Shown here piece after piece: positions 1 to 64,000 of a DNA stretch of 64,000 bases. The stretch's first letter is position 1. Every line of letters starts with the position of its first letter. Source of the stretch: Eutreptiella sp. 'Long Island Sound 2002' (taxonomy: Eukaryota > Protista > Euglenida). The translations under genes were made by a program, and so were the position numbers. The stretch lies in assembly GCA_964036045.1 (NCBI GenBank), contig OZ038379.1, positions 22,444,001 to 22,508,000 on the forward strand. Direction: 5' to 3'. The notes beneath the pieces were generated by a model, which was given only the letters and a program-made list of their open reading frames with translations, ran no database searches and had not been told where the DNA came from.

Positions 1-172
1 ATACAGAAACAGCATCCCTCCCTGTGTGCACCTCAAGATATTTGAAACGAGCAAAACTTGAGCATGAAATTATGGGCAAAATTGTGCACCCACTGAGTAG
101 TGGTTGAAAACAAGCTCTACGAGGCAATGCCACTCGGCTTTGTGCACCGAATAATGCCTCTAAACAAAGTTT

Positions 173-960
173 GAGCAAGGAATCTGAACGTTGGGACTGA
201 CTGGGCAGACAACAAAGGCTGCAAAAAATGAGCATATAATGCAGGAACGGAAGTGTTGAACGCAGGGTTCTCAGGAGTTGATCACTATGGCTGGCAGACA
301 CTGCAGCACAGGCACGTGGGTGGCACAATGCACTGCAGAAGAAATGCGCAAAAAAAAACTGTGAAAAAACCTCCCTGTGAACAAAATCTGAGCAAGGAAT
401 CTGGAACTGGGGACTGACTGGGCAGACTGCCAAAGCTCCAGAAAGTGAGCATACAATGCAGGAACGGATGTGTTGGGATGCAATCTCCCAGGAGTTGATG
501 ACTATGGCTGTTAGACACTGCAGCAATGTACAGGAAGGTGGGTGGCACTTTGCAGTGCAGAAGAAATGAGCAGAAAAAACCTGGCTGGATCACTCTGCGT
601 CTGAAAAGAGGTCCCCACTCAGCAACCACGACACACTGCTTGTGTGGACAGGCAAACAGTGGGGATCACTGTCATTCTTCTTCCATGTACTGACCACACA
701 CAATCTGCGTTGCAAAGCTCTCAGAAGTTGATCACTATGGCTGTCAAATGCTGCAGCAAAGCAGGGGCAGCTGGGTGGCACAATGCACTCCAGAAGAAAT
801 GAGCAGAAACAACCTGGCTGGATGTAGTCCCTTCCTCAAACCCGAGACCTTGGTTCCCCGGAAACATGCAATTGTGCACATGGGCTCTGGCCAACATGGC
901 CAAGTACTCGGCTTTACAAAATGCAGGCATGACCTACCAGACAATCTCAGTCTGCTCCAT
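173..960. repeat. Degenerate tandem repeat, ~217-233 bp period, with further decayed copies of its 3' part at ~1845-2330
   Basis: gagcaaggaatctg at 173 and 390; gttgat(c/g)actatggctg at 277, 494 and 727; tgtagtcccttcctc...aattgtgc...ctctggcca at ~822, ~1850 and (partial) ~2033. Confidence 0.65.
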
Positions 961-2410
961 AGGGGACTTGGAATGTTTTGAGAAATGAAAATCTACATTG
1001 AAAACCAAACACATGACACCAAGGATGGTGCCCATCACATGCCATTGCACACTCAGGAAACTAGGCAAAAAAGGGCAATTTGTGTGCGATTTGGTGAAAA
1101 AATCTCGGGGGGGGGATGTTTCTTCCTTCGAGAGGGGGTAGCTAGGGGGGCCATGTTTCTTCTTTCGAGACGGGGGGGGGGCATTGGCATGGGGGGTCCA
1201 TTGGCATTGGGGGGGGGGGGAGACTTTGTTGTCCTGCACACCTGAATAGCTGTCCTACATCCACCAGAACCATCAAAAACCCATTACCCTGGAAAAACCC
1301 TGGTGATGTGGAAAATTCGACCGTGGAACCAGGGGGCGGTTCTTGCGCAAGGTGGTTCCTAGGCATGGGGGGGGGGTACCTAGTAAAAATTTTTTTTGAA
1401 AAAACGTTCACTAGGTTTTACTACAGACCCGCTTGGCAGGCGCAAGCAGATTTTTAGGAACCTATTTCCCTTCGGGAATGTCCCTTGTAAAATACAACTT
1501 GTTCCCAAAACTGCGTCCAACGACCTGTGCCAAAACAGGTTCCCCCGCAGAGCGGATGAACATCACATTTGTCCCAGAGAGAAACATGGCTGTGCTGTCA
1601 AGTTCCATTCAGCGAAAGTGAGCAAAATGTCCTGCCATGAGTACAAAGGATACAAGTGGCAGTACCCCACAACACAGTCACCCACACAACAACACAATGA
1701 GCCGTAACGAAAAATTTTGGGTTGACCAAGTGACGGTCCCCCAGCCCCCCCCCCGGGGAACGACAAGGGGTGGGGAACGACAAGGGGGGGGGGGGGAAGG
1801 AAAGGGGGGCAGGGGGGTAGGAGTGAGACATTTGTTCCAGCTACCAGCATGTAGTCCCTTCCTCGATCTTGAGACGTCGGTTCCGCTGAGACTTGAAATT
1901 GTGCCCCTGGGCTCTGGCCATCATGGTTGAGTGCCCTACTTCACAAAATCCAAGCATTACCTATGATCCGTTCAAATGACCTCTCTGCATAGGTCCCCCA
2001 GCGAAGGGAAACCCCTGTTCTCTGAGCAGATGAAATTGTGCACATGGACTCTGGCCACGGTGGCTGAGTACCCTACTTTACAACATTCAGACATTACCTG
2101 TGATCCTCTCCGATGAACTCTCTGCATAGGCCCCCCAGCTCCAAAGGGACACCCCTGTTGTGAAACACAAGTTCTGCGTAATGCACCCAAAACCTTCCAC
2201 ATTCATGACATCCCTGCATAGGGTACCTCCTCACCGCATGGAGCAGGCAACAAGGAAAGAGGGCCACTGGGTGCATATTGGGTCAGTCCCGCAACCCAGG
2301 TTCCCCTACTGTATGAAGTTGTGAACATGGGCAGGGGTTGGCTTGATGCAGTAGCACTCCTTGTAACCCCCCCCGTGCAACTTTTTGGGACATACATGAT
2401 GATCATGTAA

Positions 2411-2580
2411 AAATCTTTTTTTTTAGCGCGCAATCTTTTTTTTAGCACGGAATCTTTTTTTTTTAGCGCGCAATCTTTTTTTTTAGCGCGGAATCTTTTT
2501 TTTTTAGCGCGAAATCTTTTTTTTTATGCTAAAAAATAAGATAAGTGCTAAAAATTAAGATTTCGCATTAAAAAAAAAAG
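2411..2580. repeat. Small T-tract microrepeat foldback (atct(n)agcgcg, about 6 copies, then inverted gctaaaaa..aagat copies)
   Basis: Units of ~21-24 nt are directly visible, followed by reverse-complement A-tract units. Confidence 0.7.
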
Positions 2581-5500
2581 CTTGGACCCTCTCGCCAGCT
2601 CCCATTTGACTGCGCACTATCCAACAAGGGCCATCACTCCACCACAGGCCCGGTCTGACTGTGGCTGTGGATAGGAGACAGCACACTGAACGGAAATGTC
2701 ACAGAGGCAGGCATGAGCAACACAGCAGGTGATGCTCTGAATGCTGTGAACGGGTCTGCTTTTGGCAATTCGAGCCACCAAAACCAAACTGCGAACTTGC
2801 AACTGGCAAAACTGAAACTGACAAGCATCATACAAAAGAATAGAACTGCAAGAGTCTCCGGATTGTAGATCAAATTTAATAAAATATTCTTCACACATTT
2901 TCGACCCTTTTTTTTTTGGCTCAGACCAAGATGAGCTGGCGTAGCCTGCTCACTTTACAGTTTTACAGTTTTACATTTTTGACCCATTTTGGGTCCCAAA
3001 ATGGCCCATTTTAAAGGCTTCTTTGTGCTTTTGGCGGGCAACGGGCTCACAACGGGGTGCAAACACTTGTTTGAGCATCCCAAGTGGTCTGGGAACAACT
3101 TTGGAGAAACTCACTGTTGACCCACTGCAGACCCATTTTGGCCCAGGCTGGGTGGGCTCCGTGTGCTGACTCGCTGGGGCCAAATGCGCACTGGTAGGGG
3201 GGGCTTGGTGTCTGTTTGGGCCATTCTAATGGGCGGAAACCACAAAAACAGTCCGTTCTCTGTGCCTGGGTGTGGGTAGAGACCCCGAAACCCTGCAGAC
3301 TGAGACGGGCGGGTGGTCCCAACTGGGGGGTTGAGGATGGCAGTCGGGGTGAGGGGGTCAACAAAAATGGCTCAAAAGGGTGAGTGCATCACGCTGGTCA
3401 TTCTTGAGTCATTGATGTGGGGGTGAAAAGTTTTATCAAAATTTTCTCTCCAGCGCTTTAGGCGCCCTGTTTTCAGGCTTGTTGCAGCCCAAAGTTTTTC
3501 TGGTGCATTAGGCCCCCAGTGTTCTAGTTAGCATTTGAGGTAGGTTGGGGGTTTCAATTAGGTGGTGGTGGGGGGGGGTCCGACATTGCAACGCTCTGCT
3601 TGGACCCACACTGGGGCATGTGCGTTGATGTGTATATCATGGTCTCATCATTGATATATTTCAGGGCAAACTGGCTTGAGCACTGATGCCCATAAAAAGG
3701 CGCCAACGTCCCGGGGACATACCTGGACACTGGTGATGCATTCCCAAGGATGCCCCTTCGTTCGGTGCGTCAATGCACTTCTCCGAGACACTGCGCATTA
3801 TGAAACCCAAGAGGTTTCTGATGGGGTCGAACCTGTGCCCTCGGCAAAGGAACCCTGGAGCACTACTGCATTGAAACTGCGAATGGTCCAAACCACATCT
3901 ATACAAACAAGAGGGAGATAATACACCATGCGAGGTCTAGATCAATGTCTACTGCACACTGCACAAATGTGGGCGTGGCATATGGCCACACTTGCGCAGC
4001 ACAGAGACCGCAACGGCTGTCAATTGGAGTGCACTGAAGTGCAAAGTATGGTTTGTGCCATTCTTGTTTACTCCCTCAAGCCTACGCTTTGGGAGCGGAC
4101 GAAGGGTTGTGAATGAGGGGAGGGGAATTTCAGTGAGCTACCCATACTTCTTCCCCCACAACAAAACCCACAAAGCCAGGCATTACAAGAGAGCAGGTGG
4201 TGTCGGTATGGACGGATGGGTGGGTGGGGGGGGGGGGGACGGGGCACAGGCGTTGGCTCTGGTTCTGGTGCTGGTGAACGCCAGACCCGCGACTCCCTGT
4301 GTCACGCCGTGGGCACAGCGGACCTGAGGCCAGGAGGCGTGGTGTTTGGTCTCAGGCCTTCGAATTCCTTCCCTCAGCCACTGGACCGAAGCTCCAGTCT
4401 GCACGTCCTCTCCAGTGTGTATCGGGGCTGGAACTGGCGACCTTCCGGCCGCCGCACCGTCCATCATGCCGCCAGGGCACCAAGTCAGGGATTTTGGTGC
4501 GGAGAAGGGGTGTGTGTTCGGCCCAGCACCCCCTCCTCCTCAGGTTGTCGGCCTGAAGGGCCGGAAGAAAAACTCAGCAGAAAACGCCGCGGAAACGTTG
4601 TGGCCCCGGGCCAAGAACACATTTTATTGCGAAAATCACACAGAAAATACCCGAGCCTGTTGTAAGAGCAGCAGGGGGGAGGGGTCAAGGGGAAGGAGGG
4701 TTCTGATTCTAGCTGATCCGGCCCTTTTCCGAGGGGAACGGGGTTAACCTACTCAGGGGGGGAGTGCACCCCCAAAAAGGGCACCTGAGGGTGGGGCAGG
4801 TCAGCCCCCCACCCCCACCCCGAGAGGGGTACTGAGGGCGGGGGAGGACTGATGTACATCGAAGAGAATTGGTTTGCATTGCATTCATGGAAGGAATGGC
4901 CTCGCTTGGTCGCTCGGTAGTCGCGTCGAGGTTGGAAAGGTCGAACACATGGCCCTTCATCACCACGGACGTTCACTACCCCACCATTGCCCTCCCATCG
5001 CTCGTTTGCGCCGTTCTCCCTTGACTCGTGGCACTCGACTGCTGGCGGCTGCTGCAAACCAGTCGGCTCACACCTGAACCTCGTGCCACAGATCTGCCGG
5101 CTGATCCACGAGATCCACGAGTACCACGAGTGCCAAGGGAAGCCTCCTGCGACTAGCATGGCCCAAGAGGCAAGCACAACGGGGCAAAGGGTGGGGGGTG
5201 GGGGCAAGGGCGACCATCAATACGCGATGCACAAATCACTGGCAATGTGAAGATATGTTGCGCTCAAAGCTCTCTACACTTCGATTTAACACTGTGGGAA
5301 ACTGGGCATGGCAGGTCAGGGGGGTCGTTTTGGGGCTCCTTGTGCTTGCATGGCTATGCCGCATAGCAGTGGTGAGCGTCTTGATGCAGCCTTGCAACCC
5401 TCGACAGGACGACTATCAGCCATTTCCATAGCATCCAGGCATCCAGGCCGTGTGGCAGGCGGGTTTTCCAGCACAGCAAAGCCCTACAAAGTGACCGCCA

Positions 5501-6085
5501 CTACCCCTCCCTTTCAGGGGCAGGTCCAGGACTCCTGTTCCAACGGCGGAGGTGTGCACCGGACCCTCATATTACGGAGGACAGGGCTGTGAAGTTGCGA
5601 AAAACGCTCCTTTTGCTCAATGGTTGGCCTGAGATGAGCCACGAGGAGGGCATGAGCACCGGCGAGAGCACGGCAGGGGGGGGGGGGGGTTGGACTGACT
5701 CGACGATGTCGGGTTACGGCAGTGCCTGGCTGGAATCCACGGGTACACACAACCATGAAAGGAGACGTAGACTGAAGCTCTTGCAGGTAACAACAGTGGG
5801 AAGTGCATAGAAAATGAGTGATCTCTAATGGCCGACGCTCTCAGAAGACCCAGTCGGGGAGATGCACTTGATGACTGACGTGCAGAGGTATGACCAAGCA
5901 ATGAACCAGCGATGCTGCGACTTGCTGAGTCCGACATGTGACTGCACTGTGAAGCTGATGTTGCTCTAAATAAGGGGAAGGAACACTGGATGCCGCCGCC
6001 ACGATATTGTGAAGGAGGGGGGCGGGCCGAAAACCAGACATCATGCGAAGAATGAGTACACACAGCTCATCACCCTGGGTCTGCC

Positions 6086-7141
6086 TCACGGCCTCTGCTT
6101 GTGGATGGCCACCACGTACTCGGGATACACCTGCCCCCCCTCATACACCACAAATTCTCGGTGGCATTGGACTGCCGGCGGGAGGATTGCCTGCGGATCC
6201 GCAAACACGGAATCATGAGGCAGGCCTTTCCGACGCAGCCCTGGACCACTGACCAATGGGGCACGGCGCAAGGCGTCTTCCCGCAAGCCCCTCGTCGCCT
6301 TGTACACATGCCCAAGAGTGACACGGCAGACCAGCAAACACTGTTGCCCACCCCGACTGAGGTCTGGCTTTGCATAGTGCCGCTGCAGGGCCTTGCACGT
6401 CTCGTCCGTGAAGTACACCCCGGCCCCATACAGCCCCCCCAGACGCGACAGCCGGGCGTCGAACCCCTGCTCCACGATCTTCGCCGCGTTGGCGAACGTC
6501 GTCCCGTGGAGCAGCAGGTACTCGTTGGTGTCCCCGTCCAGCTCGGCGCCGAAGGGATGGGGCGGGATGGGGAGCCCCAGCGCCGGGTACCTCGGGTCCT
6601 GCAGCAGCATCGCCCGCATTTCCTGCATGTGGGCCCGCGTGTGCTGGTACTGCCGCCACAGCACCGGGTTCTCCACACGCTCCACGCTGACCACCCGAAA
6701 GGGGTCGGCGATGGCCCTGCAGCGCGCGTTGCTCAGGCGACGCTCCAAGAACGCCAGCACCGCCGCTCTGTCATGCTCGCCCCGCATCTCGTACCGGAGG
6801 CCCCAGGCCCCCTGCCCCCCACGGGCCCAGCTCGGCGGCAGCGCCGGGGCCCGCGGCAGCCCCCGCCGCGTCTCCGGCCCGGACGCCGCGGCGGTGTCCT
6901 GCGCCAACTCCCGCAACGTCCGGCTCACTTCCGCCGCCGCCGGCCTCTGCATCGGGGCCGCGCTCTCCAAGCGCCTCAGCAGCGCGTCGAACTGCCCCCG
7001 CCCTCCCCAGCCCTCCGCCCCCCTCATGACGGCTTTCAGGACCTGCCCCAGGCCGAACACGTCGCTCTGCTGCGTCCGGTCGCCCCCGGCCTGCACCTCT
7101 GGCGCCACGAACCCCTCGGTCCCCCACAGCCGCCGCGTCGT
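6086..7141 (-). CDS. Last exon of ANK-kinase-PARP fusion: kinase C-lobe end (GTEGFVAPE, SDVFGLG) plus PARP/ART catalytic domain
   Basis: ORF 6086..7246: RVENPVLWRQY, LLHGT, GFDARLS, GLYGAGVYFT, LLVCRVTLG, HREFVVYEGGQVYPEYVV. Acceptor is a (CT)n tract plus CAG ending at 7142, phase 0; exon is 1056 nt including stop. Confidence 0.92.
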   Translation of the reverse strand, partial: TTRRLWGTEGFVAPEVQAGGDRTQQSDVFGLGQVLKAVMRGAEGWGGRGQFDALLRRLESAAPMQRPAAAEVSRTLRELAQDTAAASGPETRRGLPRAPALPPSWARGGQGAWGLRYEMRGEHDRAAVLAFLERRLSNARCRAIADPFRVVSVERVENPVLWRQYQHTRAHMQEMRAMLLQDPRYPALGLPIPPHPFGAELDGDTNEYLLLHGTTFANAAKIVEQGFDARLSRLGGLYGAGVYFTDETCKALQRHYAKPDLSRGGQQCLLVCRVTLGHVYKATRGLREDALRRAPLVSGPGLRRKGLPHDSVFADPQAILPPAVQCHREFVVYEGGQVYPEYVVAIHKQRP

Positions 7142-7905
7142 CTGAGAGAGAGGGGGGGGAGGGGGGAGAGAGAGAGACGAAGAGAAAGAGAGAGAGGGAG
7201 GGACAGAGAGAGGGAGAGAAAGAGAGAGGCTTGTGTCATTGGGCATTTAGGCGGTCTATGGCATGCAGTACCTCCTGTGCCCACTCTCTTGCTCTGTCCC
7301 CTGTGGCCATGCTCATGATGGTATACCCACCATGTTTCCATTTTGTAATCTTCCTCTGTACTTTGCTGGGGACCGTGGCCGTGGTGTACCAGATGTGCTG
7401 TGCTTGCCCTCCATGATGGCACGAAAGCATAGAGGCTCCCCAAAACTCGGGGCCTCTATCAGCTGCAGCCCACTCGCAGGCAGGCTGCCTACTCTGAGAT
7501 GCGTTGCCCATCCCCCTCCCTACACACTGCACACACGCATGTTCCACAGCCCTTTGGCTGCCCCCTTGGCTCTTGCACCCCATACAGCCGCCAATGGACC
7601 CATGGCAAGGGGACGGGCATTGTTACTTCCTCCCCCCTTCCCTGCATGTATGTGCACCTGTGATTGGTGCGCATCAGGGCCGCATATCTCTTGGCACAGG
7701 GTAGGGACCAATACAAGCATTCTTTTGTTGTGCTCTGGGTAGCCGTGTGCCACATATGCTGCCCCTGTAAGTGCATGACTTGCAGGCATGTGTGCCTTGC
7801 CGGACCTGTGCAGAGACTGTCCATAGCCGCCACCACCTCTACACTGGGCACTGCTGTGGGGTACAGGGACCACAGGACAATGGCACGCTTTTGCATGTTT
7901 TGTAC

Positions 7906-10347
7906 CTGCGTGCGGGCCCCGCTCTTTTGGGAGAACTCAAAGTCCGTGAGGCAGGGCTCTTCCTGGGCGTTGACCAGGACGTTCCCGCACGTGACGTCGC
8001 CGTGCACGTACCCCGCGCAGTGCAGGCACAGCAGCAGCTGCGCCACGCCCCGGCACATCTCCAGCCGACGGGATGCCGCCACTGCCGGCCCTGCCGCCGC
8101 CACCCACTGCCCGAGGTCATGCGGGTACAGCGGCATCTGCACGTACCCATTCCGGTCGTCACGGAAGACCGCCTCCATGGGGCAGATGCAGTGGTGGCGC
8201 AGCTCGTATGTCTGCAGGACCTCACGCAGGAACCGGCGCATCGCATCGTCATCTACCAATCGGAACTCCTTCAGGGCACACTTCCGGCCGGCAAACTCCG
8301 CCTCGAACACAACGCACCGGGAGCCCATGTGCCGCAACACCCGGTTCTCGTACATGTCGAAGGTGCGGGCCGGGTCGTAGAGGCCCTCGGTGAACAGCCG
8401 CGCCAGCAGGTCATCGCCGCAGTCGCCGTACACGTCCTCCATCCGCACCTCCGGAAAATGCGTCCGGGTCGCCGCCATCAACTCCGCGCTGGCGGTGAAC
8501 GTTTGTTGGACATTGGCGGCCAACCGCCCGCGCAGCCTCTTCAACTCGTCGTGGAGGCGATTCGAATCCTCCGCAGCACACCGCTCCCTCACGCGCCGCT
8601 TCAGCTCCTGCGCGCCCCACGCCACCTCCTCCTCCAGGCGCTCCTTTGCGGACTGCAGGACTCTGAGCTCCTCGATCCTGCGGCAAAACTCACCGTCCTT
8701 CGCTTTCCCGCCTCTCCAGGCCTCCATTTCCCCTGCCCTCTGCCGGGCGAGCTCCACCAGCAGGAGAAGACTGCGGGCCTCCATGTGGCACTGCCAGAGA
8801 TGGCGCACGATCCGCTTGCACACCACCAGCAAACCACATCGTCGGCGCCGGTGGTCTGCCAAAGCCTGTTCCAGATCCACCAGGACTGAGACCAGGGAGG
8901 TGCCCATTGGGCCCCTCCCGGCGTCCCCACAGCACAGCCCTGCGAGATCCTGAAACATCGCGGCGGTGCAAGCCAGAGCATCCTCCAAACACCGGGACGT
9001 CAGCCGCGCGCACACCCCATCCCGAATGTCCGCATCGAGGGCTGGCAGCCAATCTGCGTCGGGTCCCTCCCACCCAACCTCTGTGAATTCTGTTTCTGCC
9101 CCGGCCCCGGCCCCGGCCCCCGAGTCTTCGTCTTCCAACCAATCCCGGACCGTTTCGTGCGCCCGCCGCGCTGCGTCGGCCACGTGCCGGAGGCCCGCCT
9201 CCACTTCCCCGTTCCCGAGCCGCTGGTAGTGGTCCAGGCACTGGACCCGCAGACCGTCGCGTTGGGCCACACGCGCCTGCGTGTCCGCCCCCTCGGCGGG
9301 TGCGGCGTCGCCCAGCAGCCTTTGCAGCTCCTGGAGCTCCTGCCATGTGCTCCAGGCCTCATTCCCGAGGTCACGCAGCTGCTGAAACTCCGGAGCGCCC
9401 ATGCCGATGACATTGTCGAGGGTTCGATTCCCAGGGCCCCCACTGTCACAGCGGCCACCACCCCACAATAATTCACACACCGGGGCCCATTTCTGGCTCT
9501 CACGGACCTGATCCGCAGCTCTCTGCACCAAAGCCACGACGGCGCTCAGGGACAGGCCAGCGGCCTGGGACGTCCCACTTTCGAGCTTCTGCCGCTTCCA
9601 TGGGGGCTCATCATCGACGAGGGAGGGGGGAGACTCCGTGGGGCGCGAGCCGGATGTGAGGTCAGCATGGAGCCCAGCGTCATGGCCGGAGCCGGGGTCA
9701 GAGGCAGTGCCGGGGCCGGGGCTGAGGTTGGGATTGGCAGCGGTGCCGGGCACACGGCAGAGGTCAGCATTGGGACCGGGGCCAGGGTGTGGACCCCGAG
9801 CAGGACCGGGACTGGAACCCGGACCGGGATCGGGACCGGGGCTGGGGTCCAGGCCGGGCGCCGGAGCGACAGTAGGGTGCGCCCTCTCCAACAACGACAG
9901 AATCGCCTTTGATTTACCGGTCACGTAGTGGCGCGGCAGGCAGCCGTCGTCATCCTCCAGCGCCGCCGCCTGGGAGCCCGCCTCCAGAATGGCTTCGACC
10001 AGCCGGGCGTCCCCACGCATGCACGCGGTGTGCAGGGCCGTCCTCCCCCGCGCGTTGGGGCAATCGATCCACAGCACCGGGCCCCCACGGTACACCACTG
10101 TGTCGCCCCGGTTGCGCTGCCACATGCCCAACGCCCGGAAGAACGCCGCGGTGTTCCGCTTGTTCACCGACCGGACGGCGGTCTGCAAAGCGGTATCCCC
10201 ATCACCTTCCGCATTGGGAAGGCCCAGGCACTCCCGTCCCTTGTGCTCCATCAGCAGCTGGAAGATGGCGGTGGTGCCGCTGTACGCAGCCAAATGAAAC
10301 GCCGTCCAGCCGCGGGAGTCTTGGATTTTGGGGTCGACACCCACTTC
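7906..10347 (-). CDS. 2442-nt internal exon of ANK-kinase-PARP fusion: ankyrin repeats, Pro-Gly linker, coiled coil, kinase N-lobe to DFE
   Basis: ORF 7489..10353: GWTAFHLAA, GDTALQTAV, GRTALHTAC (ankyrin); CALKEF, FLREV, VHGDVTCGNVLV, LTDFEF (kinase). Acceptor tttttgcag at 10348, donor CAG|GTACAA at 7905, both phase 0. Confidence 0.92.
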
Positions 10348-12398
10348 CTGCAAAAAGGGATGGAGAAGAGGGAAGGACCTCAGCTTGGCCCGGATACGGC
10401 ATGGGGTACATCATAACCATTATGTTTGTATGCGTTCCTGTTTCCCTCCCAATTTTGTGGACCCTGATATTGCAGGGGATACACAGTAAAATCCAGGCCC
10501 AATTCTCGGAATGGAGTCTTGTAACTCTGGAAGTGGAACCCACGAACCCCAACCTGCCCTGAGGAAAAAGAGCAAGCAGAGCCGGCTGCGGATCCCTGTT
10601 GACGGAAGCACCTGCTGAAGCCGAGGGTTGCGCGGTCTCTGCATTTGGAGAAGTGAGGATCCTACTGAGTTACTGTTGTGAAGCGGACAGGCATTGCCGA
10701 GCAACGTGTCGGTTGCAGCTGATTCCTGACAACATCAGGCACTGAGCCTTCCGTTCAGGAATTGTTGATTTCACAATCCGAAATTTCGTCATGCGGGCCT
10801 CCAGCACAGCTCCCCACCACTTCCCACTTCTACCAGACACAAACACGCAGGTATCACATCCCTCTGCCGCTGTTGTAGCGAACAGGCTTTTGTGTAATGA
10901 CCCCCTGAAGAGGAGTGCGCTACTCTCGGCTTTTGCATTTTGGATCTCTGGCAAACCCACCCAACCACCCACTGAACCCCACCATATGGTGACATGTGAG
11001 CTGTCACATGTGTGGTGTTGTTTGAGACGGTGTTAGCACAACAGGCAGCGCATGCAGATCACAAGAGTGAAAGAAAAGCTTGTCAAGAGCCGTAAACGGC
11101 CCGAGGAACCTTTCGCAAGAAGGTCTGTGGGAAGCGTATGCAGAGTGACCTCAATGCGCGAGAAAGAGGGCAACATCATCGTCGCATCAGAAGTAGTAAT
11201 TGTACAACGGCAGACGGCACAGGCATACAAACATGAACTGCTGCGGAGGCCAGAAACGCCGGCAACAAACAAAACCGGACAGCCCCAGGCACTGCCCACG
11301 TGTCTGTACCACAGTACTGCAGTACCCCTCACTCCGAGGGTGGGGCAACAGAACCTCTGCCATCACCGACCAATGTGTTCATCGCATCCTGAAGAAGAAG
11401 GGCGCTGCCCTTGCACTTCTTCCAGCCACAGTGCTTTGGGACGTCCTAGTGTTCCCGGATTTCCCTGGAACGATCGCTAATGATCACCCCACATTCATGG
11501 GTCAAGACACAGCAGTGGCCATAACAAAGTGGGTACAAAGAGTGCTACACGCAGCAGCAGGACACAATGGCTCGGAACACTGTTCAATATTCGGAAGAAG
11601 GTGGACGGTTGTCCAGTTCTAGCAACCCACCCAACAAGCGCCCCCCCCCCCCCCCGCAAGACTCAACTCTCATCGCCTACTGCACCAAACCGTATGTTCA
11701 TCGTTCACATCCTGCTACCAAGCTATCATTCACTTGTGCCCCCCCCTCCTGGCGTGGGGGGTACTATTTTCTCAACATTGCTGAAAATGGGGGATCCACC
11801 CACCAAACCTGAGACCAGCCTTTCCACGCATGCACCTCACACAGGTTCGGCTCAACGGCCACGCTGATCAGTTTTGAGTCGTTTTATGTTGTGGTGAGCC
11901 TGTCTGCCGAACCGTTTTCTCCGGCACCTTCTGCGCCCTGTTTTCCCTGTTGACATACCAATGGCTGTGGTTGGGGGGTCCGCAGGGTGGAGTTGGGGCC
12001 GGGGGGGGGGGGGGAGTAAATGAATGGTTGGTGATACTGGAGGTCCTGCCCAAACACTTCCAATCAGGAGATGTGTCTACTATACATTCTGCATCGACTG
12101 AGGTCTGCTAGAGGCTACAGCAAACAACCGACTTCAGGAAATCCATTTGCAACACCATATGGAAGCTGCCTGAGACCTTGGATTCCCTTCATCCAGACTC
12201 AAGATGACCGAGCCCAGCAAATGGCGAAGGCAACCCCCCCCCCCAAAAAAAAACACTACAACCAAAGTGTAAAACATACTGATCCTGGACTGTCCGGCAT
12301 CTCATCGTTTGGGAAAATTGGTTTAGCACAGTATGAATGCTTGGAGGGAAGGTCGGACTCTACACCTCAGGGCCCCCGTGACCACCTGTCAAACAAAC

Positions 12399-13040
12399 CT
12401 CAATCAGGAAGCGCACTGCCTCCAGACTGAAGGACTTCTTGTGGACACTGTGGAGGCCATGATGAAGGAGTGTTTGGCCGTGGTGGCCCCCATTGGCGAA
12501 GGCTGGGGCGTTCATGTCCACGGACGCCTGCCTGAGAAGGTTCACAACATCCTGCCACTCCCGACAGCCCAGATCACACCCGTCTGCTTGTAGTAGGTAC
12601 CACAGTGGCCCATGACGGTCCTGGCACTGAAGGGTTGCGTCCAGAAGGGGGTGTTCGAGGAGAGTCCGGCAAAGATCCAGCCTCCCGTGTTGGCATGCGT
12701 GCATCAGAGCCGTCATGCCCCGGTGCCCACGGGCGTTGACGTCGGGCGTCTTGAGAACTAGGGCGTCAAACAATGCGGGGGGTGCGCCCTTTGTTGCGAG
12801 GATCAGGGCTGTGTTGCCATGATCTCGACGCCCTGCGGGACCTGCAGAGCGCAGTGTAAGGTCCGCACCAAAATCCATGAGGAGCTTGAATACCCCCTCT
12901 GTCTTGGGGAGCTCCAGGGATGCTTGCAGGAGTGGACTGAGGCCCGCGTAGACCGCCTCACAATCCACTCCCGCCTGAAGGAGGAGATTGGCACAGTGCA
13001 CGTGCCGCTGCACATCCGCTTCCGGCTCCTCGAGTACATT
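12399..13040 (-). CDS. Internal exon of ANK-kinase-PARP fusion: ankyrin repeats
   Basis: ORF 12360..13112: GLSPLLQA, GNTALILA, GMTALMHAC, GQTLLHHG. Acceptor ctctacag at 13041, donor GAG|GTTTGT at 12398; 642 nt, phase 0/0; joins FLIE|EVGVDPK. Confidence 0.88.
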
Positions 13041-14179
13041 CTGTAGAGAAATGATGGCTGAGGTTTGGTGGCGTAGGGTTATGGCATGTGTGATGGGATA
13101 GAGGGATGGCATGTGTGATGGTGCAGCATGATGGCATGTGACAGGGTATAGAGTGATGGATGTGTGATGGTACGGAATGATGGCTGGTGCAATGGCACCC
13201 TTGCAACACGATGCAACGTTCAGACGTAATGCACATACAAATGCAGGCAGTACGAGAGCATCGAGTAACTAAGGACCCAAGGAATGACGTTTTCCCCATA
13301 GCTTGTTCCAACACGTTACGCGGTGCGCACGCAGTGCAAGTCATCCCCTTCAGGACTGGTGGATGAACAAAAAAAAAACTTAGACAGCTCTGAACCTTGA
13401 TCCTGAGAAGTTCTCTCAAGCACATCTCATCCCCCATCTAGCGAGCAGGTCTGGGTGTGCACGTACCAACCGTCTCAATGGTCTCATGGCAATCCCTACG
13501 ATGTTGACGTGTCCTCATTGCCATGCTCACGGCGCCGCTTCTGTTTAGCACATACCGCCCAGCATGCGGCAATTCATTCTTCTTTGCAACACGGGCCCAA
13601 CAGTCACCCATTGATACCCTTCAACGTGTGCAACCACCCATGCCTTTTCTTATATATATGGTGGGGGGTGGAAGCCGGGGCCAACAAATCCACTTTTCGA
13701 GCCGACCCACAGCCAATGGCCCACCCCCACGAATGGGGGGCTCAGCTCAGGACCCGCCCACCCACCCACCCACCAATCAAAAATTTCTTTCCTCACCTCC
13801 GTGAGGAAGAAAGGAACTTTTTTGATAGAGGCGAGCAAAACACTCACCTTTGTGGAATGGTGCCAACAAAAATGAGCAAACGATACAACAACGGTGTAAC
13901 TCACCCACTTTTCTTTAAATCGATTGCTTGTGAGTAAAGAAAACGATTCCACACACCAATGCGGTTGTGGTCTATCCGAAATTTGGTTTGCCATGTGGCT
14001 GCCTATGGTGGTGTGTCCACGGCTCTCACATAAATGCATGCCTTTGGTGTAATGGTTGCTGTTGGTTGAGCCGTTCCAAAGGGTTTCAAGGGCAAAGGGT
14101 TGTAGGGACATTGGGGCATGGGGACACAGTGGCATATATTCCTTTAACTACCAGGTACGGGGTGTGCACCGGTACCCTC

Positions 14180-14645
14180 AAAAACGCACTCAGGGGAACC
14201 GGGCTTGCTGCACGACGTTGGCGACGACAGTGTTGGGAAACGTTGGGGACGCTGGGGAACACGTGTACCCGGATTTTGTACCGGCATACCCACATTCTAG
14301 AACGTTCTAGAACGTCGGGGAACACATGTGCCCGCATTTTGTACCGGGTCGCACCCGGACGTTCCGGAACGATGTAGAACGTTCCGGAACACGGGAACAC
14401 ATGTACCACATTTTGTACCTAGTGGTACCCACATTCCGGAAGGCTGTGGAACGTCAGCAACACATGGGAACCACGTGTACGCGTGTTTCGTACCCGGTAA
14501 CACACATGTTCCCCAACACGCTGCTCGTCGAGAACGTCGAGAGCGACGAAGAACGTGTTGGGGAACACATGGGAACATGTGGAGGGAACATGGGGGAACA
14601 TTTTCCATTTCACATGAAAAACATGTTTTTTGCGGGTACCTGGCA
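14180..14645. repeat. Palindrome-dense short repeat element in intron
   Basis: Recurring ~60-65 nt units (ggaacacatgt..cattttgtacc...acattc/gttc) packed with ACATGT, GGTACC, TCTAGA, TCCGGA and AACGTT. Confidence 0.6.
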
Positions 14646-14770
14646 TTTTAAATGGTTTCAGCACACTCAGAAACCCCCTTTGACAACATAAAATGGGGGG
14701 GTGATGTAACGCGTTAGGGCACATTTCAGGCGGTAGCTAAAGGAATATGCAAAGGGCCATAGGGTCATAC

Positions 14771-15161
14771 CATCGCATCGAGGACCACATGCAATGGAGG
14801 GGGCACGGTGTGGATGTTGGCCTTCAAGGCAAGCAGCTCTTGTAGTACGGAGACGGATGCAAAATGGGCTGCTTCCATCAAGGGAGTACGTCCATATTGG
14901 CCTTTGGCGTCCAGGTCGGCCTTTGCCGCGATGAGAGCACGTGCTACGTGCAAGTGGTCGTCAATCGCTGCGTAGTGCAACGGCGTGTCGCCATTTGCAT
15001 CCCGTGCATTGACATCCTCCCCACCCCGAATCAAGGCACGGACAGCATCGATGTTGTCAACCGCATCATGCAGTGCCATGCAGCCAATTGCAATTTTGCT
15101 ACAAACGTGACAAGCAGGGCAGCACCGGGCAGAGCCATGGCCAATACCGGAACCCAGGTCC
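14771..15161 (-). CDS. Upstream exon of ANK-kinase-PARP fusion: ankyrin repeats (5' boundary uncertain)
   Basis: ORF 14765..15232: DVNARDANGDTPLHYAA, GRTPLMEAA. Donor ATG|GTATGA at 14770, phase 0, matches the acceptor at 13041. Acceptor gtgttcag at 15162 (alternative near 15100). Confidence 0.8.
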
Positions 15162-17029
15162 CTGAACACTACAAACACAAACGCTCTCTTTATGGACATA
15201 TGGGGGCACAAGGAACGGATGGCTAGGGCCACGGATTGCTAAGCCGGGGGGGGGGGGGGTGGAGGGGTCTCGGAGAGGGAGTCGGGGGGTTTGGTTGAGA
15301 AAAATACCCACCACCACCAAAGTGCACCCCATGTGCCCGAAAGCCTACACCTTTGCCTTGCCCTGCAGAAATGGTGACAATACACTACTGGAGTTGTGCG
15401 TCTTCATCAAAACATGTAGTGCCCTTTGTTGTTTTAGATCAGCACTGGCTGCAAGGAAAGCAAGTGGTGGGTGGGGCACACACAGCACATCGCGATGTAG
15501 CGCGCCAGCTACCTGTACTAACTTGTTGATCTGCAGCATAGTTTGTGTAAAAAGCAGTGTGCATGTTGTCTACAAAAGATGTTTAAAGATGCAACGAAGT
15601 TGCAAGCACAGTGATCCTCACTTTTCCCCAAAACATGCTTTTTGCGGATAGCACCCTTTGTTGTGAAGCAAATGGCACAATGACCACATACACAATCTTG
15701 CCCCCAGGCTTCTTAGCTTCAGAAATAATTATCATACTCACAGATCATTCTGCATCATGGGAGGGCATATGGATTGATCCCTGTGGGTTCCCTCCAAAAT
15801 GCACTCCTGGAATACAAAACTTGGGCAGTCTGAGGCAGATGCAACCGCTTGCGCATAAGTTCCTGCAGACTGCTTTCGTTGCAAGGCATCAACACTGAAC
15901 AAATAGCAGCACACATGCAATGCCTCCTCATGCTGTCTTGGCACAACGGCACGGGGGAGCAGCAAAGAGCATATCTCTCTGGGACGTTCGGAATGGTGCC
16001 AACACGGAGCGTTTTCAGGGGCCGGTGCCATTGTTGCCTCATTTGTGCCCGCCGAGTGTCCCAGAGGGGGGGTATGTGGGGTATATTCGGAAAGCCCTTG
16101 AAAAGGGCTTTTCGGAGATGTATTGGTTAGGGGGGGGGGGTCCGGAACCATATTTTTTCGAAAATTGGCCGTTACCGTTGACAGGTTGGGTTTCTTTTGC
16201 CTGTTCTGGTCTGGTTTCAGACAGACTGCACCGCACCCCTACTCCCATTACTCCAACATATGGGCATATGAGGGTCAAGTCATTTGGGTGGATTTGTTGC
16301 ATTTGATGTGTAGAAGACATGTGCAACATGGGTCCCCTCAAGAGGCCAATAAGTTGAAGACTTTGACCAATAACTACCTTGGACACCTGGATGATGCCTG
16401 GTGCAACTTGCAGCATCAAGCTCACCAGAGTGCAAGAAATCAAAGATGGCAGAATTTCTCAAACAGGCTGTCAAGCTGGGACATGAGACTTCAATATTTG
16501 GATTCAGCACGTCAAAACGCATCCACTTATCTCCTTTCACTTTCCTCCAACTCCACAATATGTCGGAGCACCCAGGGGAACACCTATGAGTTGGTGTCCC
16601 GCACGCGTGTGTAGAGCAGCCAGAGGCCCGAAAACCCTGAAACGCCGAAAAGTTCGGCCTCGGTACTCAAAAATATGGTCACTTATTCCCCCTTTACCCA
16701 TACATTTCTGAAACGGCCTTTTCTCACAGATTTCAAAAAGTTTTCCCTTTAATCTTCAATAATATGAATAAACACGAATATCAGCAGCACATCGCCAACA
16801 CATACCCCTACGCATACCCATTCGCTGACCCGTTTGTAACCCTCTGTGCCCCCACACCAGTCAGCTTTACGGTCCCTCTCGACAGCTACACTCCCCACCT
16901 CAACATGTCTACTGCCCCCTACAAACCCCACCCCCCTTCCCCTTCCCCAAATGAGTCCAAAAACCAAGTTTTTTATTTTGATTACCTTTTGGCAAGCACT
17001 TTCCCCAGTTTGACCTGCACCTTCTCCTA

Positions 17030-17290
17030 TGTGACCTGCACCTCACCAACTGTGTCGGTCCGACCTTGGAGGCATTTTAGTGGGCATTTTTGGTAGTTGC
17101 ATTGTAGGCTGCTGAGTGCTCTCTTTTGCCTTTACTGATTGTCGGTGACACCTTCTCCAAACTGACCTGCACCATCTCCAAACCGACCTGCACCTTCTCC
17201 ACATTGACTTCACCTTTTAAAACAACGCACACCTTCTTCAAAGTGACCTGCGGGTCTCCTTTTAAAATGACCCCAGAGTTGACCTCTAGT
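17030..17290. repeat. Short ~21-bp degenerate repeats (tgacctgcaccttctcc)
   Basis: Motif recurs at ~17011, 17032, 17163, 17185 and 17244. Confidence 0.55.
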
Positions 17291-17329
17291 GTAGCCTTAC
17301 CTTCAAAATGCGCTTTGGTTGTCTAACTT

Positions 17330-18135
17330 GGGGCACTTGGAGCCGGCACTTGTGGACACTTTTTTGTATGTGTTGACATTTCACTTTTGGCTATTTGTTG
17401 ACAGTTGTCCACACCTTTCGTTGTTATTTTGCAGTGTGACCCAGTCCAAGGAACTTCCGACCAAGTCGGCTGGGGCTTTGCACGTCCACGACGAGAAGAG
17501 TGGCACACAGCGACTGGATGTGTTGTGCCATGTTCACTGCAAAAGGTGCTCAAAGTTTGGAGCGCAAAATTGCACTGGCTTAAGGAGATGTGCGGCCAGA
17601 CGAACTACTTTCGCAGCTTTGCTGTTTCTTCCAACGGTTGCATATTTGTAAGTGGGAAAATAATACTACGGGATCTTCACGCGAGAGTTTCACTGCTTGG
17701 CGTTGTCACATCAACTCTCTTGAATTCTGTCCAACCATAAATTGGCCGTCTGCTGGAGACGTCAGTTATGATTTGGGTGGGACTTGACTGAAGGCCGTGG
17801 TTGATGACCTCGTAACCAAGCTTCCGGACCGTCTGAGCCGGAAGGCAGTGATTGCTGACCTAGTAACCGAGCTTCCGAACTGTACAAGCCACAAACTTGT
17901 GCGGTGAACAACTGTACCAATTCTAACGTCAACTCTCTTGAATTCTGTCCCACCAAAAACTGGCTGTCTGCAGGCACGAAGATGTCAGTTATGATTTGGG
18001 ACTTGATCGAAGGCAGTGGTTGCTGACCTCGTAACCGAGCGTCTGAACCATCCAAGCCACAAACTTGTGCATTTGGAGTGGGGAACTGTGCGGTGGTCCG
18101 CCGATGGCGGTGGTACACCGATAACGCAATCGAGC
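17330..18135 (+). pseudogene. RACK1: Decayed intronless RACK1 (WD40) fragment, C-terminal repeats, with internal duplication
   Basis: Frameshifted peptides AHSDWMCCAMF, KVLKVWS..GQTNYFRSFAVSSNG..SGK..LRDL, NSLEFCPTKNWLSAGTKMSVMIWDL, WSADG and YTDNAI follow the order of RACK1 motifs HSEWVSCVRF, KVKVW..GHTGY..VSPDG..SGG, NALCFSPNRYWLCA..IWDL, WSADG..GYTDN. Confidence 0.8.
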
Positions 18136-18299
18136 CTCGGGGTCGTGGTGCTGGAGGCACACGTGGGCGTGCACCTTCGTGCGAAGTTGAAAAACAACAT
18201 TGCGAGTGTCGTTAAGCATCTCATCGCTGCCCTCACGCCTTTTTCCTGGTTTCATAATGTCGCATGACCCTTACCCTTCTGCGGCTGGTGCAGGGGAGC

Positions 18300-20330
18300 A
18301 ACAAACCAACTCCAAGCTGGAAATGCCTTCAACCCTACAAGGGCAAAACAACTGGTGCCGAAAACCTGGTTGCTTTCGATGCCAGTCTGACGTTGAAAAT
18401 TTAACTTTTGCTTGGTTGTGCATAGGACGTGTCTCTGGGTGGAGACGAGCATGCCAACACTCAAAGGGGGCCCATTCTACAACTGTTGAAGAGTGCATCA
18501 TTTGGCCAGCAGCCAGAATTCTTCCTATCATTTCTGAGAACAGTTCCGACTCTGGTGCACCCAACAACGTGGTGGAAGGTTTGTTAAAAGAGCAGTCTCG
18601 TGAGCTGCCTAAAATCATGACAACCGCCGTTCTAGAGGCGTGGGAGATCCACACTCTGATGTTGGCACAGAGGAAGGGCTTCTTCCTAGTGGGCATCCCT
18701 GTCGATGGAGACGTGAACAGCCCTAGTCTGTTCGTGTTCTCCGACGCTCGTTATGTTGGGGCACCCTTGGACCGCAACGGTGTGCGGGCGGCTCGCTTCT
18801 TTGTCACCACCGACGACATCATGATCATGGCGAGCGAGGTGGGTCATGTGGAACCACCACCGCACGCCATCAAGCAAAAGGGACGTCTGCAGCCCGGTCG
18901 TATGTTGTTGGTGGACACTAGTAAGCATGTTTTTTAGATAGTGGGTGAACAACAACTTCGCTACTGTGCAGTTGAGGAAGAAGTTCTTGGCGTACCTTTT
19001 TTAAGTTGGTTGAGGAAGGCTTCGACCATTGCCCGGTCGTGTTTAACTACAACTGCGAGCATTTGCACAAACTCTTGATTGATATGGTGGTCAACAGAAG
19101 GAGGCTCTCGGCTCCATGGGCAGCGACTCCGCCTGGGTTTATGTGTCAAAGGTCCTCGCTTGATGATTGACTGTATCAGCAGCTGTTCGCCCACGTTACC
19201 AATCCACCTATCGCTCCTTTCCCGCAAGCCATTGCTACGTCTTTGAAAGCCGGTGTTGGCCATCAACTCCTACTCAGTGCAAGCACATCACCTTGGACAA
19301 CCTCTGTTTGCATCTAGACGACTTGGCCCGTATTCGAAACATGGTCAGGGTGCCTGGGTGGGGGGACTGGAAGGTGGCCATCATTGACATCACCTTCGAG
19401 AAATCTGAGGGTCCTTGAAGAAGTGCCCTGACCGTCTTTTCGCAGAGGCTGCAAAAGCGGTTGTGGATGCCAAAGTTATTGTGCTTCCTGACCCTGCCAT
19501 CAACGCGACTCGTGTGCCTGCACAGGCCTTGCCGGCCAATAGAGCCTCGGTCTTTGGTGGCCAAGAAGATGTGGAGATCAGACTAATCGTTGGCAGCGGA
19601 AAGGTCCGCTAATTGCACCATGTCTATCACCGAAGTTTCAGCGCAGAGAGGCTTTCTGGCCCCACATCCCGAGGGCGTGATGTGCCGAGTACCCAGAGTT
19701 CCTGGAGAACTGGGGAAAGGCCGGGAGCTGATGCCCTGTTTTTTTTTTTGGTGTTTGCGCTGACCGTGCAGAATCACAGAGACTACCACTTCTGTACTGG
19801 AGGTGTTGACCACGTGAACGACCCGGTGGCTATTTCCAAACTTCTGGACACCGCTTGAACCAAAAACCACGCAGCATACGCTGCTTTTGAGTGGTCTTCT
19901 GGCTTTCCCAATGACAAGCACATGCACGTTCCAATCAAGGAGGTTGAACCTGCTACCAACATCGTCAGGCGGTTTGCCACTGGTGCCGTGAGCTGTGATT
20001 CCATTTCTGATGAGGCCCACAAGACGCTTGCCATGCATGGATGGGGGGCAAAGTCCAACACCGGTGAGGGTGGTGAGCATGTCGAAAAGTCCGCCATCAA
20101 GCAGGTGGCCTCCGGTCGTTTTGGTGTCATCATTGCGCACCTTGATGCCGCCATTGAGATCAAAATTCAGATGGCTCTGGGAAGCAAGGTTACCAAGGGC
20201 ATTTGTGCCACCCGGCACTCCACCTTTTGAGTGGGTTTGGTTTCTCCCCTAGTGCACCACGACATCTACTCCACTGAGGATTTGGCCCAGCTATCTACGA
20301 TCAAGTGCGCCAGCCTTGAGGCCCCATGTG
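18300..20330 (+). pseudogene. GLT1: Decayed intronless glutamate synthase (GOGAT large-subunit region) fragment with stops, frameshifts and internal deletions
   Basis: [105 protein letters not shown] and HHDIYSTEDLAQL are all glutamate synthase signatures, in the expected order. Confidence 0.92.
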
Positions 20331-20739
20331 CTTGTGAAGCTCGTGTCCGAGGCCGGTGTTAGTGAACACCCCTTGGTGTGACCAAGGGTCACGCTGATCA
20401 CATCACCATCTACGGTCACGACAATGGTATAGGTGCCTGCAGCTAGACTGGTGTGAAGCACGCTAGATTGCGGGAGTCGGGTATTGCTGAGACCCACTAG
20501 ACCCTCCTGCTAAACAACTTGGCGGCCGTGTTGTGTTGTGCTACAAACCATGGTCAGCTGAGGTCAGGCTGCAACATTGTTGTGGCTTCCATGCTGAGCA
20601 CTGACCAGGTTGGCATCGGCATTGCTCCTCTTATTGTCATGGGTTGCATCATCATGCGCAAGTGCCATCTCAACACGTGCATTGTTGGTGTTGCCATGCA
20701 AGATCCTGCCCTGCACAAGAAGTTCAACATATCTGCGCT

Positions 20740-21090
20740 TGCCGCAGTTGGAAGTGTTTGCCTTCAAGAGAGTCTCAGGTGTGGGATCCAGGAACATCTT
20801 GGGCCATGGGCCATGCACCGCGGGCTGGTCTGCACCCGCGACCCGGTCGCGTATGTGGCATAGCAGGCTACCGTGTTCAATGTGAGCCTGCGCGACAACA
20901 TCCTGTTCGGGACCGACATGGACTGTGTGCAGTACGCGGCGGCACTCTGCGCCAGCAAGTTGCGGCAGGACCTAAAGAGCCTTCGGCAGTGGGGTGTGAC
21001 AGAGATTGGGCAACAAGGGATCAACCTGAGCAGCGGTCAGAAGCAACGGGCCAGCATCGCCAACGCGCTGCATGCCCAAGCCAACCTTGG
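20740..21090 (+). pseudogene. Decayed ABCC/MRP-type ABC transporter NBD1 fragment
   Basis: VAYVA*QATVFNVSLRDNILFG ... EIGQQGINLSSGQKQRASIANAL matches the Q-loop and signature region; in-frame TAG, degraded Walker A and no recognisable Walker B. Confidence 0.85.
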
Positions 21091-21580
21091 GGGAGCACCT
21101 ATTCTCCTCTCCAGGGGCCGCCCACCATCACCCTCCAAAACACCACCAAGTTTGCTGGCCTGATCTACACGAGCGCCTTCACACTGCCACTGCTGTAGTA
21201 CGTCGCCAAGGGGATCAATCTGCTGGCAATGTTGACCTCTAACAAGGAACGCCGGGCAAAACATGTTCGAGACTGGCACCCTCGCAAATACACTATGTGC
21301 CTCTAGGCCTGGGATTGAATGGTGGAAAACAATGATAAGGCGCCAACCCTATTTTCCTTGAGACTGACTTTCAGGATGTTAAATCATTTGTGTACTCATC
21401 AGAACAGAAGTTCAATGAGCACCAAGTTCATCCACCAAAAGTACCTGGGAACAACCTCAAATCATGTGCACATGATGCAACACTCACCCCACAGCAGTCA
21501 CCCCACAGTGTAAGTGTGTGCACACGGGGGAGGTGGCATGCTTCTCACACTACATTGCATTATGCACAGTTGAGTACAAC

Positions 21581-22780
21581 CTAAGTGTCATGCCTGTTGT
21601 GTTCTAACATGGAAAGGTCACCGAAGGAATGCAAAATTGTGGTGCGGGTTTTCGGGTGAACTACAGAGGTTGATCGTGGATAGGCGGTATCAGGCAGAGC
21701 CTCTGGGCGCGTCCCGTGCTGCATAAACAGCAGCATTTTTTGTCTCGCCCATTGATGCCCGCACTGGTCCATTGCAGGAGAAACTAGCAAGACCGCTTCA
21801 GGTGCATACATACTCACTACCTCCTTTATCAGCCGCGTGCACACGTCCCGCCACGTCGGTGCTATCTCATCTTGCATGACTACGGGTGTTCGTGTACCAT
21901 GCTATACTCCGCTGAAATCTTCAATGTAGCTGCCGTCAACGCACGAGAGCGAGTACCAGGCTCCCTCAGCCGAGGTAATCCTTCGAAGCGCAAAAAGGCC
22001 ACCGTACAGCTCGGCTTGCAACTTTGGGACACTCAACCTCTGCGTGGCGAGCTGCGCTGGGTTTCGTGCCGGCGTGGCATGTGTGTCGCCGGGCCAGGGG
22101 CTGTGATACATTGCCCCTGGCCCCCGCTCCTGCTGCGCCGTGGCATGCCTTGACGCGAGGCGCTCTGCAAGGCGGCGGTCCCCCATCACGGCCATTGTTG
22201 CCAGCTTGCTATCCTTCCATTCCGCGAGGGGACCAAAGTCCACGTCCGCAAACGCGCAGACAGTGCTCGCACTGGGGACAGTGTCGAGTCTGATCCAAGA
22301 GCTCGGACCGTCCTCTCGCGCTGTCCAGCGGATGAACTGTCCGAAAAAGCGCACCTCCCCACGGGACCACTCACTGAGCGAGCCGACGAGCGGAAGCGGA
22401 AAACGTCTTTGCTCGCGCTCCGCTGCAATCATGTGTTGCGCAAACTCAACTTGCTGTCGGAGCACTGAGAGGGCATCATCAGTGCCACAGAGCGCGGGCG
22501 GCAGCTCGCCGTCAAAGAAGCTTGTCAGGAGCGGCTCCCAAAGTGCGTGTTGTCGAGACGGGGAGTGAAGCGCCCAACAGACGCTACTGAGCCGCACCAG
22601 AGGGAGCTCATCGAGAAAACCGAAAATGACGAGCAGCGTGTTTGCGTCCAGAGTTGCGAGGCCTGCAGGTGCCCTCAAGCCGGTCTCCGACACTCGTGCA
22701 CCTAATTGGCTCTTTTCAACACCTGTCTCGCTCCCCTCTGCAGGTCGAGCGATGTTGCACTCGGCCGCCCGTTGTGCCAT
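21581..22780 (-). CDS. Intronless F-box protein: 292-aa ORF (21902..22780) followed in frame, after one TAG, by 106 more codons
   Basis: F-box motif LATLDANTLLVIFGFLDELPLVRLSSVCWALHSPSRQHALWEPL; junction GTA TAG CAT GGT ACA CGA ACA CCC GTA GTC ATG CAA keeps the frame into ORF 21581..21877. Confidence 0.7.
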
Positions 22781-24871
22781 GGCTCAAAATCCGTTGGCCC
22801 AGGTGGGCAATCAAAGCATACAAAATAACACTTGTGGGCACAGATGGCCAGACACTAGAAAAGCAGATGTCCATGACTTGACATAACGTGCAGATTCATC
22901 ACCAACTCCCTATTTCATGTGGCCGCCTTACATTTGATACCAAATTAATTTAGGTCCCAAGGCAATACGGTCCCTACGTCTGCTGTGAGCAAGGCTGTAA
23001 CCACAACACGAAGGCGGTGCGGTGCTCTACACCCCACCCTAGTAGTAGCCCCTCGAGCCGAAGGTGGTGTTGGGGCTCGGCTTGTGACCCCCGCCCGCCC
23101 TTGGTGCTTATAACAGGTAGGAGTCCAGTACCAAGACCTGGATTTTAGCCCCCGCCACCTACTTGCTTAGGCTGTCAAGACCATCCCTTCTAAGAGCTCG
23201 AACCCTACGCCGTGGACATGGCACCAAAACCCAAGATCTCCAAACAGTCTCGCTAAACGTGCAGTCACATCAAAATTCGCCGCCTTCATGAATATGGTGC
23301 TGCACTTGCATCGCCTGAACAGTCAGGACACTAAGAACGACATGGACCACAACCCTGACGATTGGTACCCCCAGCCGCCCCCAGCCGAGAGACGCCCAAT
23401 TCAGCTCTGCGGAAGGTATGCGAAACGCATCTTCGGTCACAGGGCACCCCGCCGAACAGCAGATCCAGATTGTGACCAAGGATCAGACCAAGAGGCAACC
23501 CAAATAGGAGCCCGTAGCCGCCGAGTCGCAGCCCACAGGATACCAGGTGGCCCCGACCAACCAAGTCGACAGAGCCCCTGCAAAGGAAGGGCTGGTGCTT
23601 TAGGGTTTGTCATGGATCGGTGCAGAAAGCGCTTTGGCCGAGCTGCCCTTTCCGTCTTCCTTCCACGGAATTCATTCGTTGGGCCACGTTGGGATTCTCA
23701 CTTGCCCACGCAATTTACAACGTCAGTTTTCATTTGATAAACATCCAATGATCCTGGCTAGATCCTGTTCAGTATTGTCTTTCGGCACGTGCGATCAGTC
23801 ACAATGGAGGCATGACCCGTCGAAGGGGTGCGCGTGCAACTATGGTCCACATTGATTGTTTCGTTTACGTGCAGCCTTTTGCAGTCGCAGGAGGTTAACA
23901 TTGGAATGGGCACCACAGAAAGCGAGTGAAATGAGCCCTTGTCTCGACTCAAGAAGTGGCCTGGATAGTGAATGCAGGGGGTGGGACGTGACCATGCAAA
24001 GGGGAACGACTGGTTCTTTCGCAGGGAGGCAGATCGCCCAACCTCGACAGACCCATCTACGTGAGTAATGGCTGAGTGATGTAACGGGCCATGGTACGAC
24101 TACTGGTTCAGTTGATGGACTGTAATGAGCCAACAACAACCAGCAAATCTCAACCACAAAGCAAGTATCCCTGCAGGGCATTGAGAAGATGGGGGATCGA
24201 GAAGATATCTCTCAAAATGGGTGCACAAGCTCCAAGGCAAAGGGTCAAAATATACAAACCATCTTAGTAACACCTTTCACCAAAAGTACTGAACCCCGCA
24301 ACCCGCGCAGGATCATAGCCCTCACTAGATGCGGGTCGGCATGTACTGAATGTTGCAAAGAACCATTTTGTAACACCCCCGTTTTGGACCCCTCTTTAGA
24401 AAACAACAGTGGTTACCCCAACCCGGAACACACAGGGAGGTATTTCACTACGTAGTTATGGGGCTACCCGATGACATGGACGCAGTGGTGCTAAGCTTGA
24501 GTGATAATAGAAGTGGGCGTCTGGTCCTCGTTTGCGCACCCACAATTGTTCTCATTTAGAAATTCCCCATTGCACTGTACTTGTTGTGCAATTGGGCCAG
24601 AGCAGTCGTGGGAGACAAGGGCAGGGACACACCCATTGCAAAAATTAAAAGGCTGGTAAACCCCGAAACCATGGGTCTGGACCCACCACAGCGTAATCCC
24701 CCCCGTCCCCAGCCCCTGCCCTCCCGCCCATGGAATCCCCCGCAAGAAAATACCCAGTCTTATATCCATCCCTTTGTCACACTGCTGAAAATTCGGTTGC
24801 AATGGTGTGTATTCATGGCATAACTCATGGACATCTCCCACATCCATCAGCACATCTGTTTGCATAGAGCA

Positions 24872-27800
24872 CTTCCCACCGCTTCACAACGGGGGGCAGA
24901 ATCAGAGGTGGCCCACAAATGGGCAAGGTGGCTACATAACCCCTGCCGCCTGGGGGAACCCCACCGCTTCACAACGGGGGGGCAGCATCAGAGGTGGCCC
25001 AAAAGTGGGCAAGGTGGCTACATAACCCCAGCCGCTTGGGGGGTCCCCACCGCTTTAGAGCCTGGGCAACATCATAAGTGGCCCAAAAGTGGGCAAGGTG
25101 GCTACATAACGCCAGCCGCTTGGGGGGTCCCCACCGCTTAAGAGCGGGGGGTAGTGTCGAGAGGTGGCCCACAAGTGGGCAAGGTGGCTACATAACCCCT
25201 GCCGCCTGGGGGGTCCCCACCGCTTCAGAGCAAGGGACAGAATCAGAAGTGGCCCACAAATGGGCAAGGTGGCGACATAACAACTGCCGCCTGGGGGGTT
25301 CCCACCGCTTCATAGCGGCGGGCAGAATCAAAAGTGGCCCACAAGTGGGCAAGGTGGCTACATAACCCTTGCCGCCTAGGTGGTCCCCACCGCCTAAGAG
25401 TCCGGGGCAGAATCAGAAGTGGCCCACAAGTGGGCAAGGTGGCTACATAACCCCAGCCGCTTGGGGGGTCCCCACCGCTTCACAGCGGGGGGCAGAATGA
25501 GAAGTGGCCCAAAAGTGGGCAAGGTGGCTACATAACCCTTGCCGCTTGGGGGTCCCCACCGCTTCAGAGCGGGGGCCAGCATCACAAGTGGCCCAAAAGT
25601 GGGCAAGGTGGCTACATAACCCCTGCTGCATGGGGGGTCCCCACCGCTTCACAACGGGGGGGCAGCATCAGAGGTGGCCCACAAGTGTACAAACCGGCTA
25701 CGTAACCCCAGCCGCTTGGGGGGTCCCCACCGCTTCACAGCGGGGGGGGCAGAATCAGAAGTGGCCCACAAGTGGGCAAGGTGGCTAGATAACCCCTGCC
25801 GCTTGGGGGTCCCCAACACTTCAGAGCGGGGGGCAGCATGAGAAGTGGCCCACAGGTGGACAAGGTGGCTACATAACCCCTGCTGCCTGGGGGGTCCCCA
25901 CCGCTTCACAGCGGGGGGGGCAGAATCAAAGGTGGCCCAGAAGTGGGCAACATGGCTACATAACACCTGCCACCTAGGGGGTCCCCACCGCTTTAGAGCC
26001 TGGGCAGCATCATAAGTGGCCCAAAAGTGGGCAAGGTGGCTACATAACCCCAGCCGCTTGGGGGGTCCCCACCGCTTAAGAGCGGGGGGTAGTATCGAGA
26101 GGTGGCCCACAAGTGGGCAAGGTGGCTACATAACCCCTGCCGCCTGGGGGGTCCCCACCGCCTCAGAGCAAGGGACATAATCAGAAGTGGCCCACAAATG
26201 GGCAAGGTGGCGACATAACAACTGCCGCCTGGGGGGTTCCCACCGCTTCATAGCGGGGGGCAGAATCAAAAGTGGCCCACAAGTGGGCAAGGTGGCTACA
26301 TAACCCTTGCCGCCTAGGTGGTCCCCACCGCCTAAGAGTCCGGGGCATAATCAGAAGTGGCCCACAAGTGGGCAAGGTGGCTACATAACCCCTGCCGCTT
26401 GGGGGGTCCCCACCGCTTCACAGCGGGGGGCAGAATCAGAAGTGGCCCACAAGCGGGCAAGGTGGCTACATAACCCTTGCCGCTTGGGGGTCCCCACCGC
26501 TTCAGAGCGGGGGCCAGCATCACAAGTGGCCTACAAGTGGGCAAGGTGGCTACATAACCCCTGCCGCTTGGGGGGTCCCCACCGCTTCACAGTCGGGGGG
26601 GGCAGAATCAAAGGTGGCCCACAAGTGTACAAGCCGGCTACATAACCCCAGCCGCTTGGGAGGTCCCCACCGCTTCACAACGGGGGGGGCAGAATCAGAA
26701 GTGGCCCACAGGTGGGCAAGGTGGCTACATAACCCCTGCCGCCTAGGGGGTCCCCACCGCTTTAGAGCGGGGGGCAGAATCAGGGGTGGCCCACAAGTGG
26801 GCAAGAGGGCTACATAACAACTGCCGGCTTGGGCCCCCCCGCCGCTTCAAAGCGCGGGGCAGAATCGGAGGTGTTCCACGAGTGGACAAGGTGGCTACAT
26901 AACCCCTGCCGTCTAGGGGATCCCCACCGCTTCACAACGGGGGGCAGCATCAGAGGTGGCCCACAAGTGGGCAAGGTGGCTACATAACCCCTGCCACCTG
27001 GGGGGTCCCCACCGCTTCACAGCGGGGGGCACAATCAGAAGTGGCCCACAAGTGGGCAAGGTGGCTACATAACCCCTGCCGCCTGGGGGGTCCCCACCGC
27101 TCCTGAGCGGGGGTCAGCATCAGAGGTGGCCCACAAGTGGGCAAGGTGGCTACATAACCCCTGCCACCTGGGGGTCCCCACCGCTTCACAACGGGGGGCA
27201 CAATCAGAAGTGGCCCACAAGTGGGCAAGGTGGCTACATAACCCCTGCCGCCTGGGGGGTCCCCACCGCTTCACAGCGGGGGGCACAATCAGAAGTGGCC
27301 CACAAGTGGGCAAGGTGGCTACATAACCCCTGCCGCCTGGGGGGTCCCCACCGCTCCTGAGCGGGGGTCAGCATCAGAGGTGGCCCACAAGTGGGCAAGG
27401 TGGCTACATAACCCCTGCCACCTGGGGGGTCCCCACCGCTTCACAGCGGGGGGCACAATCAGAAGTGGCCCACAAGTGGGCAAGGTGGCTACATAACCCC
27501 TGCCGCCTGGGGGGTCCCCACCGCTCCTGAGCGGGGGTCAGCATCAGAGGTGGCCCACAAGTGGGCAAGGTGGCTACATAACCCCTGCCGCCTGGGGGGT
27601 CCCCACCGCTTCACAGCGGGGGGCAAAATCAGAAGTGGCCCACAAGTGGGCAAGGTGGCTACATAACCCCTGCCGCCTGGGGGATCCCCACCGCTCCTGA
27701 GCGGGGGGCAGAATCAGAAGTGGCCCACAAATGGGCAAGGTGGCTACATAACCCCAGCCGCTTGGGGGGTCCCCACCGCTTTAGAGCGGGGGGCAGAATC

Positions 27801-27890
27801 AGAGGCGGCCCACAAGTGGACAAGGTGGCTACATAACCCCTGCCGCTTGGGGGGTCCCCACTGCTTCAGAGTGGGGGGCAGAATCAGAAG
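24872..27890. repeat. ~84-bp tandem satellite, about 36 copies, with hairpins in the unit and higher-order structure
   Basis: Unit cagaggtggcccacaagtgggcaaggtggctacataacccctgccgcctggggggtccccaccgcttcacagcggggggcagaat, repeated head-to-tail with no unique spacers. Confidence 0.97.
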
Positions 27891-28024
27891 TTGCAGCAGT
27901 CAGAAATGGAAAATCCTATTTTTTGGGGGCCACGCAACAAAGCGTGGATTTCAGAATGGGGGGACAACATCAGAAATAGCCCAAAAGTGGGCCTAGTGGC
28001 AGTCAAAAGTGAGAAAACTAATTT

Positions 28025-28225
28025 TTTGGGTAAGTAATTTACTTAAGTAAAATCTTTTTCTACTTAGTAAATTACTTCGTAAAAAAATTTCTTTTACTAA
28101 GTTATTTACTAAGTAGAAAACGCACCCCCGGAGGAAAAACTTAGTAAACAAATATTTTTTACTAAGTTTTGAAACTTAGTGAAAAAAGTTTTTACAAAAA
28201 AATTTTACTAAGTTTTACCACGGAC
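28025..28225. repeat. AT-rich element with alternating ttactaag / cttagtaa inverted motifs
   Basis: Several direct and inverted copies of the 8-mer within ~200 nt. Confidence 0.55.
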
Positions 28226-29500
28226 CCTCGTCTGACTTGTCCTCCTACACCATCATGTTTCTTGATGAGCAAAAAGTGCATTTTTCATCAAAAAGTCATT
28301 TATCACATTTATTGTGCTCTTTTTCGTGTGAGTGTTGTGGGCGATTTCTCATTCAGCGCATTGGCTCACGGCACGTGCGAACCACTTTAAAATTTCAAAA
28401 TATTTAATTTGTATCATAATCAATGGGGACAGTCATTTGAATGGTTTGTGTGCCTGTTGCCTACTCTCTTGCGTGCTGTATTTTGTCGTAACACCATTCT
28501 ACTTTGTACATCAGATGCTACTGCCCTGAACGCTTCCTAAAGAGCAAGAGCGGTGCTGTTTCAAAACTCAAGGTGCTCCGAAGAGTAGTAGTGGTGCTCC
28601 TTAAGACCAAAACCAAGGGGTGGTGCTCCTTAACAATGCAGAGCAGTGTTCATGGAAAATCAAAGCCATGAGTGGCTCCTGCTTAAACAAAACCACCCCT
28701 ATTTCTAAGGAGCAACTTGGGTAGCACTGCTCCTGATCCTTAGGAGCAAACACGGAAGCAGAAGTGTTTTGGCACACATCCTCCAAGACCGCCAATGTGC
28801 AGATGGCCATAGTCTTTCTAGTACAACTCAAGCATCACTGAACTTCATCCGCGAGCCAAGTTTGATCAGGCAACCTCAAACCTGCGACAGCGCAAAACTT
28901 TAGACTTTTCAGGCACTGCCCATACTGATCCACAGAGCCCACAAGACTGACATGCAGCTTGCTGCATGAAGCACGGGACCCAACAGCACTGGCTGCCATG
29001 GGTTGGTGCTGTCTCGCCATGAGGTGGTGTGGACCATGGATAATTTGAGTACCTGCAGCTTGCATTGGCAATGATGGTGATCGCTTAAGCTTCGTTTCCT
29101 GATTCAGGCCCCTATGCTCTGTTATCAATGATAGACACACAGTCCACTCAACAAGAGCTGTAAGATCGGAAACTTGCACCTATTTCGCAATGAGGCACAG
29201 GCACGTTGACCAGCGCCACATACTCATGACAGCAGCATTCAGCACAGACACATTACCATTCTTGCGAGCAGTCGGTCGCACTGCCCTGGTATAATACAAA
29301 GAATCGAACTGCATTCTGCTCATGTTCACAAAGTGGCAAAGCATGCAGTGGATTCCAGGCAGGGGAGACAAGGAGACCAAAAGCAGAATGAAACCTGCTG
29401 ACAACAGGCGCCCTGCACCCCAAGTGAACACCACTTTGTGTGCAAGGTACGGAAGAGGACAGACAAGTGGTGCTGGCGACTCCATTCCTTAGCAGGAGGT

Positions 29501-30694
29501 TTAATACACAGATCTGCAATCTGTGCAATTCCTCCGGGTCTCACAGTCGAAGGCAACAGCGGCGGTTGGTGAATAGCACAAGGCACACATGTAAGGCCGT
29601 CTCCATGAGCACTGGTTGCACCACCAGTCGTGGTCTGCACAGCCTGGATGGTAACAACAATTGCCACACACCCAACGCCAACACTGACAATCTCTACCGC
29701 ACATGCCATAACAGTCATCACGCCGTCTACACTTGTATCGCCAACTTGGCCCACGTGGGACACTGGCCTGGCCCACGAATTCTTCACGGTCGGCCATAAC
29801 AGGATCGCCACTGGCAGGCTCGCGCGTCCGAAAAGCATCGGGCCCTGTCAGATTGAGGTCTGTTGAGTCTGGCGGCCGAGGCATCTCCGCTCCATCAACG
29901 TCCACAACTCGCACCCCCTGTGTGTCCAAATCCTCGCTCGTCAGGGGCACGAAACGGGCCACAGCAGAGGCAAAAATGTGGAGGGAGCGGGTCTGCGGGG
30001 CTGACAAGCCATCCATGCCCCGCTGCCCAAGGCTGCGAGACATCACCAAGACGGCTTTGGACACAGGGTGCTGATGCAACCGGACGAGGGCAGCCCAATA
30101 CATCTCATGCTGTGCGGGCGTGCGGCCTGCACTCGCTTCGCTTTCCACGGCATCGCACAGCTCATCCTTTGCAACAACTGAACACGCTGGTGTCGCGGTG
30201 GGATTTTGGGGTCGGTAAATGAAGCGGCTCCCAAAGAGCTGCAGCGTCGCAAAGTCCGCCCCGGTGGTGGTCTCAAACAGGACGTCGTTGGCAGCCCAAA
30301 GCGTCAAAGTGCCGTTGCTGGCCGCAAACCGCATTGCATTGGGAGCCGAGACACTGCGGTACGACACCACGAACTGCTCGGGGGTGTTGATCTCAAGCGT
30401 GATGACGGGCACTGTGGTGTGTGCGGCGAAGATGCGCTTGTGGGCCCACGGAATCCCAGGCTTCGCAAGGGTTATCACTGCCACCAAAAGAGGGAGCACC
30501 TGCACCGCATGCGCACCACGTATGCACTCTTTGCGCGCCTGTCTGAGGCGACCACGGGGCAACAGGTGCACGGTGCACGCACAGTGCAGATTGAACTGCA
30601 CAGGGTGCGGGATGTGCGGGGTGTGTATGGCATCGTCAGTGCAACATAATTGTCCCGGAAGAGCGTCCTTAATACCCAAATGCACGTCTAGCAT
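29501..30694 (-). CDS. Uncharacterised, probably secreted protein with Cys-rich C-terminal domain containing CxxHD (true start uncertain)
   Basis: 397-codon ORF; hydrophobic VLPLLVAVITLA segment; C-terminus CRRRDDCYGMCGRDCQCWRWVCGNCCYHPGCADHDWWCNQC...CALC...FDC...CTDC. Confidence 0.75.
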   Translation of the reverse strand: MLDVHLGIKDALPGQLCCTDDAIHTPHIPHPVQFNLHCACTVHLLPRGRLRQARKECIRGAHAVQVLPLLVAVITLAKPGIPWAHKRIFAAHTTVPVITLEINTPEQFVVSYRSVSAPNAMRFAASNGTLTLWAANDVLFETTTGADFATLQLFGSRFIYRPQNPTATPACSVVAKDELCDAVESEASAGRTPAQHEMYWAALVRLHQHPVSKAVLVMSRSLGQRGMDGLSAPQTRSLHIFASAVARFVPLTSEDLDTQGVRVVDVDGAEMPRPPDSTDLNLTGPDAFRTREPASGDPVMADREEFVGQASVPRGPSWRYKCRRRDDCYGMCGRDCQCWRWVCGNCCYHPGCADHDWWCNQCSWRRPYMCALCYSPTAAVAFDCETRRNCTDCRSVY

Positions 30695-33167
30695 TTCGTC
30701 ATGGGCACTGGGACAGCGTACATTCGAACAATTCCACTACTTGCGAACTTCCACCCGCCGATGGTTCTTCCATTCCCCATTTTGTTGCTTTGTTTCTACC
30801 ATTTATGGCTCTGAAAAATGAGTTTGGTGTTGCACAGTCGACCAATGGCAGCCAATCGCCAAAGCAAGCCCGCCTTTGTCACCGTGGTGCGTTGTTATAC
30901 ACTGTGACTGTCATAAAAATGGGTCCCTTTCGGTTAGCCCTCAAATGCACAACACTTTGTGCACATCACACATCACCCACGCGAACCACCCCCTTTTGAT
31001 TTTTTGGTCAGCCGGTGTAAAACATGCAAAACACCCGAAGTAAGACAGATGCGTCTTATCCAGGTGGCAATAGGGTTGCTATCACCATTCCCTGGTTGGC
31101 ATGACCCATGCACTACTGATGCATGACCCATGCACTACTGATGGCACACTGCCATCCGTGCCACTAAAACAATGAGACATATCTCGATCAACCGCACTAC
31201 GGGCGCACCGCAGCAGGTGCTCCACCATCACCAACAGCAAAACTATACTTGAGCCACAGCAAATGAAAAGCTGCAGCCGCCCTCCTCCTTCATGGATGCC
31301 GCCAAGAGACCTTTTGTCTCGGCCCATGGGTAGATCACTGTCCAGCTCAGGAGTCAGCATGTGGCCAGAGGCTGCAAAACAACAACAAAAAAAAGGAAAT
31401 TGGGAACAGTGGATTCCTCCAGCCTGGACGCCCGCAGGGCCAACCGCAAACCAACCAACTGCCCCCTCGCCCCTTGCACAAGCACAGCCCAATTCAGGAG
31501 AAACGACAGTCAGACAAAGCCGTGGTTGAGTACAACCTACCGGCAAGTGCCTCATGGGGTATTTGGGCCTTGTCTCCGCGCAGTCGTATGCATTGGATCC
31601 GTCTGTGTTGATGCCATATGCATTGAAAGCAATGATAAAGGAACACTTTAGACCTGATTAGCACGGTGCACAGTTGAAGTTTTCATTCAAAGCATGGTGG
31701 ATTGAACCTCATACTGTAAAGCATCATTCTTTGCGACCAAGCTGTGATGTATCCGAGACCATGCCTGCTTGCCGCTGCATGGTGCTGGTACTGGTGCTGG
31801 TACTTACTGCCAGACGGGGGGCGGTCCACCAGCGATCCTTGTTGAAGAACCATCTTTACCAGTGGACTATGGTTGCTGGCTAAGATGGTCTCACTTTGTG
31901 CCCATTCGACTTAGTGAGCAAGAGGTTGCAAAACCCGTACTGGTGACACCAGATTTGTAAACCGAACCCACGAGGATGCACACCTAGAGGCTATGAGACT
32001 GGCTCTGCCACAGGTGTGGCACATTTTGTTGTTAACACTGGGGAATGGTGCAGGCATCCTCCCTGCCCTACATGCTACCAAAAAAAGGCAGCTCCCTCCA
32101 ACTATGTCCCCACCCAAGTTCCCCCATGACTACCACCATCAGAAGCTGAACATCACACCAATCTTCTTGTGCTGCAGTGCGATGTGAAACTGTAAAATAC
32201 ATGTGTGCACACAAAGTGGTTCAGTCAAACGGTCACTGATTTTACCAATCGGCCTATCCTGACTAAGCGGTTAATGTAACTTGCAGGCACTTGGCAAAAC
32301 TAAGTAAGAGGTCTAGTACAAGAAGAAACTTTTGGTAACACTGAAAGAGAAATTTTTCTCATTTTGTTTTACAGTTTACAATGATACCAAGCATCACATG
32401 GGGCAAAGAAGTGTGGTGCCACATGCCTGCTTCACATGTAACCATAAAACACATTCCGAAGAATATCTGTAAACCTCTTGTCCCAGTGCTGAATCATTGT
32501 TTGGTCATGTTCCAATCTCCGAAGGGATAAAGCAGGGATCTGACCAATGGCTGCATGACCCTGGATGTGTTGGGTCCTGTAGGTGGGGGGGTAGCATAGC
32601 TACAGAACAGGGCATGGGGATAATGCCCTCCACCCTTGTTCATTACTCACTTCAACAGCTGAATTCCAGTTTTTCCTGGAAAAAACTTCGTACAAAGAAC
32701 TAAAAGACTAGCTGGATTAGCCTTGCGTGTCTTGGTATACCAGGGGGAATTGCGTGTTGGGGAAAATATGAAACTACAAATTTTGGCGCAACAAATCTGT
32801 GCCATTTCTTAAAAATGAGCGAACAAATTATTCATGGTTCCCATAAATTGCTCATGAGAATTAGTGGACGGTTGCTGTTATTTCCTAGTGGACTCCAGTC
32901 CTAGATAATTGCTGTTATTTCCTGGTGGACTCTGGATGGTTACTATTGTTTCCTGGTGGACTGGCTGCATCAAAAGTGAAGGCACTGCTGAAGGTGGGAG
33001 GAAGTCTACTCTTGAAAACACAAAACACACTGCTCAACATAACGATCCAATGAAAAGCAGCGATGTGTGGACAGCACAAGGAGCATGCAGACACCAATAT
33101 GTACTTCAGCACTTCTGCGACTTCCATGGGAAACTAATTATCATTTACCAAATCATCTGGCATGGTA

Positions 33168-33277
33168 CCCCGTCCCCCCCTTGTCCTAGCGACGCAAAAG
33201 TCCCAAATTAATACGGTCCCTACGCCTACTGTAGCTTGGACAAGGGCGTAGCTAGGACAAAGGAGGGGGGGGGGGGG
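33168..33277. mobile_element. ~110-bp MITE with terminal inverted repeats, TA-flanked
   Basis: TA|ccccgtcccccccttgtcctagcgacgc ... gcgtagctaggacaaaggaggggggggggggg|TA. Confidence 0.7.
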
Positions 33278-36200
33278 TACAAGTGGGCAAAGGCATAGCC
33301 TAACGTATACCTGTACAAATCCTTAAAAACTTCGAACAAAATGCGCACGGAAATTTCGTACAGAAATTGAATTGCAGAAATTCTAGCCTGTATAATCCCC
33401 CCTCTCCTCGGTATTCACTGATTCTTCTGCTTCCCATCCTTGCCGTCTGCTCTCCTTTGTCTCAGTGGATTTTCATCCCGCGGAGGCATTCCTCTCAACC
33501 ACAGAGTGTCTGCATTATATTGTGAAGATATGGAACGCCAAAAGAAGGGGATGTACCGCACCCATGGGAAAACTGATCTATTCGGAGCACTACGCTCAAT
33601 GCGCCCCCTTTGAGGCTTAAACATTGTGTAAATCCCTCAAAACCCCGTTGTCACTTACCAGTGGCGCATTTCGCACCTTGGGACTGGTTCCAAAGAGTCC
33701 AAAGAGGTAAAAAACAGGTAGGTCAACATAAACGGCCTAACAGTGGGTGATCCCAGCCTAAGAACACCATTCCACGTGATCCCCGGTCAGTTTAGGGTTG
33801 AATCCTTTTTCTGCAAAGTCTCAAAATGCAATGAAACAGGCCAAATTTGCCATTGCAAACAGGGGTGAAAAATGAATGGCTTCAAACGAGTTCAGACATT
33901 GTGTTTTCTGCAGTCGTAACTCCTTTGAAATGCTACGCTGAGCTGTACCGTAAATGGACCACGACACGCTAGTCGTCCATGGGAAACCCCCAACTCGAAA
34001 ACCCTGAACTTGCAAATTCCACAGCACACAGTGTGCAAAGTGCGTAGTGCAATGTGCAGGCCTTACAGTGTGCACTGTGTGGACTGCACAATGGAAAATG
34101 CAAAAGGCAAGAGGTGCCGTGTTAGTGTGTGACTGTGCAATGAGCCAAAATATGAGGATTTGTCCCACCAGCTCTGTTCCAATAGATACCCAATCTTGAT
34201 GAGGCTGTATCCTCACGTCATCCTCACAGTGTCTGGGAACCTGAGAACACGCCATCCAGTAAGGATGCTACTTGGATGGGTTGCACTGGCCCCGCCAGTG
34301 ACATTAGTGACCATGGTCACCATTGTGCAACTCTGGTGGGTCGCCACTTGGTACTCCTTCTTGACGACAGTCTTTATGTTCATACCATCTTCTTCAGACC
34401 TGCTCCAAGAAATCTGCCCCGCTTCTAATTCTGGAGGTTGCTGGGCTCGAAGGGTCTGGCCAAGGTGATCCCAAAAGGGTCTGGCCAAAGCCCTAATACC
34501 CTAAAATTTGAGCGCCGTGTTGGCAAAACGTGAACACAAGTGAACAGCACAGCAAATCATCAACCCAGTCATCACTTAATCATCGTCTGTTCGGCATATC
34601 TGAAACCCAACGATTCAGACACAAAGCCAGTCCTCATTGGCACTTTCGCGAGCCATTACGGGCACACTTAAGCTTTGTGATCCACTTACATGGCGCGCAG
34701 CAAAGCTGGTGCACATCAGCCCGGCCACCATGGAGGTCACTGCCACAGAGTCTTGACTGCCAAGTAAGAGACCTGTGAGTCAGGCTGCTTATGCAGCGTC
34801 ACTGTATGAATAAGGACAGTGATGACTACCAGGGGCTCAGCCTGCAAAAGCTGCGGTGCGTGCACGCCTGCCACAGCAGAGCCTACTCTGTGCTATATAC
34901 ACCAATTTCTGCAGAGCCTACTCTGTGCTATGTACATCAATTTCTGGACGCGGTACGCACTGCTCCCTCAGGAAGCCATCTGCAATGACATGACGCCGCT
35001 TCAGCATAGCACTCCCCTGCACCACATCCACGCTAAATACGCCGATACCAGTCCATATGATTGGCACATGGCATGCACGAGGTATCCCTTTGACATTGTC
35101 AATGGAGAGACAGAACAGCCCAAAGGGAAGGGCAATTTGACTGTACAAGAACACAAATCGTCGTGCACTACTGACCCAAAGCAGTAGAGTTCGGCAAGCC
35201 ATGTGCCTGGGGATATAAGAGAACGGTTCAAGGGCAAGCAGTCGGCATCCGTAAAAGACTCATTTGATTTGAGCCACCGGAACGCCATGGGGAATACTAC
35301 AATCCAGCCAACGTTCTATCAGACGGTACTTGCAGCGCAACGTAGCCTTGAGGTGAGGCATATGCACCAATGGACGAAGGACGCCTCTCCCTCTGATCAA
35401 GCGGAAGAGAAAAACGCATGGAGCCGAACGGCCCTCAGTGGCACAATGTTGTACCAATCCATTGGGTTGAAGCTTCCGCATTGTAACCCGCAAACCAGAA
35501 TCAGTATGTCTGGGGAGGGTGGTGCAGGAACGGGGGGGGGGGGCTTAAAAGAGAGCACTGCTGCCTCAACTGGAAATGGCAAACTGTTTGGCTCTTTGAC
35601 TGAGATGCGTCACTTCAAAGTAGGCGAGACAAATTATGAACACTCCTCCAACGGTGGTGGCAGGGTGGAAAGAGGGATGGACAAATCAGGTTTCGGGGGT
35701 GGGGTAAGAAAACACAATTGCAAAGAGAACCTTGTCCTGGGACCATACTTTCAACCTCGCAATGCGCTGAACGCCAGCCCATTCACTGTCTCCAATTGCA
35801 GAACGTTGGCAGCAGGTGATGTATGGCACAGTGAACGGATATGTAAGATATGGGCTGAACATGCAAACTCTCAGAAAGCCCGCTTGCAACAGCATGTATG
35901 CGGTGGACACAGCAACGCACATACATGCGAACACTCTGATGGATGTGTGACGATTCATACATGCACCCGAGCCCACATGCCCTTATACGTGCAGATGTGC
36001 ATATCTAGTATATACAGAAAGGCCCCACATACAGTACATGGAACTGAGCTCGGAGTTCGCCAGTCTGTACAGCGCTGCTAAAATGGCCCTTGGAAGGCCT
36101 CGTACAGTCTCTGACCCCTCATTGTGCACTGTGCGAGAAAAATACAACATCTGTAACACAATACCCCACCAGCACAATGCAGGATCTGCAATTTTGTGAT

Positions 36201-36542
36201 TTGAATGATCTGATCTGCACATCTCCTCATAAAATGGCAATAAAAGAGCTGAAAAGTACCACATAATATGTCTCTTGTGGCCCAGCCGGCGCCGCTCCCT
36301 GAGGCATTTGTGCCTGAGAGCTGAGGCCAGGACAGGGGCCACAGGCAGCACAGGGACTGGGGGTGGGGCTGCTGTCACCACGGAGTAGTGTGTTGGTGCA
36401 TCAAAATGGAGGGTAACTTGGCCAGCAGCAGCTGCCGGCTTCGATTAGCGTATGGTTGAGGTCAAGGGGGTACACAGAGCTCACAGCAAGGGGCATTGCT
36501 TGCTGCTTGCCCAGTGGCTGCCACCATTTGGCTGGCTCTTGG

Positions 36543-37106
36543 CTAATGGTCCTTCTTGCTGTCATACCATGACTTGATTGCAGGGATGCTGTACATCCGC
36601 TCCATCCACTGACCTACCTCAGGATAAGCCTCGAGACAATTCACAGGCACATGCTCTGCAGTACCGGATTGGAAGTAGCGCAGCTGGGGCAGCAGCTGGA
36701 GGTCCGCAATCGTGGGCTCATCGCCACACAGGAACGCCCCCGTTTCCTGCAAATGGTCCGAGATATACCCCATGAACCGCGGCATGTCCTGCGCGACGAA
36801 GCGCTCTCGAAGGGTCTTGACGATCTCGGCCTTGGCCTCAGGGCTCATGTCTGAGGGATGCCCGAACCGCTCCGGATACATGTTGATGTAGATGCAGGGC
36901 TGCCAGGCACGGGCTATGTCGTCCGACAGTCCGAGTAGGCTTTCTACTTCCAGCATCTGTTTGGGGTCGCTGGGGTACAGAGAGCCGTCCCCGAAGCTCC
37001 TGGCGACATAGCGAAGCATCGCAGGGCTCTGGAAGATCTCCTCCCCGTTAATCGTCATCATTGGCACTTGGCCATACTTTGTCATGGGCTTGTACTCGCC
37101 CCACTC
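36543..37106 (-). CDS. GST: Glutathione S-transferase (sigma/prostaglandin-D-synthase-like), exon 2
   Basis: EWGEYKPMTKYGQVPMMTINGEEIFQSPAMLRYV (GQVP and QS glutathione-site motifs), FLCGDEPTIADL; acceptor aatcag at 37107, phase 0; stop at 36543. Confidence 0.93.
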   Translation of the reverse strand, partial: EWGEYKPMTKYGQVPMMTINGEEIFQSPAMLRYVARSFGDGSLYPSDPKQMLEVESLLGLSDDIARAWQPCIYINMYPERFGHPSDMSPEAKAEIVKTLRERFVAQDMPRFMGYISDHLQETGAFLCGDEPTIADLQLLPQLRYFQSGTAEHVPVNCLEAYPEVGQWMERMYSIPAIKSWYDSKKDH

Positions 37107-37499
37107 CTGATTGGGACAGGGCAGGTGTGGGGGCTGGGATGGGAATAAGGACACCTGACAGTCCCAAGGGGTAGGAGTACAGATAAGGATACCGGGCAGG
37201 GCTCCAAAATGTGTTCAGGGCAATAAAATTGGGCGGCCTGTTTGGTAGAAAGACGGGGGCAGCCAGGGGAAATGAAAGGGAAATGGCGAAATACAGACAA
37301 CCGGCGACGCTTAATTTCCTCCTACCATCTGCCACCAAATGAACAGGAGGAAGAACAGGGGAACAAACTGACGGGGGACAATGGAGGAGAATAGGGTAAC
37401 TTTGGCTGTTGCCTCTGCCAAATCTTCCCGAAGTTCCCATCTGATTCACTACTTACTCCCCTCCTGCATTTTCCCTCGTTTGTACTGTGACTGTAGGTG

Positions 37500-38035
37500 C
37501 CGGAGATGCTGCACACCGTGCAGGAACAGGGATTGGGACAGAACCGGCAACACCACCAACAACAACAACAGCAGCAGCAGCAGCAGCAGCAGCATCGCCA
37601 CAACCACAACAACAGCACCATCGAAAACCACCGCCAGCAGCAATACCAATACAAACAAAGCAACACCAATACCAACAACAAAAGCAACAACAAGCGCAGC
37701 AACAAAAGCACTACCAACAACAACAGCAACAGCGGCAACACCAGCACCACCACAACAACAACATCAACACATTCAGCAACAACACTATCGCCAGCAACAA
37801 CAGCAGCAGCAACAACATAACACCAGTACAAACACAAACAGCAACACAAGCAGCAGCAAACAGCATTAACAGCAACAGTGCCGCTAGTGTTGTTGTTGCT
37901 GCTGCGGTGGTCGTTGCTGCTGTGGTCGTTGCCGTCGCTGTTGTACTTATGTTGTACTGATGGTTGTTGCTGCTGCTAGTGCTGCTGCTGCTGCCACTAC
38001 CACCATAGCTGTTGTTGTTGATGTGTTGTTGCTGT
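37500..38035. repeat. CAA/CAG trinucleotide-rich tract switching to TTG/CTG (imperfect foldback)
   Basis: Left arm ~37550-37880 is caa/cag-rich; right arm ~37890-38035 is ttg/ctg-rich. Confidence 0.85.
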
Positions 38036-38399
38036 GTTGCACAGTTTTATTCTCAATGCCCGCACACTAATGTTGGCCATGGCCCTGTTAGGACGCTTTT
38101 ATTGGGCCTGATTTTGTTTCTAGTGTCAAATCCCAATTATACTATGTGATGCTATGTTATATTGGCCGAGTCCCAACTAATTGGTGGCCATACAGAGTAC
38201 TTGGCGCTTTGTGGACTCGGCGTCCCATTGTAAGAGTTACTATGGGGTGCCATACGGAACTGGCAACTGTACATATTGCAAACAACAAAAAAAATTACAA
38301 GATCTTCTTGGCCGTCTTCCTCCATGGGATTCTTTGTGCACATTCCAAAGATAATTTTTTTGCAAGTCCTCTTGCAACCTTTTTGCAAAATTTTTGGTC

Positions 38400-40740
38400 A
38401 TTGCACACTTGACCATCGGCATTTGGGGAGTACATTGGGGAGGGACAAGGTCGGCAATGCAAGACCATCTACCAACACAGTGCGGGAGGTGGAAGGAGGA
38501 TCAACTTCCACAACACCTTGCAAATGGTCACCGGGGGTTTGAATAACCCACACAGTGCAATCAGCATTCACGACCCTCAACGCGTACGGCACAAAGCTTG
38601 TTGGCATTGGGGTGAAAGAAAGATTAGCAAGAGGAGCATGATGGTCAGCCACCTCTATAATAAGGTGTAAGCTACGAAAACCACAAGACCAAGCATCACC
38701 TTGGAAACCTCAAGCTTTGTGCTCCGTGGCCAATTTGAGGGCTTTGAGGCCCTTCAATAAAGGGTGCATGAATGAAATTGAGCTCACGGAGTCCCAAAAC
38801 CAGATTGTGAAACGACAATCGGGGGCACAAAGAAACCAATGTAGGCCCTTTTTATGATTGTTGTCGAACAAAAAAGTGTAGCACTGGCAAGCCATATTAT
38901 GATCAGGCGTGCCAGACTCGACATCTTGAAGAGGCGGACTCGACATTCGCCATCTACCTTGTTAGGTGGCGAATGTACAAGAGGGCCATGGTCCATGCAC
39001 GTGGCTCATCAATCTCCATGTGGCAAGACTCTTGATTCAAAAAAGCCACATTGTCCTTGTCCTTCAACCAATCTCTCTGCACTAATTGGGTTGTTTCATG
39101 TGGAATGGTGCCTAGGGTGCGCTTGCATGCAACAACAGGAACATGAGGAGGCGGAGGCCTTCGGGAGGCCTTTGTTCTTTTCCCTCTTCTTTGAGGGTGG
39201 TGCACAGGCCAATGGAGGGGCTAGAAACAAGTTGACTGAGCTTTTTGATAACAAAGATAGGTCAACATATGGCTTCTACTTTGTGGCCGCAGTTCTGTGA
39301 CGATTGGGGAGGTGGGGGGGCTCTTCCTCTCCTCCAAGGGTGGTGGTGAGGCCAACGCAGTGGGTGAAAACTCCAACTCATTGTCGGACGCCATAGAAGG
39401 GTTAAACGATGGCTTAGGGAGGGTGGCGACCATAACATGATACACATCCACTTCTTCACACCACCTCTCAAACAACCATTTGTAGGTGTTGGGGTGTGCT
39501 CTGCCATGCATGTAACTCTCCGCAGAATGCAGGCAAAAGCCACCCCCCTCACAGTGCATACACCACAAGCGCACTATTCTCCAACATTGGCCACTAACAT
39601 ATGGCGGCCGAAAGAGGTCGAGGCAATGCCAATTCTTCTGATGCGGGCACATTAACACCAACAGCACCATCAACGGCCTTAGGTTGGTGTCACGCTGCAG
39701 GCTCCTCTTTTTGCCCTTCGCTCCAATTTGCATGTGCAAGACTTCTTTGGCAGCTTGGCAAGCGGCGGCTAGGCACAAGCCGTCACCTTGTGTTGTATGC
39801 ATCCCAACTTGAAGGGGCGCTCGGCAACCATCTTCCACGAGTATTGTGAAGAAACTGGAAAATGTGGCCCGTTCACAAAGAGCCACAACAACACACCCTC
39901 ACACATTGCATATGTGCAATAACTAGAACAAGTGCAACCTTGCGGTCACATGGTGGATGCAGAGAAACGATACAAATGGCTCCTAGTTTATGGAGGTACC
40001 GCTGTCAAGATTACATAATGTCTCCTTCCATTCGGCTACGGCGGCAACATCCATGGGTGTATACTTCTTAATTTTCTTCCCACTCAATCCTATCTTCTTT
40101 GACTCATTCCCTTGTGGGAAAAAAAAAGGCATCATTGTCATCAAAGAAGGTTCTTGCCCTAAGCAACACCCGACTCTCTTGCCACATCCAAGGTTGAGGT
40201 CATGGGGCACGGCCTGAAAAGGCGTACGAGCAAGAACCCAAACCTTGCCCAACTTGAACATTGTGCCTTGCAAGAACTCCACCAACGTGGATTGGCGATG
40301 AGCACTAATTATTGTCATCATGTTTGCATGTGGCTCAGATGGGGTAGCAGCCGAAATACCAAGAGGGGAGTGCCCAACGGCCTAATTTGAAAGCCTTTGA
40401 ATGTAGCCCTATTCTATGGGTTCCAAATATTTTGGGTGGGTGGAAGTACCATTGTTCAATGCCTTCTACCCCACCTTGAATACACTAGAAGACCAACTGC
40501 ACCGTATTGGCCTTAGACATTGAAGCATGTCATCCTAGGCATCATATGCATCACGCTCATACCCTAGCATAGTCTGCAACAAGTGGCGGATCACATCGTA
40601 TGCACATTGCAACCAAGGTTCTCAATGAGGCCAAATCCTCTTTGCGGTGTTCCCCATTCCAATTGCATCATCACTCATGAAAGATCGGACACACCATTGA
40701 AAGCCTAGGAACATTTGCCCCGTTCTCTTCTTCGTGGTCT
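38400..40740 (-). mobile_element. Decayed Mutator-like (MULE) DNA transposon: DDE transposase, SWIM finger and Ulp1-like cysteine protease; inside the GST intron
   Basis: Minus strand reads FMSDDAIGMGNTAKRIWPH*EPWLQCAYDV (MULE SD...CxxH-like region) near 40.6-40.7 kb; CACGVCTVRG/GFCLH (SWIM, across a G-run frameshift) near 39.55 kb; RDWLKD, GLHWFL, FWDS and A*GFQGDAWSCG (Ulp1 H-D-Q-C) at 38.65-39.1 kb. Multiple stops; TIRs not identified. Confidence 0.75.
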
Positions 40741-40851
40741 ACAAGAAAAAGCAGGAAGCAAAATTGTTCTCTGTGCCCTCTATTGCTACAACAACCTTGT
40801 GTGATGCATTCAAAATACACAACAACAAAATACAATGTCGCTCGCACAGGT

Positions 40852-41600
40852 GCAATATCCCCAACTCGAGGCCACACTGCAGCGTAGGAGTTCATCACCC
40901 CAACTTGAGGGGCTGCACCGAAGCTTGGGTGTCAATCACCCCAACTCAAGAGGGCACACCAAAGTGTGGGAGTCCATCACCCCAACTCGAGAGGCCACAC
41001 CAAGGCTTGGGAGTCCATCACCACATCTAGAAGGGGCCACACTGAAGCCCGGGAGTCCATTACCCCGACTCAAGAGGCCACACAGAGGCTTGGGAGTCCA
41101 TCACCCCAACTGGAGGGGGCACACCGAAGCCTGGGAGTCCATCACCCCAACTCAAGGGGCCACGCCAAACAGTGGGAGTCCATCACCCCAACTCGAGGGG
41201 CCACACAGAGGCCTAGGTATCCATCACCCCAACTCAAGGGGCCACACGGAGGCTTGGGAGTCCATCACCCCAACTCAAGGGGCCACACCAAACAGTGGGA
41301 GGCCGTCACCCCAACTCAAGGGGCCACACAGAGGCTTGGGAGTCAATCACCCGAACTCAAGAGGGCACACCAAAGTGTGGGAGTCCATCAGCCGAACTCA
41401 AGGGGCCACACCGAAGAGTGGGAGTCCATCACCCCAACTCAAGGGGCCACACAGAGGCTTGGGAGTCCATCACCCCAACTCAAGGGGCCACACAGAGGCT
41501 TGGGAGTCCATCACCCCAACTCAAGGGGCCACACCAAAGAGTGGGAGTCCATCACCCCAACTCGAGGGGCCACACAGAGGCCTAGGAGTCCACAACCCCA
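40852..41600. repeat. 41-bp tandem array, about 18 copies
   Basis: Unit gggagtccatcaccccaactcaaggggccacacagaggctt; starts at 41461, 41502 and 41543 give the 41-nt period. Confidence 0.95.
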
Positions 41601-41685
41601 ACAATCGACAAGATTAGAAGTGGCAGTAGACCTTGTAAGTTGATTGTTGCCATCAGCCTGTGTAACTTTTTTTGCTGTGGGTGCG

Positions 41686-41841
41686 TGTAATTTTTTTTAC
41701 TGTCAGCATGTGTACGGGAAAAAATCGCCACATTGTGTAATTTTTTTCTTTTGCTGTCACGTCCTGTAATTTTTCTTCTGTGCTCTCACGAGGTGTACCC
41801 CAAAAACGTTACACATGCTGACAGTAGAAAAAAAAATTACA
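41686..41841. repeat. ~155-bp hairpin/MITE-like element with ~28-bp terminal inverted repeats
   Basis: tgtaattttttttactgtcagcatgtgta ... ttacacatgctgacagtagaaaaaaaaattaca. Confidence 0.7.
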
Positions 41842-41903
41842 TGACTTGCAACATACACAATGGGCCAGGGATGAGAATACCAACACGAGACTGTGCAAAA
41901 GAC

Positions 41904-42521
41904 CTGGAACGAGATGCGTTTGTCCTCAAACTCAGTGCCTGTCATGACCAGCGCCAGACGCACCTTCTCCGCGGCGGCCTCCAGATCGAAATACGTCAGT
42001 GTGATGTCTGGCGTTTCATCGGGTTTCGTGGCTCCCGCCGCCAGCATCGCCACCGGCGCGGGCTGGCCCTTGCAACGCCTATCCCACACGGCCCTGAGCA
42101 GGCCCCCAATGAGCATGCCCAGTGGAAGCAGCAGCCAGGTGGCACTGGGCGTCGCTGTCTGCAGGCCCCACACACTGGAGGGCTCGGCGTCAACACTGCG
42201 ATGTGGATCTGTTGCAGTGCCAAGGGATGCGTCCGGCCGGGGGGACCTGAAAGGACGGGGTTCACGTGTTGCCCAAGTGGAGGCACTGCCTTGGGATACG
42301 GTTTGGGTCACAGGGGCGATGCGCGTTGCAGACGCCCTAGAGCCCACAACCAGTGCTGAAGAGGTCCAGAGGCTTGAGGCAGTAGTGCCTGTGACCACGA
42401 GTACGCCCACGAGGCAGCCGACCAGTCCTGCTCCGAGGACGGTCAGGCGGCGGTGGGTATCGTTGGTGGGTAGTGGTGCTGGTAAGACGGCAGCGTTGGA
42501 CAGCAACACGGTGTGCTCCAT
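41904..42521 (-). CDS. GST: Glutathione S-transferase exon 1 with euglenid-type tripartite plastid-targeting presequence
   Basis: MEHT...LTVLGAGLVGCLVGVLVV (hydrophobic 1), Ser/Thr/Arg-rich spacer, WLLLPLGMLIGGLL (hydrophobic 2), VAMLAAG, then mature GST ITLTYFDLEAAAEKVRLALVMTGTEFEDKRISFQ; donor CAG|GT at 41903, phase 0. Confidence 0.9.
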
Positions 42522-44786
42522 TGAATTAGAGGTGAAACAAAGCTGATTGAGAGCAGGGTTCTCACAAGAGAGGCAATGGCCATGGCCTGAGACATGGCTG
42601 GCCGGGATGCCCAGAGAGCGCACCCAGGCCTGTGATGCAGTCGAGACTGAGAGGACGTTCCAGCCCAACCATTTCCGTGTGCCCAAAACCGGTCTCCAAC
42701 AATTGTGTAACCACAACCGCTAATTCCAATCGCTAATTACCATTTGTGCCAGCACATCTGAAACTCCCAATAGCACGGGGGGCAGTTCAGGTCAGTTCTG
42801 GACCCCGAACCCCAGATGGGCAGAGCGGGGGTGGGGGGGTGGGGGGGATGAGGGGGGGTGGGGGGTTCAAATTTTTCTTTGGGCTGTTGGGGCGTTTTTG
42901 AATACCCTGTTTCATTTTGGGCATTTTGAATACACACAAAGTGGGGTAAAAGCACCTTTTACCATTGACCAGAAATGAAAAATAGTACAGCATTCCGGCA
43001 GACAAACCGCTGAACCAGCAAAGCCATCCAGCAAGCAGTGTAAAACACATGGCGGTGCCAATAGCTCCAACTTGATCCACTGTTTCCATCGCAGTGTTTG
43101 CAACCACGTTCCACCCATCATCAATATGGCAACATAACCAACCCCTACCCTCTCAGGGTCCCTGTAGTGGGGAGAAATTGCAAGTTCGTTGGGGAAAATG
43201 TAAGATTTGAACTCACCATTCAAATTGGAGCATTTTGGGTATCGGCACTTGAGGTGAAACCAATTTTTCTGACACTTTCACTTCAGGCCAAAAAAATTTT
43301 CTGGGCGGGGTCCAGAGGGGTGGGGGGAGTGGTGGGCCTGACGTACGGCCCGACACATAAACCCCCCCAGGCCCAATAGTCTCCCTCTCATTCAAGCTTC
43401 AGGCTTGGTACTCCGTCGTTGCTCCTTGCAAAGCGGGCACAAAATCCCTGACAGGGGTCACCTGGGGATACTTAGACAAAGCTATGCTGACACCGAATGC
43501 ATTTTTGGACAGAAATTGCAAGCCAGAACGTCCCTGGACTCGAAATTCACACAGAAGGCACCAAAGCCAAACCCCCCCCCCGCCCTGCACTTGTCCAGTC
43601 GCCACCTCCGTGCAACAGCTCCCACACACCCTGGGGACTTGGGCATAGTGCAGCCCCCCCGCCCCTTGGGAATGCTCAAGGGATGCATGGTACACACACA
43701 AAGTTATGCACAAAACAAGAAACACAATGAGTCTGAAACCATATGCCTCAGCACATATGAAATGTGCAATGGGGCCAACCTGAGTCTATGATACTGTAGC
43801 CAAACCTGGGAGGTCCCCTGGGGGAGGTGAGGGGAGAGGTTCACATTTAGGAAACGAGGAGTCGCAACCTCCCCCCCCCCCATACTTGCACCTATTATAC
43901 CAAGATTTAAGATGGCAGCAACATTGCGCTGTGCCCTGCCCATCACCGGACACGCGTCTGGCCGCTCATTGCAGGCCTCCGATCCACATTGCCATCCACC
44001 CTACCCCTGGTGGCAAGGGACCGATTTGGGCTTGCCCAGGGTCGGCCCACTCGCGCACCTACGCATGTGCCCACCCCACACGTGGGTGCATGCGTGCATG
44101 GGTTCCCCCATTCCGAACGCTATAGCTTCGTGCGGCCATCGTACAGCAGTCACGGGAACAAAACAGTTGTCCACCAGCACAACACACTGCATACCTCAAT
44201 GGCAAACATTGGTTGGTCGGCAACAACCCCCAATCGTCCAACAAACAGGGGCTGGTTGTTACGGTGGTTGCTGCCAGTTTCGGGGGGCTCTTCCATAAAC
44301 GCTGGTGGGTGCCGTGTGACACAGCCAGTTTCCTGTGCCATGCCTTTTATGTGACTTGCTTCTGTTGCGTGAGGTCATTAACGGGGAGTAGATGGGGGGA
44401 TGATGGGACGACAAATTCATTACCTGAGCGCTCACATAGCACACCCGCTCTCCTCCATAGCCCGCCCTTGGCTGCCGCATGCAGCCCATGTTTGAAGTGT
44501 GAGGGTATCAGTGCATGGGTAACAACTGCGGAGCGGCCGGCGGGATCTTAACAAATGGAAGGCCGCAGCCCAGAGGCAGATCTAAGGTGGGACTGCGTGT
44601 TCTATTTGCAATTCTTTGTTGACAAATGACACCGCACCGAAAAAATCCTCTTGTAAACACCGAAGGGATGCAGAATCTTTGGGGCTGGACATGGGGCGAA
44701 AAACGTTCTGGTAACGTTCCACATACCAACTGACTCCGCAAGAAACAAGAAGCATGCCAACCATTGGTAGTCGTGCAACCTGCCTA

Positions 44787-45953
44787 CCGGAGGGGGGGAA
44801 TTTGGGATCATGCGATATTTGGAATGGCGAAAGTTGGTGCAGAAAAAATTGGCACCAATTCTTACATACCACGGCAAAATGTGGTACAAGATTCCAAGAT
44901 TGTGGCACAAGAAAAGGCATACAACACGACTGTTGGCTTCTGGATGGTTGCTGATATTTCCTGGTGGATTTTGGATGCTTCTTGTGATTTCCCAATCATG
45001 ACAAATAGGAGCTTCAACGGTAGTACAACTCCCTTTGACCAGCGATGATGACCCTTGCACGTGGCGTCACTGCAAAAATGTAACCTGGTGTGCCCCAGCA
45101 TGAGCTTCCAGCAACAACACAGTGGGCACTGACTGAAGCAAATTGATCAAAGATTTTGAAACTGGACCACAGATCAAGCCCCAAGCCCAGCAATGCTTCT
45201 CAAGTGCAAGTCTTTGGCATTTGCAGTAGTAGGTTGCTCTCCTAGACAATTTCTGAGACACACTGTGATGGTGCCCTAGCAACTGTGTCTTGCCTGGGCC
45301 ATAGCAGTAGCTGCTGTGCCAAGCAGCGGCAAGGCAGTGGATACTTGAAGGTGAACATTGCCATGCTGCAAAATATCATTTGATATTAATTGGAGGGGCA
45401 AAGGAGAAATGATGCCGGCAACAAGATGTGTCATTTTTTGCTGGAATGGTAAGGTTCCTCAAAATTGCAAAAAAACTGCACTACAGTATGTGTGCTATGT
45501 CCACACAATGTGCATTTGCCCCAGCCTCCTTTGTCCACGAAACCTCCTCAATCTTACCTGATACTATTTGACGGATTTTGCCACCAGTACCATCCCTTTT
45601 TCGCCCACTCCATTACTGGTGAATAGCCTGCCCTCGTCTGTGTGCACTCCCGCCTCAATCGTTCTCTCCACTGCCACCCAATCGTGCCACAAGGAGAGTC
45701 AAAGCGGAAGATGCAAATGACACAGCGGCAGCAAAATTATTCATGAAGCCAGAAGGCCACCATGATGGCTCTAATAGGTACCTCGCTGATGGAGCCACCG
45801 AATTGTGGCTGCCAATGGAACACCATACAGCACAACATGTGTCGCCGAATTCTCCTGGAAATTATGGACGAGCCACCATATAGAACAGCATGGCAAAATT
45901 TGGTGCACTTTTGTTGTGCCAAATTTCGCCTATTCCAAATGTGCCCCCTCCGT
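44787..45953. mobile_element. Non-autonomous TIR element (~1.17 kb), TA-flanked, Tc1/mariner-type MITE family
   Basis: TA|ccggagggggggaatttggg...tttggaatggcgaaa at the left end; aaatttcgcctattccaaatgtgccccctccgt|TA at the right end; same TIR as the element at 52316. Confidence 0.75.
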
Positions 45954-47761
45954 TACTTGCTTTGAGGGTAAAAAGCATCACCCATCTCGCACTTTTCAGT
46001 ACTTTTGCTGGCACTGCCCTGTTCGACTTGCGGTGTTCACCGAGGCCCATGGAAACCACGTGGGATGCCTCACCTCCCGACAGACATCGCGCGCGCACAC
46101 ATTCAGAAAGCGCAAGAAACAGTGCTTGTCTGTCCTCTATTCCCTACAGGCTTTTCCCGTCAAGGCAGAACGAGGGCACTGGGTCCAGATCCATGAAACC
46201 CTCACCAAAACTGCACTTTTTTGTGGATAGATTCAGCCCAGCACCAGCATACTCTGCATCGAAATGGGACACCAAATCTGAGGGTTACATAGCGTTGCAT
46301 CGCTTTGAAGAAAGCGAACTGCTTGCTCCTGGCGTACCAGGTACAGTACCCTGGCATGATACCGACTGAAAAGTCAGGGTTGGTTAGAGCGTCTGATATG
46401 CACGCCTGGGCAGACTGGGAGATGGTGGGTTGAAAGCAACCACAGCAAATTCACGTGACTTCTCTATTTGGTGAGACTGAACTCATACCTGTACCCACCC
46501 ACTGTCCTCCCTGCTGCTCATCACCCCTACTCACAGCTACTGCTAATGCCTTCTCACACATAAATCACATCAAATCATGACCATTCCCAATCCATGCTCA
46601 ACCCGCAGCATCACTCTTTTCAGCTTCTGGAACTGTTCTGAAGTGAACGGGTCAGGAAGGATATCAAGTGTTCTGCGGCGGGAGGGCAGGTCCACGGATG
46701 TCACAAAGGATTCGGTGCAGCAGGGCGGTCTTAACACAAAAACAAAACCTCATTGATTTACGCCTCACTCAAAGCGGACACCGCGATGGCGAAAGCAACC
46801 GGGCACTGCACACAGCAAAATTAGAGTACTACGTCCATCTGCAATTTATCACTGGTAAAGAGAAGACAAATGAACCTTCACCCGCAATTGAAATTGCAAT
46901 TGGTGCGCAATGTACGACTAACGGTTGGCGGTGAATCGCCAGCCCAGATTGCTGTCTTCAAGGGGCTGTCCTTCGTGAAAACAGACAAATCTCGGTGTTC
47001 CAGGACTCTCGTGCGAGGCAGTAGTCCTGCTTCTGGATTCGGACTGCGTGTGCTGCCGTTCGGCGTGTGTGCAGTCAAATGCCAAATCCCTGACCCCATG
47101 CCACACGTCTGTCCTTCATCTTTGTTTGGCGTTACGGTGAATACGGAAACGGAGCATATGACCAACACTCGACTATTGAGTGTTTAGCGTTCCGTCTGAG
47201 CTGTCCATTCATGATGGTGCTGTTCACTGTTGTTGCCTACACCTCGCCCTGGCCCTGAGCCTACAGCCCAGGGCTGCCCATAGCCATCGCCTTCCTCAAG
47301 CCTTTTCCCGAACCCGTGACCTACAACCCAGGCCCACTGCCGGCACAAAAGACTCCGCAGGAAATGGCTTCGGTGCAGTGCGCCGGGGCACTGTTTCTGC
47401 GGTCGAAATGGATGTGTTGCCTTTCGGCACGTGTGCTACTGATGCCATATCTGTGACCCTGGCGCACATCTCTGGTTCTCTCATTTATGTGTTTTCAGGA
47501 TTACCACAGTATTGATAGCGCGACCCATGAACCCCGTGTAGTACCACACTGCGTTGGGCCGCGTTCTGTGGTTTACAATGTGCTGGGGGCGTGCAACGCG
47601 GTGGTGAGTGCAGTGTGGTACCCACACGCACGGGTTTTGGGGGGCGGGGCGGGGGGGTCACTCAACTAAAACCCATAAATCTGCCCACTCCAACTGATCT
47701 CCTCAAAGCGAACTGGAGCAGTGCCCAAACGCAGCCGCAAAGTGGCACTGTCTCCGGAGCA

Positions 47762-47912
47762 TTACTTGTTGAACAGGAGGCGTAGGTCGTCCAGGCCCAT
47801 CTTGTTGAAGGCATTTTTGGCGGCCTTGTCCCCAAAAGCGCCACCGGTCAACAATCGTTTCTTTTCCTGCAGCTCCAAAATGCTCTCCTCCACAGTGTCC
47901 TTCACCACAAAT
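47762..47912 (-). CDS. RAD5: RAD5/HLTF-like SNF2 helicase, last exon
   Basis: (R)FVVKDTVEESILELQEKKRLL...MGLDDLRLLFNK*; acceptor ttgcag at 47913, phase 2; 151 nt. Confidence 0.9.
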
Positions 47913-48349
47913 CTGCAAGCGGGCCCGGAACGCCAGGGTGGTGGGGGGGGGGGGGTGCCGTGCTGAATTGTGCGGTGCTGTTATGAGAGGAAAGCATGGG
48001 CTGGATGTACATCCAGCCCCTTGTCCAGACATGCCTTTTGATGCGCTGTCCTGCAAGGCACTGCACAGTAGTATGCTGAGTGCTGCGGTGCGCTGCGGTG
48101 GAGCAAAATGTGGAGTGTTCTGTTGTGGCGCTACTGTCTATTGCGCTCCGGTTTTCTTGCAGTGTGTTGTATTGTGTGCAGTGTGTTGTGGTGGTTGCAT
48201 TGCGGTGTGTTGGTACGGTGCGTTTGTAGGAGCCGCTGGCGTCCCCAGATGCTGGACCGTGCCCGGCGTGCCGAAAGAGGTAGTAACTGGGCATTTTATG
48301 GAGAGACCCCCTGGCGGCACCTCTTTCGCCTGGCAGTGCATGCACAGCT

Positions 48350-49610
48350 GCACATGTGCCTCCAGACCGTATGCGCCCGTTGGCACTAGCAGGCCATGAC
48401 AGAATGGGGATCCTGGTCCTGTACAGGCCGGACGCCTTAGCGGTTAGTGTGGGGTCAACGTGGCTAGACGACCCCCACCCAGGTGCTGGGCTCCGCACGG
48501 TATACATCGAGCCTTACAAGGACTTGGCTGACGCAAACTGGGTGTACCTCTTTGACAGAGGGCTGGTGGCGGGGGCGGCACAGCGGGTGGTGACCCTCGT
48601 GATGAATTCCCGGGACACGCTGGATCATAACTGGGTGATGCCCGTCATGCCGGCCACACCCGAGGTGTACTTCCGGGGCCCAGAGGGGCGGTCGTGGGAC
48701 TTGTCCATACGGTTGCCCACGGCCCGCGGCCCGCGGCCCACGGCTTATGAGTGAGGTACCCGCCCTGCGCCCGGGCATTGGCCAACAGCCAAACTCCTCT
48801 GGCCAGTTTGTGTGCGGGGCGAGCTCTTGGCCCTCCTGCCGTCAGGGCACAGGATTCCACCGAACTATGGTGGGGCATGGCGGGTTTACTGGTACGCAGA
48901 TCAGCCGCTCCCTAAGTCTCCGGGCTGCTGGCCCGGTGAGGCCAGGGGAGCGGATCTAGCCAGTTTCGATGGTCCAGGGGGTCTCCCTCACCATCATCTG
49001 GTGCGGGTCATCAGCTACCGACCACCACAGCGGCATCTGGGGTTGTGCGAGATCTGGGGGCTGCATGACCGCCGGGGGCTGGCCGCCTGCGAAATTTGCT
49101 GCTGGCCATGCGCCTGGGCCGCGTACCAGCTACTGGGGCTGGCGCTTCGGCCAGCACAGTGATGACTCGGGGCATCCGTCGCCTGAGGTGTGGACCCTTG
49201 TGGGGACGTGGTGGGGTGTGGGGGAGTGCAAGACCGGGTGACGGACTGGGCGCCTGTGGCTCGGCGGCCAAATGCCGCTCTTCGGTAGTACATGGCAGGC
49301 CAGGGGCTGACACCCGTGCGCTGTGAGTCATCCGCACTTCCATAGGGGCTGGCCGTGAACCGGAAGTGGAGCGGGGGTCACAGACACGCCCCCCCTACCG
49401 GGGCCAGGGTGGAACCCACAACATTGACGACCTGGATGGTGAGTGGGTCGGGTTTCCTTACGGAGGAGACGAAGAGGAGAGCCTGTGCCATGATGCTGAG
49501 TCCATTCAGGCCCAAGGGGGTCAACCCACTGGGGACCGCGTCCCAATGCGGTGGTGCGGTGGGGGCCGGCTGGCACCATGGGGCTGGCGTGAGGGGACGC
49601 CCCAATGAGG
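48350..49610 (+). pseudogene. Decayed protein-like reading frames of unknown family between ~70-bp direct repeats; possible retroelement remnant
   Basis: Frameshifted ORFs 48356..48754, 48812..49162 and 49366..49608; GT-rich direct repeats at 48159-48224 and 49643-49718. Confidence 0.35.
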
Positions 49611-50261
49611 GACCGCATCTCCTCCTCCGCCTCCTCCTCTGTGCAGTGTGTTGTGTTGCGTTGTGTTGTGTGCAGCGTGTTGTGGTGGTTGTGTTGCGGT
49701 GTGGTGGTATGGTGCGTTGCGTGCGAAGGTTTGGGCCAGGGCTTTGCTTTAGCGGGGAGAGGAGGGGATAAGGGGGTGCACGTCGCCCACTACCTGCTGC
49801 CGGAAGGTACCTAAGCTCCAACAAACCCGAAAAACTCATGTACAATGACATGCCATTGTTTCTTAGAGTAAGGGGCAACCACTGAACCTGTTTGCTCCCT
49901 GAGCTATCGCTGTGGCTTGACTCCCGCAGCAACGGGGAAGACGATGACACCCTCTCGTCGTTGATGCACCAACAGCCGCCGTGGCCACTAGCGGCCAACC
50001 GCTGTCAGTTGACAGCTGTGCCGTACCTTGTACACTGTGCGTGCAGATCACATGATGCACCTGCCGGTCACGGGGTTTTCCTCCCAAATACGGTCCTTGT
50101 GGGGTGATTTTGCACCGGTGGGTGGTGGACTAACCATTTGTCAGGGGTTACAGTGGGGAAAGAAAGGACTGCGCCGCAACGAAGCGCAGTTTGCGGAAGT
50201 TTCAAACACACTCTTTGGCGGCTGCATTGTTTGAGCAAGGGCTTTGTGTTGAGGGGTACAC

Positions 50262-50512
50262 CTCAAGACACGTACTTCGTGGCGCTGGCCGATGCGATGC
50301 ACCCGCTGAATGGCCTGATCATCCACCGCCGGGTTCCACCAGGGCTCCAAGAGCACAACCTGAGTGGCAGCTACCAGGTTGAGCCCCACACCGCCTGCCT
50401 TCAGAGACACTACGAAGCACTGAACTGCAGGGTCCGTGCGGAAAGTGTCCATGGCGCCCTGGCGCTGTGCAATGGACTGCGACCCGTCAAGGCGAACATA
50501 GCGAATGGAATG
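50262..50512 (-). CDS. RAD5: RAD5/HLTF-like helicase exon (helicase C, motifs V-VI)
   Basis: [52 protein letters not shown]; acceptor ccgcag at 50513, donor AG|GT at 50261; 251 nt, phase 0/2. Confidence 0.93.
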
Positions 50513-51406
50513 CTGCGGATAATGCGAAGGGCGTGCGGGCGAGTGGGAGGGGTCTGCGAAGGAGATGTGACGGAGGCACGGGTGTGCGATAAGGTACCAG
50601 GGGCCAGATATGGGGTTTGCTGTGATCTGTCGGGGGAGGAGCATGTGAGACCAGGGCTTACACAGGGAGGGAATGTCAAGTCTGATCCCTGCACCAAAAG
50701 GGGCTCTGCATGTGCTGAATGCCAAACGGATCACTTTATGCATGCCGATTTGAAGGCGGGGCGTTGATAGAGGGTCATGTCTCCAGAGCTGTATCCACTA
50801 CATTCCACAAAACGGACAGAAACACCAAAAGGCATAATAAAGACCAAGTAATCCAAAATGCCAGCAATTAACAAAAAAATAAAAAAAACAAAAAAAAAAG
50901 TACCACAACAACACAATTCAAAGCAACCTGTCATCTTCGACACCTGCACGAAGTCTGCGATGCTTCAACTTCAAGGGGCGGTGGCATGGGCGCAAGCGGT
51001 ATGTGTCTGGAGCGCACGCTATTGAATGCATGGCAACTTGCATCACTTCTGGGGCAACGTCTCCTTCAAACACTGCAATCCTGGCTCCCTGGGCTGCAGG
51101 GGGCGAGAAAAGAGGCTTCCTCTTTAACAATAAATGGTCAACAGCAAATGGTCCTGCAAAACAGTGATACCCCATGATAACCAACTGTGATCATGATCAT
51201 TTGCCCATGCACGGGTGCGTAGTCATGCATGTGCCCATGCGGCTCCAATTGGGAACCAGCGTCGACATTTTGTCCTCATATCTGTGCCTGAAACCCAGTA
51301 CCTTCAATGGCAACGATGATGCAAAAAGGATGGTTGCCCAGGGAACACTGTTGGTACGTAGGCCCTATCCCCTCATCCCCGGACTTCCCAAACTCCAGGC
51401 AGCCAC

Positions 51407-51580
51407 CTTCTTCAGAAACGCGCCCACGAGGTTGAGCATCGTCGTCCACTGCGAAAACACCACCGTCTTGCGCCCGGGATCTGTCTGCAGGATCTCCAGT
51501 AGCCGCTGCAGCTTTGCGCTTGGAGGGGCATCAACGGGAGCGGCCTGACTCGCTGCAGGCGCTGGCTCCAGATCCGAAGC
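51407..51580 (-). CDS. RAD5: RAD5/HLTF-like helicase exon (motif IV)
   Basis: PSAKLQRLLEIL..KTVVFSQWTTMLNLV; acceptor ctacacag at 51581, donor AAG|GT at 51406; 174 nt, phase 0/0. Confidence 0.9.
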
Positions 51581-52315
51581 CTGTGTAGGAGGTGACGGGC
51601 GAAGACAGTGCAGAGATAAGGCAGGGAACCAGCAAATGTTGACGGTTTGCGACAGCCCATGGAAGACTCATGAACAGCCCTAGTCACACCGCACCAATGC
51701 TGACGTAGAACCGCACTGTTTGAACTCTGCCACGATGTGTGAACCATGAACACGTGTTGCACGCCACAAGCGCGACAACGAACGGGGTCCTCATGATCCC
51801 GAAGGCCCATCACGGCATATCGATCAAACGTGCTGTGCCTATGTCCCCATACCTGGACAGCTACGCTGGGAGTGCGGCCCTTCACGGACACCACCAGAGC
51901 CTGGGGAAAACCCAGAGTTGGTGTATGGATGCCCGTCAAACCTCTTCCCATTCTCCTGGAATGCGCGTTCAGGTCTCACAAACTGCAGTCCACTCAGGAG
52001 CCACCCCGTGCCACCGCCTCCATCGTGCAATCCACCAGTACCACCATCCCCCGCCTGCCCTTCCCAAATGGCACTCCGCAGCCTCCATCCGTCTGCTTCT
52101 GTCCCATTACCTCTGCCGCACCGCACTCATCCCAATGCCTCTGTCCCAGTGCCTCCATCCCACTGCCCCTATCGCTGAGAAGCGGCCACAGGTGTACATG
52201 CTTCTCAGGCGAACTCTTTGTGACCAATTCTGAACAATGCAAAACACCACTTGGCACCCGCACAGAAAACTTCAAAGCACAACACCAACGGCCGGGATCA
52301 CTGACAGCCAAAATA

Positions 52316-52857
52316 CCGGAGGGGGGAAATTTTGGATAAGGCGAAAATTTGGAATGGCGAAACTTTGTGCGGGCAAAATTTGGCACGATTTCTTAGATAC
52401 CATGGCGAAATTTGGTACAAAATTTCTAGATTGTGGCCAGGGGAAAATCGTTACACTGGGAATTGACCAAAGAGTTTTCATTTGATGATGCAATGCCTCA
52501 CCAGCTCACCTACCAACGCAACCTGCATAAGTTGTATAAAATAGGGTCCATAGCATACCAGGAAACTCAGTCTGCTGCTTGCCATGGGTTCTAGGGTATG
52601 CAGACTGTTGCCACCACCAGACACGGGACACAAGACCGCATACCACAACAGAACACTGACAAGGCACAAGAGCAGGAAAATCCCCAAATTGCGCAGAAAA
52701 AATTTTGCAGAGAAAATTTTGTCACCGGCATGGCGAAGTTTGGTTTGGGCAAAATTTGGCACGAATTCTTAAATACCATGGGGAATTTTGGTACAATTTT
52801 ATTGTGCCAAATTCCGCCATTCCAAGTTTCGCCTATTCCAAATTTCCCCCCCTCCGG
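52316..52857. mobile_element. 542-bp MITE, TA-flanked, same TIR family as 44787-45953
   Basis: TA|ccggaggggggaaattttggataaggcgaaaatttggaatggcg ... cgccattccaagtttcgcctattccaaatttccccccctccgg|TA. Confidence 0.82.
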
Positions 52858-53468
52858 TACCATGTTCCTTTCCTTCATTTCTCAAAACTGTTCTGCTGAA
52901 TTTGCTGAACAATCAGCTGAGACGACGCCACAGGTGCATATGCTTTTCGAGCGGAACCTGTGTGATTAGTTTTGAAGAATGCAAAACATCACTTGGCACA
53001 CGCCCACACACACACACACACACACACCCACACACACACACACGCAAACCGTCAAAGTACAATACCAACGGCCGGGTTCGTTGAATGCCAAAATAGCACA
53101 CTCATTTTCTTCATTTATCAAAACTGTCCGGAAGCTGTACTTGGGTCCAGGACGGAAATCCTGCCGCCGTCACCGTCGCGGGCGCCCGGGGGTTGAAGGC
53201 AGGCACCACGGGGTTTCAGCGGTCCTTCCCCGCAGGTCCAGGTGACCGGGGCTCGGTACAACACCATCTGCGTGTTGCCGCATGTCAAACGCTGGACCGA
53301 GGGGCCTGTGAAGCACTTTGTTCTGACGGCGGAGCGCTGGGGGTGATGGAGGGTCATGTATCCAGAGCGCTAACACCAAATCCAACAAAACAGGTAAGAA
53401 GCACATGCACATTGATGATGGCAGTGGGAGCACAAGAACACCGAAGCAGAGCATTGGCCAACACACAC

Positions 53469-53747
53469 CTGCAGTACCCGCTCAAGAGGGGTGCGGCACA
53501 GGGGACACGTGTTGTGCCCGGAGCCCAGCAGCTGCTGCATGCACTCAGTACAAAACATGTGTTTGCAGGCGGTGATGACGGCCTGCGTGATGGGGTCCAG
53601 GCACACACTGCACACCTCCTCCCCGGCGCTGTGCAGGAGGTCCAGCAGCTGGGCCATGTCCTCGGCCTTCAGATTGCTGTGGTCCGGAGCCGGAGCGGTG
53701 ACCAGCGACGGGTGGTCGCAGTGCTGCCGCAGGCGCAGCAGCAGAAG
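53469..53747 (-). CDS. RAD5: RAD5/HLTF-like helicase exon with C3HC4 RING finger
   Basis: LLLLRLRQHCDHP, CSVCLDPITQAVITACKHMFCTECM..CPLCR; acceptor cccgcag at 53748, donor CAG|GT at 53468; 279 nt. Confidence 0.93.
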
Positions 53748-54872
53748 CTGCGGGCAAAACGCGAAGAGGGTGCGGCATGAAGCGGGGAAAATTGCAGGAT
53801 CCAGGGAGTAAGAAAGGAAGTGAACGCCCATGGGGCCCAAGGTGATGGGACCCTGAAGCAGCAAACCTGCAAAGGAGCGGGGGCTCCCCCACAAGGGCAT
53901 GGGAAACGCACCCGGCACGACCCGCGGGCCCCATTTTCAAATCGGTTGGGATATGTCCGACGCCTCCAGGATGCTGCCAATGCTTCGTGAGGCGTGTGGC
54001 TTGCCCCTCGGGTGACCTGACCTTGAAACTGCACCGATTGCCACTTCACTGCAGCTCCGCACTGCAAAATCCACACCTTGCATTGGTATCCCTGACACCC
54101 ACGACGCCACTGCACTGCGCCGTCAGGGATAGAACGGATGGTACGTGTTCAGCAGAGGAGGCGGAGCCCATTCAGTCGAGGGCACTTCGCCTGACATTCG
54201 GTTGTCACTTCCCTGTTTCTTTTCGCAATGAAATCGCACGGTCTTGTGTCTCGCTTTGCCATGAGCGAAGGCTATTGCAAGGGATCAGCGGTTATGGGAC
54301 ACCACCTCTCTTACAGGCCAGTCTATCCTACCGCTGGGGGGGGGGGGAGGGGGGGGGGTTGGCACGAGGGGGGGGGGGGGCGTACTTTATTTGTGTCAGA
54401 GTGCCCTGTCGATCTCACTGCGCACAACTGCAGCATCACTGCCCTTGTAGCGTTCAAAGCGGCGGGGGGCAGTCACGCAAACCTACCACATCTTTGCAGT
54501 ACAGCCGGTGCCCAGTGCCCACATCGTGTATGACCTGCGTTTGGTGCTCGGGTCACGAGGGTCGGTCCCGAGCGGAGGAAGAAGGAGGGCGGTTTCACAC
54601 GGCTTCACGTGCAGTCATTTCCACAGTGCCACAGGGGCTCTGCATCACCAAATATCACCCGTCGGGGGTGCGCTGCAGGTCCGGGCAGGTGGCCCTCGGT
54701 GTTGCTTGCCCCTACGCCATCGGCCACGCAGTCCGGGTGCGCGGAGCAGGTCCCGGAGTTCCGACCTCATCCCTAAGCGCCGTCACGCCCTCTCCGCAGC
54801 GCTCCGGGTCGGTCCTGGAGGCCCAAGGGACGGAGGGGGGGGGGGGCTATTGGGAAGGGGGGGTGGGGCGAC

Positions 54873-55234
54873 CAGCATATGCGCATAGTTCTTCATCGCG
54901 TTGCCGCTGTCCACCAACGTGTCGAACACGGATCGGCTTTGGCTGTGCAGCGCCGTGTACGCCGTGCGCTCCTGCAGCCCAAACTCCACCCGCACGACCT
55001 CCGGCCGCAGCGGCGGCAGGTCCACCAAAGCCTTGCCCGCGATGCGCAAAGCCTTGGTCCGGCGCAGGCAGGCGGTCGTGCACAACGCCCGCAGCCGCTC
55101 CAGCCCGCGGGAGTCGCAGGCGCGCAGGTGGCGCATCAGAATGCGATTCCACCAGCCGATGTTGTCGAAGGGCTGCAGTTGGACGAACGCAAACAGACTC
55201 TGAAGGTCTTCCAATTTGTTCTGGATCGGAGTGC
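54873..55234 (-). CDS. RAD5: RAD5/HLTF-like helicase exon (SNF2_N after motif III)
   Basis: (G)TPIQNKLEDLQSLFAFVQLQPF..LRRTK..VDLPP..NYAHML; acceptor cgccag at 55235, phase 1; donor CTG|GT at 54872; 362 nt. Confidence 0.93.
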
Positions 55235-57479
55235 CTGGCGAGAGATGCGGACATGACCGAAGGCACGTCTGTGCTTGCGGGAGAGGGAAGCTCAAGGGAG
55301 CCTCAGGTGCGGTGGCAAACGCGGCTATTGGTGATTGCAAAAGCGGTGGGTGACAAATTTGGGCGGTTACAAAATCGGTTGGAAAGCGGTTAGGAACGGA
55401 CGAAAGCGGTTGGGGTGGAAGGGCCCATCATCCCGGGAGGCAAAGGGGTTTATCAGCTTTCAAGCACTGGCATGGTCCATGGCCCTATCCACCAGCTGGT
55501 GGTGATGCGTGGAAGGAAGACAGACGCCATGATACGGGGATCGAGGGCCTTCGTGTACACCGACACGCACCCGTTCCACGCCGGATCCCCCACCTGCAAC
55601 CCCATCCCCGTCCCACCCCCATCAGTCGATCCCCTGCCCGGCCACCAGGCCGTGGCATGGATCCGAGATGCACAGAACACAACGGCTTTCTCAACGCCAC
55701 CAGACGCAGCAGGTCAGGGGGGAGCGGGGGAGAGGGGGGGGGGTCTGAGACCCACGGGTTGATATCCCAAGAGTAGCCTCAAAAAGTTTCCCTGCAAAAT
55801 TCCCCCCGAGGATTTTTCTGTTGGGACCCTCCCCCCCCCGCGAGGGGAGGGTTGGACCCCTTTGGGAGGGGGGGGGAGGGGGTTCGTTGCTGTGCTGTAT
55901 CGCGCTGCAGCCTGCCGTTCTTCGCTGTGCTGCGTTGCGCTGTGCAGTGCCTTGCCCTGTTGTCCCCTGCCATTCTGTGGGGACCACTTTCGGGGGGGGG
56001 GGGGGGTTGTCCTTTCCTTTTTTCTTCTCATTCCAACGCATCCACGCCTCACGCCCCACGCCCCACGCCCCACGCCCCACGCCCGGAGCACGTGCACGCC
56101 TGCCTCGGGTCACAGGCGCAGAGACGGTCTGAGCAGAGGTGTGTGGAAGTGGGGGGTGGGGTGGGGGGGACGTCCACGGGCACTACCAGGAGCGGCAGGG
56201 GTCCACGCCCCAAATCCGGTGCTTTCCCCCACGCACACCGATCATTGGCAGGGAAAGTGTACCAGCCTTCTCGCTTCGGGGTCGCCCTTTGAACCCTCTT
56301 GACCCCGCCTCTGTTCCGGCGGAAGAGCCCCACCACAGTCCAAAGTCAACAGGCCTTTGGTGCACTTGAGGGCTCCGTGGCCTACCGCCTCCGCCGTACC
56401 AGCCCCGCAAGGTTGGCTCCGACAGCTGGAATCCCCCCACAGGTATGCACCGCCGATTGCACGTCAGCCCAGTGGCTCACTCGTATCCGGAGTGGACGCC
56501 ACCCTGCGGCTGCGAGCCCAACGCCAAGACCGCTGGAGTGCAGAGGCGGTGTCCAATGGAATCTAATACGGTCCGAATGGCGCGGTGGGGGAGGGGAAGG
56601 GGGACCAGCAGACCCGCGACACCATCCCTCTGTACCCCTGTCGGATGCATGACGGCCCCCTCAACGGCGACCTATATTATCTTTTTGAATCGTTCTTCAT
56701 ACCCTTCGCTTCTCCCCCATCACTTTTCCCTTTCAATTCCGGTTCCTGGGCATTCCAGGGCATTCACGTTCAAGCCCAAGGGGGCCCCCAACTGCTCTGT
56801 GGGCTTGCGTTGGGAGCCCCCCCCCCCCCCCCCCGGCGGTGCACCGGAGACCGGTTCGGTTTCTCCCCAGCCGCTTTCGGTTAATCGCCAATCGGGGGAT
56901 CTCGATAAAGGACCGGCATGGGTTTCTCTGCCTACCACACATTTTTGCGTGGTTTCAGAGGTTTCAGAGGGTGCGGTCACGGGGGGGGGGGGGGGCAACT
57001 ACAATCGGTCCGGATGCGACCCACCCCCCAGCTATCTGTCAAAACTTGCGGGGGGGGGGGGGTTTGGTTTGGTTTGGCAGGCACCCGGCCCGTGGCTCTG
57101 TCCGTTCCCTGGACGCAAGGCCTAAGGCATGGGGCGCGGATTGCGCAACGCATCGACGTCGGGTCTGCTCACCCTGGGCACCCCTGCAGTCAGCCCTGGA
57201 TATCGCCAGCCGCAAACCTTGTCAACTATCCACCATGAACGCCCTCACGATGCTGGCCCACCTCCGGAACTCCACCCCCTGCAGCGCTGGGGGCACGTAT
57301 ACATGATCGTGCGGTCTGCCCACTTGTGGGTGTCTTCTCCGTCGGCTGCTATACACGTCTTGCTGCGTGGCACTCCACTCAGCACCCGTAGCATCGCTCC
57401 CCCATGCAGCCTCCATGGTGGTACCACCTTCGCCAGCGCCCGCCTCGACCTGGGCCGCTGACATGAGCACCTGTACCGG

Positions 57480-58750
57480 GTCGTCACCTTGCCTTGGCCC
57501 CTCTTTGGGGCGCTCTTCGTTTGCCTTGGCCCCCCTCTAGGGCGCTCTTTGTTTGCCTTGGCCCCTCTCCGGGGTGCTCTTTGTTTGCTTCGGCCCCTCT
57601 CTTGGGCGCTCTCCATTTGCTTGGGCCCTCGCTGGTGCGCTCTTTGGTCACCTTGGCCCCTTTGTGGGGCGCTCCTCGTTCGCCTTGGCCCTTCTCTAGG
57701 GCGCTCTTCGTTTGCCTTGGCCCCTCACTGCAGCGCTCTTCGTTTGCCTTGGCCCCTCGCTGGGGTGCCCGTCGTTTGACGTGACCCCTCGCTGGGGCGC
57801 CCGTGTTTGCCTTGGCGGGGTCCCCTAGGTGCAAAATTCATACCCTGTTTTTTTTGGGGGGGGGGTACAGGATGGCCCCGTGGAGCCTAGCCTGTGGGTA
57901 GGGGGGTGGGCAGTTAGCGTGGCCTAAGCCAAGGCCCCCAAAAAGAAGCCTTGGAGGCACTTCGAGAGCAGCGGGGAAGACAGCCCCGGGGACCCTGGGG
58001 CGCCCGTCGTTTGCCTTGCCCCCTCTCTTGGGCGCTCTTCGTTTGCCTTGGCCCCTCTTTGGGGCGCCCTTCGTTTGCCTGGGCCCCTCGCTGTGGCGCT
58101 CTTCGTTTGCCTTGGCCCCTCTCTGGGGTGCCCATTGTTTGCCTTGCCCGCTCTCTGGGGCGCTCTTCGTTTGCCTTGGCCCCTCTCCTGGGCGCTCTTT
58201 GTTTGCCTTGCCCCCTCTCTAGGGCGCTCTTCGTTTGCCTTGGCCCCTCTCTGGGGCGCTCTTTGTTTGCCTTGGCCCCTCTTCGGGGCGCCCGTCGTTT
58301 GCCTTGCCCCCTCTTTGGGGCGCTCTTCGTTCGCCTTGGCCCTTCGCTGGGGCGCTCTTCGTTTGCCATGGCCCCTCGCTGGGGCGCTCTTCGTTCGCCT
58401 TGGCCCCTCTTTGGGGCGCCCGTTGTTTGCCTTGCCCCCTCTCTGGGGCGCTCTTCTTTTGCCACCTCGCTGAGGCGCCCTTTGTTTGCCTTGGCCCCTC
58501 GCTTGGACGCCCTTTGTTAGCCTTGGCCCCTCGCTGGGGCGCTCTTCGTTAGCCTTGGCCCCTTCATGTGGTGCCCGTCGTTTGCCTTGCCCCCTCTCTG
58601 GGGCGCCCTTCGTTTGCCTTGGCCCCTGTGTGGGGCGCTCCTCTTTTGCCTGGGCCCCTCTCTGGGGCGCTCTTCGCTTGCCTTGGGCCCTCTTGGGGAC
58701 GCCCGTCGTTTGCCTTGCCCCCTCTCTGGGGCGCTCTTCGTTTGCCTTGG
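57480..58750. repeat. 33-bp tandem array A, about 33 copies, interrupted at ~57790-57990
   Basis: Unit gcgctcttcgtttgccttggcccctctctgggg. Confidence 0.93.
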
Positions 58751-61700
58751 CTGTCGCCCGTTGGCGCCGCTCTACTTCTCGTGTTGTCGCCCGTGGATGC
58801 CGCGCTTCTTCTTGTGCTGCCGCCTGTTGGCGCCACTGTGCTTCCTATGCTGCCTCTTGTTGGCCCCGTTCTGCCTCTTGTGTTGTCGCCCTTTGGTGCC
58901 GTTCTGCCTCTGCCGTCGCCCGGTGGCGCCGCTTTGCCTCTTGTGTTGCTGCCCGTTGGCGCCGCTCTACCCTTTGTGCCCTCTCCCATTGGCGCCGTTC
59001 TGCCCCCTGTGCCGTCGCCCGTTGGCGCCGCTCCGCCCCTTGTGTTGCCGCCCTTTGGGGCAGCTCTGCTTCTTGTGTTGTCGCCCGTTGGCGCCGCTCT
59101 GCTTCTTGTGTTGTCTCCCGGTGGCGCCGCTCTGCTTCTTGTGTTGTCTCCCGGTGGCGCCGCTCTGCCTTGTGTGCCGTCTCCTGGTGGCGCCCCTCTG
59201 CTTCTTGCGTTGTCGCCCGTTGGCGCCACTCTGCTTCTTGTGCCGTCTCCCGTGGGGGCCGCTCTGCTTCTTGTGCTGCCGCCCTTTGGCGTTGCTCTGC
59301 TTCTTGTGTTGTCGCCTGTTGGCGCTGCTCTGCCTCTGTTGCCTTTGCCCGTAGGCGCCGCTCTGCCTCTTGTGCTATCTCCCGTGGGCGCCGTGCTACT
59401 TGATGTGCCGTCGCCCGTTGGCGCCACTCCACTTCCGGTGCCGTTGCTCGTCTACGCCGCTCTGTCTCTCCCGCTGTCGCTCTGTGGTGCTGCTCTACCT
59501 TTCGTGCCTTCGCCTGTTGGCGCCGCTCTGCCTCTTGTGTTGTCTCCCGTTGGCGCCGCTCCGCGTCTTGGCCCCGCTCTGCTTCTCGTGTTGTCACCCA
59601 TTGGTGCCGCTCTGCTTCTTGTGTTGTCGCCCGTTGGTGCTGCTCTGCCTCTTGCGCTATAGCCCGTTGGCGACGCTCTGCTTCTTGTGTTGTCGCCCGT
59701 GGGCGCCGCTCTGCTTCTTGTGCTATCGCCCGTGGGTGCCGCTCTGTTTCTTGTGTTGTTGCCTGTAGGCGCCGCTCCGCTCCTTGTGCCGTCTCCCATT
59801 GGCTCCGTTCTGCCCAATGTGCTGTCGCTCGTTGGCTCCGCTCCGCTTCTTGTGCTGCCCCTCGTGCTGTCGCCTTTTGGCGCTGCCCTGCCTCTTGTGC
59901 TGTCACATGCTGGCGCCACTCTGCCTCTTCTGACGTCGCCAGTTGGCTCCGCTCTGCCTCTTGTGTTGTCGCCCGCTGGCGCCGCTGCACGTCTTGTGCA
60001 ATCTCTCGTTGGTGCCACTCGGCTGCTGGTGCTCGCCTGTTGGCGCCGCTTTGCTTCTCGTGTTGTCGCCCGTTGGTGCCGCTCTGCTTCTTGTGCTGTC
60101 TCCCGCTGGCACTGCTCTGCCTCTTGCGCCATAGCCCGTTGGCGACGCTCTGCTTCTTGTGCTCCCGCCCGTGGGCGCCGCTTTGCTTCTTGTGCTGTCG
60201 CCCGTGGGTGCCGCTCTGCCTCTTGCGCCGTCGCCCGTTGTCGCCGCACTTCCTCTTGTGTTGTTGCCCGTGGGCGCCACTCTGCTCCTTGTGCGGTCTC
60301 CCGTTGGCGCCGTTCTGCCCCTCGTGTTGTTGCCCGTTGGCTCCTCTCCGCTTCTTGTGCCGTCGCCCGTCGGCGCCGCTTTGCCTCCCGCGCCGTCGCC
60401 TGTCGGCGCCGCCCTGCCTCTTGTGTTGTCGCCCTGTGGCGCTGCCCTGCCTCCTGTGCTATCACCCGTTGGCTCCGCTCTGCCTTTTGTGCCGTCGCCC
60501 ATTGGCGCCGCTCTGCCTCGCGTGATGTCGCCCGTGGATGCCGCTCTACTTCTTGTGCCGTCGCTTGTTGGCGTCGCCCTGCTTCTTGTGATGTCTCCCG
60601 TTGGCCCCTAGCTGCCTCTGGTGCCGTCGCCCTTTGGTGCCGTTCTACCTCTCGCGCCGTCGCTCGTTGGTGCCGCTCCGCCCCTTGTGCCGTCGCCCGT
60701 TGGTGCCGCTACGCCTCTTGTGCTGCCGCCCCTGTGCGCCGTTCTGCCTCCTGTGTTGACGCCCGTTGGCTCGCTTCGCTCCTTGCGCTGGCGCCCGTGG
60801 CACCACTCTGCCTCGTGTGCTATCCCCCGTTGGCTTGCTTCGCTGCTTGTGCTACCACTTGTTGGCGCTCCTCTGACTCTTGTGCCGCCGCCCGTTGGCA
60901 CCGCTCCGCTTTTGGTACCGCCTCTTGTGATGTCTCCCTTTGGCGCCGCTCTGCTTCTCGTGATGTCGCCCGTGGGTGCCGCTTCATGTGCTGCCGCATG
61001 TTGGTGCCGCTCTGCTTCCTGTGTTATCTCTTGCTGGCCCCGTTCTGCCTCATGCATTGTCGCCCTTTGGTGCCGTTCTGCCTCTCGTGCCGTCGCTTGT
61101 TGGTGCCGCTCTACCCTTAGCGCCGTCTCCCTTTGGCGCTGCTCCGCCCCTATGCCGTCGCCCATTGGCACCGCTCCGCCTCTTGCGCTGCCGCCCTTTG
61201 GAGCCGCTCTGCTTCTTGTGCTGTCGCCCGTTGGTGCCGCTCTACCTCTTGTGCTGTCGTCCGTTGGCGCCGCTCTGCCCCTCGTGTGCAGTCGCCTGCT
61301 GGCGCCGCTCCGCGTCTTGTGCTGTCTCTCGTTGGGGCCGCTCTGCTTCTCGTGCTGTCGCCTGTTGGTGCCACTCTACTGCTTGTGCTGCCTCTCGTTG
61401 GTGCCGCTCCGCTTCTGGTGCTGTCGCCTGTTGGCCCCGCTCTGCTTCTCGTGTTGTCGCCCGTTGGTGCCGCTCTGCCTCTTGTGCTGACGCCCGTTGG
61501 CGCTGCTCTGCCCCGTGCGCTTTAGCCCATTGACAACGCTCTGCTTCTTGTGTTGTCGCCCGTGGGTGCCGCTCGGCTTCTTGTGCAGTCACCCATTGGC
61601 GCCGCTCTGCCTCTTGCGCTGTCGTCCGTTGGCGCCGCTCTGCTTCCTGTGATGTCGCCCTTTGGGGCCGCTCCGCGTCTGTGCCCGTTGGCGCCTCTCT

Positions 61701-62121
61701 GTCTCTTGTGCTGTCGCCCGTTGGGGCTGCTCTGCTCCTCGTGCTGCCCGTTAGCGCCGCTCTGCTTCTTGTGCTGTCGCCCGTTGGCGCCGCTCTACCT
61801 CTTGTGCTTTCGTCCATTGCCGCCGCCCTGCCCCTCACGTTGTAGCCCGTTGGCGCCGCTTCGTGTCTCCTGCTGTCTCTCGTTGGTGGTGCTCCGCTTC
61901 TGGTGATTTTGCCTGCTGGCCCCGCCATGCTTCTCGTGCTGTTGCCCGTTGGTGCCGCTCTGCTTCTTGTGCTCTCGCCCGTTGGCGCTGCTCTGCCTCT
62001 TGCTCTATAGCCGGTTGGCGACGCTCTGCTTCTCGTGCTGTCGCCCGTGGGCGCCGCTCTGCTCCTTGTGTTGTCGCCCGTGGGTGCCGCTCTGCCTCTT
62101 GCGTTGTTGTCCGTTGGCGCC
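58751..62121. repeat. 33-bp tandem array B, forward orientation, about 100 copies
   Basis: Unit gccgctctgcttcttgtgctgtcgcccgttggc; translates as AALLLVLSPVG on + and AQEAERRQRAT on -. Confidence 0.95.
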
Positions 62122-62447
62122 CCTGGTGACCTGGCACCGGTATAAAAACCCTCAGGATGGTAGCAAGCGGGCCGCAGAGCTGCTTGCACAGCCAAGTGTG
62201 AGAGGATGGGGGCGGAGGGCCGAGGAGACGGGCCACCCCAATCCCACACAGGGTGAGATCAGGCAGGACGTACAAGTGTGCCGCCGACGACAATGCGATG
62301 ACGAGGCGATCCGACGAATTCCGAGTCCGAGACCCTGGTGCCTGGGTGGAGAGCCCGGACACTACGACCCTGGTGCCTGGGCGAAGAGCCCGGGCACTGC
62401 GACACGAGGGTAGACTCGAGAACCGGCGACAGACGGACGAAATCTGG

Positions 62448-63135
62448 GCGGCAGCACAAGAAGCGGAGCAGCGCCACCGGGCGTCAGCACTAGAAGCAGA
62501 GCAGCGCCAACGGGCGTCAGCACTAGAATCAGAGCTGCGCCAACGGGCGGCGGCGCAAGAAGCACAGCGGCGCCAACGGACGGCATTACAAGAGGCAGAG
62601 CGGCGCCCACAGACGACGCCACAAGAAGCAGAGAGGAGCCAACGGGCGACGGCACAAGTAGCAACGCGGCGCCGACGGGAGACACCACAAGAAACAAGAA
62701 GCAGAGCGGCGCCAACGGACGACAGCACAAGAGGCAGAGCGGCGCCAACTGACGACAGCACAAGACGCGGAGCGGCGCCCACAGGCCACAGCACAGGAAG
62801 TAGAGTGGCGCCAAAGGGCGACAGCACAAGAAGCAGGGCGGCGCCAACGGACGACACCAGAAGAGGCAGAGCGGTGCCAACGGCCGACAGCACGAGCCGC
62901 GGAGCGGCGCCAACGGGCAGCAGCAAAAGAAGCAGAGCGGCGCCCACGGGCGACAGCACGAGAAGCAGAGCGGCGCCACCGGGCGACATCACAAGAAGCC
63001 GGAAGGCGCGAACAGGCGACAGCCAAAGTAGTAGAGCGGCGCCAACGGGCGACACCACAAGAAGCGGAGCGGCGCCAACGGACGACAGCACAAGAGGCAG
63101 AGCGGCGCCAACGGACAACAGCACAATATGCGGAG
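62448..63135. repeat. 33-bp array B, inverted orientation, about 21 copies
   Basis: Unit gcagagcggcgccaacgggcgacagcacaagaa is the reverse complement of array B. Confidence 0.92.
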
Positions 63136-63576
63136 CGGGGCAGTTGGGGCGGGGGGGGGGGGGATTGGCAGCTCAGACGGGGGGAGGGCCTGCGCGCGAC
63201 CCACTACTACCACATGCATACCTCTGGGGTGTGTGTGTGTCTGGGGCCATGGGGGTATAGAGGTACGTATGCGATAATAGCGATATCTTGTCTTTACCAG
63301 GAAGAAAGTCTTAAAGGTCTTCAGGACTAAAGGCATAGTACCCCCTTCAACTAAGCATGGGACAAAAAATTTGGCGCCGTTGACGCCATGGCCCCCGCAC
63401 CGCTATTTTTCAAAACTCTGGGGGTGGGGGGGGGAAGGGGGGGGGGCTGGAGGGGGTCGCATACAAGGACCGGGCCCGGCCGCCCACCCGTGGGTGCGGT
63501 GCTCTGCCCTTCGGGTGTCAGCCTCCCCCCGAGGAGACCCGAGGCGGGAACGGGGGACGTGTGGCACGGGGTGTAC

Positions 63577-63854
63577 CGGTGATGGCCCAGCGGCAGTGAC
63601 TCTTGAGGGCGTACGCTGCTTGGGCAGCTTTGGTTTTGGAGGACTTGATGTAGTGGGCCTCGTCCAAGACAATGCGCAGCCACTGCATGCGGTGGAGGGG
63701 GCTGGACTTGGGCTTGGAGGACGCGGCGCTGCCCTTGGACGCAGCGGATTTTGAGGAGGCGCTCTTTGAGGGTGCAGCACTGCCCTTTGTGGAGGAGCTG
63801 GCCCCAGTATCGGGGGCAAGGGACCCTGTGTTACATGAACCATTGTGTAACCCG
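63577..63854 (-). CDS. RAD5: RAD5/HLTF-like helicase exon (motifs II-III)
   Basis: SSPLHRMQWLRIVLDEAHYIKS..CRWAITG; donor G|GTACAC at 63576, phase 1; acceptor ccctgcag at 63855; 278 nt. Confidence 0.9.
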
Positions 63855-63976
63855 CTGCAGGGCAGGGCAGTACAGCCCCTGTGGCCGAGGGGGGGTGGGG
63901 TCATTTTCGGACTAACCCCGGTGGGCCTATCCCCCACTCACATCAGATTTTTTCTGAGGGGAAATTGAGAACTTAC

Positions 63977-64000
63977 CAAAGCGGCCGGCTCTCTGGCCCA
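63977..64000 (-). CDS. RAD5: 3' end of a further upstream exon of the RAD5-like gene (continues beyond window)
   Basis: Perfect donor TG|GTAAGT at 63976; phase 2 fits the next exon (..PESRPL C GLH..). Confidence 0.6.

Follow-up and report, generated by a model that had tools for sequence, protein, structure and literature searches.

The ankyrin–kinase–PARP gene

The window, i.e. the whole stretch of 64,000 nucleotides that was analysed, carries on its minus strand a real, transcribed gene of four exons that encodes ankyrin repeats, a kinase domain and a PARP domain (Table 1). The gene is nuclear and its host genome comprises 2.28 Gb. All exon borders put forward in an earlier note (15161-14771, 13040-12399, 10347-7906 and 7141-6086) are in place, with AG before or GT after the exon on the minus strand. 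For exon 1 only the frame had to be shifted, as base 15161 falls on a third codon position and the ankyrin frame runs from 15160 to 14771. The first in-frame ATG of this exon is located at 15079 and an out-of-frame ATG at 15138. Exons 2 to 4 have lengths divisible by three and stop-free translations, so that the exons join in frame as proposed; counted from the ATG at 15079 the polypeptide has 1,482 residues, close to the expected 1500.

Table 1: Features of the ankyrin–kinase–PARP gene, given as positions of the window.
Feature	Position	Strand	Remarks
Exon 1	14771..15161	-	ankyrin repeats 1-3 and first half of 4; AG acceptor 15162-15163; Pfam Ank 1e-18
Intron 1	13041..14770	-	GT..AG, GC 0.51; predicted
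Exon 2	12399..13040	-	ankyrin repeats 4-9; Pfam Ank_2 2e-17
Intron 2	10348..12398	-	GT..AG; removal visible in RNA
Exon 3, first part	9877..10347	-	last ankyrin repeats, about 9-13; Pfam ankyrin 2e-14
Exon 3, linker	9598..9876	-	Pro/Gly/Ser-rich, low complexity
Exon 3, helical region	8368..9597	-	without recognised relatives
Exon 3 end, kinase N-lobe through DFE motif	7906..8367	-	Pfam and family alignment
Beta-3 Lys	within 8263-8280	-	kinase N-lobe
Alpha-C Glu	within 8218-8232	-	kinase N-lobe
HGDVTCGN	within 7981-8007	-	kinase catalytic loop
DFE	within 7930-7947	-	kinase N-lobe segment of exon 3
Intron 3	7142..7905	-	GT..AG, polypyrimidine tract; splits kinase domain
Exon 4 start, kinase C-lobe	6887..7141	-	APE, D..G and RP motifs present
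PARP-type ADP-ribosyltransferase domain, exon 4	6089..6844	-	Pfam 3e-19
His212 codon	6506-6508	-	H-Y-E triad
Tyr243 codon	6413-6415	-	H-Y-E triad
Glu329 codon	6155-6157	-	H-Y-E triad
Stop codon	6086-6088	-	end of exon 4
Probable 3′ UTR	5600..6085	- (listed)	RNA contigs at 5600-5841 and 5872-6114

RNA contigs with 100% identity were found in three metatranscriptomes; they are short, were assembled from environmental samples and carry no strand information. Apart from one that bridges exons 2 and 3, they are confined to exons 3 and 4 together with the 3′ UTR. In the latter (metatranscriptome X1), 10309-10349 runs straight into sequence starting at 12401, which is the exact exon 2/3 junction. The dinoflagellate spliced-leader pattern was matched at chance level only. 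GC3 amounts to 0.58 in exon 1, 0.83 in the ankyrin part of exon 3 and 0.87 in exon 4, and it drops from 0.88-0.90 to 0.64-0.68 immediately beyond the donor at 7906, which fits the end of exon 3 at this position. A decayed pseudogene was rejected on the basis of intact frames, a GC3 of 0.80-0.87 and transcription of the gene.

Ankyrin array, linker and helical region

Homology searches were performed exon by exon. The predicted ankyrin array is present, although it comprises 12-13 repeats counted by eye instead of about 10. The best solved-structure matches of the repeats in exon 2 are Kidins220, designed repeats, ankyrin-1/2 and RNase L, and no tankyrase chain occurs among the 60 listed of 239 matches. 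As expected from the earlier reading, the array is followed by a Pro-Gly linker (exon 3 residues ~158-250), which is probably disordered, and by a long helical region of ~400 residues. The latter was predicted to be all-helical from the single sequence with low confidence (pLDDT 42), and of this model only the secondary structure was considered. Its last ~100 residues form long helices common to paralogous kinases in the same genome, and this end is probably a coiled coil. For exon 3 residues 231-555 no paralogue was detected in this genome, and the ESM Atlas gave no usable match for the helical region or exon 4. When residues 1-816 (best 8000 candidates) and 560-813 of exon 3 were used in word-index searches of proteins, the gene's own open reading frame was the only match, a weak blank result, as the E-values are scaled to database size and distant kin are probably hidden.

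The PARP domain

The C-terminal ADP-ribosyltransferase domain was confirmed by Pfam (PF00644, exon 4 residues 147-346, 3.2e-19, above the curated cut-off). The AlphaFold2 model of the domain (pLDDT 85.5) matched the catalytic domains of tankyrase 1/2, PARP10 and PARP15 with a Foldseek probability of 1.00. His212, Tyr243 and Glu329 align with the triad of tankyrase-2; across 48 relatives, neither His212 nor Tyr243 varies, and conservation of Glu329 is at least 90%. The NAD+-binding motif G.G.YF is present as well. The H-Y-E triad is necessary but insufficient for polymer formation, and judged by its sequence the domain may add either polymers or single units.

Mono-ADP-ribosyltransferases of the PARP10/PARP14/PARP15 type are equally good fold matches (target-normalised TM-score 0.78-0.86) and share with the query an N-terminal extension of the catalytic domain carrying P..W and RVEN..LW..Y motifs. 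These enzymes have Ile or Leu in the position of the catalytic Glu, whereas the query retains the Glu.

A family of kinase–PARP proteins

The earlier note knew of no ankyrin–kinase–PARP protein, and in protein searches of public data the combination of all three was indeed found nowhere but here. The kinase–PARP fusion itself, however, is recurrent and not a one-off. Public data contain no fewer than 29 protein clusters with it, of which 21 are among the 149 nearest PARP representatives and 8 were added by a word search. They stem from diplonemids, a prokinetoplastid, dinoflagellates, Rigifila and unnamed transcriptomes, and two further paralogous loci are present in the same genome as the query. 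Several members are transcripts with a single open reading frame. The N-terminal modules vary between WWE, LRR, CCCH and DUF4116, while ankyrin repeats were found in the query only. Examples are P0012 (WWE–kinase–PARP, 1582 aa), P0074 (CCCH/Not3/CSD–kinase–PARP, an MMETSP transcript), P0098 (DUF4116 x22–kinase–PARP, Apiculatamorpha) and P0184 (LRR–kinase–PARP), as well as the kinase–PARP proteins P0122 (Rigifila), P0181 (Rhynchopus) and P0005, an uninterrupted homologue that served as reference for the exon 3/4 junction.

The query falls within the definition of this family, a single polypeptide in which an H[GC]D/DF[DE] kinase directly precedes an H-Y-E PARP domain. It shares with the other members the position of the kinase directly upstream of the PARP domain, the short linker with its P..W motif (~15 residues in the query) and the reduced glycine loop. 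It differs from them, at identities of 30-40%, by the ankyrin repeats and the helical region and by the loss of the catalytic-loop Lys, which most members keep. Kinase–PARP represents a conserved two-enzyme cassette that occurs in several protist lineages with a different binding module in front in each, here ankyrin repeats. The PARPs closest to the query come from protists and are linked to kinase, WWE or helicase domains. In a PARP-domain tree with 160 rows the query stands alone on a long branch and deep nodes are unresolved; as many of the kinase-less rows are fragments, the tree does not separate a single origin of the fusion from several.

No kinase-linked PARP is catalogued in the PARP surveys PMC2964712 and PMC4245714, and our literature search for kinase–PARP fusions and Euglena PARPs retrieved no description. 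PARPs are classified largely via their accessory domains, and the cassette would add a class to the catalogue, one that combines the H-Y-E triad with swappable recognition modules in Euglenozoa, dinoflagellates and CRuMs. It would also offer a natural system for crosstalk between phosphorylation and ADP-ribosylation in a single polypeptide. The single gene in a single genome counts less in this respect than the family behind it.

An atypical kinase domain

The protein-kinase fold proposed from the sequence was recovered by Pfam (Pkinase) in two halves, exon 3 residues 679-809 (5e-9) and exon 4 residues 5-82 (1e-3), covering profile positions 14-148 and 157-242, respectively. Each half runs collinear to P0005 and to the alignment of the family. 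The full catalytic set is absent. The beta-3 Lys, the alpha-C Glu, the catalytic Asp and Asn and the Asp of the DF motif are kept; Thr takes the place of the catalytic-loop Lys, a single Gly is left of the glycine loop, HRD reads HGD and DFG reads DFE. Throughout the family H[GC]D.K..N and DF[DE] are conserved motifs, the former being HGDVTCGN in the query. The catalytic-loop Lys is also replaced in the two nearest relatives, P0005 and a paralogue on chromosome 22. Owing to the missing Lys the kinase domain may be regulatory; most likely it would bind nucleotide or regulate the PARP domain next to it and would not work as an efficient kinase.

An active kinase, by which the protein would phosphorylate as well as ADP-ribosylate partners bound to the ankyrin repeats, appears possible but clearly less probable. 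In its favour, the residues kept include the metal-binding Asp of DFE, and the APE motif and the C-lobe Asp/Arg are present in addition; moreover, most family members retain every catalytic residue including the loop Lys. Bud32 and RIO kinases also do without the catalytic-loop Lys and are nevertheless functional, so that the query kinase may be active, too. Against this argue the Thr in the catalytic loop with no basic residue nearby, the single Gly left in the glycine-rich loop and the change of DFG to DFE.

The top solved-structure match to the kinase profile of the family is PDB 9gmp_A ("Uncharacterized protein (Map kinase kinase-like protein)"), with 6e-57 compared to 1e-47 for the next match; a literature search found no publication on entry 9gmp. 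Like the kinase–PARP family it has HGD and a reduced glycine loop; unlike the family it has DFG instead of DF[DE], and the solved chain of 285 residues is a kinase domain alone.

Origin of the gene

Recent assembly or acquisition of the gene had been suggested from the long GC-rich exon and its contrast with the short exons of a neighbouring RAD5-like gene. Neither argument was supported, as kinase and PARP genes in this genome usually have long GC-rich frames and the helicase in question is located ~35 kb away. We consider a recent chimera, arisen by horizontal transfer or by exon shuffling within the euglenid lineage, to be improbable. It would be in line with the domain combination found nowhere else, with the lack of a paralogue in this genome for exon 3 residues 231-555 and with the rise in GC3 along the gene, and the ankyrin module may plausibly have been gained within the lineage. 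The three introns of the spliceosomal GT..AG type argue against it, as do the two paralogues of the cassette in this genome and its relatives elsewhere in the Euglenozoa. GC and GC3 resemble those of other long frames of the genome. The shift in composition does not fall on a domain boundary either, since the high GC3 given above is already reached in the ankyrin part of exon 3. Horizontal acquisition was rejected on account of the introns, the paralogues in the same genome, the relatives in Euglenozoa and the host-like composition.

Joining of the exons

If the gene model were mis-joined, the ankyrin exons would be transcribed apart from the kinase–PARP exons, or exon 4 would form a gene of its own, which we regard as very improbable. 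A search of the genome for processed copies crossing the exon 3/4 junction returned the gene itself only. Among the metatranscriptome contigs, none crosses the exon 3/4 junction (7906/7141) or the exon 1/2 junction (14771/13040), and the increase in GC3 from exon 1 to exon 4 would also be compatible with separate genes. On the other hand, exon 3 is a single open frame that extends from ankyrin repeats through the kinase N-lobe, exons 2 and 3 are bridged by RNA, and exon 4 is one open exon comprising the kinase C-lobe together with the PARP domain. Neither half of the kinase could fold alone. The end of exon 3 aligns to residue 108 of P0005 and residue 1 of exon 4 to residue 110; as the two halves thus abut residue for residue in an uninterrupted homologue, nothing is missing at the exon 3/4 junction. 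Furthermore, intron 3 is free of RNA contigs, and its sequence is present in DNA run X7.

Relation to tankyrases

The description of the protein as tankyrase-like is no more than a loose analogy. Tankyrases 1/2 also have N-terminal ankyrin repeats and a minimal C-terminal H-Y-E PARP domain. A divergent tankyrase orthologue with a kinase in place of the SAM domain is highly unlikely and was rejected: among solved structures, the sequence of the PARP domain is matched best by tankyrase-2 (3e-12), tankyrase is among the best by fold and a PARP1-type helical regulatory domain is lacking in both, but exons 3 and 4 gave no Pfam match to SAM, the alignment with tankyrase-2 shows gaps and non-Cys/His residues at the zinc-binding Cys/His loop, the 12-13 generic repeats, in place of five repeat clusters, are closer to non-tankyrase proteins among the matches listed, PARP10 and PARP15 match the fold just as well, and the nearest PARPs are the linked protist ones described above. 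The position of the SAM domain between ankyrin and PARP is occupied by the helical region and the kinase domain.

Proposed function

Taken together, the locus probably represents one expressed gene for a protein of ~1,480 aa with ankyrin repeats, linker, helical region, atypical kinase and H-Y-E PARP domain. As deduced from the domains, the ankyrin array would recruit partner proteins or substrates and the coiled coil would dimerise or oligomerise the protein. The PARP domain would then transfer ADP-ribose from NAD+ onto itself and the bound proteins, and the adjacent kinase domain, lacking the catalytic-loop Lys, may bind nucleotide or regulate the PARP domain. A role in stress or defence, as proposed in the earlier note, is speculation.

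A more far-reaching and rather doubtful idea is that the cassette is an old protist signalling unit, which couples phosphorylation or nucleotide sensing to ADP-ribosylation within one chain and is re-aimed by exchange of its N-terminal modules. In the euglenid form, the ankyrin repeats would sense a partner, the coiled coil would oligomerise the protein and the pseudokinase would gate a polymer-forming PARP. If true, the logic would resemble that of RNase L, the output being ADP-ribosylation. In RNase L and IRE1, too, a single chain contains a kinase-like domain beside a C-terminal effector enzyme, which it controls there; their effector is a KEN ribonuclease, whereas that of the query is an ADP-ribosyltransferase. 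The likeness is an analogy only, with no evidence of homology past the generic ankyrin and kinase folds. RNase L additionally shares the N-terminal ankyrin repeats, which match exon 2 at 3e-9.

Gene structure and transcription

The splice borders of the four-exon model put forward in the earlier note were all recovered (see table) and exons 2 to 4 are open throughout, but the frame of exon 1 starts one base later than claimed, base 15161 being a third codon base and the ankyrin frame covering 15160-14771. Counted from the first in-frame ATG (15079), the protein comprises 1,482 residues, in agreement with the proposed polypeptide of about 1500 aa. An out-of-frame ATG is located upstream at 15138, and the AG preceding 15161 may represent the acceptor for a further 5' exon or for a spliced leader. 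Past the donor at 7906 the frame is still open; GC3 (third codon positions) falls there from 0.88-0.90 to 0.64-0.68, as expected for entry into an intron.

Exons of the gene, other coding frames of the window and kinase–PARP paralogues in this genome (window positions unless a chromosome is named)
Feature	Position	Strand	Remarks
Exon 1	15161-14771	minus	AG before, GT after
Exon 2	13040-12399	minus	AG before, GT after; length divisible by three, stop-free
Exon 3	10347-7906	minus	AG before, GT after; length divisible by three, stop-free
Exon 4	7141-6086	minus	last exon; AG before; length divisible by three, stop-free
F-box-like frame	21905-22783	minus	weak match
Glutathione S-transferase frame	36546-37214	minus	
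Helicase_C frame	50144-50797	minus	probably the RAD5-like gene of the earlier note
Kinase–PARP paralogue	chromosome 5, ~144.01 Mb		one open frame with kinase C part and PARP
Kinase–PARP paralogue	chromosome 22, ~3.57 Mb		locus L026 (G000:C22:3567000-3576999)

Transcription was evaluated with short contigs from three estuary metatranscriptomes matched to 5600-11599. Within this stretch, mismatch-free contigs were detected only on exon 4, on exon 3 and on 5600-6114 downstream of the stop, demonstrating that the gene is transcribed. None was found on intron 3, and on intron 2 only mismatched contigs were present (~10987-11180). Numerous RNA and DNA contigs match this short element, showing mismatches and loose ends on either side of it; it is probably a repeat present in many copies, the transcripts of which stem from other places. 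One contig joins 10309-10349 directly to sequence beginning at 12401, the end of exon 2; as the two ambiguous junction bases fit either side, intron 2 is excised precisely at the modelled borders. A fourth run (X7), the type of which was not recorded, was read as DNA because it contains intron 3. Carrying a different organism label, X7 differs from the window at two positions of exon 3 (8044, C>A, and 8404, C>T), indicating that a second strain or close species has the gene.

That kinase and PARP reside on one mRNA holds insofar as the kinase C-lobe and the entire PARP domain lie within one open exon, exon 4, which makes their fusion independent of any splice; however, no metatranscriptome contig of the 5600-11599 stretch crosses the 7906|7141 junction. 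Indirect evidence from sequence comparison supports this junction as modelled. Intron 3, which has canonical borders and a polypyrimidine tract ahead of its acceptor, splits the kinase domain. In the alignment with P0005, an uninterrupted homologue, residue 108 is matched by the last aligned residue of the exon 3 tail (174 of a 175-residue query) and residue 110 by the residue that opens exon 4, nothing being lost or inserted at the join.

Domain organization

Searches and structure models were made for individual exons. Pfam ankyrin matches were obtained for exon 1 (1e-18), exon 2 (2e-17) and residues 1-140 of exon 3 (2e-14), confirming the ankyrin array, but the repeats counted by eye amount to 12-13 rather than about ten. 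A Pro/Gly/Ser-rich linker follows (exon 3 residues ~158-250). For residues ~251-660 neither a Pfam family nor an Atlas neighbour was found, and residues 231-555 lack a paralogue in this genome. A single-sequence structure model of low confidence (pLDDT 42) consists entirely of helices, several of them 40-64 residues long, and we tentatively describe the region simply as helical. Its last ~100 residues are common to other kinases of this genome and to the chromosome-5 kinase–PARP paralogue; the possession of a coiled coil just ahead of the kinase thus seems to be a trait of this kinase subfamily.

The Pfam Pkinase profile matches in two parts, its positions 14-148 falling on the end of exon 3 and its positions 157-242 on the beginning of exon 4. 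In the alignment of the kinase–PARP family, the catalytic loop reads H[GC]D.K..N, DF[DE] replaces DFG and the glycine loop is shortened to G-R-H/C-x-V, with APE and the C-lobe Asp/Gly and Arg conserved. The window kinase matches this pattern, keeping the beta-3 Lys, alpha-C Glu, catalytic Asp, Asn and DF Asp. In the catalytic loop of this kinase, HGDVTCGN, Thr takes the lysine position, which is filled by Ser in P0005 and in the chromosome-22 paralogue. Compared with solved structures, a profile built from the kinase domains of the family placed 9gmp_A, labelled 'uncharacterized MAP kinase kinase-like protein', far ahead of all others (6e-57). The kinase is more probably regulatory or weakly active than an efficient phosphate-transferring enzyme.

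The PARP domain (Pfam 3e-19 with exon 4) starts ~15 residues past the end of the kinase C-lobe. An AlphaFold2 model of exon 4 based on a 48-sequence alignment reached a pLDDT of 85.5, and its best solved Foldseek matches were the catalytic domains of tankyrase 1/2, PARP10 and PARP15 (target-normalised TM-scores 0.74-0.86). The NAD+-binding and catalytic residues are intact: among the 48 relatives His212 and Tyr243 never vary and conservation of Glu329 is 90% or higher, all three aligning with the tankyrase-2 triad. An N-terminal extension with P..W and RVEN..LW..Y motifs is present, and a PARP1-type helical regulatory domain is absent from the PARP part.

The observation of the earlier note is thus borne out, its interpretation in part. 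The protein is not a tankyrase, and the tankyrase-like architecture holds as a loose analogy only, as the SAM domain is absent, the tankyrase zinc loop is missing in the alignment and the best ankyrin matches are generic repeat proteins. Recent assembly or acquisition is not supported either. The gene has three GT..AG introns, and the rise of GC3 from exon 1 to exon 4 (0.58, 0.66, 0.80 and 0.87) does not follow a domain border, since a value of 0.83 is reached as early as in the ankyrin portion of exon 3; the helicase gene originally used for comparison is ~35 kb away. For comparison, GC is 0.54-0.68 and GC3 0.62-0.76 in further long frames of this genome that encode kinases and PARPs.

A kinase–PARP family in protists

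An exhaustive profile search with exon 4 over 1.84 billion representatives retrieved 2,878 PARP relatives, of which 21 among the 149 best carry this type of kinase upstream of PARP; a word search seeded with P0109 added eight further proteins. Those with a named source derive from Rigifila ramosa (CRuMs), the dinoflagellates Abedinium folium and Yihiella yeosuensis, the prokinetoplastid Apiculatamorpha spiralis, the diplonemid Rhynchopus euleeides and MMETSP transcripts. Several of the proteins are single ORFs on assembled transcripts. While the kinase/PARP pairing is conserved, the N-terminal parts vary (WWE; LRR; a CCCH zinc finger combined with Not3 and cold-shock domains; 22 DUF4116 repeats; nothing recognisable). 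Ankyrin repeats occur in none of the other kinase–PARP proteins found, and the sole ankyrin–PARP protein of the set, P0041, has no kinase. The window protein is the ankyrin-bearing member of a widespread kinase–PARP family, its ankyrin module possibly added within the euglenid lineage. In the PARP-domain tree it stands alone on a long branch; as the tree is unresolved at depth, a single origin of the fusion cannot be read from it.

Kinase-linked PARPs are mentioned neither in two broad PARP surveys (PMC2964712, PMC4245714) nor in a 2026 fungal survey or a conflict-systems review, and searches by Pfam accessions and for Euglena PARPs returned nothing in the literature outside subscription journals. 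Within that scope the family appears undescribed, an earlier description being possible. The interest is moderate and lies mainly in the family rather than in this single gene.

Functionally, the ankyrin repeats might bring in partners, and the coiled coil could oligomerise the protein, a role that in tankyrases belongs to the SAM domain. The PARP domain would then modify itself and bound proteins, and the adjoining kinase-like domain may regulate it or add a second modification. A role in stress or defence signalling, as proposed earlier, is neither supported nor excluded.

PARP loci in this genome

PARP domains were detected at 22 or more loci of this genome, joined to a variety of partner domains; helicase–PARP and WWE–PARP genes are among them besides the two kinase–PARP paralogues. 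At the chromosome-22 locus (L026, positions ~1635-2125), the PARP reading frame shifts between ~2125 and ~2009, the cause being a short intron or else a frameshift. At L009 (G000:C17:38392486-38393052) the PARP domain closes an open frame with a reported length of 6,142 residues, and at L003 it follows a UvrD/AAA_12 helicase C-terminal region. L025 (G000:C24:115000-124999, ~4358-7008) is a patchwork partial copy of the gene's 3' end containing stop codons. A piece resembling window 5379-5046 (93%) adjoins one resembling 6503-6374 (87%), and ~1.9 kb further on a third resembles 6379-6073 (99%). The second and third pieces share 6 bases, the pattern expected of a target-site duplication flanking an insertion. 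This copy suggests that the 3' UTR of the gene extends at least to 5046.
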